Shown: piece by piece, positions 1 through 64,000 of the stretch | Position numbering within the stretch: position 1 is the first letter of the stretch | Layout of the letters: the number at the start of each line of letters is the position of its first letter | Origin: Nitrosopumilus sp. | GTDB taxonomy: Archaea > Thermoproteota > Nitrososphaeria > Nitrososphaerales > Nitrosopumilaceae | NCBI GenBank assembly: GCA_965205675.1 | Contig: OZ242186.1 | Coordinates: 1,888,001 to 1,952,000 of the forward strand | DNA: 64,000 nucleotides | Reading direction: 5' to 3' | The notes under the pieces: generated by a model | Database searches by the model: none | Seen by the model: only the letters and a program-made list of their open reading frames with translations | What the model was told of the DNA's origin: nothing | Made by a program: the position numbers and the translations under genes

Positions 1-3
1 TCT

Positions 4-975
4 TTAAGCATGCATCCACAATCCTACAAGTAATAAAAGGGAAATTATAGGAATAGTAACTATTCCAAAGAAAAGTATCGAAGTGAGTTTCATTATTGAA
101 ATGGCAGAGTGTATATGTTCTTTTGTTAGAATAATTTTGTTATCACCTAGTTTGTAGTGATTAATTTTTTCAAATTTTGTTTCTAGAGCTCCAGCTAAAG
201 CAGCCATAGGGTATCCAGCATTAGGACTTTCAGTGTTTTTACCATCTCTAATCATTATTTTGTAAGATTCTTTCCAATTGTTTTGTAGAATAGCAGCAGA
301 GATAATCATTATCAAACCAGTCAATCTAGAAGGAATATAATTCAGAACACTATCACATGTTGCTGCAAACCAACCAACATTTTTAAAAATACTAGTTTTA
401 TAACCAATCATAGAATCTGCAGTATTTACCACACGATACACAAATGCCCCTGGTAATCCAAATAGAGCATAATAAAACATAGGCCCCGTAATTCCATCAA
501 CAGTATTTTCACTTATACTTTCTAACACGCCTGAAATAACGTGATTTTTGTCTAAATTTTTGGTATTTCGCTTGACAATCATAGATAGATGATTTCTGGC
601 CATATCAAGATTATCATCATCCAAAGATTTTAAAACAGATGTTGCATGTTTTTCCATTCCATTAATAGCAATTGTGGTTTTTAACAACAATCCACCAACA
701 ACTACAGAAACAATCAATGAAAGATAATCAATAGTAATTAAAGATATTCCAATATCTAATGTAAAAAGTAACAATATTGCCAAAGCAGAAATAATAATAA
801 CAATGCATATACCTCCAAGTTTTTCTATTGTAGAATGATCATTTTTTGCTACTGGTGTTAATTTAGCAATCAGAATTCCAATCCAAGCAGTTGGATGGTA
901 TTTATTTTGAGGATCTCCGAATTTAAAATCAAATAAAATAGCAAAACCAATTACAAGTATATATTCAATAATCAT
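4..975 (-). CDS. cbiB: Adenosylcobinamide-phosphate synthase (CbiB/CobD membrane family)
   Basis: Hydrophobic 323 aa; GDP..HP, SISENTVDG, YRVVNTADSMIGY and SPNAGYPMAALAGAL motifs; co-oriented with cobQ and cobD. Confidence 0.93.
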   Translation of the reverse strand: MIIEYILVIGFAILFDFKFGDPQNKYHPTAWIGILIAKLTPVAKNDHSTIEKLGGICIVIIISALAILLLFTLDIGISLITIDYLSLIVSVVVGGLLLKTTIAINGMEKHATSVLKSLDDDNLDMARNHLSMIVKRNTKNLDKNHVISGVLESISENTVDGITGPMFYYALFGLPGAFVYRVVNTADSMIGYKTSIFKNVGWFAATCDSVLNYIPSRLTGLIMIISAAILQNNWKESYKIMIRDGKNTESPNAGYPMAALAGALETKFEKINHYKLGDNKIILTKEHIHSAISIMKLTSILFFGIVTIPIISLLLLVGLWMHA

Positions 976-1811
976 TTTAACATCCTTTCAATAGATTTTA
1001 TATCAACGTTTGATTTGATAACTTTTGCTAGTTTATTTAATTCATCATCAATTTTTGAAATATTTTTTTTAGTCCATCGAATATTTTTAGCAGTGACATT
1101 TAGAGAATCTTCTTCAGGTAAATCTATTGAAATTGATGGGATGGTTCCCACTACAGGTATTTTTGTGACATTTTTGAGTTTTCGAAATCCCGGTTTTAAT
1201 ATTTCTAGATCTCCTCTAAATTTATTAAAAATAAAACCTTTTACAAGTTCTTGATATTTTTTTTCAATTAAAGCCATAGTTCCAACAAGACTTGCAAAAG
1301 AACCACCTTTGTCAATATCCGAAACTAAAAGTACAGCAGCATTTGCTTTGTGAGCAATCTTCATATTCGCAATATCAAATTTTTGTAAATTAATTTCTGC
1401 TGGAGAACCTGCACCTTCTAAAATAACTAAATCATAATTTTTTTGCAATGTTTTAAGGGATTTTGATGCAATACCAAGTCCTCTATGATTTACAAACTTT
1501 TCATAGTAATCTTTTGCATGCATTTTTTTGTATCGTTTTCCATTTAGATACACAGTGCTGTTGTAATTTCCCAGAGGTTTTAGTAAGATTGGATTTAGAT
1601 CAGGTGTGATTTTACAGCGTGAGCCAATAGCCTGAATCGCCTGAGCACGAGATATTTCAAAATCAGGCGTGACATATGCGAAATTTGACATGTTTTGAGA
1701 TTTGAATGGAACAACACTGTAACCTTTATCAGAAAAAATTCTGCAAAGAGCTGCTACTAATGTTGTCTTACCTGCTCCAGAAGAAGTCCCTTGAATCATT
1801 AAAGATTTCAT
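972..1811 (-). CDS. cobQ: Cobyric acid synthase, synthetase domain only (no glutaminase domain)
   Basis: MIQGTSSGAGKT, PFKSQNMS, NPILLKP, EGAGSPAEINL, DIDKGG, NKFRGD, LPEEDS; only 279 aa. Confidence 0.9.
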   Translation of the reverse strand: MKSLMIQGTSSGAGKTTLVAALCRIFSDKGYSVVPFKSQNMSNFAYVTPDFEISRAQAIQAIGSRCKITPDLNPILLKPLGNYNSTVYLNGKRYKKMHAKDYYEKFVNHRGLGIASKSLKTLQKNYDLVILEGAGSPAEINLQKFDIANMKIAHKANAAVLLVSDIDKGGSFASLVGTMALIEKKYQELVKGFIFNKFRGDLEILKPGFRKLKNVTKIPVVGTIPSISIDLPEEDSLNVTAKNIRWTKKNISKIDDELNKLAKVIKSNVDIKSIERMLK

Positions 1812-2890
1812 TTGATTTTCTCCAATGCTTTTACAAGTTTTAGATTATCTTTATGTGATTTTACAGCTATTCTAATATAATGATTATTTAATCCTCTAAA
1901 ATTTTTACAATCTCGAATTAGGATTCTTTGTTTTAACAATTTTTTTTGTAATTTTGTTGAATCTTTTTTTATTTTAATTAAAATAAAATTTGTAGAAGAA
2001 TTATCACAATTAAATCCATTTATTTTATTTACCTTATTTACCAAATAATTTAATTCTTTTTTAATTACAGAATTTGATTCAATTAAATGGGATTTATTTT
2101 TAAGTGCAATATTTGCTGCATCTTGAGCTAATGAGTTTACACTCCATGGGATTTTGATTTTTTGTAAAATTTCAATTATATCTTTAGAAGCTGCAGCATA
2201 TCCAATACGTATTCCAGGCAAAGCAAAAGATTTTGTTAATGATCGTAAAACAAAAAGATTTTCATATTTTTTAACATAAGATATTATGGATTGATTTGAT
2301 TCTGGAACCATTTCAATAAAACATTCATCTACAAATACTAATGTAGATAATTTTTTTGCGTGTTTGGTTATTTCGAGTAATTGATTTTTTGGTAATAACT
2401 GTCCTGTAGGATTGTTAGGATTACAAATGAATACACATCCATTCTTTGGAATTTTTGAAATAAAGATATCAAGGTTTTTAGATAAATTCATAGTTTTAAA
2501 GTATAAAATTTTACATTCATTAAGTTTAGCTGCTGTTTCATACTCTTGAAAAGTTGGGATTGGTATCAGTACTTTTGTTTTCTTTGATAAAAATGCAAAA
2601 CAAAAATTGTAGAGAATCTCAATTGCTCCATTTCCAACCAAAAGATTTGATTTATCTAACTGCGTGTATTTTTGTAGGCTTGAAATTACAGTTGATGAAC
2701 TAAAATCAGGATAATTTTTGATATTATCAATATTTTTCTTAAGGATTTTTTTTATTGATAGTGGCGTTCCAATAGGAGACACATTTGAACTAAAATCAAT
2801 GATTTTTGGATCAGTACTTTGTAATGGATTTTGTCCTCCATGTATTGCAGGTACATGTCTAATAACAGATAATTTTGGCCGTATTTTCAC
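1808..2890 (-). CDS. cobD: Threonine-phosphate decarboxylase (class I/II PLP aminotransferase fold)
   Basis: HGG, DFSSNVSP, CNPNNPTG, DECF, RSLTKSFALPGIRIGY; cobalamin gene context. Confidence 0.8.
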   Translation of the reverse strand: MKIRPKLSVIRHVPAIHGGQNPLQSTDPKIIDFSSNVSPIGTPLSIKKILKKNIDNIKNYPDFSSSTVISSLQKYTQLDKSNLLVGNGAIEILYNFCFAFLSKKTKVLIPIPTFQEYETAAKLNECKILYFKTMNLSKNLDIFISKIPKNGCVFICNPNNPTGQLLPKNQLLEITKHAKKLSTLVFVDECFIEMVPESNQSIISYVKKYENLFVLRSLTKSFALPGIRIGYAAASKDIIEILQKIKIPWSVNSLAQDAANIALKNKSHLIESNSVIKKELNYLVNKVNKINGFNCDNSSTNFILIKIKKDSTKLQKKLLKQRILIRDCKNFRGLNNHYIRIAVKSHKDNLKLVKALEKIK

Positions 2891-2973
2891 AGTTCCAAAT
2901 AGAATTAGCCGATTTAGTATGTTTTGGTAACTCAGAAAACGATTATTAGTTGAAGGCGATCAATAATCAAAAT

Positions 2974-4050
2974 ATGAGTAAAAAAAGAGTGGCAATAATT
3001 GGGGTTACTGGTTCTGTAGGTCAAGAATTTGTACAGTCTTTAAACAATCACCCATGGTTTGAAGTTACTCAAATTGCAGCATCTTCACGTTCTGCAGGAA
3101 AGAAATACCTTGATGCTATTAAAGATGCAAGTGGGATTGTAGCATGGGATGTAGGCGGAGAAATTCCAGAATATATCAAAGAAATGACAGTAAGATCAGT
3201 TGATGGATTAGATGTTTCTCAATTAGATGTGATATTTTCAGCAGTTGAATCAGAAGCAGCTAGAGACATAGAAACGAAGATGGCAGCAGATTTGCCAGTT
3301 ATCTCTACAAGTTCTGCTTATAGATATGAAGATGATGTACCAATACTAATTCCAGGGATTAATGATGAGCAAACAGAATTACTTGAAACTCAAAAAAAGA
3401 ATAGAAATTGGAAAGGTTGGGTAGCACCGTTACCAAATTGTACTACAACCGGTTTAGCAATTACATTAAAACCATTACTTGAAAAATATGGAGCAAAAAA
3501 AGTCATGATGACTTCAATGCAAGCAATATCAGGAGGTGGAAAAACAGGAGTGCCAGCAATGGGAATTACAGATAACATTATTCCATTTATTCCTAGCGAA
3601 GAAGGTAAAGTAAGACGAGAAACTAGGAAAATTTTAGGCAAATTAAAAGATGGGAAAATTGAAGATGCAGACATTAGAATCAGTTGTACTTGTACCAGAG
3701 TTCCTGTAATTGATGGACATACAGAATCAGTTTTTGTTGAAACTACAGAGAAAATTGATCCGTTAAAAGCAAAAGATACCTACAATGAATACAACAGAAA
3801 TATTTCAGTATCAGGATTACCATCAGCTCCTGAAAAATATTATGCATTTCATGAAGATCCAACTAGACCTCAACCAAGAATGGAGAGAACCGTTGGAGAT
3901 GGAATGACTACAACAATTGGAAGAGTAGAGACAGAAGAATTGTTTGATAATGGATTGAAATACATGTTGTTCTCTCACAATAAAAAAATGGGTTCAGCAA
4001 AAGGAGCTGTTTTGTTAGCAGAGATGCTATACAAGAAAGGCAAGATTTAG
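2974..4050 (+). CDS. asd: Aspartate-semialdehyde dehydrogenase
   Basis: GVTGSVG Rossmann motif, PNCTT catalytic Cys, QAISGGG, CTRVPVIDGH; ATG at 2974 preferred over upstream TTG. Confidence 0.9.
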   Translation: MSKKRVAIIGVTGSVGQEFVQSLNNHPWFEVTQIAASSRSAGKKYLDAIKDASGIVAWDVGGEIPEYIKEMTVRSVDGLDVSQLDVIFSAVESEAARDIETKMAADLPVISTSSAYRYEDDVPILIPGINDEQTELLETQKKNRNWKGWVAPLPNCTTTGLAITLKPLLEKYGAKKVMMTSMQAISGGGKTGVPAMGITDNIIPFIPSEEGKVRRETRKILGKLKDGKIEDADIRISCTCTRVPVIDGHTESVFVETTEKIDPLKAKDTYNEYNRNISVSGLPSAPEKYYAFHEDPTRPQPRMERTVGDGMTTTIGRVETEELFDNGLKYMLFSHNKKMGSAKGAVLLAEMLYKKGKI

Positions 4051-4140
4051 AGAATTTTTTTGCAATTTTTACAATAATAACTTTATAAGATCCAGAAATC
4101 TAGATCGACTCAGGTGTTTTAAACGATAAAAGTAGATGAC

Positions 4141-4590
4141 TTGGATTTACAAATTTTATCAGAATTATCTAATGATGCCTCAATATCAGTTCCTCGCTTA
4201 TCAAAAAAAATCAATGTTAACTCATCTGTAGTGTATTCCAGAATCAAACGACTAGTCAAAAGAAAACTAATTGAGCGTTTTACAATTGTAGTTAATGATG
4301 AAGAGCTCGGATACAATGTAAAAGCATTAACTGGGATTAACATGGATACAAAAAAACGAGACCACATTATTGAAGAATTATTCAAGATAGACGGAGTTAG
4401 AGAGGTAGCAGAAGTTACAGGGAGATTTGACATTCTAGTTACAATGTATTCAAAATCACTGGATCAGATGCATAAAATGGTCTCTGAACGGATTGGTAGA
4501 ATCGAAGGGATTCAATCTTCTGAATCATTCATAGAAATGAAATCACGAATGAAAGCAATGCCATATATGCCATCAAAGGATAGTGACTGA
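4141..4590 (+). CDS. Lrp/AsnC family transcriptional regulator
   Basis: D.QIL..L..DA HTH, V..RIKRL, VAEVTGRFD effector domain; true start may be ATA at 4126. Confidence 0.9.
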   Translation: MDLQILSELSNDASISVPRLSKKINVNSSVVYSRIKRLVKRKLIERFTIVVNDEELGYNVKALTGINMDTKKRDHIIEELFKIDGVREVAEVTGRFDILVTMYSKSLDQMHKMVSERIGRIEGIQSSESFIEMKSRMKAMPYMPSKDSD

Positions 4591-5522
4591 TGTTGCAAAA
4601 GCAAAAATCAGAATCTAGAATGGCAGTATATTATGAATTAACAAAACCAAAAATTTGGTATTTACTAGTTTTTACAGCATTTGGTGCAGCATTGACAGCT
4701 TCTAATGTTTACGGCATAGAAATATCTCCAGCAACATGGCTTTTGATGTTATTTTCAGTTGCAGCAGGTTCAGCCGCTGCAAATACTTTGACAAATTATC
4801 ATGATAGAGATATTGATGCAATTATGGAAAGAACAAAAGATCGACCTTTACCATCAAAAAGAATCTATCCTGCAGTAAAGGCAAGAAATTTTGGATTAGC
4901 ATTAGCAGGCATATCACTAGTTCTAGCATTTGGAATATCTTTTACTACAACGTTAGAACAAGGAGCATGGGCAACTGCATTTATTGCATTTGGATTAGTA
5001 AATAATATTCTAATTTACTCATATGTTCTAAAACGAAATTCAAGGACTAACATAATTTTAGGAGGATTGTGTGGAGGATCACCACCAATGATTGGATGGG
5101 TGGCAGTAAGTATGTCAGATTTATGGACAATGGGTCTTGCCATGGCAGGTTTGGTATTCATTTGGATTCCAATGCACATTTGGGCACTTACGTTACATTT
5201 CAAAGAAGATTATAACAAAGTCAATGTTCCTATGTTAACTGCAGTACAATCAGAAAAAACTTCTGCAAGAGCTATTGCATTATCAACAGTTGTAATGGTG
5301 TTATTTTCGATTGCTCCATTTTTTATTACAACTGAGAATAATGAAAAAATGATTGGAGATGTGTATTTATGGACTGCAATTGTATCTGGTGCATTAATGG
5401 TGGTATTATCAGTGTGGGTGATAGTCAAACCAATGGAGAAAGCTGCTTGGACATTGTTTAAATTTTCTAGTCCATATTTGACAGTGTTATTTATTGCACT
5501 AATGGTTGACTCTGCGTTATAA
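4590..5522 (+). CDS. cyoE: Protoheme IX farnesyltransferase (heme O synthase)
   Basis: YYELTKPKI, DRDIDAIMERTKDRPLPS, W.PMH.WAL, DY.KV.VPML; multiple TM helices. Confidence 0.93.
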   Translation: MLQKQKSESRMAVYYELTKPKIWYLLVFTAFGAALTASNVYGIEISPATWLLMLFSVAAGSAAANTLTNYHDRDIDAIMERTKDRPLPSKRIYPAVKARNFGLALAGISLVLAFGISFTTTLEQGAWATAFIAFGLVNNILIYSYVLKRNSRTNIILGGLCGGSPPMIGWVAVSMSDLWTMGLAMAGLVFIWIPMHIWALTLHFKEDYNKVNVPMLTAVQSEKTSARAIALSTVVMVLFSIAPFFITTENNEKMIGDVYLWTAIVSGALMVVLSVWVIVKPMEKAAWTLFKFSSPYLTVLFIALMVDSAL

Positions 5523-5750
5523 AATATTCCCTTTATCATCCAAACTATTCAATTCTTTAGTAATTTTAGAATGATCTTCTATCAATACTCCAAGTCCATT
5601 TTTTAGTTCTTCAGAATTCCAGTCAGATGAAATAAGAGATGTTAATTTTGAAACAATTTCCCATTGAATATTATTTTGATCATCAATTAATTTTAAAAAA
5701 TGCTTTCCCTTCTCTTCATCATTCATAATTTTTGGATATAATGGAATCAT
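5517..5750 (-). CDS. Small hypothetical helical protein
   Basis: 77-aa ORF (start possibly at MNDEEKG) with plausible composition, converging on cyoE. Confidence 0.55.
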   Translation of the reverse strand: MIPLYPKIMNDEEKGKHFLKLIDDQNNIQWEIVSKLTSLISSDWNSEELKNGLGVLIEDHSKITKELNSLDDKGNIL

Positions 5751-5816
5751 AAAAAGTTAGCATTGGTAATTAGATAATTTTAAAGTTTTATTAGTAGATA
5801 ATAGATATTTTTCATA

Positions 5817-5972
5817 TTGCAATGCAGTATTTCAGAATGCAAAGAAAAAGCAACAGAAACAGTCCAAATAAGTTTCAAGGAAACAAGAAATTTATGCAAA
5901 AATCACTTCAAATTATTTAAAAATAAAGATAGAAAACATAATCCAATGTTTTCTAAAGCATCAGATTTTTAG
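5817..5972 (+). CDS. Small putative zinc-finger protein (51 aa; not in ORF track)
   Basis: Read by eye from TTG: MQCSISECKEKATETVQISFKETRNLCKNHFKLFKNKDRKHNPMFSKASDF*; Cx4C...CxxH ligands. Confidence 0.6.
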   Translation: MQCSISECKEKATETVQISFKETRNLCKNHFKLFKNKDRKHNPMFSKASDF

Positions 5973-6040
5973 TATGTATAGGTGTTTTTTAACTAAAGAA
6001 TTATTGAAAGATTTAACATCTACTATTTTCAAATTAGAAT

Positions 6041-6511
6041 ATGGCAACCAAGAAGAAAAATACGCCTAAGAAAACAATAAAAAAATCAACTGCTAAACCC
6101 AAAAAACAAGTTAAGAGTTCATCAAAAAAACCAGAATTTGAAAAAGCATGGAAAGATTACAATTCAGCTTTGGATGGTTGGAAAGAATCTCTTGCACAAT
6201 GGCAAAAGGCTACTAATGAAACTTTAATGACATATCATGATGCTTGTCAAAAAGCAGTAGAATCAGATGCGGAACTGTTAAAAAAAGTTAGTTCAAGCTG
6301 GGAAAATACATGGGAAGAAATTGGTCCTCAATACATTAAACAACAAACAAAGATGATGGAAAATATCTTTAAAGAAACTAATATTGAATCAATTAAAAAA
6401 TTCAACAGTCAGTGGGAAAAATTTCTGAAAACATCTGGAAATGATTCAATTATAGCATATCAAGAAGCTATAAAAAAATTCAACCAAGCATGGCAATCAG
6501 GTCAAATGTAA
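6041..6511 (+). CDS. Hypothetical protein: Lys-rich N-tail plus Trp-periodic amphipathic helical domain (phasin-like?)
   Basis: About 30-aa K/T/S/P tail followed by a helical W-rich body that aligns by eye with ORF 12491-12904. Confidence 0.75.
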   Translation: MATKKKNTPKKTIKKSTAKPKKQVKSSSKKPEFEKAWKDYNSALDGWKESLAQWQKATNETLMTYHDACQKAVESDAELLKKVSSSWENTWEEIGPQYIKQQTKMMENIFKETNIESIKKFNSQWEKFLKTSGNDSIIAYQEAIKKFNQAWQSGQM

Positions 6512-6989
6512 TTATAGATATTTCTACATAACAAATTTAATTTTTTCATTTTTACTATTAAGAAAACTTTACACTCACATACTAAACAATTCCTTTAACT
6601 GCAGATCTTCTATTTTTCATGGTAGTTTCCATAGGATTTTTGATGGTTCTTTTGTATGTATCAAGCCTCACGTCTAGAATTTGTTTTTAGTTTCCATTTT
6701 TGTTCCTGATGGGATGGATGACCTTGATTCATACGTTCTTTTTGTTTTATACCTAACACAACACGCTTCTTGTGTAGGAGATTTTGAGATTCCAGTTTGA
6801 CATTTTATATGAATTATAAAGTTTGTTTTTAATAGGTTCTGTTAACCTGACAGGTGGTAATTCCTCGTGTTAAGTTTCGAGGGGTAATCTAACATCTTCA
6901 AGACTTGAAATGCGGGTAATAGGATTTGAGATTTACATGTAGGGCTTGAATCTCAGAAAGAAGACGTAGATTTTGCCACATGACTAGAA

Positions 6990-7150
6990 AATCTAGCTTT
7001 AACTGAAAAAATCATATTTTATTTGCTAAATTCAACAGGTATTGGTACTGGCAATCCATTATCATCTGTGGTAACATGTATTTTCATGCTTGTCATCTCT
7101 TTTAAATCCATCAAATTCATTTCTGCTTTAGTTTTACAGATGATTTCTAA
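6990..7150 (-). pseudogene. IS5-family transposase fragment
   Basis: Minus strand reads FDGFKR / frameshift / MTSMKIHVTTDDNGLPV, matching the IS5 K-I-H-x-x-x-D-x-x-G-L-P motif and the remnant at 15.9-16.3 kb; boundaries approximate. Confidence 0.6.
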
Positions 7151-7199
7151 GAAGCCGATGATTTTAATGGTTTTTTAGTTCGTAGATGTAAAGTAACAT

Positions 7200-8033
7200 A
7201 TGAACATTCAAGATTTTGGGATGGCTCCAAAAGATAACCCACTCTGCTATCCTGGCAAAAGACCTCCCCACTCTTTCTTGTTTTGTTCTGATGACATACT
7301 CTCAATTACGATGACTCCCAATGTCAAAATCGAAGATTGTATGGTAGATGATATTACGTTGGCAGAAAAACTTGAAGAATATGGCGCAAAGGGTATCTCA
7401 GACAGATATCTTGTGGTAGGGTATGGCTCTAATGCAAATCCTGCACAACTGCAAAACAAATTCAAGAATAATGTAAACAGTATTTTCCCAGTCTTCAAGG
7501 GAACCATTACGGGATATGACGTATCTTATGCAAGAGCATTTGCATCATACGGTGCAATCCCTGCAACTATAACTGATTCTCCAGGAACCGTTGTAGAGGT
7601 ATGGGCAAACTTGTTTGATGAAGAGCAGTTGGAGATTATGAACAAAACAGAGGGCAGAGGCACATCATACTGTCTTGGAAGATTAAACAGTGCATTAACG
7701 CTTGAAAATAATGAGATTTTTTCCTCTGCATGCTCCTACATACACATGCAGGGATCGTTGCCTGTCAACAGCAAACCAATCAGACTTGATATGATTAGTG
7801 CCATAAACGCAAAATTTGATGGGCTTGATCAGCCCCAGATACTCTCAAAAATATCTGAGATGTTTGGCTTGTCAACAACTCCTGAAGAGTTCTTATCTGA
7901 AATCAAATGTAAACGTCGTAATTATACTAAAAAACTCTGTAATCTCACAAAAGGCATTCCTACTATGGGATTCACAGAGATACCCAGAGATGGTAATCCT
8001 CCAAACATTACTGCAACCAAAAGATCTTTCTAA
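7200..8033 (+). CDS. Gamma-glutamylcyclotransferase (GGCT/AIG2)-like protein
   Basis: VVGYGSNANPAQL motif, YGAIPATI, and L..MNKTEG...Y with the conserved Glu. Confidence 0.65.
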   Translation: MNIQDFGMAPKDNPLCYPGKRPPHSFLFCSDDILSITMTPNVKIEDCMVDDITLAEKLEEYGAKGISDRYLVVGYGSNANPAQLQNKFKNNVNSIFPVFKGTITGYDVSYARAFASYGAIPATITDSPGTVVEVWANLFDEEQLEIMNKTEGRGTSYCLGRLNSALTLENNEIFSSACSYIHMQGSLPVNSKPIRLDMISAINAKFDGLDQPQILSKISEMFGLSTTPEEFLSEIKCKRRNYTKKLCNLTKGIPTMGFTEIPRDGNPPNITATKRSF

Positions 8034-8965
8034 AATCTATTATTAGATGTCTTATAATTGGATGCTGTAACCGTACTCCATACAACCCATAACATAAAAA
8101 ATATAGTCAAAGCCCAATAAATGATCTGTTCGGGATTTGATATTAGTGGAATCATAGTTACTGACAGAGCAACCATGCTAAATGAACCAAGATTGTTGAG
8201 TTTTTTCATAAACTCCCCCCGAAACGAACGTTTTATTTTCACAGGGTGACATTTCTTTATATTTAATTTTTCTCTGATCATAGAGTCCACAAATATGGGA
8301 TGAATGGAATTGCTATCCTTCCTCTCGCAGTTGCCTTCATCCATTTCAGAGTCTATTAATTCATCATGTCTTTGCTTCATTGAAGATGTAAGTGGCATGC
8401 ATTTTGCCTTGGTCTTTTCCTTATCTGAATCTTCTGCAGCGTCAATTGTTATTTCATCACCATATTCAGCATTAATCATGTTTAACATCTCTTCACATAT
8501 GCAAATAACAGGAATTTTTTGTTCCTTGTATATACTATTCTCATGAATTTGGACTATTGCATTTTGAAAATTTATCCTGTTTAGCATTTGTTCTTTGATT
8601 CTCCTTTTTGTTTTAGAACGGGTTATGTTGATTTCCTCACCCACGTCAACTGACAATGCTTCTCGGTATGTCTGGTCAAGACCCACTTCGTTTTTTTCTA
8701 AATGGTACTCTTTATTCACTGCTCCGTCTTTATCGCTAATTACAAGTGATCTAATCTTGAACGTACCTTTTTGTTCCTCACGCTGTTTTTTCTCCAAGAT
8801 GACATGATCATATTCTTTTATTTTCATCTCTTTCATCTGCTCTTTGTTCATAATTGTAACATAGTCTGGAAAGGGCTGTTCTTTGATAGAGCTTTTCTTT
8901 ACTGTACAACATATAGGTAACCCAGACTGTTTTTCAGAATTGTTCTTTCTCCTGAGCCAGGTCAA
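8030..8965 (-). CDS. Hypothetical protein with four psi-loop/GD-box-like repeats (putative tandem double-psi beta-barrels) and two C-terminal TM helices
   Basis: Repeats IMNKEQMKEMKIKEYDHVIL, VGLDQTYREALSVDVGEEINI, ICICEEMLNMINAEYGDEITI, IFVDSMIREKLNIKKCHPVKI; hydrophobic C-terminus. Confidence 0.55.
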   Translation of the reverse strand: MTWLRRKNNSEKQSGLPICCTVKKSSIKEQPFPDYVTIMNKEQMKEMKIKEYDHVILEKKQREEQKGTFKIRSLVISDKDGAVNKEYHLEKNEVGLDQTYREALSVDVGEEINITRSKTKRRIKEQMLNRINFQNAIVQIHENSIYKEQKIPVICICEEMLNMINAEYGDEITIDAAEDSDKEKTKAKCMPLTSSMKQRHDELIDSEMDEGNCERKDSNSIHPIFVDSMIREKLNIKKCHPVKIKRSFRGEFMKKLNNLGSFSMVALSVTMIPLISNPEQIIYWALTIFFMLWVVWSTVTASNYKTSNNRF

Positions 8966-9143
8966 TCTTTTACATTTTGATATGAGAGATAACTAGACAA
9001 ATGTACAATAAAATTCAGTGGATAGCTAATACGTCTTTACTATGTGTTGGTGGATAGTTAAAACACATCATATACTCGAGACATGGGCATAACTAATTCT
9101 AATTTTTGAGTCAATTCTCAAATTATTCAAATAGAAAAAGCTA

Positions 9144-10169
9144 TACCTCGGAGCATAATTCTTTGCAATTTTTCAAAACAAATAGCAATACTTTTTGATC
9201 AGTAGTTAGAAATAATTTCATGGACATCACAAATGACGAGTTACTCCAGGCCTACAAAAAAGAAAAGTACGGTAAGAAAAAGGAAAGACTGCATGCAATG
9301 TGTATTATTAAAATCAACGAATCCACAATTGCTGAAACTGCCAACCAAATGTTTTGTACCTACAATTCTGTAAGAAACTGGCTTGATTCATTTGAAAAAT
9401 ACGGACTAGAGGGCCTGGAGGACCTCCCTCGTTCTGGCCGTCCGCCATTAATCTGATACAATTCATATTTTACAGAACACGCATTACATATCATATCACT
9501 CACGTGCGTCGTTTGATGCATAAATGGAATCTAAAACCAAAGGTTCCACAAAAACTACATGTACGTGCCGCATCCAAGGATGTATGTCGCAAGTGGAAAA
9601 ACCGCATCATTTCACGCATAGAAAAGGCAAAAAAGAAAGGTTTTACAGTATTTATCCAAGACGAATCAGTATTTGTAGACGATGTACGTCTTGGCAAAAA
9701 ATACTGGACAGATGCACACCAAAGATTAATTGTGCATTGGAGAGGATCACATCAAAGATTTTTGGTTTATGGAATGATGACTGATGATAATCAAAGTTTT
9801 TTTAGATCGTATGAAAAATTTAATTCAATTGCATTTATAGATTATTTGGAAGCAGCTCGTAGAAAATTTGGAAAAATATTTGTTATCGTCGATAGAGCAC
9901 CGCAACACAAAGCTAATGATGTAAAAAAATATCTGCACAAAAACAAAGATGTCAAACTGGCATATCTTCCAAGAGGTTCTCCACATTTGAGTATGATTGA
10001 AGAGATTTGGAGGCAGTGCAAACATGTTAATGTTGAATCAGAATTTTATGAATCTATTCATGAAATGAGGCATACAGTTATGGAATATTTTAGAACCCAT
10101 AAATTTAATTTGAATATGTATCAGTATTTTGCAAGAACAGTAAATTGAAAAGACTTATGATCTGGGGTA
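9144..10169 (+). mobile_element. IS630-family insertion sequence
   Basis: Imperfect TIRs of about 28 bp (TACCTCGGAGCATAATTCTTTGCAATTT versus reverse complement TACCCCAGATCATAAGTCTTTTCAATTT), flanked by TA on both sides. Confidence 0.88.
9220..10148 (+). pseudogene. IS630 transposase split into two frames (HTH 9220-9456; DDE 9504-10148)
   Basis: GLEGLEDLPRSGRPP HTH end; FIQDES, VDRAPQH, SPHLSMIEEIW DDE triad; junction looks like an internal deletion with no slippery site seen. Confidence 0.85.
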
Positions 10170-10257
10170 TAAGGATCTTATCATGTTTTGTTCATTGTAA
10201 TGTCAAAACAAATGAAAATCCCTAGGCAAGATTCTATCGGAATCATTTCTTATTGGT

Positions 10258-11202
10258 ATGTTACATTTGGTGGGAATGTTGTCTTTGTATGAGGAGATAC
10301 TGAAACCCGGTAGACCGTACGTATACTCTACAATTCTGATGGTACAGCTGTTCATCATAAAGTCATGGATGAGAATTCCAAGCAACAATACATTACATTA
10401 TTTCCTTTCGACTAAAGGTACCAATGATAAATTGCTCAAGGTTTGCAGACTAACTCAAATTCCAAACAGAAGAACCATCGACAGGAGATTCCAAGTTCTG
10501 CCAATTGGTGATATAATCAGTAATATGGGAAGTCTGTTTGTATCAGAGAAACTAGTCGATGACATATCTGCATCAGTGGATAGTTCCATGCTAAAAGCAG
10601 ATGGTCCAGTATGGCACAAGTCAGATATGAAAAAGAATAGAATTCCAATCTCAGGAATTGACACAGATGCAAAATGGGGTTTTTCAAAATCAAAGGGTTG
10701 GGTATTTGGGTACAAACTGCATATGAGTTGTAGTACTGGCAAACTGGTTGTTCCACTATCTGCTGATGTCTCAACTGCAAATGTTTCTGATGGTAAAATG
10801 TATTATACAATAGTTGAATCGCTTTCAGGACTGGTTGAGAATATTTTATGTGATCCAGCATATGATGATAAATCATTATATCAGTTTAGTGATGAGAGAC
10901 ATTTGAGATTGATTTGTCCTATCAAAATATATCCATCAACACCACCAGAGCGAATCAAACTTGCAGATTTTTATAATTCTGTACAAGGTCAAGAGTTATA
11001 CTCACAAAGAAAAGTTTCAATTGAACCTTTATTTGAAATATTCAAAGATACGTTCAACATTAGAACTGTACATGTGAAAGGATTTGACAACGTGAAATCA
11101 TTTGTATTGGTTTGCGTGTTGGTGTATCAACTTGCAGTATATTACAATTGCATAACAAAAACAGAGAATCCAAGAATTGTGAAGAGAATGCTGTGTTGCT
11201 AG
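10258..11202 (+). CDS. DDE transposase (DDE_Tnp_1; IS5/IS982-like)
   Basis: GRP, SVDSS, DAKWG...GYKLH, TANVSD, CDPAYD, YSQRKVSIEPLF; upstream out-of-frame ATG at 10200 hints at a 5' frameshift. Confidence 0.88.
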   Translation: MLHLVGMLSLYEEILKPGRPYVYSTILMVQLFIIKSWMRIPSNNTLHYFLSTKGTNDKLLKVCRLTQIPNRRTIDRRFQVLPIGDIISNMGSLFVSEKLVDDISASVDSSMLKADGPVWHKSDMKKNRIPISGIDTDAKWGFSKSKGWVFGYKLHMSCSTGKLVVPLSADVSTANVSDGKMYYTIVESLSGLVENILCDPAYDDKSLYQFSDERHLRLICPIKIYPSTPPERIKLADFYNSVQGQELYSQRKVSIEPLFEIFKDTFNIRTVHVKGFDNVKSFVLVCVLVYQLAVYYNCITKTENPRIVKRMLCC

Positions 11203-11411
11203 AGCGATATTGGAAATTATTTTTGTAATTGATTATGCCCATGTCTCATATACTCAATAACAAAAATTCGTCACCCTATTTTGAACTCGATTTACGTACA
11301 TTGTAGATTCAAGTTTAAATTTCAGGAATTAGCATAATTTGAAAGATTTTGGGTCATGAATATTTGTTAGACAGTATAGAATTATAATTAACACAATATC
11401 ATTATAGATAA

Positions 11412-11792
11412 ATGGAGATATCTATCGAACCATGGAAAAAATTGATTATTCATGAGGTAATAGAGTACAAGTTTGAAGATTGGGTCATGCAAATTGCTTT
11501 TAGTACACGATCATCAGGAGGAGGAATTCCAACTATGCAATGGACTAATGGAATTGTTTTCTCACCAGCAAATTTTCCTACAACTAATTCTACAGTAGAA
11601 GAGCAATTGAAAGGTGTACTACATTGGTCATCAGTATCATTTGCAATTAAGGAGAAATTTGAAAAACAGATAGTCAAAGAAAATGCTACAATAAACTTAG
11701 TTGATGTTAGTGTAAATGAAATTTTCAAAGAGTTAGCTACCAGTTTAAGATCACAATCAAAATATACAGATTCAAAATCTGATAAATTCTAA
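11412..11792 (+). CDS. Hypothetical protein
   Basis: 126-aa ORF with host-like composition, coupled to the next ORF. Confidence 0.75.
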   Translation: MEISIEPWKKLIIHEVIEYKFEDWVMQIAFSTRSSGGGIPTMQWTNGIVFSPANFPTTNSTVEEQLKGVLHWSSVSFAIKEKFEKQIVKENATINLVDVSVNEIFKELATSLRSQSKYTDSKSDKF

Positions 11793-12469
11793 TGGATATT
11801 GAAGAAACAATAAAAAAATGTGAGATTTCTTTAAAACAAATTAAACAATATGATCCCGATCCATTTTATGTAAATCACTTTTTTAATGAATACATTAATT
11901 TACGAAATAATATAATTGTAGAAATTTTTGAGGAGGCAAATAGAGATTTTGGATTATTTTTATCAGAAAAGATTACTGAAAAAAACTTTTATGAGAAAGC
12001 AAAATTAAAGAATGATGAAAATGCTATAAAATTTTCAGAATGGTTTACAGTAAAATATAGTGAAGAGCATAAAAATCCATATCCAAATTTTATCAATTAC
12101 ATATGTAATTTTAGAAAAAAATTTGACAGATTACCTGAAATTAAAATTATGATTAGAGCTGTAGATAGATACAGAGAGGATTTTAATCAACAAATTAAAA
12201 TCGATTTAAGTCAAAAGAAATTACGATCTAAAGAAGAATTAAAAATTGAAATAAAAAGACAGTTACCAATATTTTTAGAAATTATCAATCATAAGAGACA
12301 TGAAAAAAATGAGCCAAGAGTTAATGGAAATCAAATTACAGCATCAGCATTTTTGGATAGTAAAAACGATAAAAATATGGAAATTGTTTATGCAGCAGAA
12401 ATTTACATTCCAGTAATGAAACGGTTAGTGGAGGAATCAAGAGAAAAAATTAAAGAGTTAACCAGATAG
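11792..12469 (+). CDS. Hypothetical protein
   Basis: 225-aa ORF; TAATG stop/start overlap with the previous gene. Confidence 0.75.
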   Translation: MDIEETIKKCEISLKQIKQYDPDPFYVNHFFNEYINLRNNIIVEIFEEANRDFGLFLSEKITEKNFYEKAKLKNDENAIKFSEWFTVKYSEEHKNPYPNFINYICNFRKKFDRLPEIKIMIRAVDRYREDFNQQIKIDLSQKKLRSKEELKIEIKRQLPIFLEIINHKRHEKNEPRVNGNQITASAFLDSKNDKNMEIVYAAEIYIPVMKRLVEESREKIKELTR

Positions 12470-12490
12470 TTTTCTCTCATTGTAAAAAAT

Positions 12491-12904
12491 TTATGATGAT
12501 TTTGGCCACATGGAGGCCCAAGTTTCAGCAAATTTTTTCATCATTTCGCCATAGACATTCATTTGTTCTAATCCAGATGAGCTAAGAGATTTTTGCCAAT
12601 TTTCAGTGAATTGCTTGAAAGCAGATGTGTTAGTATCATTGAGAGCTTTTTGCCAATTTTCGCCAAATTCTTTAAAAGAATTCATACCAACATCATTGAG
12701 AGCTTTTTGCCAATTTTCGCCAAACAATTTCATGGTTTCTACACTTGATTCAACATTTGCTTTATCCCAAACATCATTGAATTTTGATTGCATGTCTTTA
12801 CTTGCATTCTGAATTTGTTCAAAAAGAGATTTCCAGGTTTCAAGAGATTTTGTATATTCCTGCCACAATGAATCCCATTCATTATTTTTTGGTTGATCTG
12901 ACAT
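12491..12904 (-). CDS. Trp-periodic amphipathic helical repeat protein (phasin- or apolipoprotein-like?)
   Basis: Three 19-aa repeats of F(G/T)ENWQK(A/S)L; paralog of 6041-6511. Confidence 0.75.
   Translation of the reverse strand: MSDQPKNNEWDSLWQEYTKSLETWKSLFEQIQNASKDMQSKFNDVWDKANVESSVETMKLFGENWQKALNDVGMNSFKEFGENWQKALNDTNTSAFKQFTENWQKSLSSSGLEQMNVYGEMMKKFAETWASMWPKSS
12591..12724. repeat. Intragenic tandem repeat with 57-bp period
   Basis: ATCATTGAGAGCTTTTTGCCAATTTTCGCCAAA is identical at 12635-12667 and 12692-12724; partial third copy at 12591. Confidence 0.9.
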
Positions 12905-12958
12905 TAACTAAAGATAGTTGTCATTATTCTTAAGTACATCTATGAACAAAAAATAAAG

Positions 12959-13447
12959 TTATTTTTGACGATTTTTTAATCTGTTATCCATTCGAATTTT
13001 ACCTTCTTTGAATTTTATTCGATCATCATCTGTTTTTAGAGCTAATTTAGGAGCAGGTGTGGGTTTTCCATTTTCATCAAGAGTTATAAATGTCACAAAG
13101 GCGGTTCCAGTAACAGTTTTAATCCCAGTTACAATATCTTCAGCTTCTACTTTTACCTCTATCTCCATTGATGAATTATGAACATAATTTATTCTAGCAT
13201 TTAATGAAAGAACATTTCCAACAAAAACAGGTTTTAAAAAATTTACACTATCCATAGAAACAGTAACTGCATTAGATTGACAATGACGCTGAGCAACAAT
13301 TCCTGCCACCATATCAATATGTTTTAAAATTTCACCTCCAAATACATTACCTGCAGGATTTGCATCTGAAGGAAACATTCTAACAATTACTTTAGCGTGA
13401 GATTCAGAAGGACTTTTTTTTCGCATAGTGGGATTTTCTGATGACAT
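12959..13447 (-). CDS. Acyl-CoA thioesterase (hotdog fold)
   Basis: FPSDANPAGNVFGG.IL..ID, VTVSMDSVNFLKPV.VG, SSMEI. Confidence 0.9.
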   Translation of the reverse strand: MSSENPTMRKKSPSESHAKVIVRMFPSDANPAGNVFGGEILKHIDMVAGIVAQRHCQSNAVTVSMDSVNFLKPVFVGNVLSLNARINYVHNSSMEIEVKVEAEDIVTGIKTVTGTAFVTFITLDENGKPTPAPKLALKTDDDRIKFKEGKIRMDNRLKNRQK

Positions 13448-13504
13448 TTGTTATCTAATAATGGTTCTTAATTTATCCAATTTAATTTAATCAGTTGACT
13501 CAGG

Positions 13505-14842
13505 TTATTTGAAATATTTCTCTAGTTTAATTTTGTCAACTTTTGGGATTTTGGCTAATTCAAATCCTTCTGGACGTTTAGATAGAGACCGAGTTGCATC
13601 AATGCCCATTTTAGCAGTCTGTAATTTTTGTTGATTGCTTGAAGGATCCAAGCTAGAACCACGAATGTTTTTGAGAATAACTAGATCTTTGTCAGCTTGG
13701 AATCTTGTAGCCATAGCATATTCTACAGATTCTGCACTATTAGGATCAATATCTTCATCAACTACTGTAACTTGTTTTAATGAACGATGAGATTCGAATG
13801 TTTTTTTAATTATTTTTTTAGGATCTGAATCATTTTTCTTTTTAATTTGTACTACGGCATGTAACCAATTACAACCACCATTAGTCATTGAAACTTGTTT
13901 GGTTTGAGAAAAGGATTTTTTTAATTCTCCATTTAATTTAGATTCAACAGGCATTCCCATCAACAGTCTATGTTCTGAATATCCAGATAACACATCATGG
14001 AAAATAGGATTATTTCTGAAATAGAGATTTTCAAGCTCAAAGACAGGTTGAGATCTTTTATGATCATATGTCTGAAGCATCTCAACCATCCATTCAGGGT
14101 GGGTTTTGTCACGGAGAATTTTTCCCTCCATTACAATTTCTGCTCCGGATGGTACATTCAAACCAGAAAATGGTAATTTTGCCAAAGTTAGTTTTCCACC
14201 AAGAAGAGAATTTGCAATATCAATCTCATCTTTTCCCCAATCAGCTTGATATGCACCAGCAATCGATACTGCAGGATGAACACCTATAGTAATAGCAATT
14301 TTCAGATCTTCATCATGATCTTTTGCATCCATAAAACATCGATGGAGATGTCGTCCTTCAACCATTCTTATGGAAAAATGAGTTTTGTCAATTGGCATCA
14401 ATCTATGAAAAGAAGAATTTTGTTTTCCAGTTTCAGGATTTTTTGCATATGCAATAGAAGATGTGATAAAGGGACCAGATTCTTTTTCAAAATGAGTTAC
14501 TATAGGCATAGAAAGTAGGTTTTTTGATTTATTTTCCATGAATTTTCCAGAAGCAATAACTTTGGGTTTCTTGGCTTTTTTAATTGCGGAAATTATTTTT
14601 TTGTGAATATTAGATTCTGATCCACCAACTGCCATATCAAAACGTTTTCGAGTTCCAACTAAATTGGAGATTAATCTGAAATGACTTTCTTTAATTTTTT
14701 CAAATAATACAGCATGAGAACCATCAACTTTGGCGGTGATTCCAGCAATTTCATATTTTGTAGAGACAGACGATTTTATAGTTTTAAGTGCATTTGTTTT
14801 TTTGATTTGGGAAATGTAATTTCTTAAATCACTCATTCTCAA
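13505..14842 (-). CDS. ubiD: UbiD-family prFMN-dependent decarboxylase
   Basis: NSSFHRL, AEIVMEG, VVDEDIDP, A.ATRFQADKD, SSLDPS, KMGIDAT. Confidence 0.9.
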   Translation of the reverse strand: MRMSDLRNYISQIKKTNALKTIKSSVSTKYEIAGITAKVDGSHAVLFEKIKESHFRLISNLVGTRKRFDMAVGGSESNIHKKIISAIKKAKKPKVIASGKFMENKSKNLLSMPIVTHFEKESGPFITSSIAYAKNPETGKQNSSFHRLMPIDKTHFSIRMVEGRHLHRCFMDAKDHDEDLKIAITIGVHPAVSIAGAYQADWGKDEIDIANSLLGGKLTLAKLPFSGLNVPSGAEIVMEGKILRDKTHPEWMVEMLQTYDHKRSQPVFELENLYFRNNPIFHDVLSGYSEHRLLMGMPVESKLNGELKKSFSQTKQVSMTNGGCNWLHAVVQIKKKNDSDPKKIIKKTFESHRSLKQVTVVDEDIDPNSAESVEYAMATRFQADKDLVILKNIRGSSLDPSSNQQKLQTAKMGIDATRSLSKRPEGFELAKIPKVDKIKLEKYFK

Positions 14843-15173
14843 TCATCTCCATAATCTCAGACATTAAGGCTTTTGCAGTATCAGACTCTAATGGTTTTTG
14901 AATAAAAGTAGAAACTAAAGCAATTCCTCTCATACGAGTACTAATTCGTTCAGAAATAAGTTTCAGAAAAAGAGATTCAGATCGAGAAGGAATAACAGTG
15001 GTGGTAATAGGAGTAGGTCCCGTAGCCAATGATACTACCATAGAACCTAACTTGTTAGAACCTTCAGTGACTGAAACAAAATAACCATTTTCAAATTTTT
15101 GGATTTGCAAAGAAAAACTACGACTCTCCAAATTTACCATTTTCTGGAAAAATCCATTTGGAGAGGTCAACAA
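14829..15173 (-). CDS. Hypothetical protein, possibly proteasome assembly chaperone (PAC3/PAC4)-like
   Basis: beta-beta-LGS.VVSL...TTTVI...helix(L.SERIS.R)-ALVS pattern recalls PAC4; family call is inference. Confidence 0.5.
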   Translation of the reverse strand: MLTSPNGFFQKMVNLESRSFSLQIQKFENGYFVSVTEGSNKLGSMVVSLATGPTPITTTVIPSRSESLFLKLISERISTRMRGIALVSTFIQKPLESDTAKALMSEIMEMIENE

Positions 15174-15187
15174 GCTATGAACAAATC

Positions 15188-15643
15188 TTATGCTTTTATT
15201 GCTATTGATTCATTTTTCTGGGAAGTTGTGACTTTAGAGTTCTTCTTGCAATTCTTCTCATGTTTATCTGGATAAACAAAGAGTTTTTCACAGTGTTTGC
15301 AGGGAGTTTTCTCTTTAGATTTTTTTACAGCTTTGAATTTAGCAGTTTTAGATTTAGCTTTAGATTTGGATTTTGCTTTAACAGGTAAATCTTGAACTCC
15401 TGATTCAATTTCAGTAGCTGCTGCAGCTTCCATAGAATCGGCTTCAACTCTAGCACGTAGTTTTGCTTTGTATTTCAAATTACGTGGTTTTGTTCTTAAT
15501 CTATATCCACAACATGGACACCAAAGTCCTTCCCATTTGATGAATATTTCACAAATTTGGCATCGACGTTGTCCAGAAGCATATCTTCCAGTGCCAACAG
15601 GCTTTTGAGCCTTATATCTAACACAAATTCCTTTACAAGTCAT
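15188..15643 (-). CDS. Cys-rich zinc-finger protein with Lys-rich linker and a second C-terminal C2HC finger
   Basis: CKGIC, CQIC, CPCC; KAKSKSKAKSK; CKHC...H...C. Confidence 0.8.
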   Translation of the reverse strand: MTCKGICVRYKAQKPVGTGRYASGQRRCQICEIFIKWEGLWCPCCGYRLRTKPRNLKYKAKLRARVEADSMEAAAATEIESGVQDLPVKAKSKSKAKSKTAKFKAVKKSKEKTPCKHCEKLFVYPDKHEKNCKKNSKVTTSQKNESIAIKA

Positions 15644-15934
15644 CTTGGTAGTATAATATAGAATTCATAACTATATAAGCATGGATCGATAAAATCTATA
15701 AAAAATCATAATAAAACTTGGAATAATTTCATATTTTAGCTCGATCAAAATTATTATTTTCAAATAAAACCTTAAAATCTTCAATAAATATGTATAGCTA
15801 ATTCTAAATTCGTATTTTTTGAAAAAAAAATATGTAGCAATATAGTTGTTTACAACTCATCCTAAAACAGATCATTTAGTAAATTATTGGTGTGATAATA
15901 CAGATCTAAAAAATAACCTTCAACAAATTATTTC

Positions 15935-16270
15935 ATGATTCACAAAGAAATGACTGATTCCCAATGAAACACAATCGTAAAACATTTACCAAAACCAGCT
16001 AAAACAGGAACACCCACCCAAGATGCAATGATAGAAGCACAATCAATGGGATTTTATTTGTTTTATCTGTTGGATGACGGCAAGAGAAGGGAATTTAGAA
16101 AAAGATTCTATCTGAGCTAATCAAAACAGCTCATAAAGCAAACAAGATTAATCTCCAAAAAATATCAGTTGATTCATCGTCAATTCCCAACAAAAAAGGA
16201 CAGCATAACAGGATATGATAGATTCACAAGAATCACAGATGCAAAAATACATGTTGCAGTGGTAATTCCA
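15935..16270 (+). pseudogene. Degenerate IS5-family transposase
   Basis: Across frames: MIHKEMTDSQ*NTIVKHLPKPAKTG / PRCNDRSTINGILFVLSVG* / DSSSIPNKKG / TGYDRFTRITDAKIHVAV, i.e. IS5 N-terminal and DDE motifs with stops and frameshifts. Confidence 0.8.
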
Positions 16271-16326
16271 ATACGTCAGTTTTGTAAGGGATCGATAATT
16301 GATAAAATGAAATATGAGATTTAGGT

Positions 16327-16662
16327 TTATGCCTTCAAAACAGTTGACACTACATATTTGACTGCTTCATCAAAATTTGCATCAATATTTAACTGGATTT
16401 TAGCCAATTTTGCGTCACCCTCTTGAGCAATTTTTGCAGATTCAGCAGTTGCTGTATCTTTTGAAGCATTGATAATGACTTCAGCCTCTTTGGTGGCCAT
16501 TTCACGGGTTTTTTCTAGTAAATTATCAATTTCAGTTATAGCTTTTACAGATAGTTGTTTTTTGATATCTCCAACTTTACTGTTTAGAGAATCGAGATCA
16601 TCTTCTAAGACATTCAAAGATTTGATAATTCCCGAAACTTTGGACTCAGCCATACTACTCAT
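16327..16662 (-). CDS. Coiled-coil protein resembling A/V-type ATP synthase subunit H/G
   Basis: II..L..LE N-terminus, long Ala/Glu/Lys helix, NFDEAV..V...VL C-terminus. Confidence 0.55.
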   Translation of the reverse strand: MSSMAESKVSGIIKSLNVLEDDLDSLNSKVGDIKKQLSVKAITEIDNLLEKTREMATKEAEVIINASKDTATAESAKIAQEGDAKLAKIQLNIDANFDEAVKYVVSTVLKA

Positions 16663-16734
16663 TATGCTTTGAAATCAGATAATCCATTACTTAAATCATT
16701 CATTTTTAGGCACAAAGATAGAGATATTGTGAGA

Positions 16735-17076
16735 CTATCCAGTTGCTAAAAGTAGGATAGCTCGGGCAATCTCACCTTCAGCTTCCTCTAGAGCACTTTT
16801 TGCTTTTTCCTGATCTACTCCAGCTTTTTGGCTAACAAGTTGAATATCTTCTTCTGAGAAAATAGGAACTTCCAATTCCCTTTCTTCATAACTATCAGCA
16901 GTCACAGTAAAAACAGAATTATCTTTTGCTTTCATTTCTGTAACAGAAGGTTTTGAAATAATGATTTCTTTTTTATCGGTTTTAATTATGACTTCTTGAA
17001 CGTTGGATAATTCATTCATATCCAAACCCATCTTATCCATCATTCTTCGCATTTCACGGTTTCCTCCTCGCATCAT
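16735..17076 (-). CDS. nac: Nascent polypeptide-associated complex protein
   Basis: MRRMMDKMG, EVIIKT, EEDIQLV..KAGV..EKA..AL....G.IA.AI UBA domain. Confidence 0.93.
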   Translation of the reverse strand: MMRGGNREMRRMMDKMGLDMNELSNVQEVIIKTDKKEIIISKPSVTEMKAKDNSVFTVTADSYEERELEVPIFSEEDIQLVSQKAGVDQEKAKSALEEAEGEIARAILLLATG

Positions 17077-17546
17077 GAACTTATTTCACCATTACGACTT
17101 TTTAAACTATCTCTGACCTTTATGGCTACGCCTCTATCAAAATCTAAAATCATCTCAGAAGATAAAATTGCTCGACCTACTGCAATTACTCGATTTTTGA
17201 ACAAGATAGGGGTATCTGCAGATATTTTAACATTTTTCCCACATGTAATGACATGCTTACAAAAGACGGATCTGCCCTGTTCAACAAATGGAGCAGCATC
17301 AGAATTTATCTCAACACAATTTTCTTTAAATTTTTTATTTTTCAATAACATCTGAGCAAAATGAGTACTAATTGCTAGACTGCCATCAATTCTTAATGTA
17401 CATAGTAATTTCCCATTATGTGAAACTGTTCGTATTCTACCAGTTTTTCGTGAAAAGACGATTTCAAGATCTTTTGGTAGAAGCTTAGATATACCATTTC
17501 CAAATAATGCATCAAGTGAATATTGAAGTTTGAGTAGGTGATCCAA
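17073..17546 (-). CDS. PUA-domain RNA-binding protein (archaeosine TGT C-terminal-like)
   Basis: SRKTGRIRTV, PFV..GRSVFCKHV, AVGRA.LS, G.A.KVR. Confidence 0.82.
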   Translation of the reverse strand: MDHLLKLQYSLDALFGNGISKLLPKDLEIVFSRKTGRIRTVSHNGKLLCTLRIDGSLAISTHFAQMLLKNKKFKENCVEINSDAAPFVEQGRSVFCKHVITCGKNVKISADTPILFKNRVIAVGRAILSSEMILDFDRGVAIKVRDSLKSRNGEISS

Positions 17547-17638
17547 TACTTATAGTAAAAAATTTTCTAAATATTAGTTCAATGCTACCATATATTATGA
17601 AGATTAAACTATATAGAATGGAATTTTCCCTTTAGATT

Positions 17639-18679
17639 ATGGAAAATAGAGAAGAGACTAGAAAGATCCAGTTTACGGGTAAATCATCTTACATTGTATC
17701 ATTACCAAAACAATGGATTATGGAATTAGGTCTCAAGCAAGGAGACCAAATCAGAATGATTCGAAAAGGTTCATCAACATTAGAGCTTTATCCTCCAAAA
17801 TTTGAATCACGTGCACACACAAAAGAAGATGCAGTAATTGAGATTAAAGGAGATGAGGAAGCATCATCAATTGTTCGAAAATTAATTTCATTGTACTTTT
17901 TAGGATTCAAGACGATTAATGTAAAACCAAAAAATGGTAGATTAAGTGCACGTCAAAGAAATACGGTCAAAGGAGCAGTAAAACGAATGCTAATGGGTTC
18001 AGAAATAATTGCTGATTCTAGTGACGGAATTACAGTACAGGTTCTAGTTAATTTATTAGAATTATCAGTAGACGGTGCTTTCAAAAGAATGATTCATTTA
18101 GCAAAATCAATGTCAAGTGATGCAATTCTGGCAGTAAAAGAAAATAATATAGAATTAGCCCAAGAAGTCATCAACACAGATGATGAAGTGGATAGATTTG
18201 GGTTTTACATTATTCGTCAATTAAAGATTGCAATCCAAAATGAACATATGTTAGAAGAAATGGGTTTTAGAAATGCCAGAAATTGTTTAGGATATAGGTT
18301 GGTTGTAAAAAACATAGAAAGAACAGGAGATCATGCTGCATTTATTGCCAAAGATCTAATTGAATTTAAAAAATCAGTGAAAAAAGAAATTTTGCAGAAA
18401 TTACAGGAGATGAATGAATTTTGTTTGTCTGTTTTAGATGATTCATGTCTTGCATTATTCAAAGAAGATTATAATCAAGCAGAAAAAACAATTACAGAAA
18501 TTAATGAGATTACCAAATATGAGAAAAAAGTCAGAGATGCCTCAAAATCATTAAAAGATGATGAGGAGATTTACAGAGTCAGAAGAATGACTGAAAATAT
18601 TAGAAGGGTTTCCGAATATGCTAGCGATATAGCAGAAATAGTTTTGAATATGAACATAGAGAAAACACTAAAAAAATAG
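17639..18679 (+). CDS. Phosphate uptake regulator PhoU with N-terminal AbrB domain
   Basis: RKIQFTGKSSYIVSLPKQW, DDEVDR, IERTGDHA. Confidence 0.9.
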   Translation: MENREETRKIQFTGKSSYIVSLPKQWIMELGLKQGDQIRMIRKGSSTLELYPPKFESRAHTKEDAVIEIKGDEEASSIVRKLISLYFLGFKTINVKPKNGRLSARQRNTVKGAVKRMLMGSEIIADSSDGITVQVLVNLLELSVDGAFKRMIHLAKSMSSDAILAVKENNIELAQEVINTDDEVDRFGFYIIRQLKIAIQNEHMLEEMGFRNARNCLGYRLVVKNIERTGDHAAFIAKDLIEFKKSVKKEILQKLQEMNEFCLSVLDDSCLALFKEDYNQAEKTITEINEITKYEKKVRDASKSLKDDEEIYRVRRMTENIRRVSEYASDIAEIVLNMNIEKTLKK

Positions 18680-18736
18680 GATAATTTATTAAATGTCCAA
18701 TACAATTAACTTAGATTCCATCAAAAATGAATTAAA

Positions 18737-19858
18737 ATGAATTCAGCAATTCTGATCACATATGACCAAGAAGATTCAATAAATGAGGCTAAAGGATTAT
18801 GTGATGCAGCAGGATACAAAATAGTCCACATTATCAAACAAAATTATCTTCAGAAACCAAAGTATGGCATCAGTGGTGGAGTACTAGAAAAACTAGAAGA
18901 AATATCAGAAAAATTAAGACCAGATGTAATTATATACGATGAAATTCTAAAACCAAGTCAAAATTACAATCTTGCAACAGTATTACATAGAGAAGTGTTA
19001 GATAGAGAAGCACTAATTCTTGAGATTTTTGAAAGTAGGGCATCAAGTGCAGAATCAAAATTACAAGTAAAATTAGCACAATTAAGATATGAAATGGCCA
19101 GAGCTAAAGAAAAAGTTAGGCTTGCAAACATTGGTGAGCAACCAGGATTTATGGGAATAGGAAAATTTGAAGTTGATGTGTATTATAATGACATCAAACA
19201 TAGAATGCAAACAATAAGATCAAAACTTGAAAAAGCAGGAAAACAAAGAGAGTTACACAGACAGGGAAGAAAGAGAATGGGATTTAAGACCATATCACTT
19301 GCAGGGTATACTTCTGCAGGAAAGACAACATTATTTAACAAAACAACAGGTGAAACAAGAACTCAAAGCAAAGAATTGTTCACAACTCTTACTACAACTA
19401 CACGACGATTAATTATAAATCAAGAATCATTTTTAATTGCAGATACAGTTGGATTTATCAGTAAATTACCAGCCTATATGATTGATGCATTCAAATCAAC
19501 ATTAGAAGAATTAGCACATACTGATATGATTATTTTGGTAATTGATATCAATGACTCATTGTCTGAACTAAAAAAGAAATTTTCTAGTTGTATGAGAACA
19601 TTAAATGAATTAGGAGTTGAACAAGATAAAGTAGTTTATGCTTTAAACAAATCAGACATGCTAAAAGATGAAGAAATTGAACAAAAAATTCATAATCTTA
19701 ATTTAACTGAAAATAAAAAACTAATTTCAGTTTCTGCAAAAACTGGAAAAAATATCAATGAATTAAAAAAGTTAATCAGAGAAATTATAGAGAATCAAAA
19801 TTTTCATAAACCAAAAAATAATCCATGGGAAGGAAGTGATAAGACATTTGGTAATTGA
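18737..19858 (+). CDS. hflX: GTPase HflX
   Basis: LILEIF..RA...[38 protein letters not shown]. Confidence 0.93.
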
Positions 19859-20381
19859 AGTAGTTAGGATTGGACAGCGTGTTGTAAGAGACGATAGAGT
19901 AACAACTCATGTTGCATTGGTTTCTAGAGGATTTGGCGCAGAGCGAATTTACATGACTGAAGTAAATCCAGAAATTAAAGAAACAGTTGAGAAGATCAAC
20001 AATACATGGGGAGGTAATTTTGAAGTCAAATTTATTGAAAAATGGAAAACAATTATAAAAAATAAGAAAGATGAAGGATTCAAAATTGTTCATCTTTCGA
20101 TGTACGGAAAAAGCATCAACGACATTCAAGAAAAGATCAGAGGCGAAGAGAATCTGTTAATTGTTGTAGGTGCAGAAAAAGTTCCAAAAGAAATTTATGA
20201 GTTAGCAGATTATAATGTAGGAGTAGGAAGTCAGCCTCATTCAGAGATTAGTGCTTTGGCAATTCTTTTGGATCGTATACAAAAAGGGAAACAATTTGAA
20301 AAAGAGTTTTCAAATGCAAAGCGAAAGATAATTCCCACTAAAAATGGTAAAAATGTGCAAATAAAAGAAACAAGGGATTAA
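19836..20381 (+). CDS. trm56: tRNA (cytidine(56)-2'-O)-methyltransferase
   Basis: [38 protein letters not shown]. Confidence 0.92.
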
Positions 20382-20407
20382 TAGTAGAAAATTAGGAGTG
20401 ATTAGAG

Positions 20408-20923
20408 TTGGTAGACAAATACGAAGATCCTTTTGTTAGAATTGCTTCAATGATTGGAGGAGATGAATACCTCAAAGTAGCAAGATCTCTACTAAAAGCT
20501 GAGGATGCAACAGATGAAGAGATTGCTAGTTCTACAGGTCTTAGAATCAACATGGTTCGAAAAGTACTGTATGACTTGTTTGGAAAGTCTCTCATTACAG
20601 GAATTAGAGTTAAGGATGAAAGAAAAGGATGGTTTGTCTATAGATGGAGAACCAGAAGAGAAGAAGTTGAACACTTTATTGAAAACCAAAAGAAGAAAAT
20701 AGATGAAAGATTACAACAGAGATTAGATTATGAAAATGCTTCAGACTTTTATCATTGTGGAAATCAAGATTGTCCTAGAGTAACTTTTGAAAATGCTCTT
20801 GACGGAATGTTCAAATGCCCATCATGTCAAAATGTATTGAATCTAAAAAAGAATGATAAATCAAAAAAGGCATATCAAAAGAAAATTGATGAAATCAAAA
20901 AAGATATGCAACAAACATTTTGA
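20408..20923 (+). CDS. tfe: Transcription factor E (TFE alpha)
   Basis: ATDEEIA...LRIN.VRK.LY.L winged helix, GW..Y.W, Zn ribbon C...C, CPSC. Confidence 0.92.
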   Translation: MVDKYEDPFVRIASMIGGDEYLKVARSLLKAEDATDEEIASSTGLRINMVRKVLYDLFGKSLITGIRVKDERKGWFVYRWRTRREEVEHFIENQKKKIDERLQQRLDYENASDFYHCGNQDCPRVTFENALDGMFKCPSCQNVLNLKKNDKSKKAYQKKIDEIKKDMQQTF

Positions 20924-21000
20924 TTAAATCAAATTAAAAAAACAAGTACAAAATACATCATTACCACGTTGAATTAACTATATTACAATTTTAAAAAAAA

Positions 21001-21273
21001 CTAGTTCTCAAAGTCATCATCATCGTCATCACATTCTTCCAACTCAACATGAGTTGGATTACCATCATCATCAAAAAAAATCTCAATACATACATTAGTT
21101 GCCAAAGTAGAGACTAAAATCTCAGTTAATTCTTTAGGAAAATTTCCTAATCTACTAGGATCTGAGGAATGTCGATAAATTGTAATATCATCTTCATGAT
21201 AAAAATCAAATTCAATATCACCATTAACAAATTTTCTTACTGTTGTTACTTGACCAAATACACTATGTGCCAA
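21001..21273 (-). CDS. Hypothetical protein with acidic C-tail
   Basis: 90-aa ORF starting 2 bp downstream of the hemerythrin gene. Confidence 0.65.
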   Translation of the reverse strand: MAHSVFGQVTTVRKFVNGDIEFDFYHEDDITIYRHSSDPSRLGNFPKELTEILVSTLATNVCIEIFFDDDGNPTHVELEECDDDDDDFEN

Positions 21274-21275
21274 AT

Positions 21276-21833
21276 TTAATTACCTTGTTGAGAAACATCT
21301 TTTGCAAGATTTTCTGCTAATTGTTCATAATGCTCTCTAGTTTTACCTAATTCATCAAATTTTGATTTTTCAATTTCCTTAAGTTCCTTGTCAACTTTTT
21401 CTGAAACATATTGTAATCGTGTTTCAGCCATCATGAATAATTTATTATTCTCTTTCCACAAATGTTCTGTAATATGTTCAACATATTCTTGCATGTTACT
21501 TACTAATTTTGTAGAATCTCCTGAGAGAAGATATTCTTTTGTAGATATTTCCATTTCAGTACCAATTTCGCGTGAACGTTGATGATCAATTAGCATCATT
21601 GCAATTGGTCCCATATTGGTAGGTAAACCAGCTTGTTCTAAAGCTGGAAATAATGATTTTTCCTCTTTACTGTGATGACAAACATCAGTAAAGTTTTTTG
21701 AAAAATCAATTACAGGCAATAGTATAGATTCAGGGATTTGTTTGCCATCATTTAGTAATTGAATAGTAGATTCCATTGCTTTAATGACTTTTTCAATTAA
21801 TTCATGATCACGTCTTAATGATTCTGTAGACAT
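21276..21833 (-). CDS. Hemerythrin-domain protein
   Basis: L..DH..I, CHHSKEE..LFP, GPI..ML.DH, EH..KEN..LF. Confidence 0.9.
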   Translation of the reverse strand: MSTESLRRDHELIEKVIKAMESTIQLLNDGKQIPESILLPVIDFSKNFTDVCHHSKEEKSLFPALEQAGLPTNMGPIAMMLIDHQRSREIGTEMEISTKEYLLSGDSTKLVSNMQEYVEHITEHLWKENNKLFMMAETRLQYVSEKVDKELKEIEKSKFDELGKTREHYEQLAENLAKDVSQQGN

Positions 21834-21935
21834 AATTGAATAAAATTAAATCCAATATCTATATCTTATTCATTATAAGAAAAATAATTAAAAGATAGAA
21901 GTTAGTTAACGATGATTCGCTAACATATGTTGGGT

Positions 21936-22157
21936 TTAACGATTAGAAAGGTCCTTTGATTTTACAAATGCCCAAATCTTTTTTGTCATTTCACTTGGTG
22001 CAATTGGTTTTTTACCAAATACTTGTTCTACAGTTTCAGAACGTCCTGCGAAACTGATTGCATATCCTCCAAATGCAGGTTTTGTAGCTTTTGATTTAGT
22101 TGCTTTCTTTTTTGGAACTGCTTTCTTTTTTGTTGTAGTTTTCTTTTTAATTACCAA
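21936..22157 (-). CDS. Lys-rich tail plus half SWIB/MDM2-like domain protein
   Basis: E.VFG..PI.PSEMTKKIWAFVKSKDL resembles the SWIB core (VVK.LW.YIK..L). Confidence 0.7.
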   Translation of the reverse strand: MVIKKKTTTKKKAVPKKKATKSKATKPAFGGYAISFAGRSETVEQVFGKKPIAPSEMTKKIWAFVKSKDLSNR

Positions 22158-22193
22158 TCTCTTGTAATTTTATTTCAAATAAAGTATAATAAC

Positions 22194-22868
22194 TTACACT
22201 TTCAGATAATTCAAAATAAGATGATTTTTGAGCGTCTTGACAGATTTAAGTCGTAGATTAGGGGATTTGGATATTTTATCAAATCCATCACCTTGAACAA
22301 GCGATATTGAATTTTTCCCTCCTATCAAAAATGGAGAAACGGTAAGAATTAATTCATCAAAAAGACTTTGTTTAATAAATTCCCAATTTACTGTTCCACC
22401 ACCTTCAACTAAAATTGTGGATATTTTTCTATCTGAAAGTTTCTTCAAAAGAGACTTGATGTTAACAGAATTTTTTCCAGTAATAATTATTTGAACTGGA
22501 TGTTTTTTTAATTTTTGAAGGTTGGATTTGGATATTTTTTCTGACACAGCTATAATTGTTGGAACAACAGATGATGTTTGTAGGATTTTTGATTTTGAGG
22601 AGATTTCACCTTTAGAATCTAGTATGATTCTAACAGGGTTTTTTCCTTTAGTGTAACGTACAGTCAATAAAGGGTTATCACGTAACAGGGTATTCTTTCC
22701 AATAAGTATTCCATCTACCTTTGTTCTTAGTTTATGTAATCTATGAAGATCGTCACTAGAGGAAAGTTTTGAATTCCCTGTTCTTGTAGCAATTTTACCA
22801 TCAATAGAAACTGCTGCACTTAAAATTACATAAGACTTAGAGCTTTCCATATACGATTTCTCCTCCAA
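22194..22868 (-). CDS. 2,5-diamino-6-(ribosylamino)-4(3H)-pyrimidinone 5'-phosphate reductase (RibD C-terminal/Rib7)
   Basis: A.SIDGKIA, H.LR..VDGIL.G.NT..RDNP.LT.R, VEGGG. Confidence 0.9.
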   Translation of the reverse strand: MEEKSYMESSKSYVILSAAVSIDGKIATRTGNSKLSSSDDLHRLHKLRTKVDGILIGKNTLLRDNPLLTVRYTKGKNPVRIILDSKGEISSKSKILQTSSVVPTIIAVSEKISKSNLQKLKKHPVQIIITGKNSVNIKSLLKKLSDRKISTILVEGGGTVNWEFIKQSLFDELILTVSPFLIGGKNSISLVQGDGFDKISKSPNLRLKSVKTLKNHLILNYLKV

Positions 22869-24027
22869 TCATTACAGCCTTGATTGTAGATTCAGATGCT
22901 CTATGAACAATTGATGCATGTGGATTATGCATTGGTTCTAAATCTAATGCATGTTTATCCAAAAATATACAATCAGCAATTTTTCCAGATTCAATACTTC
23001 CAATATTTTTATTTAGAATTTTTCCACCATTTACTGTAGCCATTTTAAGAATTTCTTTGGGATCGATTCGTTTTTTATGTAATCCCATAGTGACCTTCCA
23101 AATAAAATCCATTTCTCTAAACATGTCAGGAGAATTTATCATAACATTATCTGTGCCTAAAGCTAGAGTACAACCAGCTTTTTGCATTAAATCAATATCA
23201 GGAATTCCTTCAGATAGTGCTGAATTAGCTCTAGGACAAATTACAATTCCTCTTATTTTTTTAGATGCAGTTAGAAGATCAGATTTTGAAGCATATGTCA
23301 TATGAACTAGAAAATCAGGTTTTAGAATTAAAGCTCTAATTACTTCAGATACTCCGGTTATTTTTTTTGATTGTGTTGTACTTTGTTTAGTTTCAGCAGA
23401 ATGAATTGCTCGAAGTTTTGGTGTTTTTGAATATTTATTTAATACAAAATCACTATTTTCATTTGCACCACTTACACCAATGCCATCACATTTTTTTAGT
23501 AAATCAAGTAATTGCGCAGATTTTGTGCTTGGAAATGATGATTTTTTTTTAATTTCTTTGGCATCTTGATAAAATTCCATTCGTCCTAAAATTATTGAAC
23601 GTAAAGGAATATCTTTTAGGACTTTCTTTAATAAAACAACGCCATCTAGTTCGCCTTCTCTAAAATCAACAAAAGTAGTAATTCCCTTTCCAAGCATTGA
23701 ATAACATGCATTTTTCATAAAATTTCCCAAGTTTTGGTTTGAAGTGTTTTTGAGTATTTTTGATTTGACACCAAATACAGGATGAATTTTTTCATCAACT
23801 GTATTGTTTAAAGAAATATCTTTTCCAATAGAATCTCCAATATGGGTATGAGCATTAATGAATCCAGGAATCATCAACAAACCTTCACAATCAATAGATT
23901 CTTCTTTTACATTTGATTTAATTTTTGGTTTAATTTTTTTAAATTTTTTATTTTGGATACATACATCTGTATTTAAAATAAAATCTAGGTCTTGTCCAAT
24001 TAATACACTGGTGTTTTTAATTAACAT
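22837..24027 (-). CDS. Metal-dependent amidohydrolase (deaminase-like)
   Basis: PGFINAHTH, IHSAE, LVH, CPRAN, LGTDN, ATVNG, G.IE.GK.AD; inside the rib cluster. Confidence 0.85.
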   Translation of the reverse strand: MLIKNTSVLIGQDLDFILNTDVCIQNKKFKKIKPKIKSNVKEESIDCEGLLMIPGFINAHTHIGDSIGKDISLNNTVDEKIHPVFGVKSKILKNTSNQNLGNFMKNACYSMLGKGITTFVDFREGELDGVVLLKKVLKDIPLRSIILGRMEFYQDAKEIKKKSSFPSTKSAQLLDLLKKCDGIGVSGANENSDFVLNKYSKTPKLRAIHSAETKQSTTQSKKITGVSEVIRALILKPDFLVHMTYASKSDLLTASKKIRGIVICPRANSALSEGIPDIDLMQKAGCTLALGTDNVMINSPDMFREMDFIWKVTMGLHKKRIDPKEILKMATVNGGKILNKNIGSIESGKIADCIFLDKHALDLEPMHNPHASIVHRASESTIKAVMIGGEIVYGKL

Positions 24028-24770
24028 GATAATTCATAAACTTCAGGTTTTTCTCTACCCGAATCTCGAATTTCGCGTATAGTGTCAAGAGATTTTGTGG
24101 CTAATTTTACTGCATCTCTACCAGTATTTGCATTGCCAATTCCACAATTCAACAAAATTCCATTATTTTTTACAATATTGATAAATTCCTCAACAGATTG
24201 TTTTGCTTCCTCACTTGATACCACCATAAAGTTATCACCACCCATAAAAAAAGTAAGGGAATTTTTTTTTAAAAAGAATTTAGACATTTTTGAATATAAT
24301 TCAAAAATTATTGATGAAATTTCATAAGGGGAATTGGTTTCTCTTTTTGATGTAAGATCATCAACATCCAAATGCATTATTGAGACTGTTGAGTCAGATT
24401 TTTCATAAATAAAACCAAAAATATTATTTTCTACATCTAAAACAATTTTATTTTTTTTTCCTTCATATGCTTTTAGATTAGCTGTAAAAGGAGAATTCCC
24501 ATATCCTATAGATATTGTTAATCCAATAGTAAATGATTTTTTAAGTATTTTTTGGATGTGAATATGATCTTCTAAATTCAAACCATTAGAAACTACAAAA
24601 AATTCATCAGCTCTGTTAAGAAAAACTATGCAATTTTTTTCAGAAAATAACTTTTGTATTTCTTTGTAGAGGGATGCTTGGAGCATTTGGAGTTGGTGCT
24701 CTCTATCACTATCAAGAGTTAAAGTCCAAGGACCATATTCAGTAATTTTTAAGATACTTAGTTGAATCAT
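24021..24770 (-). CDS. gch3: GTP cyclohydrolase IIa (archaeal GCH III)
   Basis: YGPWT.TL...REH.LQ.LQ, R.DE, H.DVDD.T, F.GGDNF. Confidence 0.88.
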   Translation of the reverse strand: MIQLSILKITEYGPWTLTLDSDREHQLQMLQASLYKEIQKLFSEKNCIVFLNRADEFFVVSNGLNLEDHIHIQKILKKSFTIGLTISIGYGNSPFTANLKAYEGKKNKIVLDVENNIFGFIYEKSDSTVSIMHLDVDDLTSKRETNSPYEISSIIFELYSKMSKFFLKKNSLTFFMGGDNFMVVSSEEAKQSVEEFINIVKNNGILLNCGIGNANTGRDAVKLATKSLDTIREIRDSGREKPEVYELSC

Positions 24771-25183
24771 TTTTGAATCCTTTTTAGTTCATTAGATATT
24801 TTTACAACAGCTTCTACAGCACGTTCTGCAACAGGTCTTATTCTAGCATAAGCATGTCTTTCTTGCATTCCAGGGCCAGAGATTCCCAAAGATATAGGTT
24901 TTTGATATTTTAATGATAAATCAGTAAGAGCTTGAGCTACAGCATGAGAAATAACTTCATCATGTTTTGTTTGACCTTTAATAATAGCACCCAAAGTAAC
25001 TATAGCATCAACATCATTTTTTTTAAATAATGAATCCACAACTATAGGCATGTCATAAGCTCCTGGAATCATACAGATATAAGAAATTTTTAGTTTCAAT
25101 AGATCAGCTTTCTCTTTAGCTACAGCAAGCATTCTAGATGTTATTTCTTCATTAAATTCCGAAACTACTATTGCAATATTCAA
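24767..25183 (-). CDS. ribH: 6,7-dimethyl-8-ribityllumazine synthase
   Basis: IVVSEFN, PGAYDMP, LGAIIKGQTKHD, LGISGPG. Confidence 0.93.
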   Translation of the reverse strand: MNIAIVVSEFNEEITSRMLAVAKEKADLLKLKISYICMIPGAYDMPIVVDSLFKKNDVDAIVTLGAIIKGQTKHDEVISHAVAQALTDLSLKYQKPISLGISGPGMQERHAYARIRPVAERAVEAVVKISNELKRIQK

Positions 25184-25185
25184 AA

Positions 25186-25851
25186 TTAATTCACCTTGGC
25201 GTATTCTAAAAGTTCTTTTCCATCAATTAATGGAATTCCATTTTGATCTGCAAATTTTTCAGCTTTATCTACAGATAATGCAACATAAGTTTCAGCATCC
25301 ATCATTTCACAAATTGCTGTAACAGGAGTTAAACCTGCAGCCTGTGCCAAATAAACAGACATTTCTGTATGCCCCTGACGTACAGTCAGCAAACCTTGAG
25401 ATGCAATCAACAATGGAACATGACCGGGGGTTTTAAAGGATGAAGCAAATTTTTTCTGTCTATTTTCAACATTATAGATTTTAGCCATTTCACTAATCGT
25501 TAATGCCCTATCTTTATCAGTAATCCCAGTGTATGTTTGATAATGGTTTACAGATAACGAAAAAGTGGGATGATCACCGTAAGGTGCTAATCCCATGATC
25601 ATTTCTTTATTTGGGATTGAAGATTCGGAAAGAATTTCATGCATATATTGTAAATTAAGAGATTTGGCAAAATCATTGTTTATTGCAACACACAATAATC
25701 CACCTGCATATTGTCGCATTCTTGCAACGTGTTCAGGCGTTACAAATTCTGCTGCTACAACCATATCTATTTCATTTTCTCGTCCAGCTGAATCAAATAA
25801 TAAAACAAATTCACCATGTTTCAGAGACTGCAAGGCAGAATCAAGAGACAT
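25186..25851 (-). CDS. ribB: 3,4-dihydroxy-2-butanone-4-phosphate synthase
   Basis: D...RENE.D, TGITD.DRA.T, F..PGHV, R.GHTE, ICEM. Confidence 0.93.
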   Translation of the reverse strand: MSLDSALQSLKHGEFVLLFDSAGRENEIDMVVAAEFVTPEHVARMRQYAGGLLCVAINNDFAKSLNLQYMHEILSESSIPNKEMIMGLAPYGDHPTFSLSVNHYQTYTGITDKDRALTISEMAKIYNVENRQKKFASSFKTPGHVPLLIASQGLLTVRQGHTEMSVYLAQAAGLTPVTAICEMMDAETYVALSVDKAEKFADQNGIPLIDGKELLEYAKVN

Positions 25852-25929
25852 GTGGGGGGAGATTCTTCATCTAATTATAAAGTTTACTAAAAAACTGGTA
25901 ATTACCACTAAAATTGTAGATAATTGGCT

Positions 25930-26514
25930 TTATTTTAGAATATATTTTCCAAGAATGTCAGTTTCAATATTAACTTTATCGCCTATTTTTTTTGTGTGAA
26001 AATTTGTGACATCGATTGTATGAGGAATCAATGATACAGACACGAGTGAATTTTTTACATCAACTACTGTTAAACTAATTCCATCAATTGCAATAGAACC
26101 TTTTTTTACAACAAATTTAGATAATTTTTTTGGGATTTGAAACCAAACTTGAACTTCTTTAGGTTTGTTTAAGATCTTTTTAATTATTGCAACACCATCT
26201 ACATGGCCTAAAACAAAATGTCCTTCAAGTCGATCATCAGCTTTTAGACTACGTTCAATATTTACAACTCCGCCAATTTTTAAATTTCCTAAATCAGTTT
26301 TTTTAGTAGTTTCCTCAATTATTTCAAAAATACAGCTGGATTTAGAGAGTTTAGTTGCAGTTAAACATACTCCATTTAAAGCAATACTTTGTCCAATTTT
26401 TAATCCCTTGACATGTTTACCTAAATTTACAGTCATTTGAATATTACTTCTATTTTTTGTATTTTGAGAAATTTTTTCAATTTTGCCAATTCCTTCTATA
26501 ATTCCAGTAAACAT
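25930..26514 (-). CDS. ribE: Riboflavin synthase, alpha (bacterial/eukaryotic) type
   Basis: MFTGI, SIALNGVCLT, GHFVLGHVDG, KGSIAIDGISLT, VN.E.D. Confidence 0.95.
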   Translation of the reverse strand: MFTGIIEGIGKIEKISQNTKNRSNIQMTVNLGKHVKGLKIGQSIALNGVCLTATKLSKSSCIFEIIEETTKKTDLGNLKIGGVVNIERSLKADDRLEGHFVLGHVDGVAIIKKILNKPKEVQVWFQIPKKLSKFVVKKGSIAIDGISLTVVDVKNSLVSVSLIPHTIDVTNFHTKKIGDKVNIETDILGKYILK

Positions 26515-26598
26515 TTGATTATCTAAAACACATATCTATAAAATTCTTCAGATATTCAAAGGTAATAATTTAAAATTAACGGTTTTGTTAGTTTGGAT

Positions 26599-27303
26599 TT
26601 ATTTAGAATTTAATTTTTGGAATTCATCATCACAAAATTGATGAAAAACAGAACATTTGTTTTCTTTAGCATCATTTTTAATTTTTTCCATATCTTGATT
26701 AAGAATTCCTTGTGCAGCTAAAAATGCATCGTCATTCATTCCTAATTTTTTAAATAATTGTGATTTCGTAAGAGATAATTCTTTTAATTCAGGATCAATC
26801 ATTTGTGCTTTGTCATAGTAAATTATGGCATCTTCATAATCTCCTAAATGACTAAGAGAAATGGCCTTATTCATTAAAGCTGTGATATCAGCGGGATTAA
26901 TCAGAAGTGACGTATTGTAGCATTCAAGGGCTTCTTTATGACGATTTAGTTCATTAAGAGAAATTCCCATACTGTTTAGAGCCCAAACATCTTTTGGATT
27001 AGATGTAAGAATTTGTTGACACAGTGTTAGAACTTGATCATATTGCTCTAGATTTTCTAGTGCAAAAATCTTATTTTTTAGCGCATATGTATCAGAATTT
27101 TTTATATCTAAAACCTGATTACAATAATCAATAGATTCATCATATTTTTTTAGGTAAATCAAAGATAGGGAAATATTTTGTAATGCAGTCATATCGTCTG
27201 GGGTTTTTTCAAGTAAGCTTTTACAATAAGTATACATTTCTTCATATTTTTTAGCATTAAACATTCTAGTTATTACATTAGAGGGATCAAGAAGATCTAC
27301 CAT
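26599..27303 (-). CDS. Tetratricopeptide repeat protein
   Basis: Repeated AL.N.G..L..L..Y.EA...Y..AL...P. Confidence 0.85.
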   Translation of the reverse strand: MVDLLDPSNVITRMFNAKKYEEMYTYCKSLLEKTPDDMTALQNISLSLIYLKKYDESIDYCNQVLDIKNSDTYALKNKIFALENLEQYDQVLTLCQQILTSNPKDVWALNSMGISLNELNRHKEALECYNTSLLINPADITALMNKAISLSHLGDYEDAIIYYDKAQMIDPELKELSLTKSQLFKKLGMNDDAFLAAQGILNQDMEKIKNDAKENKCSVFHQFCDDEFQKLNSK

Positions 27304-27363
27304 ACCATAAAATGAGAATTTATCCTCTTTAATCTATTCTAATTTAAATAGAAATTCATTGGA

Positions 27364-27489
27364 TCATTTCAAAACTTTACAAAGTGTTTTATTTAAGACT
27401 GTGAGATAAGTATACGATGATTATTCTAATTGAGTTAATTTTGCTTGGCGTAGTCTAAGTTTTTTGTCAAGATCTTCATCAATCATGGT
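27364..27489 (-). pseudogene. Degraded small ribbon-helix-helix-like protein
   Basis: TMIDEDLDKKLRLRQAKLTQLE*SSYTYLTVLNKTLCKVLK* with an internal TAA and an apparently lost N-terminus; resembles a small thaumarchaeal RHH family. Confidence 0.6.
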
Positions 27490-27781
27490 ATGTCAATTAA
27501 ACTATTAGTAAAACATTTTAATAGATTTTCAAGTGCTCTTAAAAAAAATTCAACGATTAATATTGAAAAATTTAATTTTACGTGGATTAATTATAGAATC
27601 AGAAAAAGTTCTAGATGAAAGTAAAAAATCTCTAAATCATAATAGGTTTTCCAGGAAACCCAACTAGATATCAAAAAAGATAAGATCGGTATTATTAAAG
27701 TCACAGATAGAAAAATATTTGAAAAAAACACAGGTATCAAAGTAATTATATAATCATTTGAATAAAATCAACTAAAAATAT

Positions 27782-28636
27782 TCATTTTATAAGATCAAGT
27801 AAGGCTTTTGCTTGTTTGAAATGTACTTCATCTATCATTTTTCCATCTACAGTAGTAGCTCCTTTACCTTTCTTTGTTGATTCAAGATAGATTTTACATA
27901 CTTTCTCAGCCCAAGATATTTCGTTTTTATTTGGATAGAATGATTTGTGAACTATAGGTATTTGATCTGGGTGTATAATGCTTTTACCATTATATCCTAA
28001 ACTTTTGCCTAATTTACAGTCTTTTTCTAATCCTTCAGAATCTTTGATATCTTGCCAAATAGCATCAATTACTGCAACTCCGGCTGCATGTGCATCTACA
28101 GATATTTTTCTTCTAGAATATCTTTCACTCTCAGAGTCTTTCACATATTCAACACCCAAATCATTTAGTAAATCAAAAACACCAAAAACTACTGCAGAAA
28201 CTCGTTTTCCAAAAGATGCAATTTCATATGTCTTTACAACACCCTCTGCAGATTCAATTGAAGGAATAATTTGTATGGGTTTTAGTTTTCGAGTTTTTTC
28301 AAGATTAGATAGTATTTTTTCAATTTTTTTCATTTCCTTGATATTGTTAACTTTGGGAATCACAATTCCATCAATACCTTTTTGAATAATTTCTTTAAGA
28401 TCAGACAGAATTTTTCCGGAATTTGGAGAATTTGTTCTGACAAAAATTGGAGATTTGTAAGATTTTCTAGACTTTAATACAGATTTGATTAATTTTCGTG
28501 CATTAACTTTTTCATCATCTGGAACAGAATCTTCTAAATCAAAGCAAATAATGTCAGCATCAAGGATTTTCGCTTTTTCTAAGAATCTGGAATTATTGCC
28601 AGGAACAAAGATCAGACTACGAAAAAGCTGAGTCAT
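27782..28636 (-). CDS. CitE-like CoA-ester lyase (HpcH/HpaI family)
   Basis: RSLIFVPG, DLEDSV, VR.N, IPKV, IES..G, G..GK..IHP.Q, G.MID..H. Confidence 0.9.
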   Translation of the reverse strand: MTQLFRSLIFVPGNNSRFLEKAKILDADIICFDLEDSVPDDEKVNARKLIKSVLKSRKSYKSPIFVRTNSPNSGKILSDLKEIIQKGIDGIVIPKVNNIKEMKKIEKILSNLEKTRKLKPIQIIPSIESAEGVVKTYEIASFGKRVSAVVFGVFDLLNDLGVEYVKDSESERYSRRKISVDAHAAGVAVIDAIWQDIKDSEGLEKDCKLGKSLGYNGKSIIHPDQIPIVHKSFYPNKNEISWAEKVCKIYLESTKKGKGATTVDGKMIDEVHFKQAKALLDLIK

Positions 28637-28643
28637 TAAATGA

Positions 28644-29723
28644 CTAAACGCCCTCTGGCTTCATTAAGATTTTTCCAAACATTCCTTTTCCGGTTAACAT
28701 CTTTGTATGAGCCTCAGCTGCTTGCTCAAAGGTATAAGTTGAGTCAATTGCTGCTTTAATTTTCCCTTGACCCATCCAGTAAAGAGCTTGATCAAGTTCA
28801 GCTTTAGTTCCTTGAGTTGAACCTAAGATGTTAGTTCCTTTAAAGAATACATGTCTAAGATCAGTCTTTGCATTATATCCAGTGGTTGCACCACATGAAA
28901 CTAGTGTTGCACCATACTTTAACAACTGTAATTGTTGATTCCAGTGAGTTTCACCAATATGATCAAATGATAAATCAATTCCTGGTGCTTCACCTTTTCT
29001 CTTTGCAATTTCTTTTGAAATCTTAAAGACTTCTTTACTCCAATCGTCTTTTCTGTGATCTACTGCAAAGTCTGCTCCAAGTTCCAAACATTTGTCTAGT
29101 TTGTCTGGGCTTGCAGTTGCAATAACATCACAGTTGTATAATTTTGCGATTTGAATTCCAAAGCTTCCAACTCCAGAACCTCCACCCATAATTAGAACAG
29201 TTTGTCCGGGTGTAATCTTGGCCCTACCTACTAACATATGCCATGAAGTAAGAATAGTCATTGATGCTGCTGCCGCATCATCATACGATACATCTTCAGG
29301 AATTTTTGAGATATTAACTTCAGGAAGGTGAGTTATTTCTTGGAATGCTCCCCAAGTTGGACCAGTTTGGAATCCCCAAATGGTTCTCTTGATACAATCA
29401 AATTCTCTACCATCAGTACACGCTTTACAAACTCTACATGACATATTAGAGTGAGAGACTACTCTATCTCCAACTTTGATATTTTTAACATCATCACCAA
29501 CTGCGATAACATCACCAGCAGCATCAGAACCTGATACGTGTGGTAATGGAACTGCGACTGGAACACCACGCATTCCCCAAATATCATTATAGTTAAGGGC
29601 TGCAGCCTTTACTGAAAAGACTACCTCATCTGGTTTTGGTTTTGGGTCATCTATATCCTGGACTTTGAGGATTTTAGCATAATTATCATCTGGTGCATAT
29701 TCATTGTATACTACGGCTTTCAT
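28644..29723 (-). CDS. MDR-family NAD(P)H oxidoreductase (candidate acryloyl-CoA reductase)
   Basis: ALNYND.W...G, GSDAAG in place of GHE, structural Zn CRVCKAC...C, GGGSGVG. Confidence 0.82.
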   Translation of the reverse strand: MKAVVYNEYAPDDNYAKILKVQDIDDPKPKPDEVVFSVKAAALNYNDIWGMRGVPVAVPLPHVSGSDAAGDVIAVGDDVKNIKVGDRVVSHSNMSCRVCKACTDGREFDCIKRTIWGFQTGPTWGAFQEITHLPEVNISKIPEDVSYDDAAAASMTILTSWHMLVGRAKITPGQTVLIMGGGSGVGSFGIQIAKLYNCDVIATASPDKLDKCLELGADFAVDHRKDDWSKEVFKISKEIAKRKGEAPGIDLSFDHIGETHWNQQLQLLKYGATLVSCGATTGYNAKTDLRHVFFKGTNILGSTQGTKAELDQALYWMGQGKIKAAIDSTYTFEQAAEAHTKMLTGKGMFGKILMKPEGV

Positions 29724-29764
29724 AATTTATTAGGAATTTTTCCCATAATTATATTTTATCTGAA

Positions 29765-30046
29765 TCAGACTCGATTTATCTTAAAATCACGTTTGGGTTG
29801 CTGTGCAGAGAGTAAAATTTGTTTTAATTGATCGTCATTAATTTGACCAGGGATTTTACCCTGTGTGGCCATGCCGATCAAATATCGTTCAACCATATCA
29901 GAGAGTTCAGGTTTCACCATTTTGATATTATTTAGTCTCATTCTAGCTTCAGAGGTTAAAATTTGTTTGAGTATCTGTTCTTTTTGTGCAGTTAGTTCAT
30001 GATTAGTATTATCAGCAGATGGTTCATTAGATTCTGGAAAACTCAT
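29765..30046 (-). CDS. PDCD5-like dsDNA-binding protein
   Basis: IL.QILT.EAR.RL.NI.MVKPE, I.D.QLK.IL. Confidence 0.9.
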   Translation of the reverse strand: MSFPESNEPSADNTNHELTAQKEQILKQILTSEARMRLNNIKMVKPELSDMVERYLIGMATQGKIPGQINDDQLKQILLSAQQPKRDFKINRV

Positions 30047-30053
30047 TTTGAAT

Positions 30054-30506
30054 CTAAGAATATACTTTCAATTGAGGATTTTCAACAATTAGTTCTTTAA
30101 GAATTTCTGTAGATAATCTATCTAATTTTTGCATCCCCTGTTTAGAAATTATACGTCCTTTCTTCTCAACTTTTTCTACATAACCAAGTTTTTCTAATCC
30201 GCGAATTGCATTACGGATAATTGCACCACCAGCATCTTTATGATGTGCAGCTCCATATCCAGACGGTTTACCACCACCATAATCATTTCTTAAAGCATTA
30301 ATTCCAATTGGACCATTAAGGTAAATTTTTCTCATAATTGAAGCACATCTTGTATACCACCATTCTCTATCTTGAGGAGGTTTATCTGCATGAGCACCAG
30401 TTTTTACAAATGGAATCCATGAAGGTGCAGGAATATCTTCACTTTTTAGTGATGAAGATAGTCTTTCTATCAAAAGAATCGCAGGTACATCATAGACTTT
30501 TGCCAT
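30054..30506 (-). CDS. rps19e: 30S ribosomal protein S19e
   Basis: VYDVP, W..FVKTG, WWY.R.AS..RK.Y, GG.IIR....LE..G. Confidence 0.95.
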   Translation of the reverse strand: MAKVYDVPAILLIERLSSSLKSEDIPAPSWIPFVKTGAHADKPPQDREWWYTRCASIMRKIYLNGPIGINALRNDYGGGKPSGYGAAHHKDAGGAIIRNAIRGLEKLGYVEKVEKKGRIISKQGMQKLDRLSTEILKELIVENPQLKVYS

Positions 30507-30889
30507 AAAGTCAAAAACTTGATAATCGTCTTATAAATCATTGAGATATTATGTCTGATTTAGCTTAGCATAATTCAACATGAAATTATGAATTAAGATG
30601 AAATTATTCCCAAAAATTCATGGCTGTAAAATCAAAATAATCATCTGTCTTTCAATTACTCACATTCTTGTTCAGTTTTGCGATCCTTGAGTTTACTGAC
30701 ATAATTTTTTAATTAATTATTGAAATCAGTATATGTCAGATTAGTTCACGTTTTGGTAAAACATAGTCATATTTTTTGAGATTTTCTCTTACTGATTTCA
30801 TATTTTTCAGGGATTACAAAACTTGAATAATGTAAAAACACGATTATGAATACTGAAAGTTAAGAATGAAGAAGTGGACGTATCATTAA

Positions 30890-33067
30890 TCAATTAGATT
30901 TTTTGTTACAGAGTACCAAATCAGGAAGAGCAGTAAGCCAAGTTTGTCGAGTTTTATCAACATCAAGTTCTACAAGAGATTTTGAATTAAAAATAAATTG
31001 GATTTTTTTATCGCAAAACTGTCCAATTTCTTTGAATGAAACATTATTCTTTTTGAGAATTTCTTTTATCTTTGAGAGATTGCCCTTATCAAAGGCAAGT
31101 AAATAACGAGAATGACTTTCAGAAAATAAAACTCTGTCAACATCAAGTTTGTCACCAGGAATTTCATCTAAATATACGTTACAACCAATTTGATTAATTA
31201 TGCAAAGTTCGGAAATTGCAATTGCCAAACCGCCTTTAGAGCAATCATGTACGGATTTAACAAGATGGTTATCAATTATATCTAAAACAGAAGTCATGTT
31301 TTTCTTTGAATCATTAAAATTAACTGCAGGGCATTTACCTCCAATGAATTTGTGAATATACTCAAAGTATTCAGAACCACCCATTTCATTTTTAGTATCA
31401 CCAATAATGATTAAACAATCACCTTGAGAGATTTTTTGTGGAACAGATGGTTTTTGATCAGCTAATCCAATAACTCCAATCACAGGAGTAGGTTTGATTG
31501 GACCTGTAGAAGTCTCATTGTATAAACTGACTTTTCCACCAACACATGAAATTTCAAAATATTTGGCAAAATCGGTCAAGCCTTTCAAAGACTCTAAAAA
31601 TGTCCAAAAGATTTCAGGATCTTTAGGATTTCCAAATTGAAGATGATCAAGCATCCCAATCGGTTTTGCTCCAGTACAAACAACGTTTCTACATGCTTCC
31701 TCAAAGCAGCCAATTGCACCTTCCCTAGGATTAATGTAGCAGTGTTTTGGATTTCCATCAATTTTAGCAGAAAGATATTTTCCATTATCTAATCGTAAAA
31801 CAGATGCGTCAGATCCTGGTTTTACTACAGTTCTAATTCCAACCTCATAGTCATATTGACCATAAACCCAAATCTTACTTGCAATGTTTGGGGATACAAG
31901 CAACCTTATCAGAACGTCAGAATGATTATTGACAGGATCAAACTCTTTTTCAGTTTCAATAGTTTGCAGATATGCTGGCTCTTTTGAAGGCAAGTCAAGT
32001 AAGGTTGCATTGGCCACCACGTCAGTTGGTAAATTAGCAAATGTTTTCCCACCTTGTTTGACATGCATTTGATTGTCAAATTTTACAAAACCAATTACAG
32101 AACAACTGATACGGAATTTTTTACATATTTCATTTAGTTTTTTTAATTTTTCTTGACTAGTAACAATTAACATTCTTTCTTGAGATTCAGATACCATAAT
32201 CTCATCAGGATGCATGTCAGATTCACGTGTGTGAACTTTGTCAACATCCATCTCTATTCCAATTTCTAAAGCGTCAGCAGTTTCAGAAATTGCACAAGAC
32301 AAACCACCACCACCAAGATCTTTCATAGCATGAATCAGACCTTCATTTCGAGCCTCTAAAACAGCCTCAATGATTAATTTTTCAATAAATGGGTCAGGAA
32401 TTTGAACTGCAGAACGGTCTTCAGATTCTAAAGAGTCAGATGCAAATTGTGAACCACCAATCCCATCTCTACCCGTAAAACCTCCCATTAATACAACAAT
32501 GTCATCTTTCTTTGCATGGTTTTTGATTAGATTTTCTTTCTTGCCAAAACCTAATGCAGCTACATCAACTAGAGCATAATTTTCATAGCATTCATCAAAT
32601 TCAACTTCACCACCAATGGTTGGAATGCCAAGACAGTTTCCATAATCTGCAATACCTGTAACTGCATTTTTGAAAAGCCATCTTGCTTGTAAATCTTTTT
32701 CAATATTCCCAAATCGTAATCCATTAAAGATTGCAATAGGTCTAGTTCCAGCAGATAAAATATCTCTAATTACTCCACCAACTCCAGTTGCAGCTCCACC
32801 ATAAGGTTCTACGGCAGAAGGATGATTGTGACTTTCAATATGAGCGGTTACCACATATCCATCTCCAACATCTAAAACTCCAGAATCATATCCTTTCTCG
32901 TTAATTACAAATGGACCATCCATTGGCAACATTTTGAGATGTTTTTTCGATGATTTGTAAGAACAATGCTCAGACCATTCAGCAGCTACAATTTGTAATT
33001 CAGTAGATGTGGGATCTCTGCCAAGTTTGGATTTTAATTCATCTAGTTCTTGTTCCTCAAGACTCAT
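30890..33067 (-). CDS. purL: Phosphoribosylformylglycinamidine synthase subunit PurL
   Basis: WSEHCSYKSS, ESHNHPS, GAATGVGG, DLGGGG, SESQERM, GGKVSLYNE. Confidence 0.96.
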   Translation of the reverse strand: MSLEEQELDELKSKLGRDPTSTELQIVAAEWSEHCSYKSSKKHLKMLPMDGPFVINEKGYDSGVLDVGDGYVVTAHIESHNHPSAVEPYGGAATGVGGVIRDILSAGTRPIAIFNGLRFGNIEKDLQARWLFKNAVTGIADYGNCLGIPTIGGEVEFDECYENYALVDVAALGFGKKENLIKNHAKKDDIVVLMGGFTGRDGIGGSQFASDSLESEDRSAVQIPDPFIEKLIIEAVLEARNEGLIHAMKDLGGGGLSCAISETADALEIGIEMDVDKVHTRESDMHPDEIMVSESQERMLIVTSQEKLKKLNEICKKFRISCSVIGFVKFDNQMHVKQGGKTFANLPTDVVANATLLDLPSKEPAYLQTIETEKEFDPVNNHSDVLIRLLVSPNIASKIWVYGQYDYEVGIRTVVKPGSDASVLRLDNGKYLSAKIDGNPKHCYINPREGAIGCFEEACRNVVCTGAKPIGMLDHLQFGNPKDPEIFWTFLESLKGLTDFAKYFEISCVGGKVSLYNETSTGPIKPTPVIGVIGLADQKPSVPQKISQGDCLIIIGDTKNEMGGSEYFEYIHKFIGGKCPAVNFNDSKKNMTSVLDIIDNHLVKSVHDCSKGGLAIAISELCIINQIGCNVYLDEIPGDKLDVDRVLFSESHSRYLLAFDKGNLSKIKEILKKNNVSFKEIGQFCDKKIQFIFNSKSLVELDVDKTRQTWLTALPDLVLCNKKSN

Positions 33068-33744
33068 TTTTCAATATCCATTTTACTTAAGAGTGATTCA
33101 AAGATAAGAGAAGAAGGTTTGTTATCTATGGGATTAATATCAGATTCAACTGCACGTTCAGGATGAGGCATCATTCCTACAATATTTCCATCTTCATTAC
33201 ATACACCTGCAATTTGATTTGAAGAACCATTTACAACTTGACTGTATCTGAAAACAATTTGATTTTTCTTTTTTAATTCGTTCATAGTTTCATCATCAAC
33301 ATAGTATCTACCCTCACCGTTTGCTATAGGAATAGGAATCTCTTCATGTAGTTTGAATTGATTTGTAAACGGAGTCTCATTATTTTCCACAACTAAATTA
33401 GTCCATTTACACATAAAATTAAGAGATTCATTTTTGAGTAATGCTCCAGGCAAAAGTGCAGATTCTACAAGAATTTGAAATCCATTACATACACCCAAAA
33501 CAGGAATTCCTTTCTTAGATATTTTTTGGATGTCTGAAATAACTGGACTATGAGCAGCTATAGCACCTGCTCTTAATCTATCACCATAAGTAAAACCTCC
33601 AGGAAGAATTATAGCATCAATATTCTCAGGCAATCCTTTTTCATGCCAATAATACTGTACATCAAGATGGAATACATCTTTCAATACATGATACATATCC
33701 CGATCACAATTACTGCCAGGAAAAACTACAACGCCGACTTTCAT
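33064..33744 (-). CDS. purQ: FGAM synthase glutaminase subunit PurQ
   Basis: FPGSNCD, PGGFTYGD, GVCNGFQ, MMPHPER. Confidence 0.96.
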   Translation of the reverse strand: MKVGVVVFPGSNCDRDMYHVLKDVFHLDVQYYWHEKGLPENIDAIILPGGFTYGDRLRAGAIAAHSPVISDIQKISKKGIPVLGVCNGFQILVESALLPGALLKNESLNFMCKWTNLVVENNETPFTNQFKLHEEIPIPIANGEGRYYVDDETMNELKKKNQIVFRYSQVVNGSSNQIAGVCNEDGNIVGMMPHPERAVESDINPIDNKPSSLIFESLLSKMDIEK

Positions 33745-33822
33745 AATGATATAATCAATCAGATATATTTAATTTGAATCTAGTTAGAGTAAATTCTTAT
33801 GTAAAGAAATGACGTGATCGCC

Positions 33823-34180
33823 ATGACTCAAATCAGAGACACAGCAAAATGTCATTATGATGACTATATGTGAATAAGAAAGCAAGGAATTCAGATAGCA
33901 TAAAAAATGAATTTAACAGTTCCAAGGTTCGTAAATACTCTTCTCCAAAAAAGATTACAAACAAACAGTTAGGATCATAGCAAAACTGCACTTGATGCAT
34001 CAATCATTCTAAAAGAAAAAAAGATCAGCTTTCTTGTAATAATCAAAGAATGATCATCAGACATTGATTGTAGTTGAAAATGAAAAACTAGTGAGCGTAA
34101 TAACTCAGATCAATTTAACAGGAGTTCTAAGAAACAAACTATGGATTAATGTTACAATGGATAACATAAAATCAAACTAA
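33823..34180 (+). pseudogene. CBS-domain protein pseudogene
   Basis: MTQIRD... / HSKTALDASIILKEKKISFLVIIKE* / LIVVENEKLVSVITQINLTGVL; CBS motifs broken by stops, a deletion and an apparent insert. Confidence 0.7.
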
Positions 34181-34437
34181 CTTTCAAAAACATCTATAGT
34201 TACAACACTGACCATAGGATTGTAAATTCTCAAATCATCACAAATTTCTTGAACTTTAGATTTTGCAGTTTCTTTGTTTTGTTCATCAATAGTAAATTTT
34301 AGCATTTGTGCGGTTTTAATTTTTGAAACTGTTTTATGAGTTCCTTTAAGAACAAGATCATTTAGAATTGTTTCCCCTTCCGGATCACTAATGCCAGGTT
34401 TGTTTTCAATAGTCACATAAACATGAAATATTGTCAT
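34177..34437 (-). CDS. purS: FGAM synthase subunit PurS
   Basis: V.IENKPGISDPEGETI, NP.V; ATG at 34437. Confidence 0.92.
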   Translation of the reverse strand: MTIFHVYVTIENKPGISDPEGETILNDLVLKGTHKTVSKIKTAQMLKFTIDEQNKETAKSKVQEICDDLRIYNPMVSVVTIDVFES

Positions 34438-34519
34438 AAGTAATTTCAAAAATAAAAACGTGGTTAATCTATCTTCCGAATAATTTTATGCTTTTATAGT
34501 TATTTTTAGATAACAATTA

Positions 34520-35309
34520 GATTTCCGGTTCTGAGGACTTGTGTTGTTAAAATATCACCGACTCAGTCCCGATTATTTTGAATTCATATTTTCTTTTACA
34601 AATTCAATATATTTTTGATAAGACCAGATTGATAATTTGGATTTTTTACAATTGAAAATGACGATCATTAATTATTCATCGCCAAAACATAAGCAAATAA
34701 TAATAAGAAAATATCTACATTCCTATTATTATATTTCCATTTATCAATATACACAATGTTTCTTTTTTTTATTTTTCTAATCGTATTTTTTAGAAGAGTT
34801 TTAGCTTTGACATTGTTTACAATCTCAACATGAACTTTATCATTTTTTTTCTAGTATTTCCAAATACAATGATTTTGTTTTTAATCCCTCTGCCACGATT
34901 TTCCTTTCTTACATCTCCAAGATATTTCTCAACCTCAATTTTCTATTTTAGTTTCTTGTCTGATTCTACAAGATGATGCAGCGTGGTATACATAATGCAA
35001 TCAAAAATATTCGGTGCAGTTGGATAACTGACATTGGATTTTCTATCTACACGTCTTGCACTTTTCTAAAATTAGATAGTTTGGCTAGAGCCAACCATTT
35101 TGTAAAATCAGTATTGATGATATACAAACCATGCTCCAGTAAATAGTCTATAATCTATCTTGCAATCCTTACATCCTATTTTTCCTCTTGAGATGATATA
35201 GTAATTTTCAGTTTTAGATGTAGTAGGTGTTTGTTTGCAGTCTTGGCTTTCTTGGAGGCTTCTTAACACGAATACAAGTACCGTCTAGTTTCCTAGACGA
35301 TTTTGGCAT
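34520..35309 (-). pseudogene. Degenerate IS1595-family transposase
   Basis: Across frames: GCKDCKIDY..FTG (Zn ribbon), VSYPTA (HTH), KLK*KIEVEKYLGDVRKENRGRGIKNKIIVFG / KVHVEIVNNVKAKTLL / VYIDKW; matches the EVDE.Y.GG...GRG...K..VFG pattern; boundaries approximate. Confidence 0.78.
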
Positions 35310-35398
35310 ACATTGTTATAGTCATTATAAAAAGTGACACAAAATCACCAGTTACATAGAGATGGAATTTATATCAGAATAATTTACAATCTTTCATA

Positions 35399-35866
35399 AT
35401 GGCAAAAGGTAGGATGAGATACTGGAAACTTACATCAGAAGAATTAGGAGAATATGCATATGATGAAAACAGATTACTTAATTGGGAAATAAAATGTGTC
35501 AGAGAACCAGAAGACGAGGCCCATTTTATTGGTCTTTTCATGTATAGAAATGGAACAGCATATGACTATGAATCAGTTAAAGGGATTTGCTATTTTCACA
35601 ATAATATAGACAGAAAAGAATTGCCAGAAATTACAAAATTCCTTCAAGGAAAATACAACGGTAAGGAAATGGAAAAAGGAGACAGAATACTTTTAAAAGA
35701 TTCAAAAGAAATCTACTCAGCAGTGGATATTGCAAATTTAGCAAAAGAGATGGAATCTAAATTCAACACCAAAGCCATCATATCACTAGAATTTGAAAAA
35801 TACACTGTGGAAGAACTTAAAGAAACAGGAATGCCAGAAGCAAAGTTACTCCCAATTCCCACATAA
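35399..35866 (+). CDS. Hypothetical protein
   Basis: 155-aa ORF with host-like composition upstream of tatC. Confidence 0.75.
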   Translation: MAKGRMRYWKLTSEELGEYAYDENRLLNWEIKCVREPEDEAHFIGLFMYRNGTAYDYESVKGICYFHNNIDRKELPEITKFLQGKYNGKEMEKGDRILLKDSKEIYSAVDIANLAKEMESKFNTKAIISLEFEKYTVEELKETGMPEAKLLPIPT

Positions 35867-35895
35867 TTGATATAGTTTAGAAACAAAGATAACAA

Positions 35896-36687
35896 ATGTC
35901 CGAATTGGATGGTATCAATAAACATTTTGAAGAACTAAAAAAACGTCTAATTCGAATTGTCATAGTGATTGGTGGAATTGGCGCATTTTTGCTAATGTTT
36001 CATGCAGAGCCATTTCAAATTAGTCAATTTACTTTGTATTATCCTATACCAGAACCGACACACAACATAGCAGCACAGATTACAAATCATATGAGAATTA
36101 ATCTAGTTCCAGAAGGAGTACAATTAATTCAAACTGCACCAGGACAAGCATTTTTTGCTCAAATGTATGTTGCAACATTAGTTGGAATTGTCGTAGGAAT
36201 GCCTGTAATCATTAAAGAGCTAGTAGGATTCATCAAACCAGCACTAAAAGAAAATGAAATCAATGTAAGTAGAAGTATTTCATTACCAGCATTAGGATTA
36301 TTTATTGTGGGATGTGTATTTTCATATAATTTTGTAATTCCATACATGTTGGAATTTTTGTACAAATATGGAGAAAGTGCAGGACTAATTACTTTTCTAA
36401 ATGTAATGGAATTTGTAACATTTGTGTTACAATTTTTGTTAGCATTTGGTTTTTCGTTTCAGCTTCCTCTTGTAATGTATGCAATATCTGCATCAGATAT
36501 GGTTGATGTCAAGTTTTGGAGAAAAAATATCAGATACGCAATTGTGATCATAGTAATATTTGGGGCAATAATTACCCCAGATGGAACAGGAGTAACAATG
36601 GTGTTTGTTGCAGGTCCAATGATTGCACTATATGCCACAGGCATGATTATTATCGAGCGTAAAGGCAAAAAGAAGTTGAACACTTAA
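35896..36687 (+). CDS. tatC: Twin-arginine translocase TatC
   Basis: HFEELKKRL, FI.PAL..NE, FG..FQLP, A.ITPD; six TM segments. Confidence 0.93.
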   Translation: MSELDGINKHFEELKKRLIRIVIVIGGIGAFLLMFHAEPFQISQFTLYYPIPEPTHNIAAQITNHMRINLVPEGVQLIQTAPGQAFFAQMYVATLVGIVVGMPVIIKELVGFIKPALKENEINVSRSISLPALGLFIVGCVFSYNFVIPYMLEFLYKYGESAGLITFLNVMEFVTFVLQFLLAFGFSFQLPLVMYAISASDMVDVKFWRKNIRYAIVIIVIFGAIITPDGTGVTMVFVAGPMIALYATGMIIIERKGKKKLNT

Positions 36688-36713
36688 ATCTGAAATCAGC
36701 GATATTTTGTAAT

Positions 36714-36893
36714 ATGCTAGGAAGTACAGAAATCATCGTATTAGTTGTAGTTATAGGCGTATTGATTTTTGGTGCAAAAAAGATTCCAGAATTGGCAAAA
36801 ACATTTGGTAAAGCCAAAGGAGAATTTGAGAAAGGAAAAATTGAGGCAGACAAAGAACTCAAAGATTTCAAAGAAGAATCAAAATCAGATTAA
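36714..36893 (+). CDS. tatA: Twin-arginine translocase TatA (59 aa; not in ORF track)
   Basis: MLGSTEIIVLVVVIGVLIFGAKKIPELAKTFGKAKGEFEKG...; FG.KK.P motif directly after tatC. Confidence 0.93.
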   Translation: MLGSTEIIVLVVVIGVLIFGAKKIPELAKTFGKAKGEFEKGKIEADKELKDFKEESKSD

Positions 36894-37318
36894 TTTTCAG
36901 CAATTTTTACAAAAGTATCTAGCACTTTATTGTAATCATCTTTGAAATTATTTCTTCCAAACATAGTAGAGATTTTTAATTTGCCCTTTAATTTCAGAGT
37001 CACATCAACGAGGACTTTGGTGGCATTTTTTAATTCAATGAATTCTTGCTTGATATGACTTCCTTTGGCATCTCCACCAATTACAAAAATCTCATGTAAT
37101 ACAGGATTGTTTAAAATATGTTTTGCCATAATTAAAAATTCTTTTTCTCCAAGAATCAGATGTTCTTCAACTATAGCTACGTTATCACGCACAGAACGAA
37201 TACGAATAGATGGGAAATATTGAGGGGCTAGTTGTGGATAATTTTTAAAATTTGAAAAAATTTCAAAGACAACGTTTCTATTTGCATGAACAATCTTTTC
37301 AAAAGCAAACTGAGACAA
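36890..37318 (-). CDS. SRPBCC/START (polyketide cyclase-like) protein
   Basis: V.ANR..VF....NF..YP...P.YF N-terminal pattern with a C-terminal helix. Confidence 0.75.
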   Translation of the reverse strand: MSQFAFEKIVHANRNVVFEIFSNFKNYPQLAPQYFPSIRIRSVRDNVAIVEEHLILGEKEFLIMAKHILNNPVLHEIFVIGGDAKGSHIKQEFIELKNATKVLVDVTLKLKGKLKISTMFGRNNFKDDYNKVLDTFVKIAEN

Positions 37319-37325
37319 CAGTAGT

Positions 37326-37886
37326 TTAGGAAGTACCCCATCGAGGGTATAAATTGTGCTCTATATCAAATTGATCCAAACATTTTCCAACACCATGATT
37401 TATGATATCATCGATAGATTTGGGTTTGGTGTAAAACTCAGTGACCGGAGGTAAAATCACAATACCCAATCTCGCTAATTTTAACATGTTCTCCAAATGA
37501 ATTGCAGAAAGAGGCGCTTCTCTAACCATTAATACCAATTTTCTAGATTCTTTGATTGTAACGCCAGCGGCTCTTGCCACTAATGTATCATCATAGCCAT
37601 TTGCAATTGCAGCCAATGTTTTCATACTGCAAGGAGCAACAATCATTCCATCAATTCTATGAGTGCCACTAGATACACTAGAGGCCATATTAGTTTCATT
37701 AGAAGTATAAGTTGCAAAAGATTTTACATATTCAAGAGTATACTCAGTTTCCATTGAAATACATTTTTGGCCCCATTCAGAAATAATTAAATGAGTTTCA
37801 ACGTTTAATTTTTTTAGAGTTTCAAGCATGCGAACTCCATAAATTGCCCCAGTACTGCCAGTGATTCCAATTACAAGTTTCAACAA
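37326..37886 (-). CDS. ubiX: Flavin prenyltransferase UbiX
   Basis: GITGSTGA.YG, SSG, APCSMKTLA, RAA.V..KE.R.L, REAPL. Confidence 0.95.
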   Translation of the reverse strand: MLKLVIGITGSTGAIYGVRMLETLKKLNVETHLIISEWGQKCISMETEYTLEYVKSFATYTSNETNMASSVSSGTHRIDGMIVAPCSMKTLAAIANGYDDTLVARAAGVTIKESRKLVLMVREAPLSAIHLENMLKLARLGIVILPPVTEFYTKPKSIDDIINHGVGKCLDQFDIEHNLYPRWGTS

Positions 37887-37941
37887 ATAATGATTAGAAG
37901 ATACTGTATTTTATGTATTAGACAGATAAGGTAAATTGGCA

Positions 37942-38076
37942 CTAGAGATTCAGGGAATTCTTATCATCTAATTCTTGATTTGTCTTTCTTCGTTTAAACC
38001 ACATGAAAATACCTGCAGCTAGCATCACTGGTAAAAGTAAAAGGCCAAGAAGTTGAAGCTCAAAGTTGTATAACAT
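37942..38076 (-). CDS. Small single-TM protein (44 aa; not in ORF track)
   Basis: MLYNFELQLLGLLLLPVMLAAGIFMWFKRRKTNQELDDKNSLNL*; TM helix followed by a basic stop-transfer segment. Confidence 0.5.
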   Translation of the reverse strand: MLYNFELQLLGLLLLPVMLAAGIFMWFKRRKTNQELDDKNSLNL

Positions 38077-38169
38077 AACAGATATCAAATGAGATTGGAG
38101 AAATCTATTGATAAACCGATCTGAATAATCAAAAATTAGCTATATTAGATCCCAATATCTAGGCACAAT

Positions 38170-39261
38170 GTGATTAAAACCTCAGAGATCAAAAAGATTG
38201 TTAATAATTATTCTGATGTGAAAATTGGAGTTCTGGGCAGTCACTCAGCATTGGAGATAATGGATGGTGCAAAAGACAAAGATTTTCAAACGAGAGTTTT
38301 TTGTCAGAAAGGGCGTGAAGGACCATATCAACGATTTGGACGTATTGCAGATGAAATTACCATCGTAGATAAATTCAAAGATATGGCATCGGCTAAATAT
38401 CAAAAAGAATTAAGAGATTCAAATACAATTATTGTACCTCATAGATCACTTACAGTTTACCTAGGATACAAAACAATTGAGAATTCATTTAAAGTTCCGA
38501 TTTTTGGAAATAGGAAATTATTCCAAGCAGAAGAAAGAACAGCTAAAAAAGGACAATACTATCTGTTGGAAAAAGCCAGAATAAAATATCCAAAATTATT
38601 CAAAGATCCTAAAAGAATCAACAAACCATCCATTGTTAAAGTTCAAGAAAAAAATAGACCATTGGAAAGAGCATTCTTCACAGTGTCATCGTACAAAGAT
38701 TATGTAAAAAAATCTGAAGAAAAAATCAAACAAGGAATAATTGCACGAAAAGATCTTCAAAAAGCAAGCATAGAAGAATTGGGAATAGGAACATACATGA
38801 ATTTTAATTTCTTTCATACGCCAATTTCAGACCAAGTTGATTTTATTGGAATTGAAAGAAGACTACAAACAAACATTCATGATTACAATGCATTGCCAGC
38901 AAGAGAACAATTAGAAATGAATATAGATTTACAAAATATAGAAGTAGGTCACACACCTGCAAGCATTAGAGAATCATTACTTGAAAAAGTACTCAAAATG
39001 GGAGACAAGTTTGTAGCTGCAGTGAAAAAAGAATATGCACCAGGAATAATTGGACCATTTTCATTACAAAGTGTAATCACAAAAGATTTGGAATTAATTG
39101 TGTATGATGTATCATTACGAGTTCCAGGGAATCCAATCGTAGCCACTACCAGTCCATATACAAAATACCAATATGGACAGATATTTGGTGTGGGTCAAAG
39201 AATTGCAATGGAAATTAAACGAGCCCAAGAGGAAGATAGACTAGATGAGATAGTCACTTAG
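38170..39261 (+). CDS. purP: Formate--AICAR ligase family protein (PurP)
   Basis: GSHSAL...DGA, FGNR....EER, GH.P.SIRESLL, IGPFSLQ, SPY. Confidence 0.88.
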   Translation: MIKTSEIKKIVNNYSDVKIGVLGSHSALEIMDGAKDKDFQTRVFCQKGREGPYQRFGRIADEITIVDKFKDMASAKYQKELRDSNTIIVPHRSLTVYLGYKTIENSFKVPIFGNRKLFQAEERTAKKGQYYLLEKARIKYPKLFKDPKRINKPSIVKVQEKNRPLERAFFTVSSYKDYVKKSEEKIKQGIIARKDLQKASIEELGIGTYMNFNFFHTPISDQVDFIGIERRLQTNIHDYNALPAREQLEMNIDLQNIEVGHTPASIRESLLEKVLKMGDKFVAAVKKEYAPGIIGPFSLQSVITKDLELIVYDVSLRVPGNPIVATTSPYTKYQYGQIFGVGQRIAMEIKRAQEEDRLDEIVT

Positions 39262-39304
39262 AAAATAATCTTAGAATAATAAGATGACTAGGCATCTATT
39301 GTCC

Positions 39305-39747
39305 TTAGATTATTATGAAATGTTTGAGAATGAATTTTGTATCATTTGCAAAAACAATCCCCACCTCATCAACATCATAAATCAAATCATCATCTATAGT
39401 GAAAAACACAAGTTCGTGAGTTATTTCTCAGGTGTTTCAATTTGTTTATTTGTATTTACTTAGGTAAAATCAACTGATTTCTAGTTTTTTTGAACTATTT
39501 AGTTACTGAACTTTGTCTTTTTGCTATACTATTCCTACAGATGCAATATTATGCACTTGTTTACTAAAATGTTGACAGATTCTAATATGAAAACCAGTTA
39601 ATTTGTACAGTATTGATATAACACCATTCTAGTAAGTTATGACATTAAGCATTTTCCAAAACTGTTCTCTCAAATGCTTGGCGTAACTCCAATGAATACA
39701 ATGGTGTTAGAGTAGATAACAGCTCCCGTAAATTTACCAGTTCCCAT
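39305..39747 (-). pseudogene. Probable decayed gene for a secreted or membrane protein
   Basis: Starts MGTGKFTGAVIYSNTIVFIGVTPSI* (signal-like) and ends ...HELVFFTIDDLIYDVDEVGIVFANDTKFILKHFIII*; many stops in between. Confidence 0.35.
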
Positions 39748-39802
39748 AGATTATTGCATATCTCATGACTAAAACTAAGTAAAGAATCATTAATGAAAAA
39801 AC

Positions 39803-40729
39803 TTGGTTAATTATATGAATTGTGATAGATGTAAAAATCCTGCTGTATATACAAGAAAATATTCAGGTGAGAGACTTTGTTCAGAATGTTTCTCAAAGTC
39901 AATTGTAAGAAAAACTGCAAAAACTATTTCAAAATACGACATGATCAAACATGGTGATTTAGTAGCAGTAGCTGTATCTGGAGGAAAAGATTCCTTGGTA
40001 TTATTAAAAATTATTAATGAAATGGTATTGACACATAGTTTTAGAATAAAAGCAATTACTATTGATGAGGGAATTCCAGGATATAGAAATGAAGCATTAG
40101 AAATTGTTGAAAAATTTTGTGCTGAACTAAATGTAGAACACAAAGTTTATTCATACAAAGATCTTTTTGAATTGACCTTAGATGAAGCCTTAGATTTACG
40201 AGAAAATAAAAAAACATCATCATGCTCAATATGTGGAACACTTAGAAGAAGAGCAATAGATTATGCAGCCAAAGATATTGGTGCAGATGTTATTGCAACA
40301 GGTCATAATTTAGATGATACATTACAAACATTTGTTATTAACATGCTTTCAGGAGATACGACTAAGATTGGTTGGATGAATCCTGATACGTCTATGAATG
40401 ATTTAAGAAAAATAAAACCATTTTGTGAGATCTATGAATCTGAAATAGTTTTTTATGCATTTACAAATGATATGCCATTTCAATCAGAACCATGTCCACA
40501 CATGAATGAGGGAATTAGAACAGAGATTCGTGAATTTTTGAATTCATTAGAAAATCAACATAGTGGAATTAAAAATAATTTGTATCAATCAATTCTCAAG
40601 GTTTCAACGTCAATAAAAAATTCTAATTCCAAGGTAAAAATAAAATGTGAAAAATGTGGAAACGATTGCACAGGCAATGTATGCTCAGTTTGCAGTGTGA
40701 TTTTAAGACTAAAAAAAAATCAAACCTAA
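39803..40729 (+). CDS. tRNA 2-thiolation protein (TtcA/Ncs6/TtuA family)
   Basis: SGGKDS PP-loop, CSICG..RR, TGHNLDD, terminal CxxC Zn motifs. Confidence 0.9.
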   Translation: MVNYMNCDRCKNPAVYTRKYSGERLCSECFSKSIVRKTAKTISKYDMIKHGDLVAVAVSGGKDSLVLLKIINEMVLTHSFRIKAITIDEGIPGYRNEALEIVEKFCAELNVEHKVYSYKDLFELTLDEALDLRENKKTSSCSICGTLRRRAIDYAAKDIGADVIATGHNLDDTLQTFVINMLSGDTTKIGWMNPDTSMNDLRKIKPFCEIYESEIVFYAFTNDMPFQSEPCPHMNEGIRTEIREFLNSLENQHSGIKNNLYQSILKVSTSIKNSNSKVKIKCEKCGNDCTGNVCSVCSVILRLKKNQT

Positions 40730-40760
40730 TGCAAATATAACATACCTTCTTAGGAAAAAT

Positions 40761-41076
40761 GGTAGTAGGTAGGATCAGGGTGTTAGCCGTGCCCTATTCT
40801 GAAACCGGCTATATGCAGAGATCAGCAACTGCTGGGTAAATCTCTAGAAGGGTAATTCCCGCTTGGTGTGCGGAAATGAAATCACGCCGAGGCGGGTGGT
40901 TGCAGGACTAGAAATATCCGAAGGGATAGATTCTAAGACCGAACCATCGAAAGGGATGAGGTCCGGGAGGGAGCAATCCTAAGGTGGAGCATCCACGCTT
41001 CCTCGTCAACGTGGCGGATCTTGTATGCCTTGAAATGGGACTATTCGTCTAGACTGGAGCCAGCAGATCTACTACC
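40761..41076 (+). ncRNA. ffs: Signal recognition particle RNA (archaeal 7S)
   Basis: GC-rich 316 nt; termini pair (GGTAGTAGGT / ATCTACTACC); Alu loop-loop complement TAGCCG (40784) / CGGCTA (40806); helix 6 GAAG loop; helix 8 GAGG-TCC-GGGA-GGG-AGCA. Confidence 0.88.
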
Positions 41077-41105
41077 TTTATAATTAAAATAAAAATTATA
41101 AATTC

Positions 41106-41438
41106 ATGGAAGGAATGATTTCATTTGGAAATAAAAAGAGTTATGAAGACTTTAAGAAACAAGTTCCAAGCCCTGTTTTACCATTATTTGATTCAATCAG
41201 AGAATTTTGTTTCTCTTTAGGGGATAAAGTAGTGGAAGACGTAAGAATGCATAGAGTAGTTTTTTGTAAATCGATGACATTTAGATGGTTTGCAGATGTA
41301 GAACCAGAAAGGGAAGGAATTATTATAAAAATCCAAAAAAACAGAAAAGAATCAATTCAAATAATTCATATAAATAAAGAACAACAGATTTCAGAAATAA
41401 GTCAGATCATCAAAAAGGCATTTGAAGAAATTCATTAG
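41106..41438 (+). CDS. Hypothetical protein (DUF5655/YjbR-like fold possible)
   Basis: LF..IR......G..V.E......V.F......FA.V pattern; family is inference. Confidence 0.65.
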   Translation: MEGMISFGNKKSYEDFKKQVPSPVLPLFDSIREFCFSLGDKVVEDVRMHRVVFCKSMTFRWFADVEPEREGIIIKIQKNRKESIQIIHINKEQQISEISQIIKKAFEEIH

Positions 41439-41713
41439 TACAACACCTCAAATTTTGAAAATTCTGCAATGAACTTTTCATTACGTATCTTTACATCTTC
41501 AACTCTTGCATTAGCAGGACCACCATGAGCCCATTCAATTAATCTACTAATATTTTCTACATCTCCTTCTAGAACAGCTTCAACTCTACCATCTTTAAGA
41601 TTTTTAACCCAACCAAAAATATTATTTTTTTTTGCCATAACTTTTAGTGTTTGGCGAAAAAAAACACCTTGTACCTTCCCAGTTACAAAAAGTCTAACAC
41701 GTTGTTTTGACAC
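41435..41713 (-). CDS. acyP: Acylphosphatase
   Basis: V.GKVQGVFFR, GWVKN..DG.VE, GP..ARV. Confidence 0.95.
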   Translation of the reverse strand: MSKQRVRLFVTGKVQGVFFRQTLKVMAKKNNIFGWVKNLKDGRVEAVLEGDVENISRLIEWAHGGPANARVEDVKIRNEKFIAEFSKFEVLY

Positions 41714-41759
41714 AGATGATATTGGAGTTGGCTATTAATCAATTTTAGGTTAAAGAGAA

Positions 41760-42494
41760 TTACTTTCTTTCTTTGATTCTAGCTCTACCAGTCTTTCTTG
41801 CAGCTATACTACCTACCTTTGCACCAGGAGGAGCATCTCTTGAAACTGTAGAACTTTGTCCAACATGTTGATGACGACCACCACCGTGTGGGTGTACATA
41901 TGCTGCTTGAGCAACACCTCTTACAATTGGATATTTTTTTCCTTTAGCTTTAAAACTACGCCACTTGTTACCAGCACTCATAAAATGTCGTTCGCTTGCT
42001 CCGCCACCAGCAAGAGTGCCAATCATAGCTCTATTCTTAGGATTCAGAGTAGCAAATTTTCCAGAAGGTAGTTTAACAGTTACACCGTCATCACCATGAG
42101 AAAATATAGTTGCGTTAGTACCTGCAGACTTGACAATAGCACCACCATCACCAAAATGCTTTTCAATATTACATACAATTGTACCATCAGGAATGTTTTG
42201 AACACTAATGACATTTCCTTTCTCAATTTCTGATTTTAGTCCAAATTGTAAAGTTGTACCTACTGTAGTACCAAGAACTGCAGGTACAAATGAAACAGAG
42301 CCATCTTCAAATCTAACTTTTGCTAGTGGCGCTTCTCTACCACGTTCATGAATAAGATCGATAATTTTGCCCATATGTTGTTCTGATAGTGGAAAACGCG
42401 GATAATTTGCTTTTGTGCCTACTTTACCAGTAGATGTAGATCTAAACTGATTGCCTCCACGGCCTCTTCTTCGAACTAATGGTCTCTTACCCAA
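41760..42494 (-). CDS. rpl2: 50S ribosomal protein L2
   Basis: MGKR...RRGRG from TTG at 42494; HPHGGG, PPG.KVG.IAAR.TG. Confidence 0.96.
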   Translation of the reverse strand: MGKRPLVRRRGRGGNQFRSTSTGKVGTKANYPRFPLSEQHMGKIIDLIHERGREAPLAKVRFEDGSVSFVPAVLGTTVGTTLQFGLKSEIEKGNVISVQNIPDGTIVCNIEKHFGDGGAIVKSAGTNATIFSHGDDGVTVKLPSGKFATLNPKNRAMIGTLAGGGASERHFMSAGNKWRSFKAKGKKYPIVRGVAQAAYVHPHGGGRHQHVGQSSTVSRDAPPGAKVGSIAARKTGRARIKERK

Positions 42495-42597
42495 GTTGAT
42501 CGTTTGCGACGTAAAGAGAATTTTAAGCTTGTGGTGTTCTTTGTTAGTTTCAAGAATTACCACAAAGGTATAAAAATTAGAATTGAGGCCATTGAGT

Positions 42598-44784
42598 ATG
42601 AGTCAAAATGCTCTTTCTCTCAAAGTTCTTGAAGCATATACAAGAGATGTAGGAAGAGGTGTAGCAAGAATCGATTATGACTCCATGGACACATTAAATG
42701 CCTCTACAGGCGATGTTATTGAAATTAAAGGGAAAAGAAGAACAGTTGCAAAATGTCTTCCACTTTATCCATCAGATGAAGGTAAAGGAATTATCAGAAT
42801 TGATGGACTTGGAAGAAATAATTCAGGGATTGCAATTGGTGATACAATATCTGTTAGAAAAATTAAAGCAGTAGCTGCAGAAAAAATAGTGGTTGCTCCA
42901 CTTGAAGCAATTCCTCCAATAGATGAAAGATATCTTGCAGATGCTTTAGAAAGTGTGCCTTTGATTAAAGGAGATAATGTGATGGTCCCATACTTTGGTG
43001 GGCGTTTAACTTTTCAAGTTATTGGAGTAAACCCAGCAGCTGATGCAGTATTAGTAACTCAAAAAACTGTTTTCCATATTGCAGAAAAAGGAGAAACACT
43101 ACGTGGAGTTCCGCAAGTAACATACGAAGACATTGGTGGCATTCATAATGAAATTAAAAAAGTTAGGGAGATGATTGAGCTTCCATTACGACATCCAGAA
43201 ATTTTTGAGAAATTGGGAATTGAAGCTCCAAAAGGTGTTTTATTATATGGACCTCCAGGTACTGGTAAAACTCTACTTGCAAAAGCAGTAGCAAATGAAA
43301 GTAATGCACATTTTATCAGCATTTCAGGCCCAGAAATTATGAGTAAGTTTTACGGTGAAAGTGAGGCAAGATTAAGAGAAATTTTCAAAGAAGCGAGAGA
43401 GAAAGCTCCATCAATTATTTTTGTAGATGAAATTGATTCTATTGCACCAAAAAGAGAAGAAGTTACTGGAGAAGTTGAACGAAGAGTTGTTTCTCAAATG
43501 TTATCATTAATGGATGGATTGGAAGCAAGGGGTAAAGTAATTGTAATTTCAGCTACTAACAGACCAAATGCAATTGATCCTGCACTTAGAAGACCAGGAA
43601 GATTTGATAGAGAAATTGAGATTAAGGTTCCAGATAAAAAAGGAAGAAAAGACATTCTTGCAATTCACAGTAGAAATATGCCTTTAGGTGAAGATGTTAA
43701 CCTAGATAAAATTTCATCAGTTAGTCACGGATACGTTGGTGCAGATTTAGAATATCTTTGTAAAGAGGCTGCAATGAAATGTTTAAGGAGATTATTACCA
43801 GTTTTGAATTTAGAGGAAGAAAAACTGCCTCCTGAAACATTAGATAAACTAATTGTAAATCATGAAGATTTCCAAAAAGCGTTGATTGAGGTAACACCAT
43901 CTGGAATGCGAGAAGTTTTCATTGAAAATCCAGATGTGAAATGGGAAGATGTTGGTGGTTTAGAGGAAGTTAAAAAAGAATTACAAGAAGCAGTAGAATG
44001 GCCAATGAAGTACCCAGGCCTTTATGATAAATTAGGACACAGTATGCCAAGAGGAATATTATTACATGGTCCAAGTGGTACTGGTAAGACTTTACTTGCA
44101 AAAGCAGTTGCTACTCAAAGTGAAGCAAACTTTGTTTCAGTAAGAGGTCCCGAACTCTTATCAAAATGGGTAGGAGAATCAGAAAGAGGCATTAGAGAGA
44201 TTTTCAAACGTGCACGTCAATCTTCACCATGTGTTGTATTCTTTGATGAAATTGATTCTATTGCACCAATTAGAGGAGCTGGTGGTGAGACCGCAGTTAC
44301 TGAGAGAGTTGTAAGTCAATTATTAACAGAACTAGATGGTATGGAAAATATGCATGGTGTCATAGTATTAGCAGCAACAAACAGAGCAGACATGATCGAT
44401 CCTGCATTACTAAGACCAGGACGATTTGATAAAATTATACAAATCCCACTTCCAGATAAAGAAAGTAGAAAGAGTATCTTGAAAATTAATGCTGAAAAGA
44501 TTCCAACTATTAGTGAAGAAAGTGATCCTAAACATGTTGATTTCGATAAACTTGCAGAATTAACTGATGGGTTAAGTGGTGCAGATACTGCATCCATTGC
44601 AAACACAGCAGTATCATTAGTAATTCATGAATTCTTAGATTCCCATCCAGATGTTAAAGATATAGAGAAAAAGGATGTTAATGCCAAAGTTTCTATGAAA
44701 CACTTTGAAGAAGCAGTAAAGAAAGTAAGAGAACAAAAAGATCTCAAAATGGGCGAAAAACTAGTAGCTTCCTATTACAGATAG
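42598..44784 (+). CDS. cdc48: Cdc48/VCP family AAA+ ATPase
   Basis: N-domain plus two AAA modules (GPPGTGKT / [18 protein letters not shown]); C-terminal YYR HbYX-like tail. Confidence 0.96.
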
Positions 44785-44816
44785 TTTTAATAAAATAATA
44801 AATCTAATTCTTATAA

Positions 44817-46106
44817 ATGTCAGAATATATCGGATATGTTGGAAATTCATTAGAATTTTTAAAAACAAATCAGATTTCAATTGGAGATTCTGTAAAAATT
44901 TTAGCTGATATTACTTTTTCAGGCATAATTATGCCCAGATATGAACACAGTGACGACAAACATATTGTTTTGAAATTAAAAAGTGGTTATAACATTGGTT
45001 TAGAAATTACTAAAATTAGAAAGATAGAAAGAAACCCACCTATAGAAAAAAATACTAAAAAAAATGAAAGGATAGAAAAAGATTCTAAACTTCCAAATAT
45101 TTTATTATTATCAACTGGAGGAACAATTGCAAGTAAAATCGATTATAGAACAGGAGCAGTTACTCCAGTTTTGACAGCTGAGGAATTAAATTCATATGTT
45201 CCCGAGCTTGCTAAAATTGCCAATATAGATACCAAAGTATTATTTTCGGAATATTCAGAAAATATAATGCCTGAACATTGGTTAAAAATTGCTGAAACAA
45301 TAAAAGAATATTCTAAATCAGATTATTTAGGAATTATTATTGCACATGGTACAGATACTATGCATTACACATCATCTTATCTTTCTTTTTCACTTGCAGG
45401 CTTTCCAATACCAATAGTATTAGTTGGATCACAAAGATCATCTGATCGTGCATCATCAGATGCAGTATTGAATCTAATTGGTGCTGCAAAACTTCTAACA
45501 AAATGCAACACAAATGGAATCTACATAGCAATGCATCAAGATGAAAATGATGAAACAATTGCTTGTCATATAGGTACAAGAGTAAGAAAAAACCATACTA
45601 GTAAAAGAGGAGCATTTCAAACAGTTGGAGATGATCCTGCATTTTTAATTGTAAATAATGAAATTCATAACAATATGAAGACTGAATTTTTTACAAATAA
45701 AGAATTTGAATCTAAAATAAAAATAAATAAGAAAGTTGCACTAGTGAAATATCATCCTGGATACGATCCAAACATGTTAAAAAATATCATAGATTTTGGA
45801 TGCAAAGCAATAATTTTTGAAGGTACGGGCCTAGGCCATATTGGAGAAAATATGTACTCCATGGTGAAAATTGCAAAAGAAAAAGACATCTTTATGGGAA
45901 TGACTTCTCAATGTATAGATGGTAGAGTAAGAATGACAGTTTATGAAAGCGGCAGAGATCTGCTTGATTTAGGCATAATTCCCCTTGAGAATATGATTCC
46001 AGAAATTGCACTAGTGAAGGCAATGTGGGCAACAGGAAACACTGAAAATTATGATGAAATCAAAGAAATTATGTTAAATAAAATTGCATCAGAGTTTTCA
46101 ACATAG
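44817..46106 (+). CDS. gatD: Glu-tRNA(Gln) amidotransferase subunit D
   Basis: KL.SGYNIG, TGGTIAS..DY.TG, HGTDT, SQRSSDR, GTGLGH. Confidence 0.95.
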   Translation: MSEYIGYVGNSLEFLKTNQISIGDSVKILADITFSGIIMPRYEHSDDKHIVLKLKSGYNIGLEITKIRKIERNPPIEKNTKKNERIEKDSKLPNILLLSTGGTIASKIDYRTGAVTPVLTAEELNSYVPELAKIANIDTKVLFSEYSENIMPEHWLKIAETIKEYSKSDYLGIIIAHGTDTMHYTSSYLSFSLAGFPIPIVLVGSQRSSDRASSDAVLNLIGAAKLLTKCNTNGIYIAMHQDENDETIACHIGTRVRKNHTSKRGAFQTVGDDPAFLIVNNEIHNNMKTEFFTNKEFESKIKINKKVALVKYHPGYDPNMLKNIIDFGCKAIIFEGTGLGHIGENMYSMVKIAKEKDIFMGMTSQCIDGRVRMTVYESGRDLLDLGIIPLENMIPEIALVKAMWATGNTENYDEIKEIMLNKIASEFST

Positions 46107-46118
46107 TCAGATGTAACC

Positions 46119-48026
46119 ATGGAGAAATTTTCAATTAAAGATGCAGGTATCAAAGTAGGACTGGAGATCCATCAACAGCTTGCAACAAATAAAAAATTAT
46201 TTTGTAATTGTACCACTATTGAATCAGATGAATATTCAATAAAGTTTCAGAGAAAATTACGAGCATCTAAAAGTGAATTAGATGAATTTGATCCTGCAGT
46301 ACTATTTGAGAGTACAAAATCTAAAACAATAATGTATTATGCAAATCAAGAAAGTAGTTGTTTGGTAGAACAAGACGAAGAGCCACCACATGAATTAGAT
46401 GAAGATGCAAGAAAAATTGCACTAGTAATTTCTTCTGCTTTAAAGTCAAATATTTTCAGCGAGATCTATCCAATGAGAAAAACAGTGATAGATGGTTCTA
46501 ACACAACTGGATTTCAGCGTACCATGCTAGTTTCACAGGGAGGATTTTATAATGTAGGAGAAACAAAAATAGGAATTCAATCTATTTGTTTAGAAGAAGA
46601 TGCTGCTAAAATATTAGGGGAAGAAGGAACTACAAGAAAATTTGGTCTAGAACGCTTAGGTGTACCGTTAGTTGAAGTTGCAACAGAACCTTTTGAAGTA
46701 GAATTAGCTGAAATTAAAAAAATTGCATTATCCTTAGGAAGAATTTTACGAAGTACAAAAAAAGTAAAAAGAGGTTTAGGATCAATTAGACAAGACGTTA
46801 ATGTTTCAATCAAAGATGGGAAAGGGATTGTAATTGAGGTTAAAGGAGTACAACAATTAGATCAGCTAGAAAAAGTTGTAGAGTATGAAGCAAAAAGACA
46901 ACAGGGATTGCTACAAATCTCAAAAAAAATACAAGAGACAAATTGGAGTTATGATGAGGAAAATAAAAAAGATATTACGGAATTCTTTTTAAAATGTGAA
47001 TCAAAGATTATTCAAAATGCCATAAAGAAAAATCAGAGAATTGTATCCATTGCGTTTAAAAATATGGCTGGAATGTTTGGATTTTCACCATATGAGGACA
47101 TAAGATTAGGAAAAGAAATAGCTGAACTGGTAAGATTCTTTGGAATTGGAGGAGTTTTTCATTCAGATGAATTACCCAACTATGGAATAGAAAAATCAGA
47201 TTTAGAGAATCTAAAGAGATTTTTAAAAATTAATGATAATGATGCGTTTTTGATTTTAGCAATTCCTGAGGAAAAAATCCATATTGTTATAGATCAAATT
47301 ATTTTAAGAATCGAACATATCAAGAATCAAGGCATTCCAATAGACACAAGACTAGCCACACCGTCAGGAGAAACAAGATTTCTCAGACCAAGACCAGGAG
47401 CTGCAAGAATGTATCCTGAAACAGATATTCCTCCAATAATCATAACTAGAAAAGAATTAGAAACAGCTGAACAAAACATACCAAAATCTTGGGACGAGTC
47501 TTTAAAAGAATTAGAAACAAAATACAAATTGAATTTACAACTTGCTGAGCAGATTTTTGATTCACGATATATTGGATTGTTTGAAAATATAATTGAAAAA
47601 ATTAAAATAAATCCAACATTTGTTGCATCAATTCTTTGCTCTTCAATTACAAATTTAGAAAGAAGTGGATTAAATTCTAATTTATTAAAGAATGATGATG
47701 TTTTCAAAATATTTGAATTATTATCAAAAGGAAAAATTGCTAAAGAATCAATTGTGATAATATTTGAAAGTATCATGTCTGGAAAATCAAAAAATGTTGA
47801 AGAAGCTATGAAAAATACTTTTATAGAATCTATAAATGAAAAGGATTTAGAAAAAATTATTGGAGATATAGTAAACAAAAATGATGAAATTATTAAAAAT
47901 CAAAAAGAAAGAGCAATGGGACCATTAATGGGAATTGTGATGAAAGAATTAAGAGGGAAAGCTTCTGGCGAGACAATAAACAGTCTTCTCTTAAAAAATA
48001 TCAAAAAGAAGATATCAGATTTATAG
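46119..48026 (+). CDS. gatE: Glu-tRNA(Gln) amidotransferase subunit E
   Basis: GLEIHQQL, DEEPPH, DGSNTTGFQRT, RG.GSIRQD.N, PGAARMYPETD. Confidence 0.96.
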   Translation: MEKFSIKDAGIKVGLEIHQQLATNKKLFCNCTTIESDEYSIKFQRKLRASKSELDEFDPAVLFESTKSKTIMYYANQESSCLVEQDEEPPHELDEDARKIALVISSALKSNIFSEIYPMRKTVIDGSNTTGFQRTMLVSQGGFYNVGETKIGIQSICLEEDAAKILGEEGTTRKFGLERLGVPLVEVATEPFEVELAEIKKIALSLGRILRSTKKVKRGLGSIRQDVNVSIKDGKGIVIEVKGVQQLDQLEKVVEYEAKRQQGLLQISKKIQETNWSYDEENKKDITEFFLKCESKIIQNAIKKNQRIVSIAFKNMAGMFGFSPYEDIRLGKEIAELVRFFGIGGVFHSDELPNYGIEKSDLENLKRFLKINDNDAFLILAIPEEKIHIVIDQIILRIEHIKNQGIPIDTRLATPSGETRFLRPRPGAARMYPETDIPPIIITRKELETAEQNIPKSWDESLKELETKYKLNLQLAEQIFDSRYIGLFENIIEKIKINPTFVASILCSSITNLERSGLNSNLLKNDDVFKIFELLSKGKIAKESIVIIFESIMSGKSKNVEEAMKNTFIESINEKDLEKIIGDIVNKNDEIIKNQKERAMGPLMGIVMKELRGKASGETINSLLLKNIKKKISDL

Positions 48027-48103
48027 TGCAGGAGGTAGGTTTGAACCCACGAAATCCTAAGATATAGGGCCCTACGCCTTTGACTAGGCTGGGCGACTCC
48101 CAC
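48027..48103 (-). pseudogene. tRNA-Leu pseudogene lacking the anticodon loop
   Basis: GTGGGAG-TC-GCCCAGCCTAGTCAAAGGC-G-TAGGG/CCCTA (no loop)-long variable arm-GTGGG TTCAAA CCTAC-CTCCTGC-A; 77 nt. Confidence 0.85.
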
Positions 48104-48169
48104 AATGAAAAATTTTAAAATCAGAAATAAGTTTCTTTATTATACATTGGAATGATCACAAAATAGAAA

Positions 48170-48334
48170 ATGGAATTCAGAGAAGTGTATTGTTCGAACT
48201 GTAAAAAAATTCTAGGGCGATATAGTATTAAATTCTATACAGAAGATAAAATTAGTGAATTGTTAAACACTACACATTCAATGCATGTCAAAAATGGACA
48301 TCAAATTACCATAAGAGAATTTAAAAAGGATTAA
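48170..48334 (+). CDS. Small C2H2-like zinc-finger protein (54 aa; not in ORF track)
   Basis: MEFREVYCSNCKKILGRYSIKFYTEDKISELLNTTHSMHVKNGHQITIREFKKD*. Confidence 0.65.
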   Translation: MEFREVYCSNCKKILGRYSIKFYTEDKISELLNTTHSMHVKNGHQITIREFKKD

Positions 48335-48870
48335 TTTGATTTAATTTGTTCAACTGCTTGCCAAAGATTTGAAATTCGATGAATTTTATTTTCAGATATA
48401 TGTTGGTTCCAAGGTTGTGAATACAAAATTATTTTTTTATTATTTTTAAGAAATTTTTCTGCATTAAGAGGAGAATCATCAATGAATATATCATAATCTA
48501 AATCAGCTTTCATCGGTCCATCAATTACAGATACATAATTATCATATGTAACATTATGATAATTCAGCCAAGACTTTACAAAGGAATCAGTAGAACGTTC
48601 TCTTGCCGTGACTATATCAACTTGACCAAGATTAGAAAGAGAATTTGTTACAGATGACAAGTTTTCTTCAGTAGGAGGTATGGTATCCCAATTTTTCCAA
48701 CAGGAATTTAATTCAATGTAAAAATCAAAGGGATTTATCTCAAATTTTTTCCAAAATTCCCAATCAGTTATTTCATGTTTAGATATTTTCGGTCGTATAG
48801 AATTATTGTAATTTATCCAGGATGTTATAACATCAGCAAGTACGCCATCAACATCTAGGGCAATTTTCAT
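48331..48870 (-). CDS. 5'(3')-deoxyribonucleotidase-like HAD hydrolase (NT5C)
   Basis: IALDVDGVLAD, IVTAR, IFIDD, QPWN. Confidence 0.85.
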   Translation of the reverse strand: MKIALDVDGVLADVITSWINYNNSIRPKISKHEITDWEFWKKFEINPFDFYIELNSCWKNWDTIPPTEENLSSVTNSLSNLGQVDIVTARERSTDSFVKSWLNYHNVTYDNYVSVIDGPMKADLDYDIFIDDSPLNAEKFLKNNKKIILYSQPWNQHISENKIHRISNLWQAVEQIKSN

Positions 48871-48878
48871 TATACTAA

Positions 48879-49931
48879 TCAATCACTAGATTTTTTGAAT
48901 TCATCTAAAAGATTTTTTTGATGTTTATTGAGTTTTTTAGGAACGTTTACTACAATTCTAACAAATTGATCTCCTTTACCTCTAGAATTGATATGTGTAA
49001 CTCCTCTACCTTTTAGTTTGATTATTGTGTTTGGTTGACTGCCAGAATCAATTTTGATTTTTTCTGTACCCTCTAGTGTTGGAACAACAACTTCACAACC
49101 TAACGCGGCATCAATCATGGATACATTTTGATCATAAAAAATATCTTTTCCATCTCGATTAAAGTTAGAGTGAGATTGTACTCTGACTCGTACAATTAAA
49201 TCACCATTAACACCATCAGGGATTTCATTTCCTTCATCAGGAACAGTATAATCACCTGAATCAATTCCAGGAGGAATGTCAAATGTTACAGTTTTAGAAC
49301 CGTTTTTCTTTCCCTGACCTCTACATTCATTGCATGGAGTCGCAATAGTAGAACCTTGTCCTCTACAAGCAGGACAGGATGTAGCAGTTACAAATGATGC
49401 AAATCCCATGTTACGAGTTTGTCTGACTTGGCCTTGTCCATTACATGTTGCACATGTTTTTTTATTAGTTCCAGGTTTAGCACCAGAACCATTACAAATA
49501 TTACATTGAATTTGTTTTTGTAAATCAATTTTTACTTTTTTTCCATGTAAAACATCTTCTAATGTAACAGAAGTTTCATAAAGAATGTCAGAACCTCTTT
49601 GTTGTTGATTAAATCCACCCCCACCACGACCAAAGATTGATTCAAAAATAGAATCAAAACCTCCTCCTTGTGCACCTTGAAATATGTCATCAGTTGAATA
49701 TTTTCCATCAACACCAGCGTGTCCATGTTGATCATAGACTTGTTTTTTTTCAGGATCAGAAATTATTGCATATGCTTCGGAAATTTCTTTAAAATGCTCA
49801 CCAGCTTCTGCAGATTTATTACGGTCAGGATGAAACTTTAATGCTAATTTTCTGTATTGTTGTTTAATTTCATCAAATGATGATGATTTGCTGACACCTA
49901 ATACTTCATAATAGTCACGTTTTGCAGTCAT
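48879..49931 (-). CDS. dnaJ: Chaperone DnaJ
   Basis: DYYEVLG, HPD, four CxxCxGxG repeats. Confidence 0.96.
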
Positions 49932-49979
49932 GAATCATACCTTTATTGTAATTACCGTATAAATGATTGAATTCTAAAT

Positions 49980-51872
49980 TTAATTGGTTTTTATTTCATC
50001 AGTAGATGATGATTCGTTTGCTTGCCCTTCAGCACCTGCTTGCCCTTCAGCACCTGCTTGCCCTTCAGCACCTGCTTGCCCTTCAGCACCTGCTTGCCCT
50101 TCAGCACCAGGTGGAGGTGTAGCATTCTTGTAAAGCTCTGTAGTAACTTCATTAACTAGAGTTTGTAATGCATCAAGTTTTGGTTTTAGTTCATCTGCTT
50201 CTTTATCTAAAACTTCTTTGACTTCTTTTACTGCATCAGTAATTTTGATTCCTTGTTCTTGAGAAATTTTATCTTTAAGATCATGATTGACTAATTTTTC
50301 AGTAGTGTAAATGTAGCTTTCTGCTTCATTCTTCAGATCAATTTTCTCTTTCTTCTTTTTATCTTCATCAGAGAATTTTTCTGCATCCTCTTTTAGTTTT
50401 TCAATTTCTTCTGGAGATAGTTTAGAGCTTGATTCAATTGTAATTTTTGCTTCTTTTTGTGTTCCAAGATCTTTTGCTGTAACATTGATTATTCCATTAG
50501 CATCAATGTCGAATTTTACTTCAATTTGAGGAACGCCTCTTGGAGCTGGTGGTAAATCTGTGAGATTGAAACTACCTAATGATACATTATCAGTTGCCAT
50601 TGGTCTTTCACCTTGAACAACATGAATGGTAACTGCTGTTTGATTATCAGCTGCAGTTGTGAAAACTTTACTTTTTGAGGTTGGAATGGTAGTATTTCTT
50701 TCAATTAATGGCTCTCTAACACCACCCAAGGTTTCAATCCCCAATGTTAATGGAGTTATATCAAGTAAAACAATATCACTACTAACATCTCCTGCAATAA
50801 TTCCTGCTTGGATTGCAGCACCCATTGCTACTGCCTCCATTGGATCTACACCTGATTCAGATTCTTGACCTATTAATTCATTGACAAATTTTTTGACCAA
50901 AGGAATTCTTGTTGGTCCACCAACCATGACAATTTTGCTAATATCAGAATTGGAAAGTTTTGCATCCTCTAGTGCTTTGAGTACTGAAGGTTTACATTTA
51001 TCTACAATAGGACCAATTAATTCATCTAGTTTGGCTCTTGTGATTCTTAATTCTAAATTTTTAGCACCTGATGATGCATCATGTGCAATAAATGGTAAAT
51101 TGACATCAGTTTCCATTACAGTAGATAATTCAATTTTTGCTTTCTCAGATGCTTCTCGAATTCGGGTCATTGCAGTAGAATCTTGTGAAAGATCAACGCC
51201 TTCTTTTTTCTTAAATTCATCTACTACATAATCAATTAGAATTTTATCCATATCAGTACCGCCCAGTTGAGTATCACCAGATGTACTAAGAACTTCAAAA
51301 ACACCTCCACCCATTTCCATTATTGTAACATCAAGTGTACCACCACCAAAATCAAAGACAAGTATTTTCATGTCTTCTTTTGATTTATCTAAACCGAATG
51401 CCAAGGATGCAGCAGTTGGTTCATTAATTATTCTAACAACATCTAATCCAGCAATGGTTCCAGCATCTTTAGTTGCTTGCCGTTGATTATCATCAAAATA
51501 TGCAGGAACAGTAATTACTGCTTTTTCAACTGTTTCACCAACAAATGCTTCAGCATCTTTTTTGATTTTTTGGAGAATGAATGCAGAAATTTGTTGAGGT
51601 TTGTATTCTTTATCTAGAATTTTAAAAGTATGGTCAGAACCCATTTTTCTTTTGGCTGCAACAATAGTATTATCAGGATTTGTTACGGCTTGTCTTCTGG
51701 CAGGCTCACCCACTAAAAGATCGCCTTCTTTAGAAAATGCTACAACTGATGGAAATGCCTTTCCGCCCACGGTAGCACCTTCAGCTGCTGGAATAATTGT
51801 GGGTTTTCCGCCCATAACAACTGCAGCAGCAGAGTTACTTGTTCCTAAATCAATCCCAATAATTTTAGTCAT
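49980..51872 (-). CDS. dnaK: Chaperone DnaK (Hsp70)
   Basis: GIDLGT.NS, TVPAYF, NEPTAA, DFGGGT.D, GIETLGG, DANGI. Confidence 0.97.
50019..50108. repeat. Perfect 18-bp tandem repeat x5 in the dnaK 3' end (GAEGQA)
   Basis: TGCTTGCCCTTCAGCACC repeated five times without mismatch. Confidence 0.95.
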
Positions 51873-52444
51873 ATTTTATCATCATCCTTTTTTGAAATTT
51901 CTACTAGTGTAGGTCTTATAATAGCTTTGTGAGAAATATATCCCTTCCTAATCTCTTTTGTGATTATATCATCATCTAAATAAGGATCGTTAATTATTGA
52001 AATAGCCTCATGGAAATTTGGATCAAATATTTCCCCTAACGCATCAATTGGTTCAATATGATATTTTTTTAACAAAGAATCCATATTTTTTAAAATAGAA
52101 TCTAGACCTTCAGAATTTATTTTACTTTCAGAAAAAACTTCTTTTGCTCTAACAAAGTCATCGTATATTTTTAGAAAATCTAATGCAAATTCATTGATTT
52201 TTGTATTTATACCATTTTCTATATCAAATTGAGTTTTTTTAGTAAGATTTTGAAAATCTGCCAATGCAAGTTTTAATTTTTCTTCATATTCTGATGACTT
52301 TTGTTTTTCTAAATCTAGTAATTTTGATATATCCTCATTATTAATTTCAGGAGATTTTGATTCATCTACAGAAAAATCGATTTCGGATTCATTTTCAGAT
52401 ACTATATCAACTGGAATCTCATCAGAATTAGTGTCGTTTGACAA
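51869..52444 (-). CDS. grpE: Nucleotide exchange factor GrpE
   Basis: [17 protein letters not shown].....IRP..V. Confidence 0.93.
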
Positions 52445-52466
52445 TTCAATGAAAATAAAAGTTTAG

Positions 52467-53618
52467 CTAATTTATACTATTATTGATTGTTTCACATAAA
52501 GGATTAGCTTTTATGATTATTAGATCAGAATCCCGTTTGGTTTTTTCAATATTATCAAAATCAGATTGAGAGCATGCAACAACAATTGTAGTTTTATCAC
52601 TATGGAACAAATCAAAATTTGGATCTTCGTAAGCTTCAACATCACCTATGTAATCTCGTAGTTTTGATGTTAGATTTTGTAACATTTCAATTTTATCTCC
52701 ACGCATTGAATGTTGATCAAGTGTCCAAGATAATGCAATTTTAGTTCTGCTTGCCTTGAGATCATTTTTCTTTAATGTCAAACGAATTTCATCAATCAAT
52801 CGTTTGATGTATCCATCAATTCCTTTTACACTACCATTAATTAGATACATCAGAGTATTAGCACCTTCAAAAGATGAACCAAGTGATTTTAAATCAAATA
52901 AGCCACTAACCATATTATCTAAAAATATCTCTTGAAATTCATCGGAAGAGAGATCATTTTTGGTTGTTTCATCCTGAGCATATTTACAGACTTCCAAGAT
53001 ACTACATAAACTGGAAAATCTAGATAAAACATCAATAGCATGAAAATGTTCTGATGATGAAATTGCTACAAATTTTTTTTCTTTTTTTCCCATCGTAAGG
53101 AGTTCAGATAATTTAGGATCTTCTTTTGCATTAAAAGATCCTATAATTTTTGGCTGTTCATCAATATTCTGTAGAGGATAATAAAAATACGAGATATGTT
53201 TTCCAGTCTGGAAACCAGTTACATGTTCAAGTAGTGAAATATTTTCATTATTACCACCAAATCCTGTAGGAAGTGTAAAAATAACTGAACTGTTTTTCTT
53301 CAGTGAAGTTACTGCATCTTTAAATTTTGAGTGAATTTCTGTTTTGATATCTTGACCAGTTTTCCTTATTCTGGGAGTAAAGAAAAGATATTGTGCTTTA
53401 GAGATTGCTACATCAATTGGTTCCATAGCTAGTAGCGGTTCATCTTCTTTTAAAGAAGAAACATTTGGATAAGTTTTGGCTATTTCTACTTTAAGTGAAA
53501 TTGCTGAAGGAGTTGATTCATCTATAATGTAAACATCTGCACCTTTTATTGCCATTTGAGATGCAATTGCATATCCTTCAGTACTAAGACCATATACGAC
53601 AACTTTTGCTCCCCCCAT
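52467..53618 (-). CDS. Divergent NDP-sugar dehydrogenase-like protein
   Basis: N-terminal Rossmann-like VVVYGLSTEG and overall layout like UDP-Glc/GDP-Man dehydrogenases, but the canonical PER and GGxC motifs are absent. Confidence 0.55.
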   Translation of the reverse strand: MGGAKVVVYGLSTEGYAIASQMAIKGADVYIIDESTPSAISLKVEIAKTYPNVSSLKEDEPLLAMEPIDVAISKAQYLFFTPRIRKTGQDIKTEIHSKFKDAVTSLKKNSSVIFTLPTGFGGNNENISLLEHVTGFQTGKHISYFYYPLQNIDEQPKIIGSFNAKEDPKLSELLTMGKKEKKFVAISSSEHFHAIDVLSRFSSLCSILEVCKYAQDETTKNDLSSDEFQEIFLDNMVSGLFDLKSLGSSFEGANTLMYLINGSVKGIDGYIKRLIDEIRLTLKKNDLKASRTKIALSWTLDQHSMRGDKIEMLQNLTSKLRDYIGDVEAYEDPNFDLFHSDKTTIVVACSQSDFDNIEKTKRDSDLIIIKANPLCETINNSIN

Positions 53619-53679
53619 AGCCTTCTCACATATTAGACTAAGAAAAACTTATTGAAGCCATTAGAATTATGGAAAATAC

Positions 53680-54711
53680 TTGAAAATTTGGATAGATATT
53701 CTCACTCCTAAACAATTATTGTTTTTTGGACCAATGGTGAAAGATTTAGAGAAAAAACACAAGATTTTGTGCACTACTAGAAAATATAGAGAAGTAGATC
53801 ATTTAGTAAAAATTCGAAAACTAAGAATGCCAGTTATTGGAAAACATGGAGGAGGCAAAAACTCTGAAAAATTAAAAGCAAATCTGAATAGAATGAGAGA
53901 TTTGATGCCAATTATTGAGAAATTTAAACCAGATGTAACCATTAGTTTTTGTTCACCGGATGCTGCAAGGATTTCATATGGACTGCAAATCAAACATGTT
54001 GCTTTTTGTGATGCACCACATGCAGAAGCTGTCATGAAATTGACTATACCTTTAATTCAGAAACTACTAATTCCGTGGATTATTCCAAAAAAAGAATTCA
54101 CTAAATACGGAATCTTATCCAAAAACATTATCACATACAAAGCAATAGATGCAGCTTTAATCATATCTCAAAAACCTAAAAAAAATACAATTCCTAAAAT
54201 AAATAAAAAGGGCAAGAATATTCTATTTAGAACTTATGAATCAAATGCATCATATACTAAAACAAAAATAGATTTAATAAAAATAATTAAAAAATTAATA
54301 GATATTGAAAATGTAAACATTATAGTTTTAGGAAGATATTCTGATGAAATTAATCAATTAGGAAAGAATTTGAGCAGTAAAGTTTTGGTATTAAAAAAAT
54401 CAGTAGATAGTGGAGAAATTTTAGGAATAACTGATGTTTTTGTAGGTTCGGGAGGTACAATGACTGCCGAATCAGCTCTTAGAGGAATTCCAACATTATC
54501 ATATAACGCAATTCCAAATATTATAGAAGAATATTTGGTAAAGAAAAAACTAATAATAAGAATTGATAAAATCAATCAATTAGATAAAATGGTTGTAAAA
54601 ATTTTAAACAAAAAATCAAATACAATAAAAGATCGTGCAAAAAAAGAATTCAAAAATATGGAGAATCCAACAAAAAAACTTGAATCAGTTTTAGATACGC
54701 TTAATGAATAA
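53680..54711 (+). CDS. DUF354-family protein (GT-B-like)
   Basis: KIWIDI..PK, T.R, IGKHG, S.DAAR, GGTM..E.AL.G.PT. Confidence 0.85.
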   Translation: MKIWIDILTPKQLLFFGPMVKDLEKKHKILCTTRKYREVDHLVKIRKLRMPVIGKHGGGKNSEKLKANLNRMRDLMPIIEKFKPDVTISFCSPDAARISYGLQIKHVAFCDAPHAEAVMKLTIPLIQKLLIPWIIPKKEFTKYGILSKNIITYKAIDAALIISQKPKKNTIPKINKKGKNILFRTYESNASYTKTKIDLIKIIKKLIDIENVNIIVLGRYSDEINQLGKNLSSKVLVLKKSVDSGEILGITDVFVGSGGTMTAESALRGIPTLSYNAIPNIIEEYLVKKKLIIRIDKINQLDKMVVKILNKKSNTIKDRAKKEFKNMENPTKKLESVLDTLNE

Positions 54712-54745
54712 CATTTTAAGGGAAATTAAATCAGAAAATTTGAGC

Positions 54746-54818
54746 AGCCCGGTAGTGTAGCGGTCAAGCATAGAGGCCTTTGAAGCCTTTGACCCCAGTT
54801 CGAGTCTGGGCCGGGCTA
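54746..54818 (+). tRNA. tRNA-Gln (TTG)
   Basis: AGCCCGG/CCGGGCT-A acceptor stem; GAGGC-CTTTGAA-GCCTT anticodon arm; CCCAG-TTCGAGT-CTGGG T-arm; oligo-T immediately downstream. Confidence 0.95.
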
Positions 54819-54891
54819 CTTTTTTGGAAAATAAAAATTTTGAGAGATTATATTTAATCATAAAATATCTGATGTAAGTGCTTTGATTTGA

Positions 54892-56002
54892 ATGACATTC
54901 TAGTATTAAAAATTACTGACGGTCATAATGCAAGTACGTGTCTTTTACGTAATGGGAAAATAGAATATGCAATTTCTGAAGAGAGGATTTCTAGAATTTT
55001 AAAAAAATGAAACATGATATTGAAAACAAGCAATTGAAAAAATTCTCAAATTATCAAATACGAACACAGAATATATTCATACTGTATTTTTAGCTGGTAA
55101 ATTCAATCATGAGAAAAATTTCTATTCTAATTGGAATTGGTATAAGGTAGAATTTGAAAACCAATTAGAATATAGTAAAAAAGAAAATATAACAAATTTT
55201 GAAAATCAACCAGGTAATAGAAAAAAGCTGTTACTAATAATTTAGGAATAAATGAGATTACTATTGTTGAACATTATCTATCACATACTGTATCTGTATA
55301 TTTAGCACCTCCATGAATAAATGATGAAGAAGTACTAGTACTTACTTGTGATGCCTTGTTTTTTGTTTTTGCGATTCTTGAAATTTTTCCATTTTGACTA
55401 ATATTGACTGTATTAGATATCCTATCACCTGAACCATGCATCTTTCAGAATTAGATATTATTGATGATATTTTCATTTTCCCAAGTGGGGGAGACGAATC
55501 ACTTGTAATAGGATCTGCAATGTATGCTTATTCCGAAATTCTTGGAAAACTGGTGAGAAAATTCATCTAGAGCCATTAGATTCAATTTATCTTGGTATGG
55601 AATTTACAAATTCAGAAATTGAAAATGAAATAGAAAAAAAGAACTAAGGGATGGATTTTCAGTTGAGTGTCATGAAGATATAAAAAACAAATAGTAGGGT
55701 TATTAGCACAAGGAGAAATTGTTGCCAGATTTAAGAATGGAATCGGATGAGGAGGACCTGCAATTCATTCGTATGACTTTACTGCTAGATCACATCTTCT
55801 TGAGAAAGAATACAATCCATCATACTATGATTTGACTAGTAATTTTGAAAAACATGCTGGAATTCCAACCTTGCTTAATACATCATTTAATTTACAAGAA
55901 TATCTAATTGAGTGTATACTCCAACAGATACGATTAATATTTTAAAAAAAATCAGGATTAAAACATTTTGCAATTGGAAATTATTTAATAAGTAAAAATT
56001 AG
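54892..56002 (+). pseudogene. Carbamoyltransferase (NodU/CmcH/TobZ family) pseudogene
   Basis: ITDGHNASTCLLRNGKIEYAISEERISR / IVEHYLSH / VLTCD / IFPSGGDES / SIYLG / GEIVARF / GIPTLLNTSFN; many stops, frameshifts and deletions. Confidence 0.88.
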
Positions 56003-56056
56003 AAATTACTAAAATCTAATGATAACTTAATATTAATTTCGACATCATCTAAAATA

Positions 56057-57439
56057 TTGGTTAAAGACAAAGGAATTTTAGATTTAGAGATTGATGAATT
56101 TGCCAAAAACATTCAAAATAGCAATATCAAAATTTCTGTTATAGGATTAGGAAGGATTGGTTTACCCACAGCTGTTGCCATAGCAAGATCAGACTTACCT
56201 ACCAAAGGTGTTGATATCAATGAAGAAATTGTTGAATTTATAAATTTAGGAAAATTAAGAATGAATGATGAACCAGGATTAGAAGAAGCATTACAAAAAG
56301 TAATAAGAGCTAAAAAATTTTCTGCTACAACAAAAATTGATGAAGCTGTAAATGATGCAGACATCATTATTGTATGTCTACCAACGCCTCTTGACAATAA
56401 TTCTAAAAAAACAGATTATCAATTCTTGTTAAAAGGTTGTTTTCAAATTGCAAAAAATTTGAAAAAAAATTCACTGATAATAATAGAAAGTACTGTAGGT
56501 CCAGAAATAGTTGAAAATGAAGTCATTCCAGTTCTAGAAAAAGAAAGTAATCTTGTATCAGGAAAAGATTTTGGTGTTGCTAGTTGTCCTGAACGTGCAA
56601 ATCCATCTACTATATTAACAGATTTCAATAAAATCCCTAGAGTTGTCGGAGGAATAAATGAAAAATGTACAAACTTTGCTTCACATCTCTATCAATTTGT
56701 TTTTAAAATCGATGTTGTACGTGTAAAAAATTGTAAAACTGCAAATGCCGTTAAGGTAGTTGAAAATGTCTTCAGAGATGTAAATGTCGCATTTATCAAC
56801 GAAATAGCAATTTTTTGTGATAGAATGGGAATAGATGTAAATGAATTGATTAGAGGTTGTCAAACAAAATATAATTTCATACCCCATTTTCCCGGTCCAG
56901 GAGTTGGAGGACCATGTCTTCCAGTAAATCCCTATCAATTATTAGATGCACCCGAATCAGAAAATATTCTTCAAGTAGTCAGAACTGCAAGAAAAATAAA
57001 CCTAGAAATGCCAAAATATGTAATAAAATTAGTTGAAGACACATTAAAAGAAGTTAACAAAAAATCTAAAAATACTACAATTGGAATTTTAGGTATTTCA
57101 TATAAGCCAAATGTGGGAGATATTCAATTAACGCCAATAAAAGATGTTGTAGAAAAATTAAAACAAATGAATTTTAAAATAAAAATATTTGATCCATATT
57201 TTATAAAAAAGGAATTTTTATCAATAAAAATTGAAGAAAATATTGAGAATCTTATTAGTGATTGTGATGTGATAGTTTTAGGTACAGATCATGATGAATT
57301 TTTGAAAATAGATTTCAGTATATTAAAAAATCAAATGAAGCCATCTGGAATAATAATTGATACCAGAGGAAAACTATCATCAACTGAAGTTAGAAATGCA
57401 GGGTTAACTTTCAGAGGAATAGGCACATCAGTAAAATGA
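56057..57439 (+). CDS. Nucleotide-sugar dehydrogenase (UDP-GlcNAc/ManNAc dehydrogenase, WecC/WbpA-like)
   Basis: GLGRIGLP, CLPTP, EST, CPER, K..EN.FRDVN.AF.NE, PGPGVGGPCLP, YK.N..D. Confidence 0.92.
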   Translation: MVKDKGILDLEIDEFAKNIQNSNIKISVIGLGRIGLPTAVAIARSDLPTKGVDINEEIVEFINLGKLRMNDEPGLEEALQKVIRAKKFSATTKIDEAVNDADIIIVCLPTPLDNNSKKTDYQFLLKGCFQIAKNLKKNSLIIIESTVGPEIVENEVIPVLEKESNLVSGKDFGVASCPERANPSTILTDFNKIPRVVGGINEKCTNFASHLYQFVFKIDVVRVKNCKTANAVKVVENVFRDVNVAFINEIAIFCDRMGIDVNELIRGCQTKYNFIPHFPGPGVGGPCLPVNPYQLLDAPESENILQVVRTARKINLEMPKYVIKLVEDTLKEVNKKSKNTTIGILGISYKPNVGDIQLTPIKDVVEKLKQMNFKIKIFDPYFIKKEFLSIKIEENIENLISDCDVIVLGTDHDEFLKIDFSILKNQMKPSGIIIDTRGKLSSTEVRNAGLTFRGIGTSVK

Positions 57440-57440
57440 A

Positions 57441-58202
57441 TTAAAAATCTAATTTTGTAAGCAATCTTGAAGCAATTACAAATAATGTTGATGCAATAGC
57501 AACAAGAATTATTATTTCAAGAATTACAAATTTAGTTACAGTTCCAAAAATTCCTGCTCTAATCACATCTACAAGATACGTCAATGGATTTAGATAAAAT
57601 GCAGTTCGTAAGGGTTCAGGGGCACCATCAGCTGGATAAAATGCAGTACTAACAAAAGCAAAGAAAAGAAAAACAGTGTTAATAATTACGTTAAACCCTT
57701 CACTTGAGCGCAATCTAGTAGAGATAATTGATGCTAATGATCCAAAAAGAACAGAACCAGTAATAGCACCAAAAATGATTATGGGAATAGTCACGAATGA
57801 AAATTCTACAGATTCAAAAAATACAGGATAACCAACTACTGCTATTAACGAAGCACTAACTAGTCCAATTATTCCTATAGTGCAAATGTTACTAAGAATA
57901 TAATGGCTTCTAGTAAATGGGCCAGACATAATTTGTTCAAACATTCCATGTTTTCTATCATTCCAAATAATGATGCCAGAAATTAGAGTGCTATTCATGA
58001 TGTTAAATCCAATCATTCCAGATGCTAAAAATGCAGGATAATCAAGATCTTTAGTTCCAAATGGAACGTCATTGATTAATGGTGCATATGCAAAACCTGC
58101 TACAAAAATATAGATTAAAGGAAATATCACTTGCCAAATTAAAAATCCAGGATTGAGAGAAATTGTAAGATTTCTATTTACTAATCTAATTATTGGATGC
58201 AT
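57441..58202 (-). CDS. ABC-2 type transporter permease
   Basis: Multi-TM; D...G.......P, S.AFYP, NPLTY.VD..R. Confidence 0.88.
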   Translation of the reverse strand: MHPIIRLVNRNLTISLNPGFLIWQVIFPLIYIFVAGFAYAPLINDVPFGTKDLDYPAFLASGMIGFNIMNSTLISGIIIWNDRKHGMFEQIMSGPFTRSHYILSNICTIGIIGLVSASLIAVVGYPVFFESVEFSFVTIPIIIFGAITGSVLFGSLASIISTRLRSSEGFNVIINTVFLFFAFVSTAFYPADGAPEPLRTAFYLNPLTYLVDVIRAGIFGTVTKFVILEIIILVAIASTLFVIASRLLTKLDF

Positions 58203-59124
58203 TTTCTCTCACCATGTTTAAGAATATTTCTTCAAGATTAGTTGGTACAGCTGATAGATCTTCTATGTCAATTTTATTATCATTAAGTATTTTTAACACT
58301 TTTAGTAATACCAGTTCAGATTGTTCTGAATGAATTATTATATTAGTTCCAGTCTCAAAATTAATTTTACAATCTGATATACCAAATAAAATAGAATTAA
58401 TTTCAGGTTGTTTTTCTAATAAATGAATTTTTATTGTTTTTTCTTTTCCAAATCTATTTTTTAATGCATCAGGGGAATCAACAGTAACAATTTTACCTTT
58501 ATCAATAATAGCTATTTGATCACATAGATATTCTGCTTCAGAGAGAATATGTGTTGTATAAAAAATTGTTAAGCCAGTTTTTACTTTATTTTTTAAATAA
58601 TCTAATAGTTTTCTTCTAGCACTGGGATCTAATCCTACTGTAGGTTCATCTAAAAATAATAATTCCATATCATGCATAAATTCTCGTGCAACTTGGACTC
58701 TTCTTCTTTGACCAATAGATAGATCCTCATTTCTTTTTTTACGAATTTCAACTAGATCAAAATCTTTCAAGAGTTGTTCCATTCTTTTTTTGCGTTCAGT
58801 TTTAGATACATTCCACATCATTCCATATTTTTCAAGAGACTTTTCTACTGATAGCGTTGGTTCGTAACTTGGTTGCTGTAAAACAACCCCAATTTTATGT
58901 CGAATTTTAAATGGATTTGCAACAGCGTCTACGCCCAAAATAGATAATGAACCACTAGATGGAGGGATGAGTGTAGTTAGAAGTTTGATAGTAGTTGATT
59001 TGCCTGCACCATTAGGACCTAAAAATCCAAAAACTTGACCTGATTTCACTGATAAGGTAAGATCATCTACTGCATGAACTGAGCCATATGATTTGGATAG
59101 GTGATTAACATCAATACAAGACAC
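58186..59124 (-). CDS. ABC transporter ATP-binding protein (DrrA-like)
   Basis: GPNGAGKST, LSIGQ, LDEPT.GLDP, TTH. Confidence 0.93.
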   Translation of the reverse strand: MSCIDVNHLSKSYGSVHAVDDLTLSVKSGQVFGFLGPNGAGKSTTIKLLTTLIPPSSGSLSILGVDAVANPFKIRHKIGVVLQQPSYEPTLSVEKSLEKYGMMWNVSKTERKKRMEQLLKDFDLVEIRKKRNEDLSIGQRRRVQVAREFMHDMELLFLDEPTVGLDPSARRKLLDYLKNKVKTGLTIFYTTHILSEAEYLCDQIAIIDKGKIVTVDSPDALKNRFGKEKTIKIHLLEKQPEINSILFGISDCKINFETGTNIIIHSEQSELVLLKVLKILNDNKIDIEDLSAVPTNLEEIFLNMVRENASNN

Positions 59125-59345
59125 ATCAAAACTGCGATCTTCCTATTAATTTAGTTAGTGAGATAAATCAAGATATTTTTTAGAATATTTGAATTAATTA
59201 AGACAAATCAAGTAGAGATTTAAAAAATCAACAATTTAGAATTTAAAAAGAGAGATTAATGAAGATTAGGCGATCATATAATTAAAAAAAGAAATTCATA
59301 AGATAATGAAATTTTTATTAATAGATTAGTTTTAGCAGAAATGTA

Positions 59346-60743
59346 TTGTCTGAATTTGAAAATCTTATTGCTAAATTACTAGAACAAAAACCAGAATTAA
59401 CTAAAGAGGTACTTGAGGAACAAATTAAACAAAAGAAAGAGAAAATTGGTGCAGGATATCTAACTGATCAAGGTGCATTATTTTTAATTGCATCTGATTA
59501 TGGAGTAACATTATCAGGACCTGAAAAAATAGAAATTGGGCTAAAGGATCTATATGCAGGAGCAAAAGAAATTTCATTAGAAACTAGAGTTTTGAATCTT
59601 TCACCTGCAAAGCAATTTTCTAGAAAAGATGGTTCCCCTTTCTATCTTAGGACAATGACAGTATATGATACAAATTCTACAGCTAGTGTAAAACTATGGG
59701 ATGAAAAAGCTAATCTCCCAGGTGTTGAAAATCTAAAACCAGGAGATTTAATTAAAATAATTAAAGCATATGTTAAATCAGATCTAGACGGTTCACCAAC
59801 AATTAACATTGGTTCTGGATCAAACATAGAAACTGCAGATACAGAAAGTGAAATTCCAACTATTGATACTATTACAAAAGATGTTAGTGAATCTCAAGAG
59901 GGTCAAAAAGATCTAGTAGTAGCAGGATCTATTGATGGGATAATTAGTGGAATGGAATTCACAAATTCTCGCGGTATGCCTGGAAAAGCACTTAGAATGA
60001 GGCTAAAAGGAAAAGATGGAAGTGGAATTAAAGTAGTATTATGGGGAAAAGATGAATCTACTATTCCAAATATGATTTCACAGTCAGCCAAAGTAAGATT
60101 ACTTGGGGTTAGAGTAAAATCAGGAAACCAAGGGTTGGAAATTCATGGTAATGATGCAACGATAATTGAAATTGAAGGGAGCAAAGAAACAGAGCCAATA
60201 ATTACCAGAGTACTTTCAATTATACCTACTGAGAACGGTAAAAATATGATACTAGCTGTTGATAACAAAAAGAATTTGTTTAACATTAGTGATTCTTCAA
60301 ACTCGACAAGTATTTGTGCAGAAGGAGATGTTATAGAATGCATGCCATCAAAAGTTTATGGTAATTCAATTACACTAGATGAAAATTCTTTTGTAAGAAA
60401 ATTAGATGATGATGAATCTATTCCTTCATTATCTCAATTAAGAACAAAAATTAATGATGTAAAAGTAGACGCAAATTATTGCATTGAAGCAATTGTGTTA
60501 AAAGTTCCTGAAAGACGTGAAGTTCAAACAAAATCTGGAGAATCAATAGCACTTTCAGAAATGTTTGTAGAAGACGATACAGGACAAATTTGGGTAAAAG
60601 GCTGGAGAAATCAAGCAAGAATTATTGATAAATGTGAACTAGGTGAAATTATTTCCATTACAGGATTAAATGCAAAAGCAGGACTAGAAAGTAGAATAGA
60701 ACTCTTTGTCACTTCATTCTCTAAAATTACAAAAAAGAATTAA
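59346..60743 (+). CDS. rpa: Replication protein A / multi-OB-fold ssDNA-binding protein
   Basis: GYLT..GAL.LIA N-domain; OB folds F.RKDG...D......LW and DDTG.I....W. Confidence 0.85.
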   Translation: MSEFENLIAKLLEQKPELTKEVLEEQIKQKKEKIGAGYLTDQGALFLIASDYGVTLSGPEKIEIGLKDLYAGAKEISLETRVLNLSPAKQFSRKDGSPFYLRTMTVYDTNSTASVKLWDEKANLPGVENLKPGDLIKIIKAYVKSDLDGSPTINIGSGSNIETADTESEIPTIDTITKDVSESQEGQKDLVVAGSIDGIISGMEFTNSRGMPGKALRMRLKGKDGSGIKVVLWGKDESTIPNMISQSAKVRLLGVRVKSGNQGLEIHGNDATIIEIEGSKETEPIITRVLSIIPTENGKNMILAVDNKKNLFNISDSSNSTSICAEGDVIECMPSKVYGNSITLDENSFVRKLDDDESIPSLSQLRTKINDVKVDANYCIEAIVLKVPERREVQTKSGESIALSEMFVEDDTGQIWVKGWRNQARIIDKCELGEIISITGLNAKAGLESRIELFVTSFSKITKKN

Positions 60744-63484
60744 GAATCCCAAAAACCTCTTGTTACAACATACTGTCTTTCTGCTTCATAGATTTGTTTG
60801 AACAAATGTTCTTCATCAACCATATTTCTCAATATTCTTGCGGCAGTATCAGCACCTACACCATATCCAGAAATTACAGTGATGGCAGTTTTACCAAAGT
60901 TTTCAACTAAAGAGGCCACTTTCCAGGCACGATCAAACTTGTGTTTTTCTTCTGCAGTTAATTTTTTCCCATCATGTTTTTTTCTAATTATTTTAGGTAA
61001 ATCATAATCAGAATAATAGGTTGCAGTGATTTGTCTGGCCTTACAATAGGGACAAATCGTTAAATTTTTTACCTCAAATGTCTGCATGACACGTTCCCAT
61101 TTTCCACAACGAGCACAAACCAAACGATGTTTAGTTTTTTCTAATCTTGCTTTAACAAGATCAATAATACCTTTGTCAAGATTTACTGGAGACGAATAAT
61201 ATTTTGCAGTATGATCTAAAATTGGTTCAGCTAATTTTGAAAACTTATCAATCTCCAACCACGTAACACGAATCTTATCTTCTTTGATCTTTTTTAGAAT
61301 TTTTTCAGAATTTTTTAGATCATATTTATCATGAAATAATTCACGGAGAGCTTCGTGTACAAGAGGAGTCTTAGAATATCGCTCATATAAGAATCTGGCA
61401 GATTTTCTTTCATACACTGCACCACGTCCAACTACACCAAATTTTTTTGCAACACACCAAGTTCTCCAGTTTACATTGTGGGTTCCAGTTAAAGATGTGC
61501 TTACAATAGATTGTAAATCATAATCATCTTTGAGTATTTCAATGAAGAGTTTTTTTGAAATTCTTGATCTAGAAGATAATACAATTCTATATCCATCAGA
61601 ACGAGAATCAACTATAGATCCTAACATAGTAGAAAGCATTGAAGAGAATAATGTTGATAGTGTTGAATTAATTTTAGTTCCTAAACAGGAATGGATTACT
61701 ATTGAACCTTGAGAACGATTAGATTCGATTACAATGTTATTTTCATCAGGAATTTGATCAAAAGTTAATTTTTCGATTATCGTATTGGTTAATCTAAAAT
61801 TTCCATTCTTAACTTTACTACGAAAATTTCCCACTTTTCGTGCAGTTTTATAATCAATTGGAATAGTTTCTCCTTCCCAATATGGTACAGTAATACCTCC
61901 ACCTCTAAAAGGTTCAACATTTACACTAAATGATTTTTCATCTACATTTAGGATTCTCCATTGGGAACCTTTTAAAACAAAAATATTTCCTGAATCTCCA
62001 AAATCACCTACAAATCTCTGATCTAAAGATCCAATGATTTTCTTGCCAACGCTATCAAAGACTTTGAATTTAAGAATATCAGGTATTGTTGAAAGATTTT
62101 CAAAATAATATTTGAAAGCACTTCCTTTTTTCCAATAAGTCATTTTTGTTCTATCAAAAAATACCAAATAATTCGAATCTAACAAATCTAGCACATTTAT
62201 CAGATCTTCAAGTTGTAAATTTCTAAATGAATATGCTTTAGTTACTAAATCAAATGCTTGTTCAATTGAAACCTCACCAAGCTGCATAGATAATCCAACT
62301 AAATGATGAGCTAAAACATCAAGGGAACCAGCATGAATTTTTTGTTCTTCAATTGAACCTTCTTGAATACGATTAAGAATGGCCTGAGCTTCAAATTCAT
62401 CATCAGGATTGTTTGTAACAATTAATCCTTGAGCTGATGCATCACGATTATGTTTACTTCTACCAATTCTTTGAACAAATTTTGATACTTGTCTAGGGGA
62501 ACCATAATGAATGACTAATTCAACTGATCCAATATCTAAACCTAATTCTAATGAAGACGTACAAACTACAATACCACGATTTCCTTGACGCAGAGTTGAT
62601 TCAGTTTCTTCTCTTATCTGTTTTGAAAGAGAACCATGATGTAGTTCAATAGGAATTGATGATTTTTCTTTTAAAATTGATGCTAAAAACTCAGCTTCTC
62701 CTCTAGTATTTGTAAAAAGAAGAATTGGAGAATCCAAGTTTAATTCTAATACATATTCAATGATTTTTTCGGCTACATCTGAAATTGTTCCATTAACATA
62801 TTTTATTTCTACATCATACTTTCTTACAGAAGTATCTCGAATTATTTCACATTTTCGTTTAGTACCGACAATAAATTTTCCTGCTTCATCAAAATTTCCA
62901 ACCGTAGCAGATAATCCAACTTTTGTGAGAGGATATTTTGAATTTAATTCCAATCTTTCAATGCTTAATGATAGTTGAGAACCCCTCTCACTGGATAATA
63001 ATTCATGAACTTCATCTATTACAATCCACTCTAAGTGAGTTAAACCAGTAAGCATTTTGATTTGAGTTAAAAGAATGACCAAAGTTTCAGGAGTTGTGAT
63101 AAGAATATCAGGTGGATTTTCAGTAATTTTTTTTCTATCTTTCTGACTAGTATCACCATGACGAATTTCAATGGTTAGATCATTTTGATGAGCGTATTTG
63201 GTAATTCTTCTAAAAACATCTCGATTTAATGCCCTTAATGGTGTAATGTATAGAATTTTGATTTTTCCAGTTTTTTTAGAATTTTTTACAAGTGAAAAAA
63301 TTGGTATAACTGAACATTCAGTTTTACCAGAACCTGTAGGTGCTATTACCAGACAGTCTTTTTTTTGTAAAATTATTGGTGATGCTTTTTTCTGAATTTC
63401 AGTTAGTTTAGAAAATCCAAAGTTTCCAAATAAAGAATTAAGTAGATGACTCGGTGTTATTTGATCGTGATTTTTCATAGACAA
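60740..63484 (-). CDS. lhr: Lhr-like SF2 DEAD/DEAH helicase
   Basis: APTGSGKT, PLRAL.RD, TTPE, DEVH, SAT, HHGSL, TSSLELG.D, QR.GR; C-terminal CxxC...CxxC. Confidence 0.9.
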   Translation of the reverse strand: MSMKNHDQITPSHLLNSLFGNFGFSKLTEIQKKASPIILQKKDCLVIAPTGSGKTECSVIPIFSLVKNSKKTGKIKILYITPLRALNRDVFRRITKYAHQNDLTIEIRHGDTSQKDRKKITENPPDILITTPETLVILLTQIKMLTGLTHLEWIVIDEVHELLSSERGSQLSLSIERLELNSKYPLTKVGLSATVGNFDEAGKFIVGTKRKCEIIRDTSVRKYDVEIKYVNGTISDVAEKIIEYVLELNLDSPILLFTNTRGEAEFLASILKEKSSIPIELHHGSLSKQIREETESTLRQGNRGIVVCTSSLELGLDIGSVELVIHYGSPRQVSKFVQRIGRSKHNRDASAQGLIVTNNPDDEFEAQAILNRIQEGSIEEQKIHAGSLDVLAHHLVGLSMQLGEVSIEQAFDLVTKAYSFRNLQLEDLINVLDLLDSNYLVFFDRTKMTYWKKGSAFKYYFENLSTIPDILKFKVFDSVGKKIIGSLDQRFVGDFGDSGNIFVLKGSQWRILNVDEKSFSVNVEPFRGGGITVPYWEGETIPIDYKTARKVGNFRSKVKNGNFRLTNTIIEKLTFDQIPDENNIVIESNRSQGSIVIHSCLGTKINSTLSTLFSSMLSTMLGSIVDSRSDGYRIVLSSRSRISKKLFIEILKDDYDLQSIVSTSLTGTHNVNWRTWCVAKKFGVVGRGAVYERKSARFLYERYSKTPLVHEALRELFHDKYDLKNSEKILKKIKEDKIRVTWLEIDKFSKLAEPILDHTAKYYSSPVNLDKGIIDLVKARLEKTKHRLVCARCGKWERVMQTFEVKNLTICPYCKARQITATYYSDYDLPKIIRKKHDGKKLTAEEKHKFDRAWKVASLVENFGKTAITVISGYGVGADTAARILRNMVDEEHLFKQIYEAERQYVVTRGFWDS

Positions 63485-63554
63485 TTACACCAACTAAACC
63501 AAGTGTAAATAAAACTACAGTGATAATTGGTATTGAATCAAAAATTCCTGCCAT
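63438..63554 (-). CDS. Small single-TM peptide (38 aa; not in ORF track)
   Basis: MAGIFDSIPIITVVLFTLGLVGVIVYEKSRSNNTESST*; overlaps the 5' end of lhr. Confidence 0.4.
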   Translation of the reverse strand: MAGIFDSIPIITVVLFTLGLVGVIVYEKSRSNNTESST

Positions 63555-63576
63555 TATTTAACCTAAGAAGAGGCCA

Positions 63577-64000
63577 TTAAAAATCTTCACTATTATCGGA
63601 AAGTCCAATTTTATTAATTCTGTAAGAGAAATTTTCTTTTTTTAATGCCCAATAAATTTGACCAGTAAATTTTGATGAATTTTTAAAAAGATGTATTTTG
63701 ATATGGGTAAAAGGATCAATTGCATTTTGCATATTTTCTACTTCCATATCATTTACAATTCTAATCATGTTAGTAATTATAATTGGAATTTTTTTTATAA
63801 TTGCAAACTTTGATAGCTCATGCATGTATTTCATAAATAATAGATTTTTTTCAAATGTATATTCATTTTTTTGATATTCATATGAAAATAAATCAGTGAT
63901 GTTATCAATCACGATTAAAGAAAAATTATTATTTTCAATATTATGAATTGATTTGATTTGTTCTGAAGTATTTGTGATTCTAGATACAGTTATTTTTTCC
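63577..64000 (-). CDS. RadA/RadB paralog (C-terminal part; gene runs off the window)
   Basis: Frame is open to the window edge: ITVSRITNTSEQ...FSLIVIDNITDLF (Walker B)...LSKFA....IPIIITN. Confidence 0.75.
   Translation of the reverse strand, partial: EKITVSRITNTSEQIKSIHNIENNNFSLIVIDNITDLFSYEYQKNEYTFEKNLLFMKYMHELSKFAIIKKIPIIITNMIRIVNDMEVENMQNAIDPFTHIKIHLFKNSSKFTGQIYWALKKENFSYRINKIGLSDNSEDF

Follow-up and report, generated by a model that had tools for sequence, protein, structure and literature searches.

A GGCT-fold enzyme and a predicted tandem-barrel membrane protein, probable halves of one rare module, on an insertion-sequence-filled island of a Nitrosopumilus genome

Two convergent genes of a Nitrosopumilus genome, here called gene 1 and gene 2, probably encode a split, membrane-tethered enzyme of the gamma-glutamyl-cyclotransferase (GGCT) type and its barrel adaptor, that is, the halves of one rare module which is elsewhere made as a single chain. 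They lie in a stretch of 64,000 nucleotides (the window), whose relevant features are collected in Table 1. We regard the pair as a real but rare two-part module because other microbes make both parts as one fused protein, in which an N-terminal GGCT-fold enzyme would be followed by two double-psi beta-barrels (DPBBs) of the Cdc48-N type and then by a C-terminal two-helix membrane anchor.

Table 1. Positions in the window of the two genes, of their parts and of the surrounding repeats.
Feature	Positions	Strand	Particulars
81-nt repeat, miniature-transposon-like	6654-6734		left edge of the island; 6 further genome matches, 93-99% identity
Repeated segment	6922-7159		immediately upstream of gene 1; 95% identical copy at G000:C1:179902-180136
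Gene 1	7200-8033	+	277 aa, ATG start, stop TAA; predicted GGCT-fold enzyme, extended at both termini
Y17-P18-G19 motif, N-terminal extension	7248-7256	+	invariant in 6/6 close homologs
Predicted GGCT-fold region, residues 67-238	7398-7913	+	part of the model that aligns with human GGCT, GGACT, ChaC2 and YkqA
Y75-G76-S77-N78 substrate-binding loop	7422-7433	+	aligned with YGSN 22-25 of human GGCT
Glu151, predicted catalytic acid/base	7650-7652	+	aligned with Glu98 of human GGCT
Gene 2	8030-8965	-	311 aa, TTG start, stop TAG; two predicted DPBB barrels and C-terminal helical hairpin
C-terminal hydrophobic hairpin, residues 255-303, predicted two-pass membrane anchor	8057-8203	-	model helices 248-276 and 281-309
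Predicted barrel 2, residues 136-248	8222-8560	-	VIA Z 8.0 to 7du6, Z 7.4 to 7dg7
Barrel 2 motif D227...R231	8273-8287	-	D227 invariant
Predicted barrel 1, residues 33-119	8609-8869	-	VIA Z 7.0-7.1 to Cdc48/p97 N-domain DPBB
Barrel 1 motif D97-Q-T-x-R101	8663-8677	-	D97 and R101 invariant in 14/14 sequences
Segment with gene 2 5' end and upstream region	8880-9073		95% identical copy at G000:C1:1247129-1247321
IS630-like element	9142-10171	+	Pfam HTH_29, DDE_3; ~30 genome copies
IS5-like element	10170-11256 plus other end 9078-9143	+	Pfam DDE_Tnp_1
130-nt repeat	11249-11380		right edge of the island; 17 further genome matches

The initial annotation of this DNA had placed here two open reading frames overlapping tail to tail by 4 bp. 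The coordinates and the stop codons, which share 4 nt, agree with this. Since the two genes are convergent, they are transcribed separately in this genome. They had also been described as less AT-rich than the neighbouring genes, and the excess in GC is modest but real: gene 1 stands at 0.394 and gene 2 at 0.349, where the flanking genes have 0.29-0.32 and the window as a whole 0.316. We corrected the start of gene 2: the gene-caller version (P0004, 273 aa) begins within the conserved N-terminus, the alignments with homologs set in at about residue 17-22, and the TTG-start frame of 311 aa replaces it.

The AF2 model of gene 1 (pLDDT 93.7, pTM 0.91) has human GGCT as its top Foldseek matches (3cry and 2i5t, probability 1.00, E 3e-5), below which come ChaC2, AIG2-like proteins, YkqA and GGACT. 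Compared by VIA with 2i5t, one of the human GGCT (C7orf24) entries along with 2pn7, 2rbh and 3cry, the model reaches Z 9.0 with an rmsd of 2.9 Å over 129 residues, and 23 GGCT-fold entries rank above the first unrelated match (Z 2.9); GGACT and ChaC2 have the same fold at Z 7.3-7.5 and 6.6-6.7. A passage of PMC7022552 gives as common features of the GGCT fold a YGSL motif and a catalytic Glu, which is Glu98 in GGCT, Glu82 in GGACT and Glu116 in yeast ChaC. The equivalent loop and Glu of gene 1 (Table 1) were aligned with those of human GGCT in a PDB profile search at an E value of 0.35 only, the Glu being counted from the printed alignment. Both the loop and E151 are invariant in 6/6 close homologs. 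We gathered the gene-1 family as 2011 cluster representatives at E<=1e-3, and in the best 150 of these G76 is kept in 149, S77 in 143, N78 in 148, K87 in 149 and E151 in all 150. Gene 1 thus adopts the GGCT fold, judged from the model, and retains both the YGS(N) loop and the acid/base Glu, as had been proposed for it.

Gene 1 differs from GGCT, GGACT and ChaC in several respects. Its identity to them is only 13-17%, and the protein itself matches 0 Pfam families at E<=1, GGCT-type models included, and 0 NCBIfam families at E<=0.1; among its relatives, P0040 scores 26.4 bits, P0136 23.8 and P0003 21.6 against Pfam GGACT (PF06094, cut-off 22.8 bits). The extensions noticed at its two ends are a further difference: the N-terminal one has 66 residues and an invariant YPG...P..S motif, whose Y17-P18 is found in 114 of the same best 150 representatives, and the C-terminal one is helical. 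Unlike these known enzymes, gene 1 would also have a dedicated membrane partner. The two-domain, function-unassigned protein YkqA of B. subtilis (2qik) has in common with gene 1 a GGCT-fold domain and an added domain (Z 8.6, rmsd 3.2 Å, 129 residues), the match being restricted to the GGCT-fold part (residues 67-219 of the model, 126-278 of the chain); we know of no barrel or membrane partner of YkqA. Close relatives of gene 1 also carry other C-terminal parts: P0034 has a polytopic membrane domain, P0033 a tail with one hydrophobic segment and P0031 a soluble domain. The idea that this soluble domain and the 423-aa product of the neighbouring gene that converges on gene 1 in genome G036 are both nucleases is unsupported. 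The two have no similarity to each other, and outside its GGCT part P0031 matches no PDB sequence.

The model of gene 2 is of low confidence (mean pLDDT 51.2), and the barrel assignment therefore rests on several weak lines which agree. The first 12 Foldseek matches are all DPBB or p97-N domains, and a PDB profile search returns designed DPBB proteins. Pfam CDC48_N (PF02359) matches residues 38-116 with 21.0 bits (E 3.9e-4), under its cut-off of 35.1, as is also the case for one fusion, P0043 (33.1 bits, E 6.6e-8). A predicted DPBB fold of gene 2 had been named beforehand as one of the tests on which the proposed two-gene system would stand or fall, and both halves superpose on DPBB domains: barrel 1 on that of the Cdc48/p97 N-domain with an rmsd of 2.4-2.8 Å over 66-68 residues, barrel 2 on 7du6 with 2.4 Å over 79/86 residues and on 7dg7, a VCP-like DPBB. 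Four repeats of a beta-alpha-(G)D-beta unit had been read from the sequence. Aligned by hhalign, the first half (residues 30-120) and the second (148-250) match with 91% probability (E 9.4e-7, 75 columns); among single units, 2 and 4 match at 95%, 3 and 4 at 79%, and unit 1 matches the others at 32-38% only. G169-D170, the GD-type turn of a beta-alpha-beta unit, is nearly invariant. At the C-terminus, where the initial annotation had noted two hydrophobic helices, the Kyte-Doolittle mean is 1.94 for residues 281-300, and residues ~259-277 are hydrophobic but under the cut-off of 1.6; two C-terminal segments are above the cut-off in 9/9 fusions scanned and in homologs P0005 and P0006. These results support a structure of gene 2 made of two homologous Cdc48-N-type barrels and a hydrophobic C-terminal hairpin.

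The N-terminal barrel of Cdc48, p97 and VAT (CDC48_N; 7dg7, 7dbo, 7dg9) is the known domain on which both halves of gene 2 superpose; for residues 136-248 the comparison gives Z 7.3-8.0 and an rmsd of 2.3-2.5 Å over 74-79 of ~86 residues. Gene 2 differs from these proteins in having neither AAA+ ATPase domains (there is no AAA domain among its Pfam and NCBIfam matches) nor a beta-clam subdomain, but instead tandem barrels and then the predicted membrane hairpin, and in having a motif of its own (D-Q-T-x-R, D-x-x-x-R) that recurs at the equivalent position of each barrel. In the ESM Atlas the clusters nearest to gene 2 are hypothetical proteins of Bacillota (0.93), one of which has CDC48_N on 11% of its members. 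Swapped-hairpin barrels such as AbrB, MazE and SpoVT are grouped with DPBBs as cradle-loop barrels, and residues 153-183 weakly match NCBIfam doc_partner (E 1.7e-4). We rejected an AbrB/MazE-type antitoxin: the doc_partner score of 21.9 bits is far under the cut-off of 55.9 and the genes are convergent here. As gene 2 is predicted to be membrane-anchored and is fused to the enzyme elsewhere, a toxin-antitoxin pair does not fit.

The functional link between the two genes, which had been considered unproven, is supported by fusions and by pairs in other genomes. At least 11 proteins, from bacteria and from one Asgard archaeon (a Promethearchaeota genome), contain gene 1, gene 2 and the hairpin in one chain. 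Seven of the best 150 gene-1 relatives have a C-terminal half matching a profile made from the gene-2 family only (E 1.8e-14 to 2.3e-6), and the fusions P0078 (E 2.1e-45) and P0053 (E 3.4e-19) match a profile which was built without them. Others are L025, of 614 aa, from an Anaerolineaceae genome, and P0154, of 644 aa, which was reached by a search starting from gene 2. In a rough family tree (FastTree, midpoint root) the fusions appear at 6 or more separate places, which suggests that they are not one tight clade. In two KSB1 genomes gene 1 is followed on the same strand by gene 2, at a distance of 3 nt (measured on stop-to-stop frames) or with an overlap, and the convergent pair is present in three Nitrosopumilus genomes, G000 (that of the window), G283 and G304. 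Every gene-2 relative whose flanking DNA can be judged is beside, or fused to, a gene-1 relative. That homologs might never co-occur or fuse, the outcome named beforehand as speaking against the link, is clearly contradicted. That the two genes do not form one operon, as had been remarked, holds in this lineage, where they are convergent, and fails elsewhere, where they are fused or, in KSB1, head to tail on the same strand.

The dependence does not run both ways. Most of the gene-1 family (~2000 clusters) stands alone, and in five genomes with a stand-alone gene-1 relative carrying the N-terminal extension a gene-2 relative was found in 0/5. This means that the enzyme does not need the partner. 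A metagenome scan starting from gene 2 gave two loci, L075, a 1.6-kb contig too short to hold a neighbour, and L076, which has the sequence of L065. A complex prediction for gene 1 with residues 25-255 of gene 2, run without controls (score 0.00, mark 0.32), speaks neither for nor against a contact. The open literature, subscription journals being outside the scope of the search, gave no description of an architecture of GGCT/AIG2 domain, double-psi barrel and transmembrane segment.

The gene pair sits on a 4.7-kb island filled with insertion sequences (IS) and absent from the closest relative, G101. Positions 2900-6653 and 11376-13999 of the window are collinear with G101 at 80-87% identity; the collinearity stops at 6653 and restarts at 11376, and G101 has ~1.3 kb between these flanks. 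Within the island only 7160-8880 is single-copy in the genome and the remainder consists of repeats. The gene beside the second copy of the segment upstream of gene 1 is presumably an IS110-type transposase. The second copy of the gene 2 5' end also matches residues 1-37 of gene 2 at 76%. The IS630-like element, whose HTH and DDE_3 frames are split, is nested in the IS5-like element, the two parts of which are joined without a gap in the copies found elsewhere in the genome; the IS5-like frame (314 aa) is intact. At the ends of the presumed cassette around 7160-8880, short matches were found at chance level only. The island shows a Nitrosopumilus-type genome which is unusually rich in IS. Of the sequencing runs listed, three from one study contain this DNA, and none of RNA is listed for positions 7100-9000.

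The module is rare and its copies decay. Gene 1 is found in 6/401 and gene 2 in 3/401 genomes of the class, G000, G283 and G304 being the only carriers of gene 2 and three of the six carriers of gene 1; outside the class gene 2 occurs in 1/401 Chloroflexota and 3/167 KSB1 genomes, and the clusters looked up are singletons. The gene 2 match of G283 has 2 stops, its longest open frame (252 aa) ending within the first anchor helix, and gene 2 of G304 has an internal deletion which leaves barrel 1 and the last helix (188 aa). G066 and G036 gave no gene 2 match, and in G171 gene 1 is a pseudogene. The islands of G283, G304 and G036 contain actin-like genes, of a kind which segregates plasmids; G283 has in addition a type I restriction-modification gene in which methylase and specificity domains are fused, and G304 a 12-repeat CRISPR array ~80 nt from gene 2. 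Hence the Nitrosopumilaceae loci look mobile or island-like. In G880, a KSB1 genome, both genes are on one strand, flanked by a histidine kinase (HisKA and HATPase_c) on one side and by a sigma-54-dependent response regulator on the other; at the other KSB1 locus the pair adjoins a DoxX membrane protein and a phosphodiesterase. Stand-alone members of the gene-1 family are found in housekeeping neighbourhoods, near a glutamate-cysteine ligase in ~20/54 loci. No RimK-type gene was found near the module in G000, G283, G304, G414 or G880, and the KSB1 and Anaerolineaceae loci show no glutamate-adding ligase as a neighbour.

Several other explanations have to be weighed. That the two genes are chance neighbours without a functional link might be thought from their convergent orientation, with no shared promoter, but it is extremely improbable in view of the fusions and of the same-strand and convergent pairs in different phyla, and no gene-2 relative that can be judged lacks a gene-1 relative. 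The pair might also be an inactive leftover, the cargo of a degraded mobile element, or a pair of which gene 1 only still works. The pair has IS debris to its left and right, 194 nt from the gene 2 5' end are duplicated elsewhere in the genome, and of five other Nitrosopumilaceae four combine an intact gene 1 with a broken or missing gene 2, while the fifth has a broken gene 1; still, both frames are intact and full length in the window and the conserved motifs are all present, so that we find this very unlikely. An accessory role in signalling, in which the anchored barrels would sense a ligand or the state of the membrane and the enzyme would alter a gamma-glutamyl metabolite feeding a regulatory circuit, is suggested by the neighbours of the pair in G880. 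That is however one locus; neighbours of this kind are absent from the second KSB1 locus and from the archaeal ones, and no known sensor domain is detected in gene 2 with Pfam or NCBIfam; we consider this role very improbable.

The initial annotation had favoured an antiviral or stress role, with an enzyme that makes or removes a signal, gamma-glutamyl or pyroglutamate, and a membrane effector that senses it. More generally, the pair could be a conflict or defence module in which a gamma-glutamyl compound would be produced, broken down or sensed by the GGCT-like enzyme and the barrel and two-helix protein would be an effector that, once triggered, damages the membrane. The patchy and very rare distribution, the fast decay of the copies and their place on variable islands with IS, actin-like and restriction-modification genes and a CRISPR array are consistent with this, and so is the joining of one enzyme domain to varied C-terminal modules (barrels and hairpin, polytopic membrane domain, soluble domain), since known defence systems join one domain to varied C-terminal modules in this way. 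Against it, PADLOC-DB 2.0 gave 0 families for both window proteins (E<=1) and 0 for 11 relatives, fusions and neighbours (E<=0.01), that is, no match for 13 proteins. Viral contigs gave 22 pattern matches, none of which was confirmed as a relative, and BFVD returned generic viral GGCT/AIG2-like proteins only. The neighbours at the KSB1 loci are ordinary or regulatory genes rather than defence genes, most gene-1 relatives stand alone among housekeeping genes, and the catalytic residues are kept as in metabolic GGCT enzymes. The proposed signal and effector role is thus not supported. As the Nitrosopumilaceae loci look mobile or island-like, defence stays a minority possibility, which we hold to be unlikely. 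A more specific form of it, which appears quite unlikely to us, would be a new membrane-based conflict or stress system in which the enzyme strips a gamma-glutamyl mark and thereby gates a membrane-perturbing two-helix tail, the variable C-termini being alternative effectors. The mark would then sit either on the barrels or on a peptide or protein bound by them, and the system would span Asgard archaea, Thaumarchaeota and several bacterial phyla.

The reading that we prefer, a split membrane-tethered enzyme with its adaptor, would work as follows. GGCT, GGACT and ChaC release 5-oxoproline and a free amine. Gene 1 would likewise use cyclisation to cleave a gamma-glutamyl amide or isopeptide bond, with release of 5-oxoproline and of the free amine. 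The tail of gene 2 would anchor the protein in the membrane and, as gene 2 has no signal peptide, the barrels should lie in the cytoplasm. Gene 2 may then be an adaptor which holds the enzyme at the membrane, or presents to it a peptide or protein substrate, or both, the presentation possibly involving the conserved D-x-x-x-R sites of the barrels. A partner which is optional for the enzyme family but is never seen without the enzyme fits an accessory targeting or regulatory subunit.

Finally we must consider what the pair means for this family of enzymes. What is known of GGCT-fold enzymes is that they are soluble and break down glutathione and gamma-glutamyl-amines. The window protein belongs to a large branch of the fold and matches no curated model, and it points to a rare sub-branch tied to a dedicated membrane protein with two barrels of the Cdc48/p97 type. 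Cdc48/p97 uses such barrels to grip cofactors and substrates. The fusions lead to a firm and testable prediction, namely that the products of the two genes cooperate at the membrane. If the module were a defence system, it would be one of a new type. Should gene 1 act on a gamma-glutamylated substrate, whether peptide, protein or lipid-linked compound, the module would be a sign of an unrecognised modification cycle in archaea and bacteria.

Gene 1, which encodes a GGCT-fold enzyme, and gene 2, which encodes a protein with two double-psi beta-barrels (DPBB) and a hydrophobic hairpin, are very probably functional partners. In an exhaustive profile search, the family of gene 1 comprises 2011 cluster representatives when the threshold is E<=1e-3; 1340 of them pass E<=1e-10 and 218 pass E<=1e-30. 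In seven long proteins among the best 150 of these 2011 relatives, the C-terminal half matches the gene-2 profile (E 1.8e-14 to 2.3e-6), this profile being built solely from three sequences of the gene-2 family. Two further fusions, P0078 and P0053, match a profile built without them (2.1e-45 and 3.4e-19, respectively), a tenth is a 614-aa gene of an Anaerolineaceae genome (locus L025), and a search for longer proteins which started from gene 2 yielded an eleventh, P0154. The order of the parts is uniform in the full alignment (enzyme, linker, barrel 1, barrel 2, two hydrophobic helices), and D97, R101, D227 and L234 are invariant there. One of the fusions comes from a Promethearchaeota genome. 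The ten clusters which were looked up are all singletons, and those bearing a name are all called "hypothetical". We found no description of the combined enzyme, barrel and hairpin architecture in the literature searched.

The two genes are also found side by side. Two KSB1 genomes carry gene 1 followed by gene 2 on the same strand; in one of them a gap of 3 nt separates the stop-to-stop frames, which overlap by 5 nt in the other. Within Nitrososphaeria, the class of the window genome (itself included in the counts), 6 of the 401 genomes have gene 1 and 3 have gene 2, and all three copies of gene 2 are convergent to gene 1 (in the window, the two genes overlap by 4 nt at their stop codons). 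The link between enzyme and barrel protein proposed in the initial annotation is thus upheld by the eleven fusions, the same-strand KSB1 pairs and the convergent pairs of the class, and the fusions exclude a chance juxtaposition. The association is asymmetric. Gene 2 was never seen without gene 1 wherever its neighbourhood is visible (the contigs of three relatives, L075, P0005 and P0006, are too short for this, and a weak, stop-ridden match in genome G931, E 8e-4, is outside the count), whereas gene 1 is mostly seen without gene 2: the latter is absent from the fetched flanks at 50 of 54 genome loci, and none of the five genomes with a stand-alone, N-terminally extended relative of gene 1 has a relative of gene 2 anywhere.

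The protein of gene 1 has no match among the Pfam, NCBIfam and PADLOC models, and a word-index search found two relatives. Its AF2 model, calculated from an alignment of six sequences, is confident (pLDDT 93.7, pTM 0.91). Foldseek against the PDB places human GGCT best (E 3e-5), followed by ChaC2, plant AIG2-like proteins, YkqA and GGACT. A second structural aligner superimposes 129 residues on 2i5t (Z 9.0, rmsd 2.9 A), and ranks 23 GGCT-fold entries above the first unrelated one (Z 2.9). In a PDB profile search, Y75-G-S-N78 falls on the YGSN 22-25 of human GGCT and E151 on its Glu98, in an alignment which is not significant (E 0.35). According to a published account (PMC7022552), GGCT-fold enzymes have in common a catalytic Glu (Glu98 in GGCT, Glu82 in GGACT) and the motif YGSL. 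Over the best 150 of the 2011 relatives, E151 is conserved in all 150, G76 and K87 in 149 each, N78 in 148 and S77 in 143, while an N-terminal Y17-P18 is found in 114. From the fold matches, the size of the family and the conservation of these residues, we concluded that gene 1 is, as judged from sequence and model, a member of a large, catalytically intact GGCT-fold branch with its own N-terminal and helical C-terminal extensions. Curated sequence models reach this branch marginally at best: gene 1 belongs within the superfamily by its fold and motifs, and would act like its members, but fails the curated models.

The direct evidence on the fold is weaker for gene 2 than for gene 1, but all the lines concur. 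The Pfam model CDC48_N gives a match under the cut-off (E 3.9e-4), a profile search retrieves designed DPBB proteins derived from VCP-like ATPases (E 0.016), and one homolog has precomputed CDC48_N and Molydop_binding domains, the latter being a double-psi barrel too. The AF2 model, built from 3 sequences, is poor (pLDDT 51.2); its first 12 Foldseek matches are all DPBB or p97-N domains. With the second aligner, the stretch 136-248 superimposes on DPBBs at Z 8.0 (79/86 residues, rmsd 2.4 A) and, in a separate match, the stretch 33-119 on the N barrel of Cdc48/p97 at Z 7.0-7.1. According to hhalign, one half is homologous to the other (91%, E 9.4e-7); of the repeated units, 2 and 4 align at 95%, and unit 1 aligns weakly with the others (32-38%). 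Gene 2 shares its barrels with the Cdc48 family, but it is not a member of it, as it has no ATPase. It was not recognised as a known antitoxin or defence component either. The tail is modelled as two helices (248-276 and 281-309), the second of which is strongly hydrophobic (1.94). In each of the nine fusions scanned, as in the homologs P0005 and P0006, both segments exceed the hydropathy cut-off. Since there is no hydrophobic segment at the N-terminus, the protein would be tail-anchored, with cytoplasmic barrels. The homologs align from about residue 17-22, so that the existing gene call (P0004, 273 aa, start M39) is too short by some 20 conserved residues, among them the first strand of barrel 1.

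The pair lies in an island of a genome in which insertion sequences are unusually abundant. The window covers positions 1888001-1952000 of contig G000:C1. Its stretches 2900-6653 and 11376-13999 are collinear with the closest relative, G101 (80-87% identity), and the spacing between these flanks is about 1.3 kb there against 4.7 kb in the window. Only 7160-8880, inside the island, is unique within the genome (a single contig of 2.01 Mb); the remainder is made of two short interspersed repeats, one further repeat and an IS630-like element nested in an IS5-like one. The IS630-like element has about 30 copies in the genome. A dozen or more copies of the IS5-like element, full or partial, were also seen, and the interspersed repeats, of 81 and 130 nt, have 6 and 17 further matches, respectively. 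The gene beside a copy of the third of these island repeats is presumably an IS110-type transposase. The GC content is 0.394 in gene 1 and 0.349 in gene 2, against 0.316 in the window. The earlier description of the place, with two ORFs less AT-rich than the flanking core genes in an eroded island, is correct. A 194-nt segment with the 5' end of gene 2 and its upstream region has a second copy 650 kb away, at 1.247 Mb, where its neighbour is a coiled-coil ORF of 447 aa. The rest of the module is absent there, and this copy may be what is left of a second module or the trace of a recombination event. Of the small proteins flanking the island, that at 12491-12904 has an obvious internal repeat, ENWQKxL, occurring three to four times.

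Positions of the features in the window and in related loci
Feature	Location	Strand	Remarks
Small Trp-/Lys-rich protein flanking the island	6041-6511	+	core gene, present in relatives
Gene 1	7200-8033	+	277 aa
Gene 2	8030-8965	-	311 aa from TTG start
5' end of gene 2 and upstream region	8880-9073		194 nt; 95% identical copy at G000:C1:1247129-1247321 (window genome)
IS630-like nested in IS5-like element	9078-11256		genome-wide repeat matches
Small Trp-/Lys-rich protein flanking the island	12491-12904	-	core gene, in relatives; composition similar to 6041-6511 protein
PNPOx-like and class-I glutamine amidotransferase/peptidase C26 genes	L016 9060-10015 (G283)		between gene 1 and gene 2
CRISPR-like array	L017 8219-9068 (G304)		12 repeats of ~37 nt, spaced 72-75 nt; ~80 nt upstream of truncated gene 2
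Actin-like (ALP/MreB-type) genes	L016 13603-14469; L017 5943-6896; L019 8550-9428		few kb from gene 1

The decay of the genes in other Nitrosopumilaceae would suit a relic. The gene-2 match of G283 has two stops and a longest open frame of 252 aa, ending within the first anchor helix; in G304, an internal deletion joins barrel 1 to the last helix; gene 2 was not found in G066 and G036, and gene 1 is a pseudogene in G171. However, the frames are intact in the window genome, the only one of the archaeal lineage where both are, and we consider a relic quite improbable. In G283, an IS630 copy also separates gene 1 from gene 2, together with the PNPOx-like and peptidase C26 genes; C26 is the gamma-glutamyl hydrolase family, and this neighbour, seen at a single locus, could be relevant to gamma-glutamyl chemistry. 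A 769-aa restriction-modification gene (fused HSDR_N, N6_Mtase and Methylase_S) lies just upstream, and actin-like and metalloprotease genes are near the CRISPR-like array of G304. Actin-like genes of this kind segregate plasmids. As they lie near gene 1 in three other Nitrosopumilaceae genomes, they suggest an integrated plasmid-like element as the vehicle of the module; the island of the window has none.

These mobile contexts (insertion sequences, actin-like genes, the restriction-modification gene) speak for a conflict or defence module, as do its rarity, the array of 12 repeats which G304 carries some 80 nt from gene 2, and the variety of C-terminal modules joined to the same enzyme. None of the tests run (PADLOC models, viral contigs) supported it, however, and the bacterial contexts are not defence-like, so that the antiviral or stress role first put forward found no backing and a defence function appears unlikely. 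One bacterial context would rather make the pair a signalling accessory: at a KSB1 locus (L085 6396-11098, genome G880) both genes share a strand, with a histidine kinase on one side and a sigma-54-dependent response regulator on the other. This is a single locus, and we give the idea little credit. No gene for a glutamate-adding ligase was found beside the module at the KSB1 and Anaerolineaceae loci, nor a RimK-type gene near it in G000, G283, G304, G414 or G880.

Other relatives of gene 1 carry different partners. P0031 joins the enzyme domain to a soluble one of about 190 aa, P0033 to a helical tail with one hydrophobic segment and P0034 to a polytopic membrane domain (about 540 aa, with about 14 hydrophobic segments), while P0061 and P0003 bear additional N-terminal sequence (430 aa and 130 aa). 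The appended regions have no Pfam match at the cut-offs used; the sole matches in these proteins are a marginal GGACT one within the enzyme part of P0003 and others at chance level on P0033 and P0003. A large alphaproteobacterial branch, devoid of the N-terminal extension, has a conserved housekeeping neighbourhood, in the order PmbA/TldD, gene-1 homolog, UbiA, RsmE and glutamate-cysteine ligase GCS2 at locus L047 (5875-9754); the cluster with glutamate-cysteine ligase is found at about 20 of the 54 loci of the gene-1 family. The block shared with UbiA, RsmE and GCS2 hints at a role of this branch in glutathione or gamma-Glu-Cys turnover.

The reading as a whole which we find rather likely is that of a split, membrane-tethered GGCT-type enzyme with a barrel adaptor. 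We favour membrane targeting as the probable common theme of the fusions, because all the barrel fusions end in two hydrophobic helices and because the near relatives P0034 and P0033 have a membrane domain or a tail with one hydrophobic segment instead. Candidate ligand sites are the D-x-x-x-R motifs, which occupy corresponding positions in the two barrels. The enzyme would cleave a gamma-glutamyl amide or isopeptide bond by cyclisation, releasing 5-oxoproline, and the tail-anchored adaptor would keep it on the cytoplasmic side of the membrane, present it with a peptide or protein substrate, or both.
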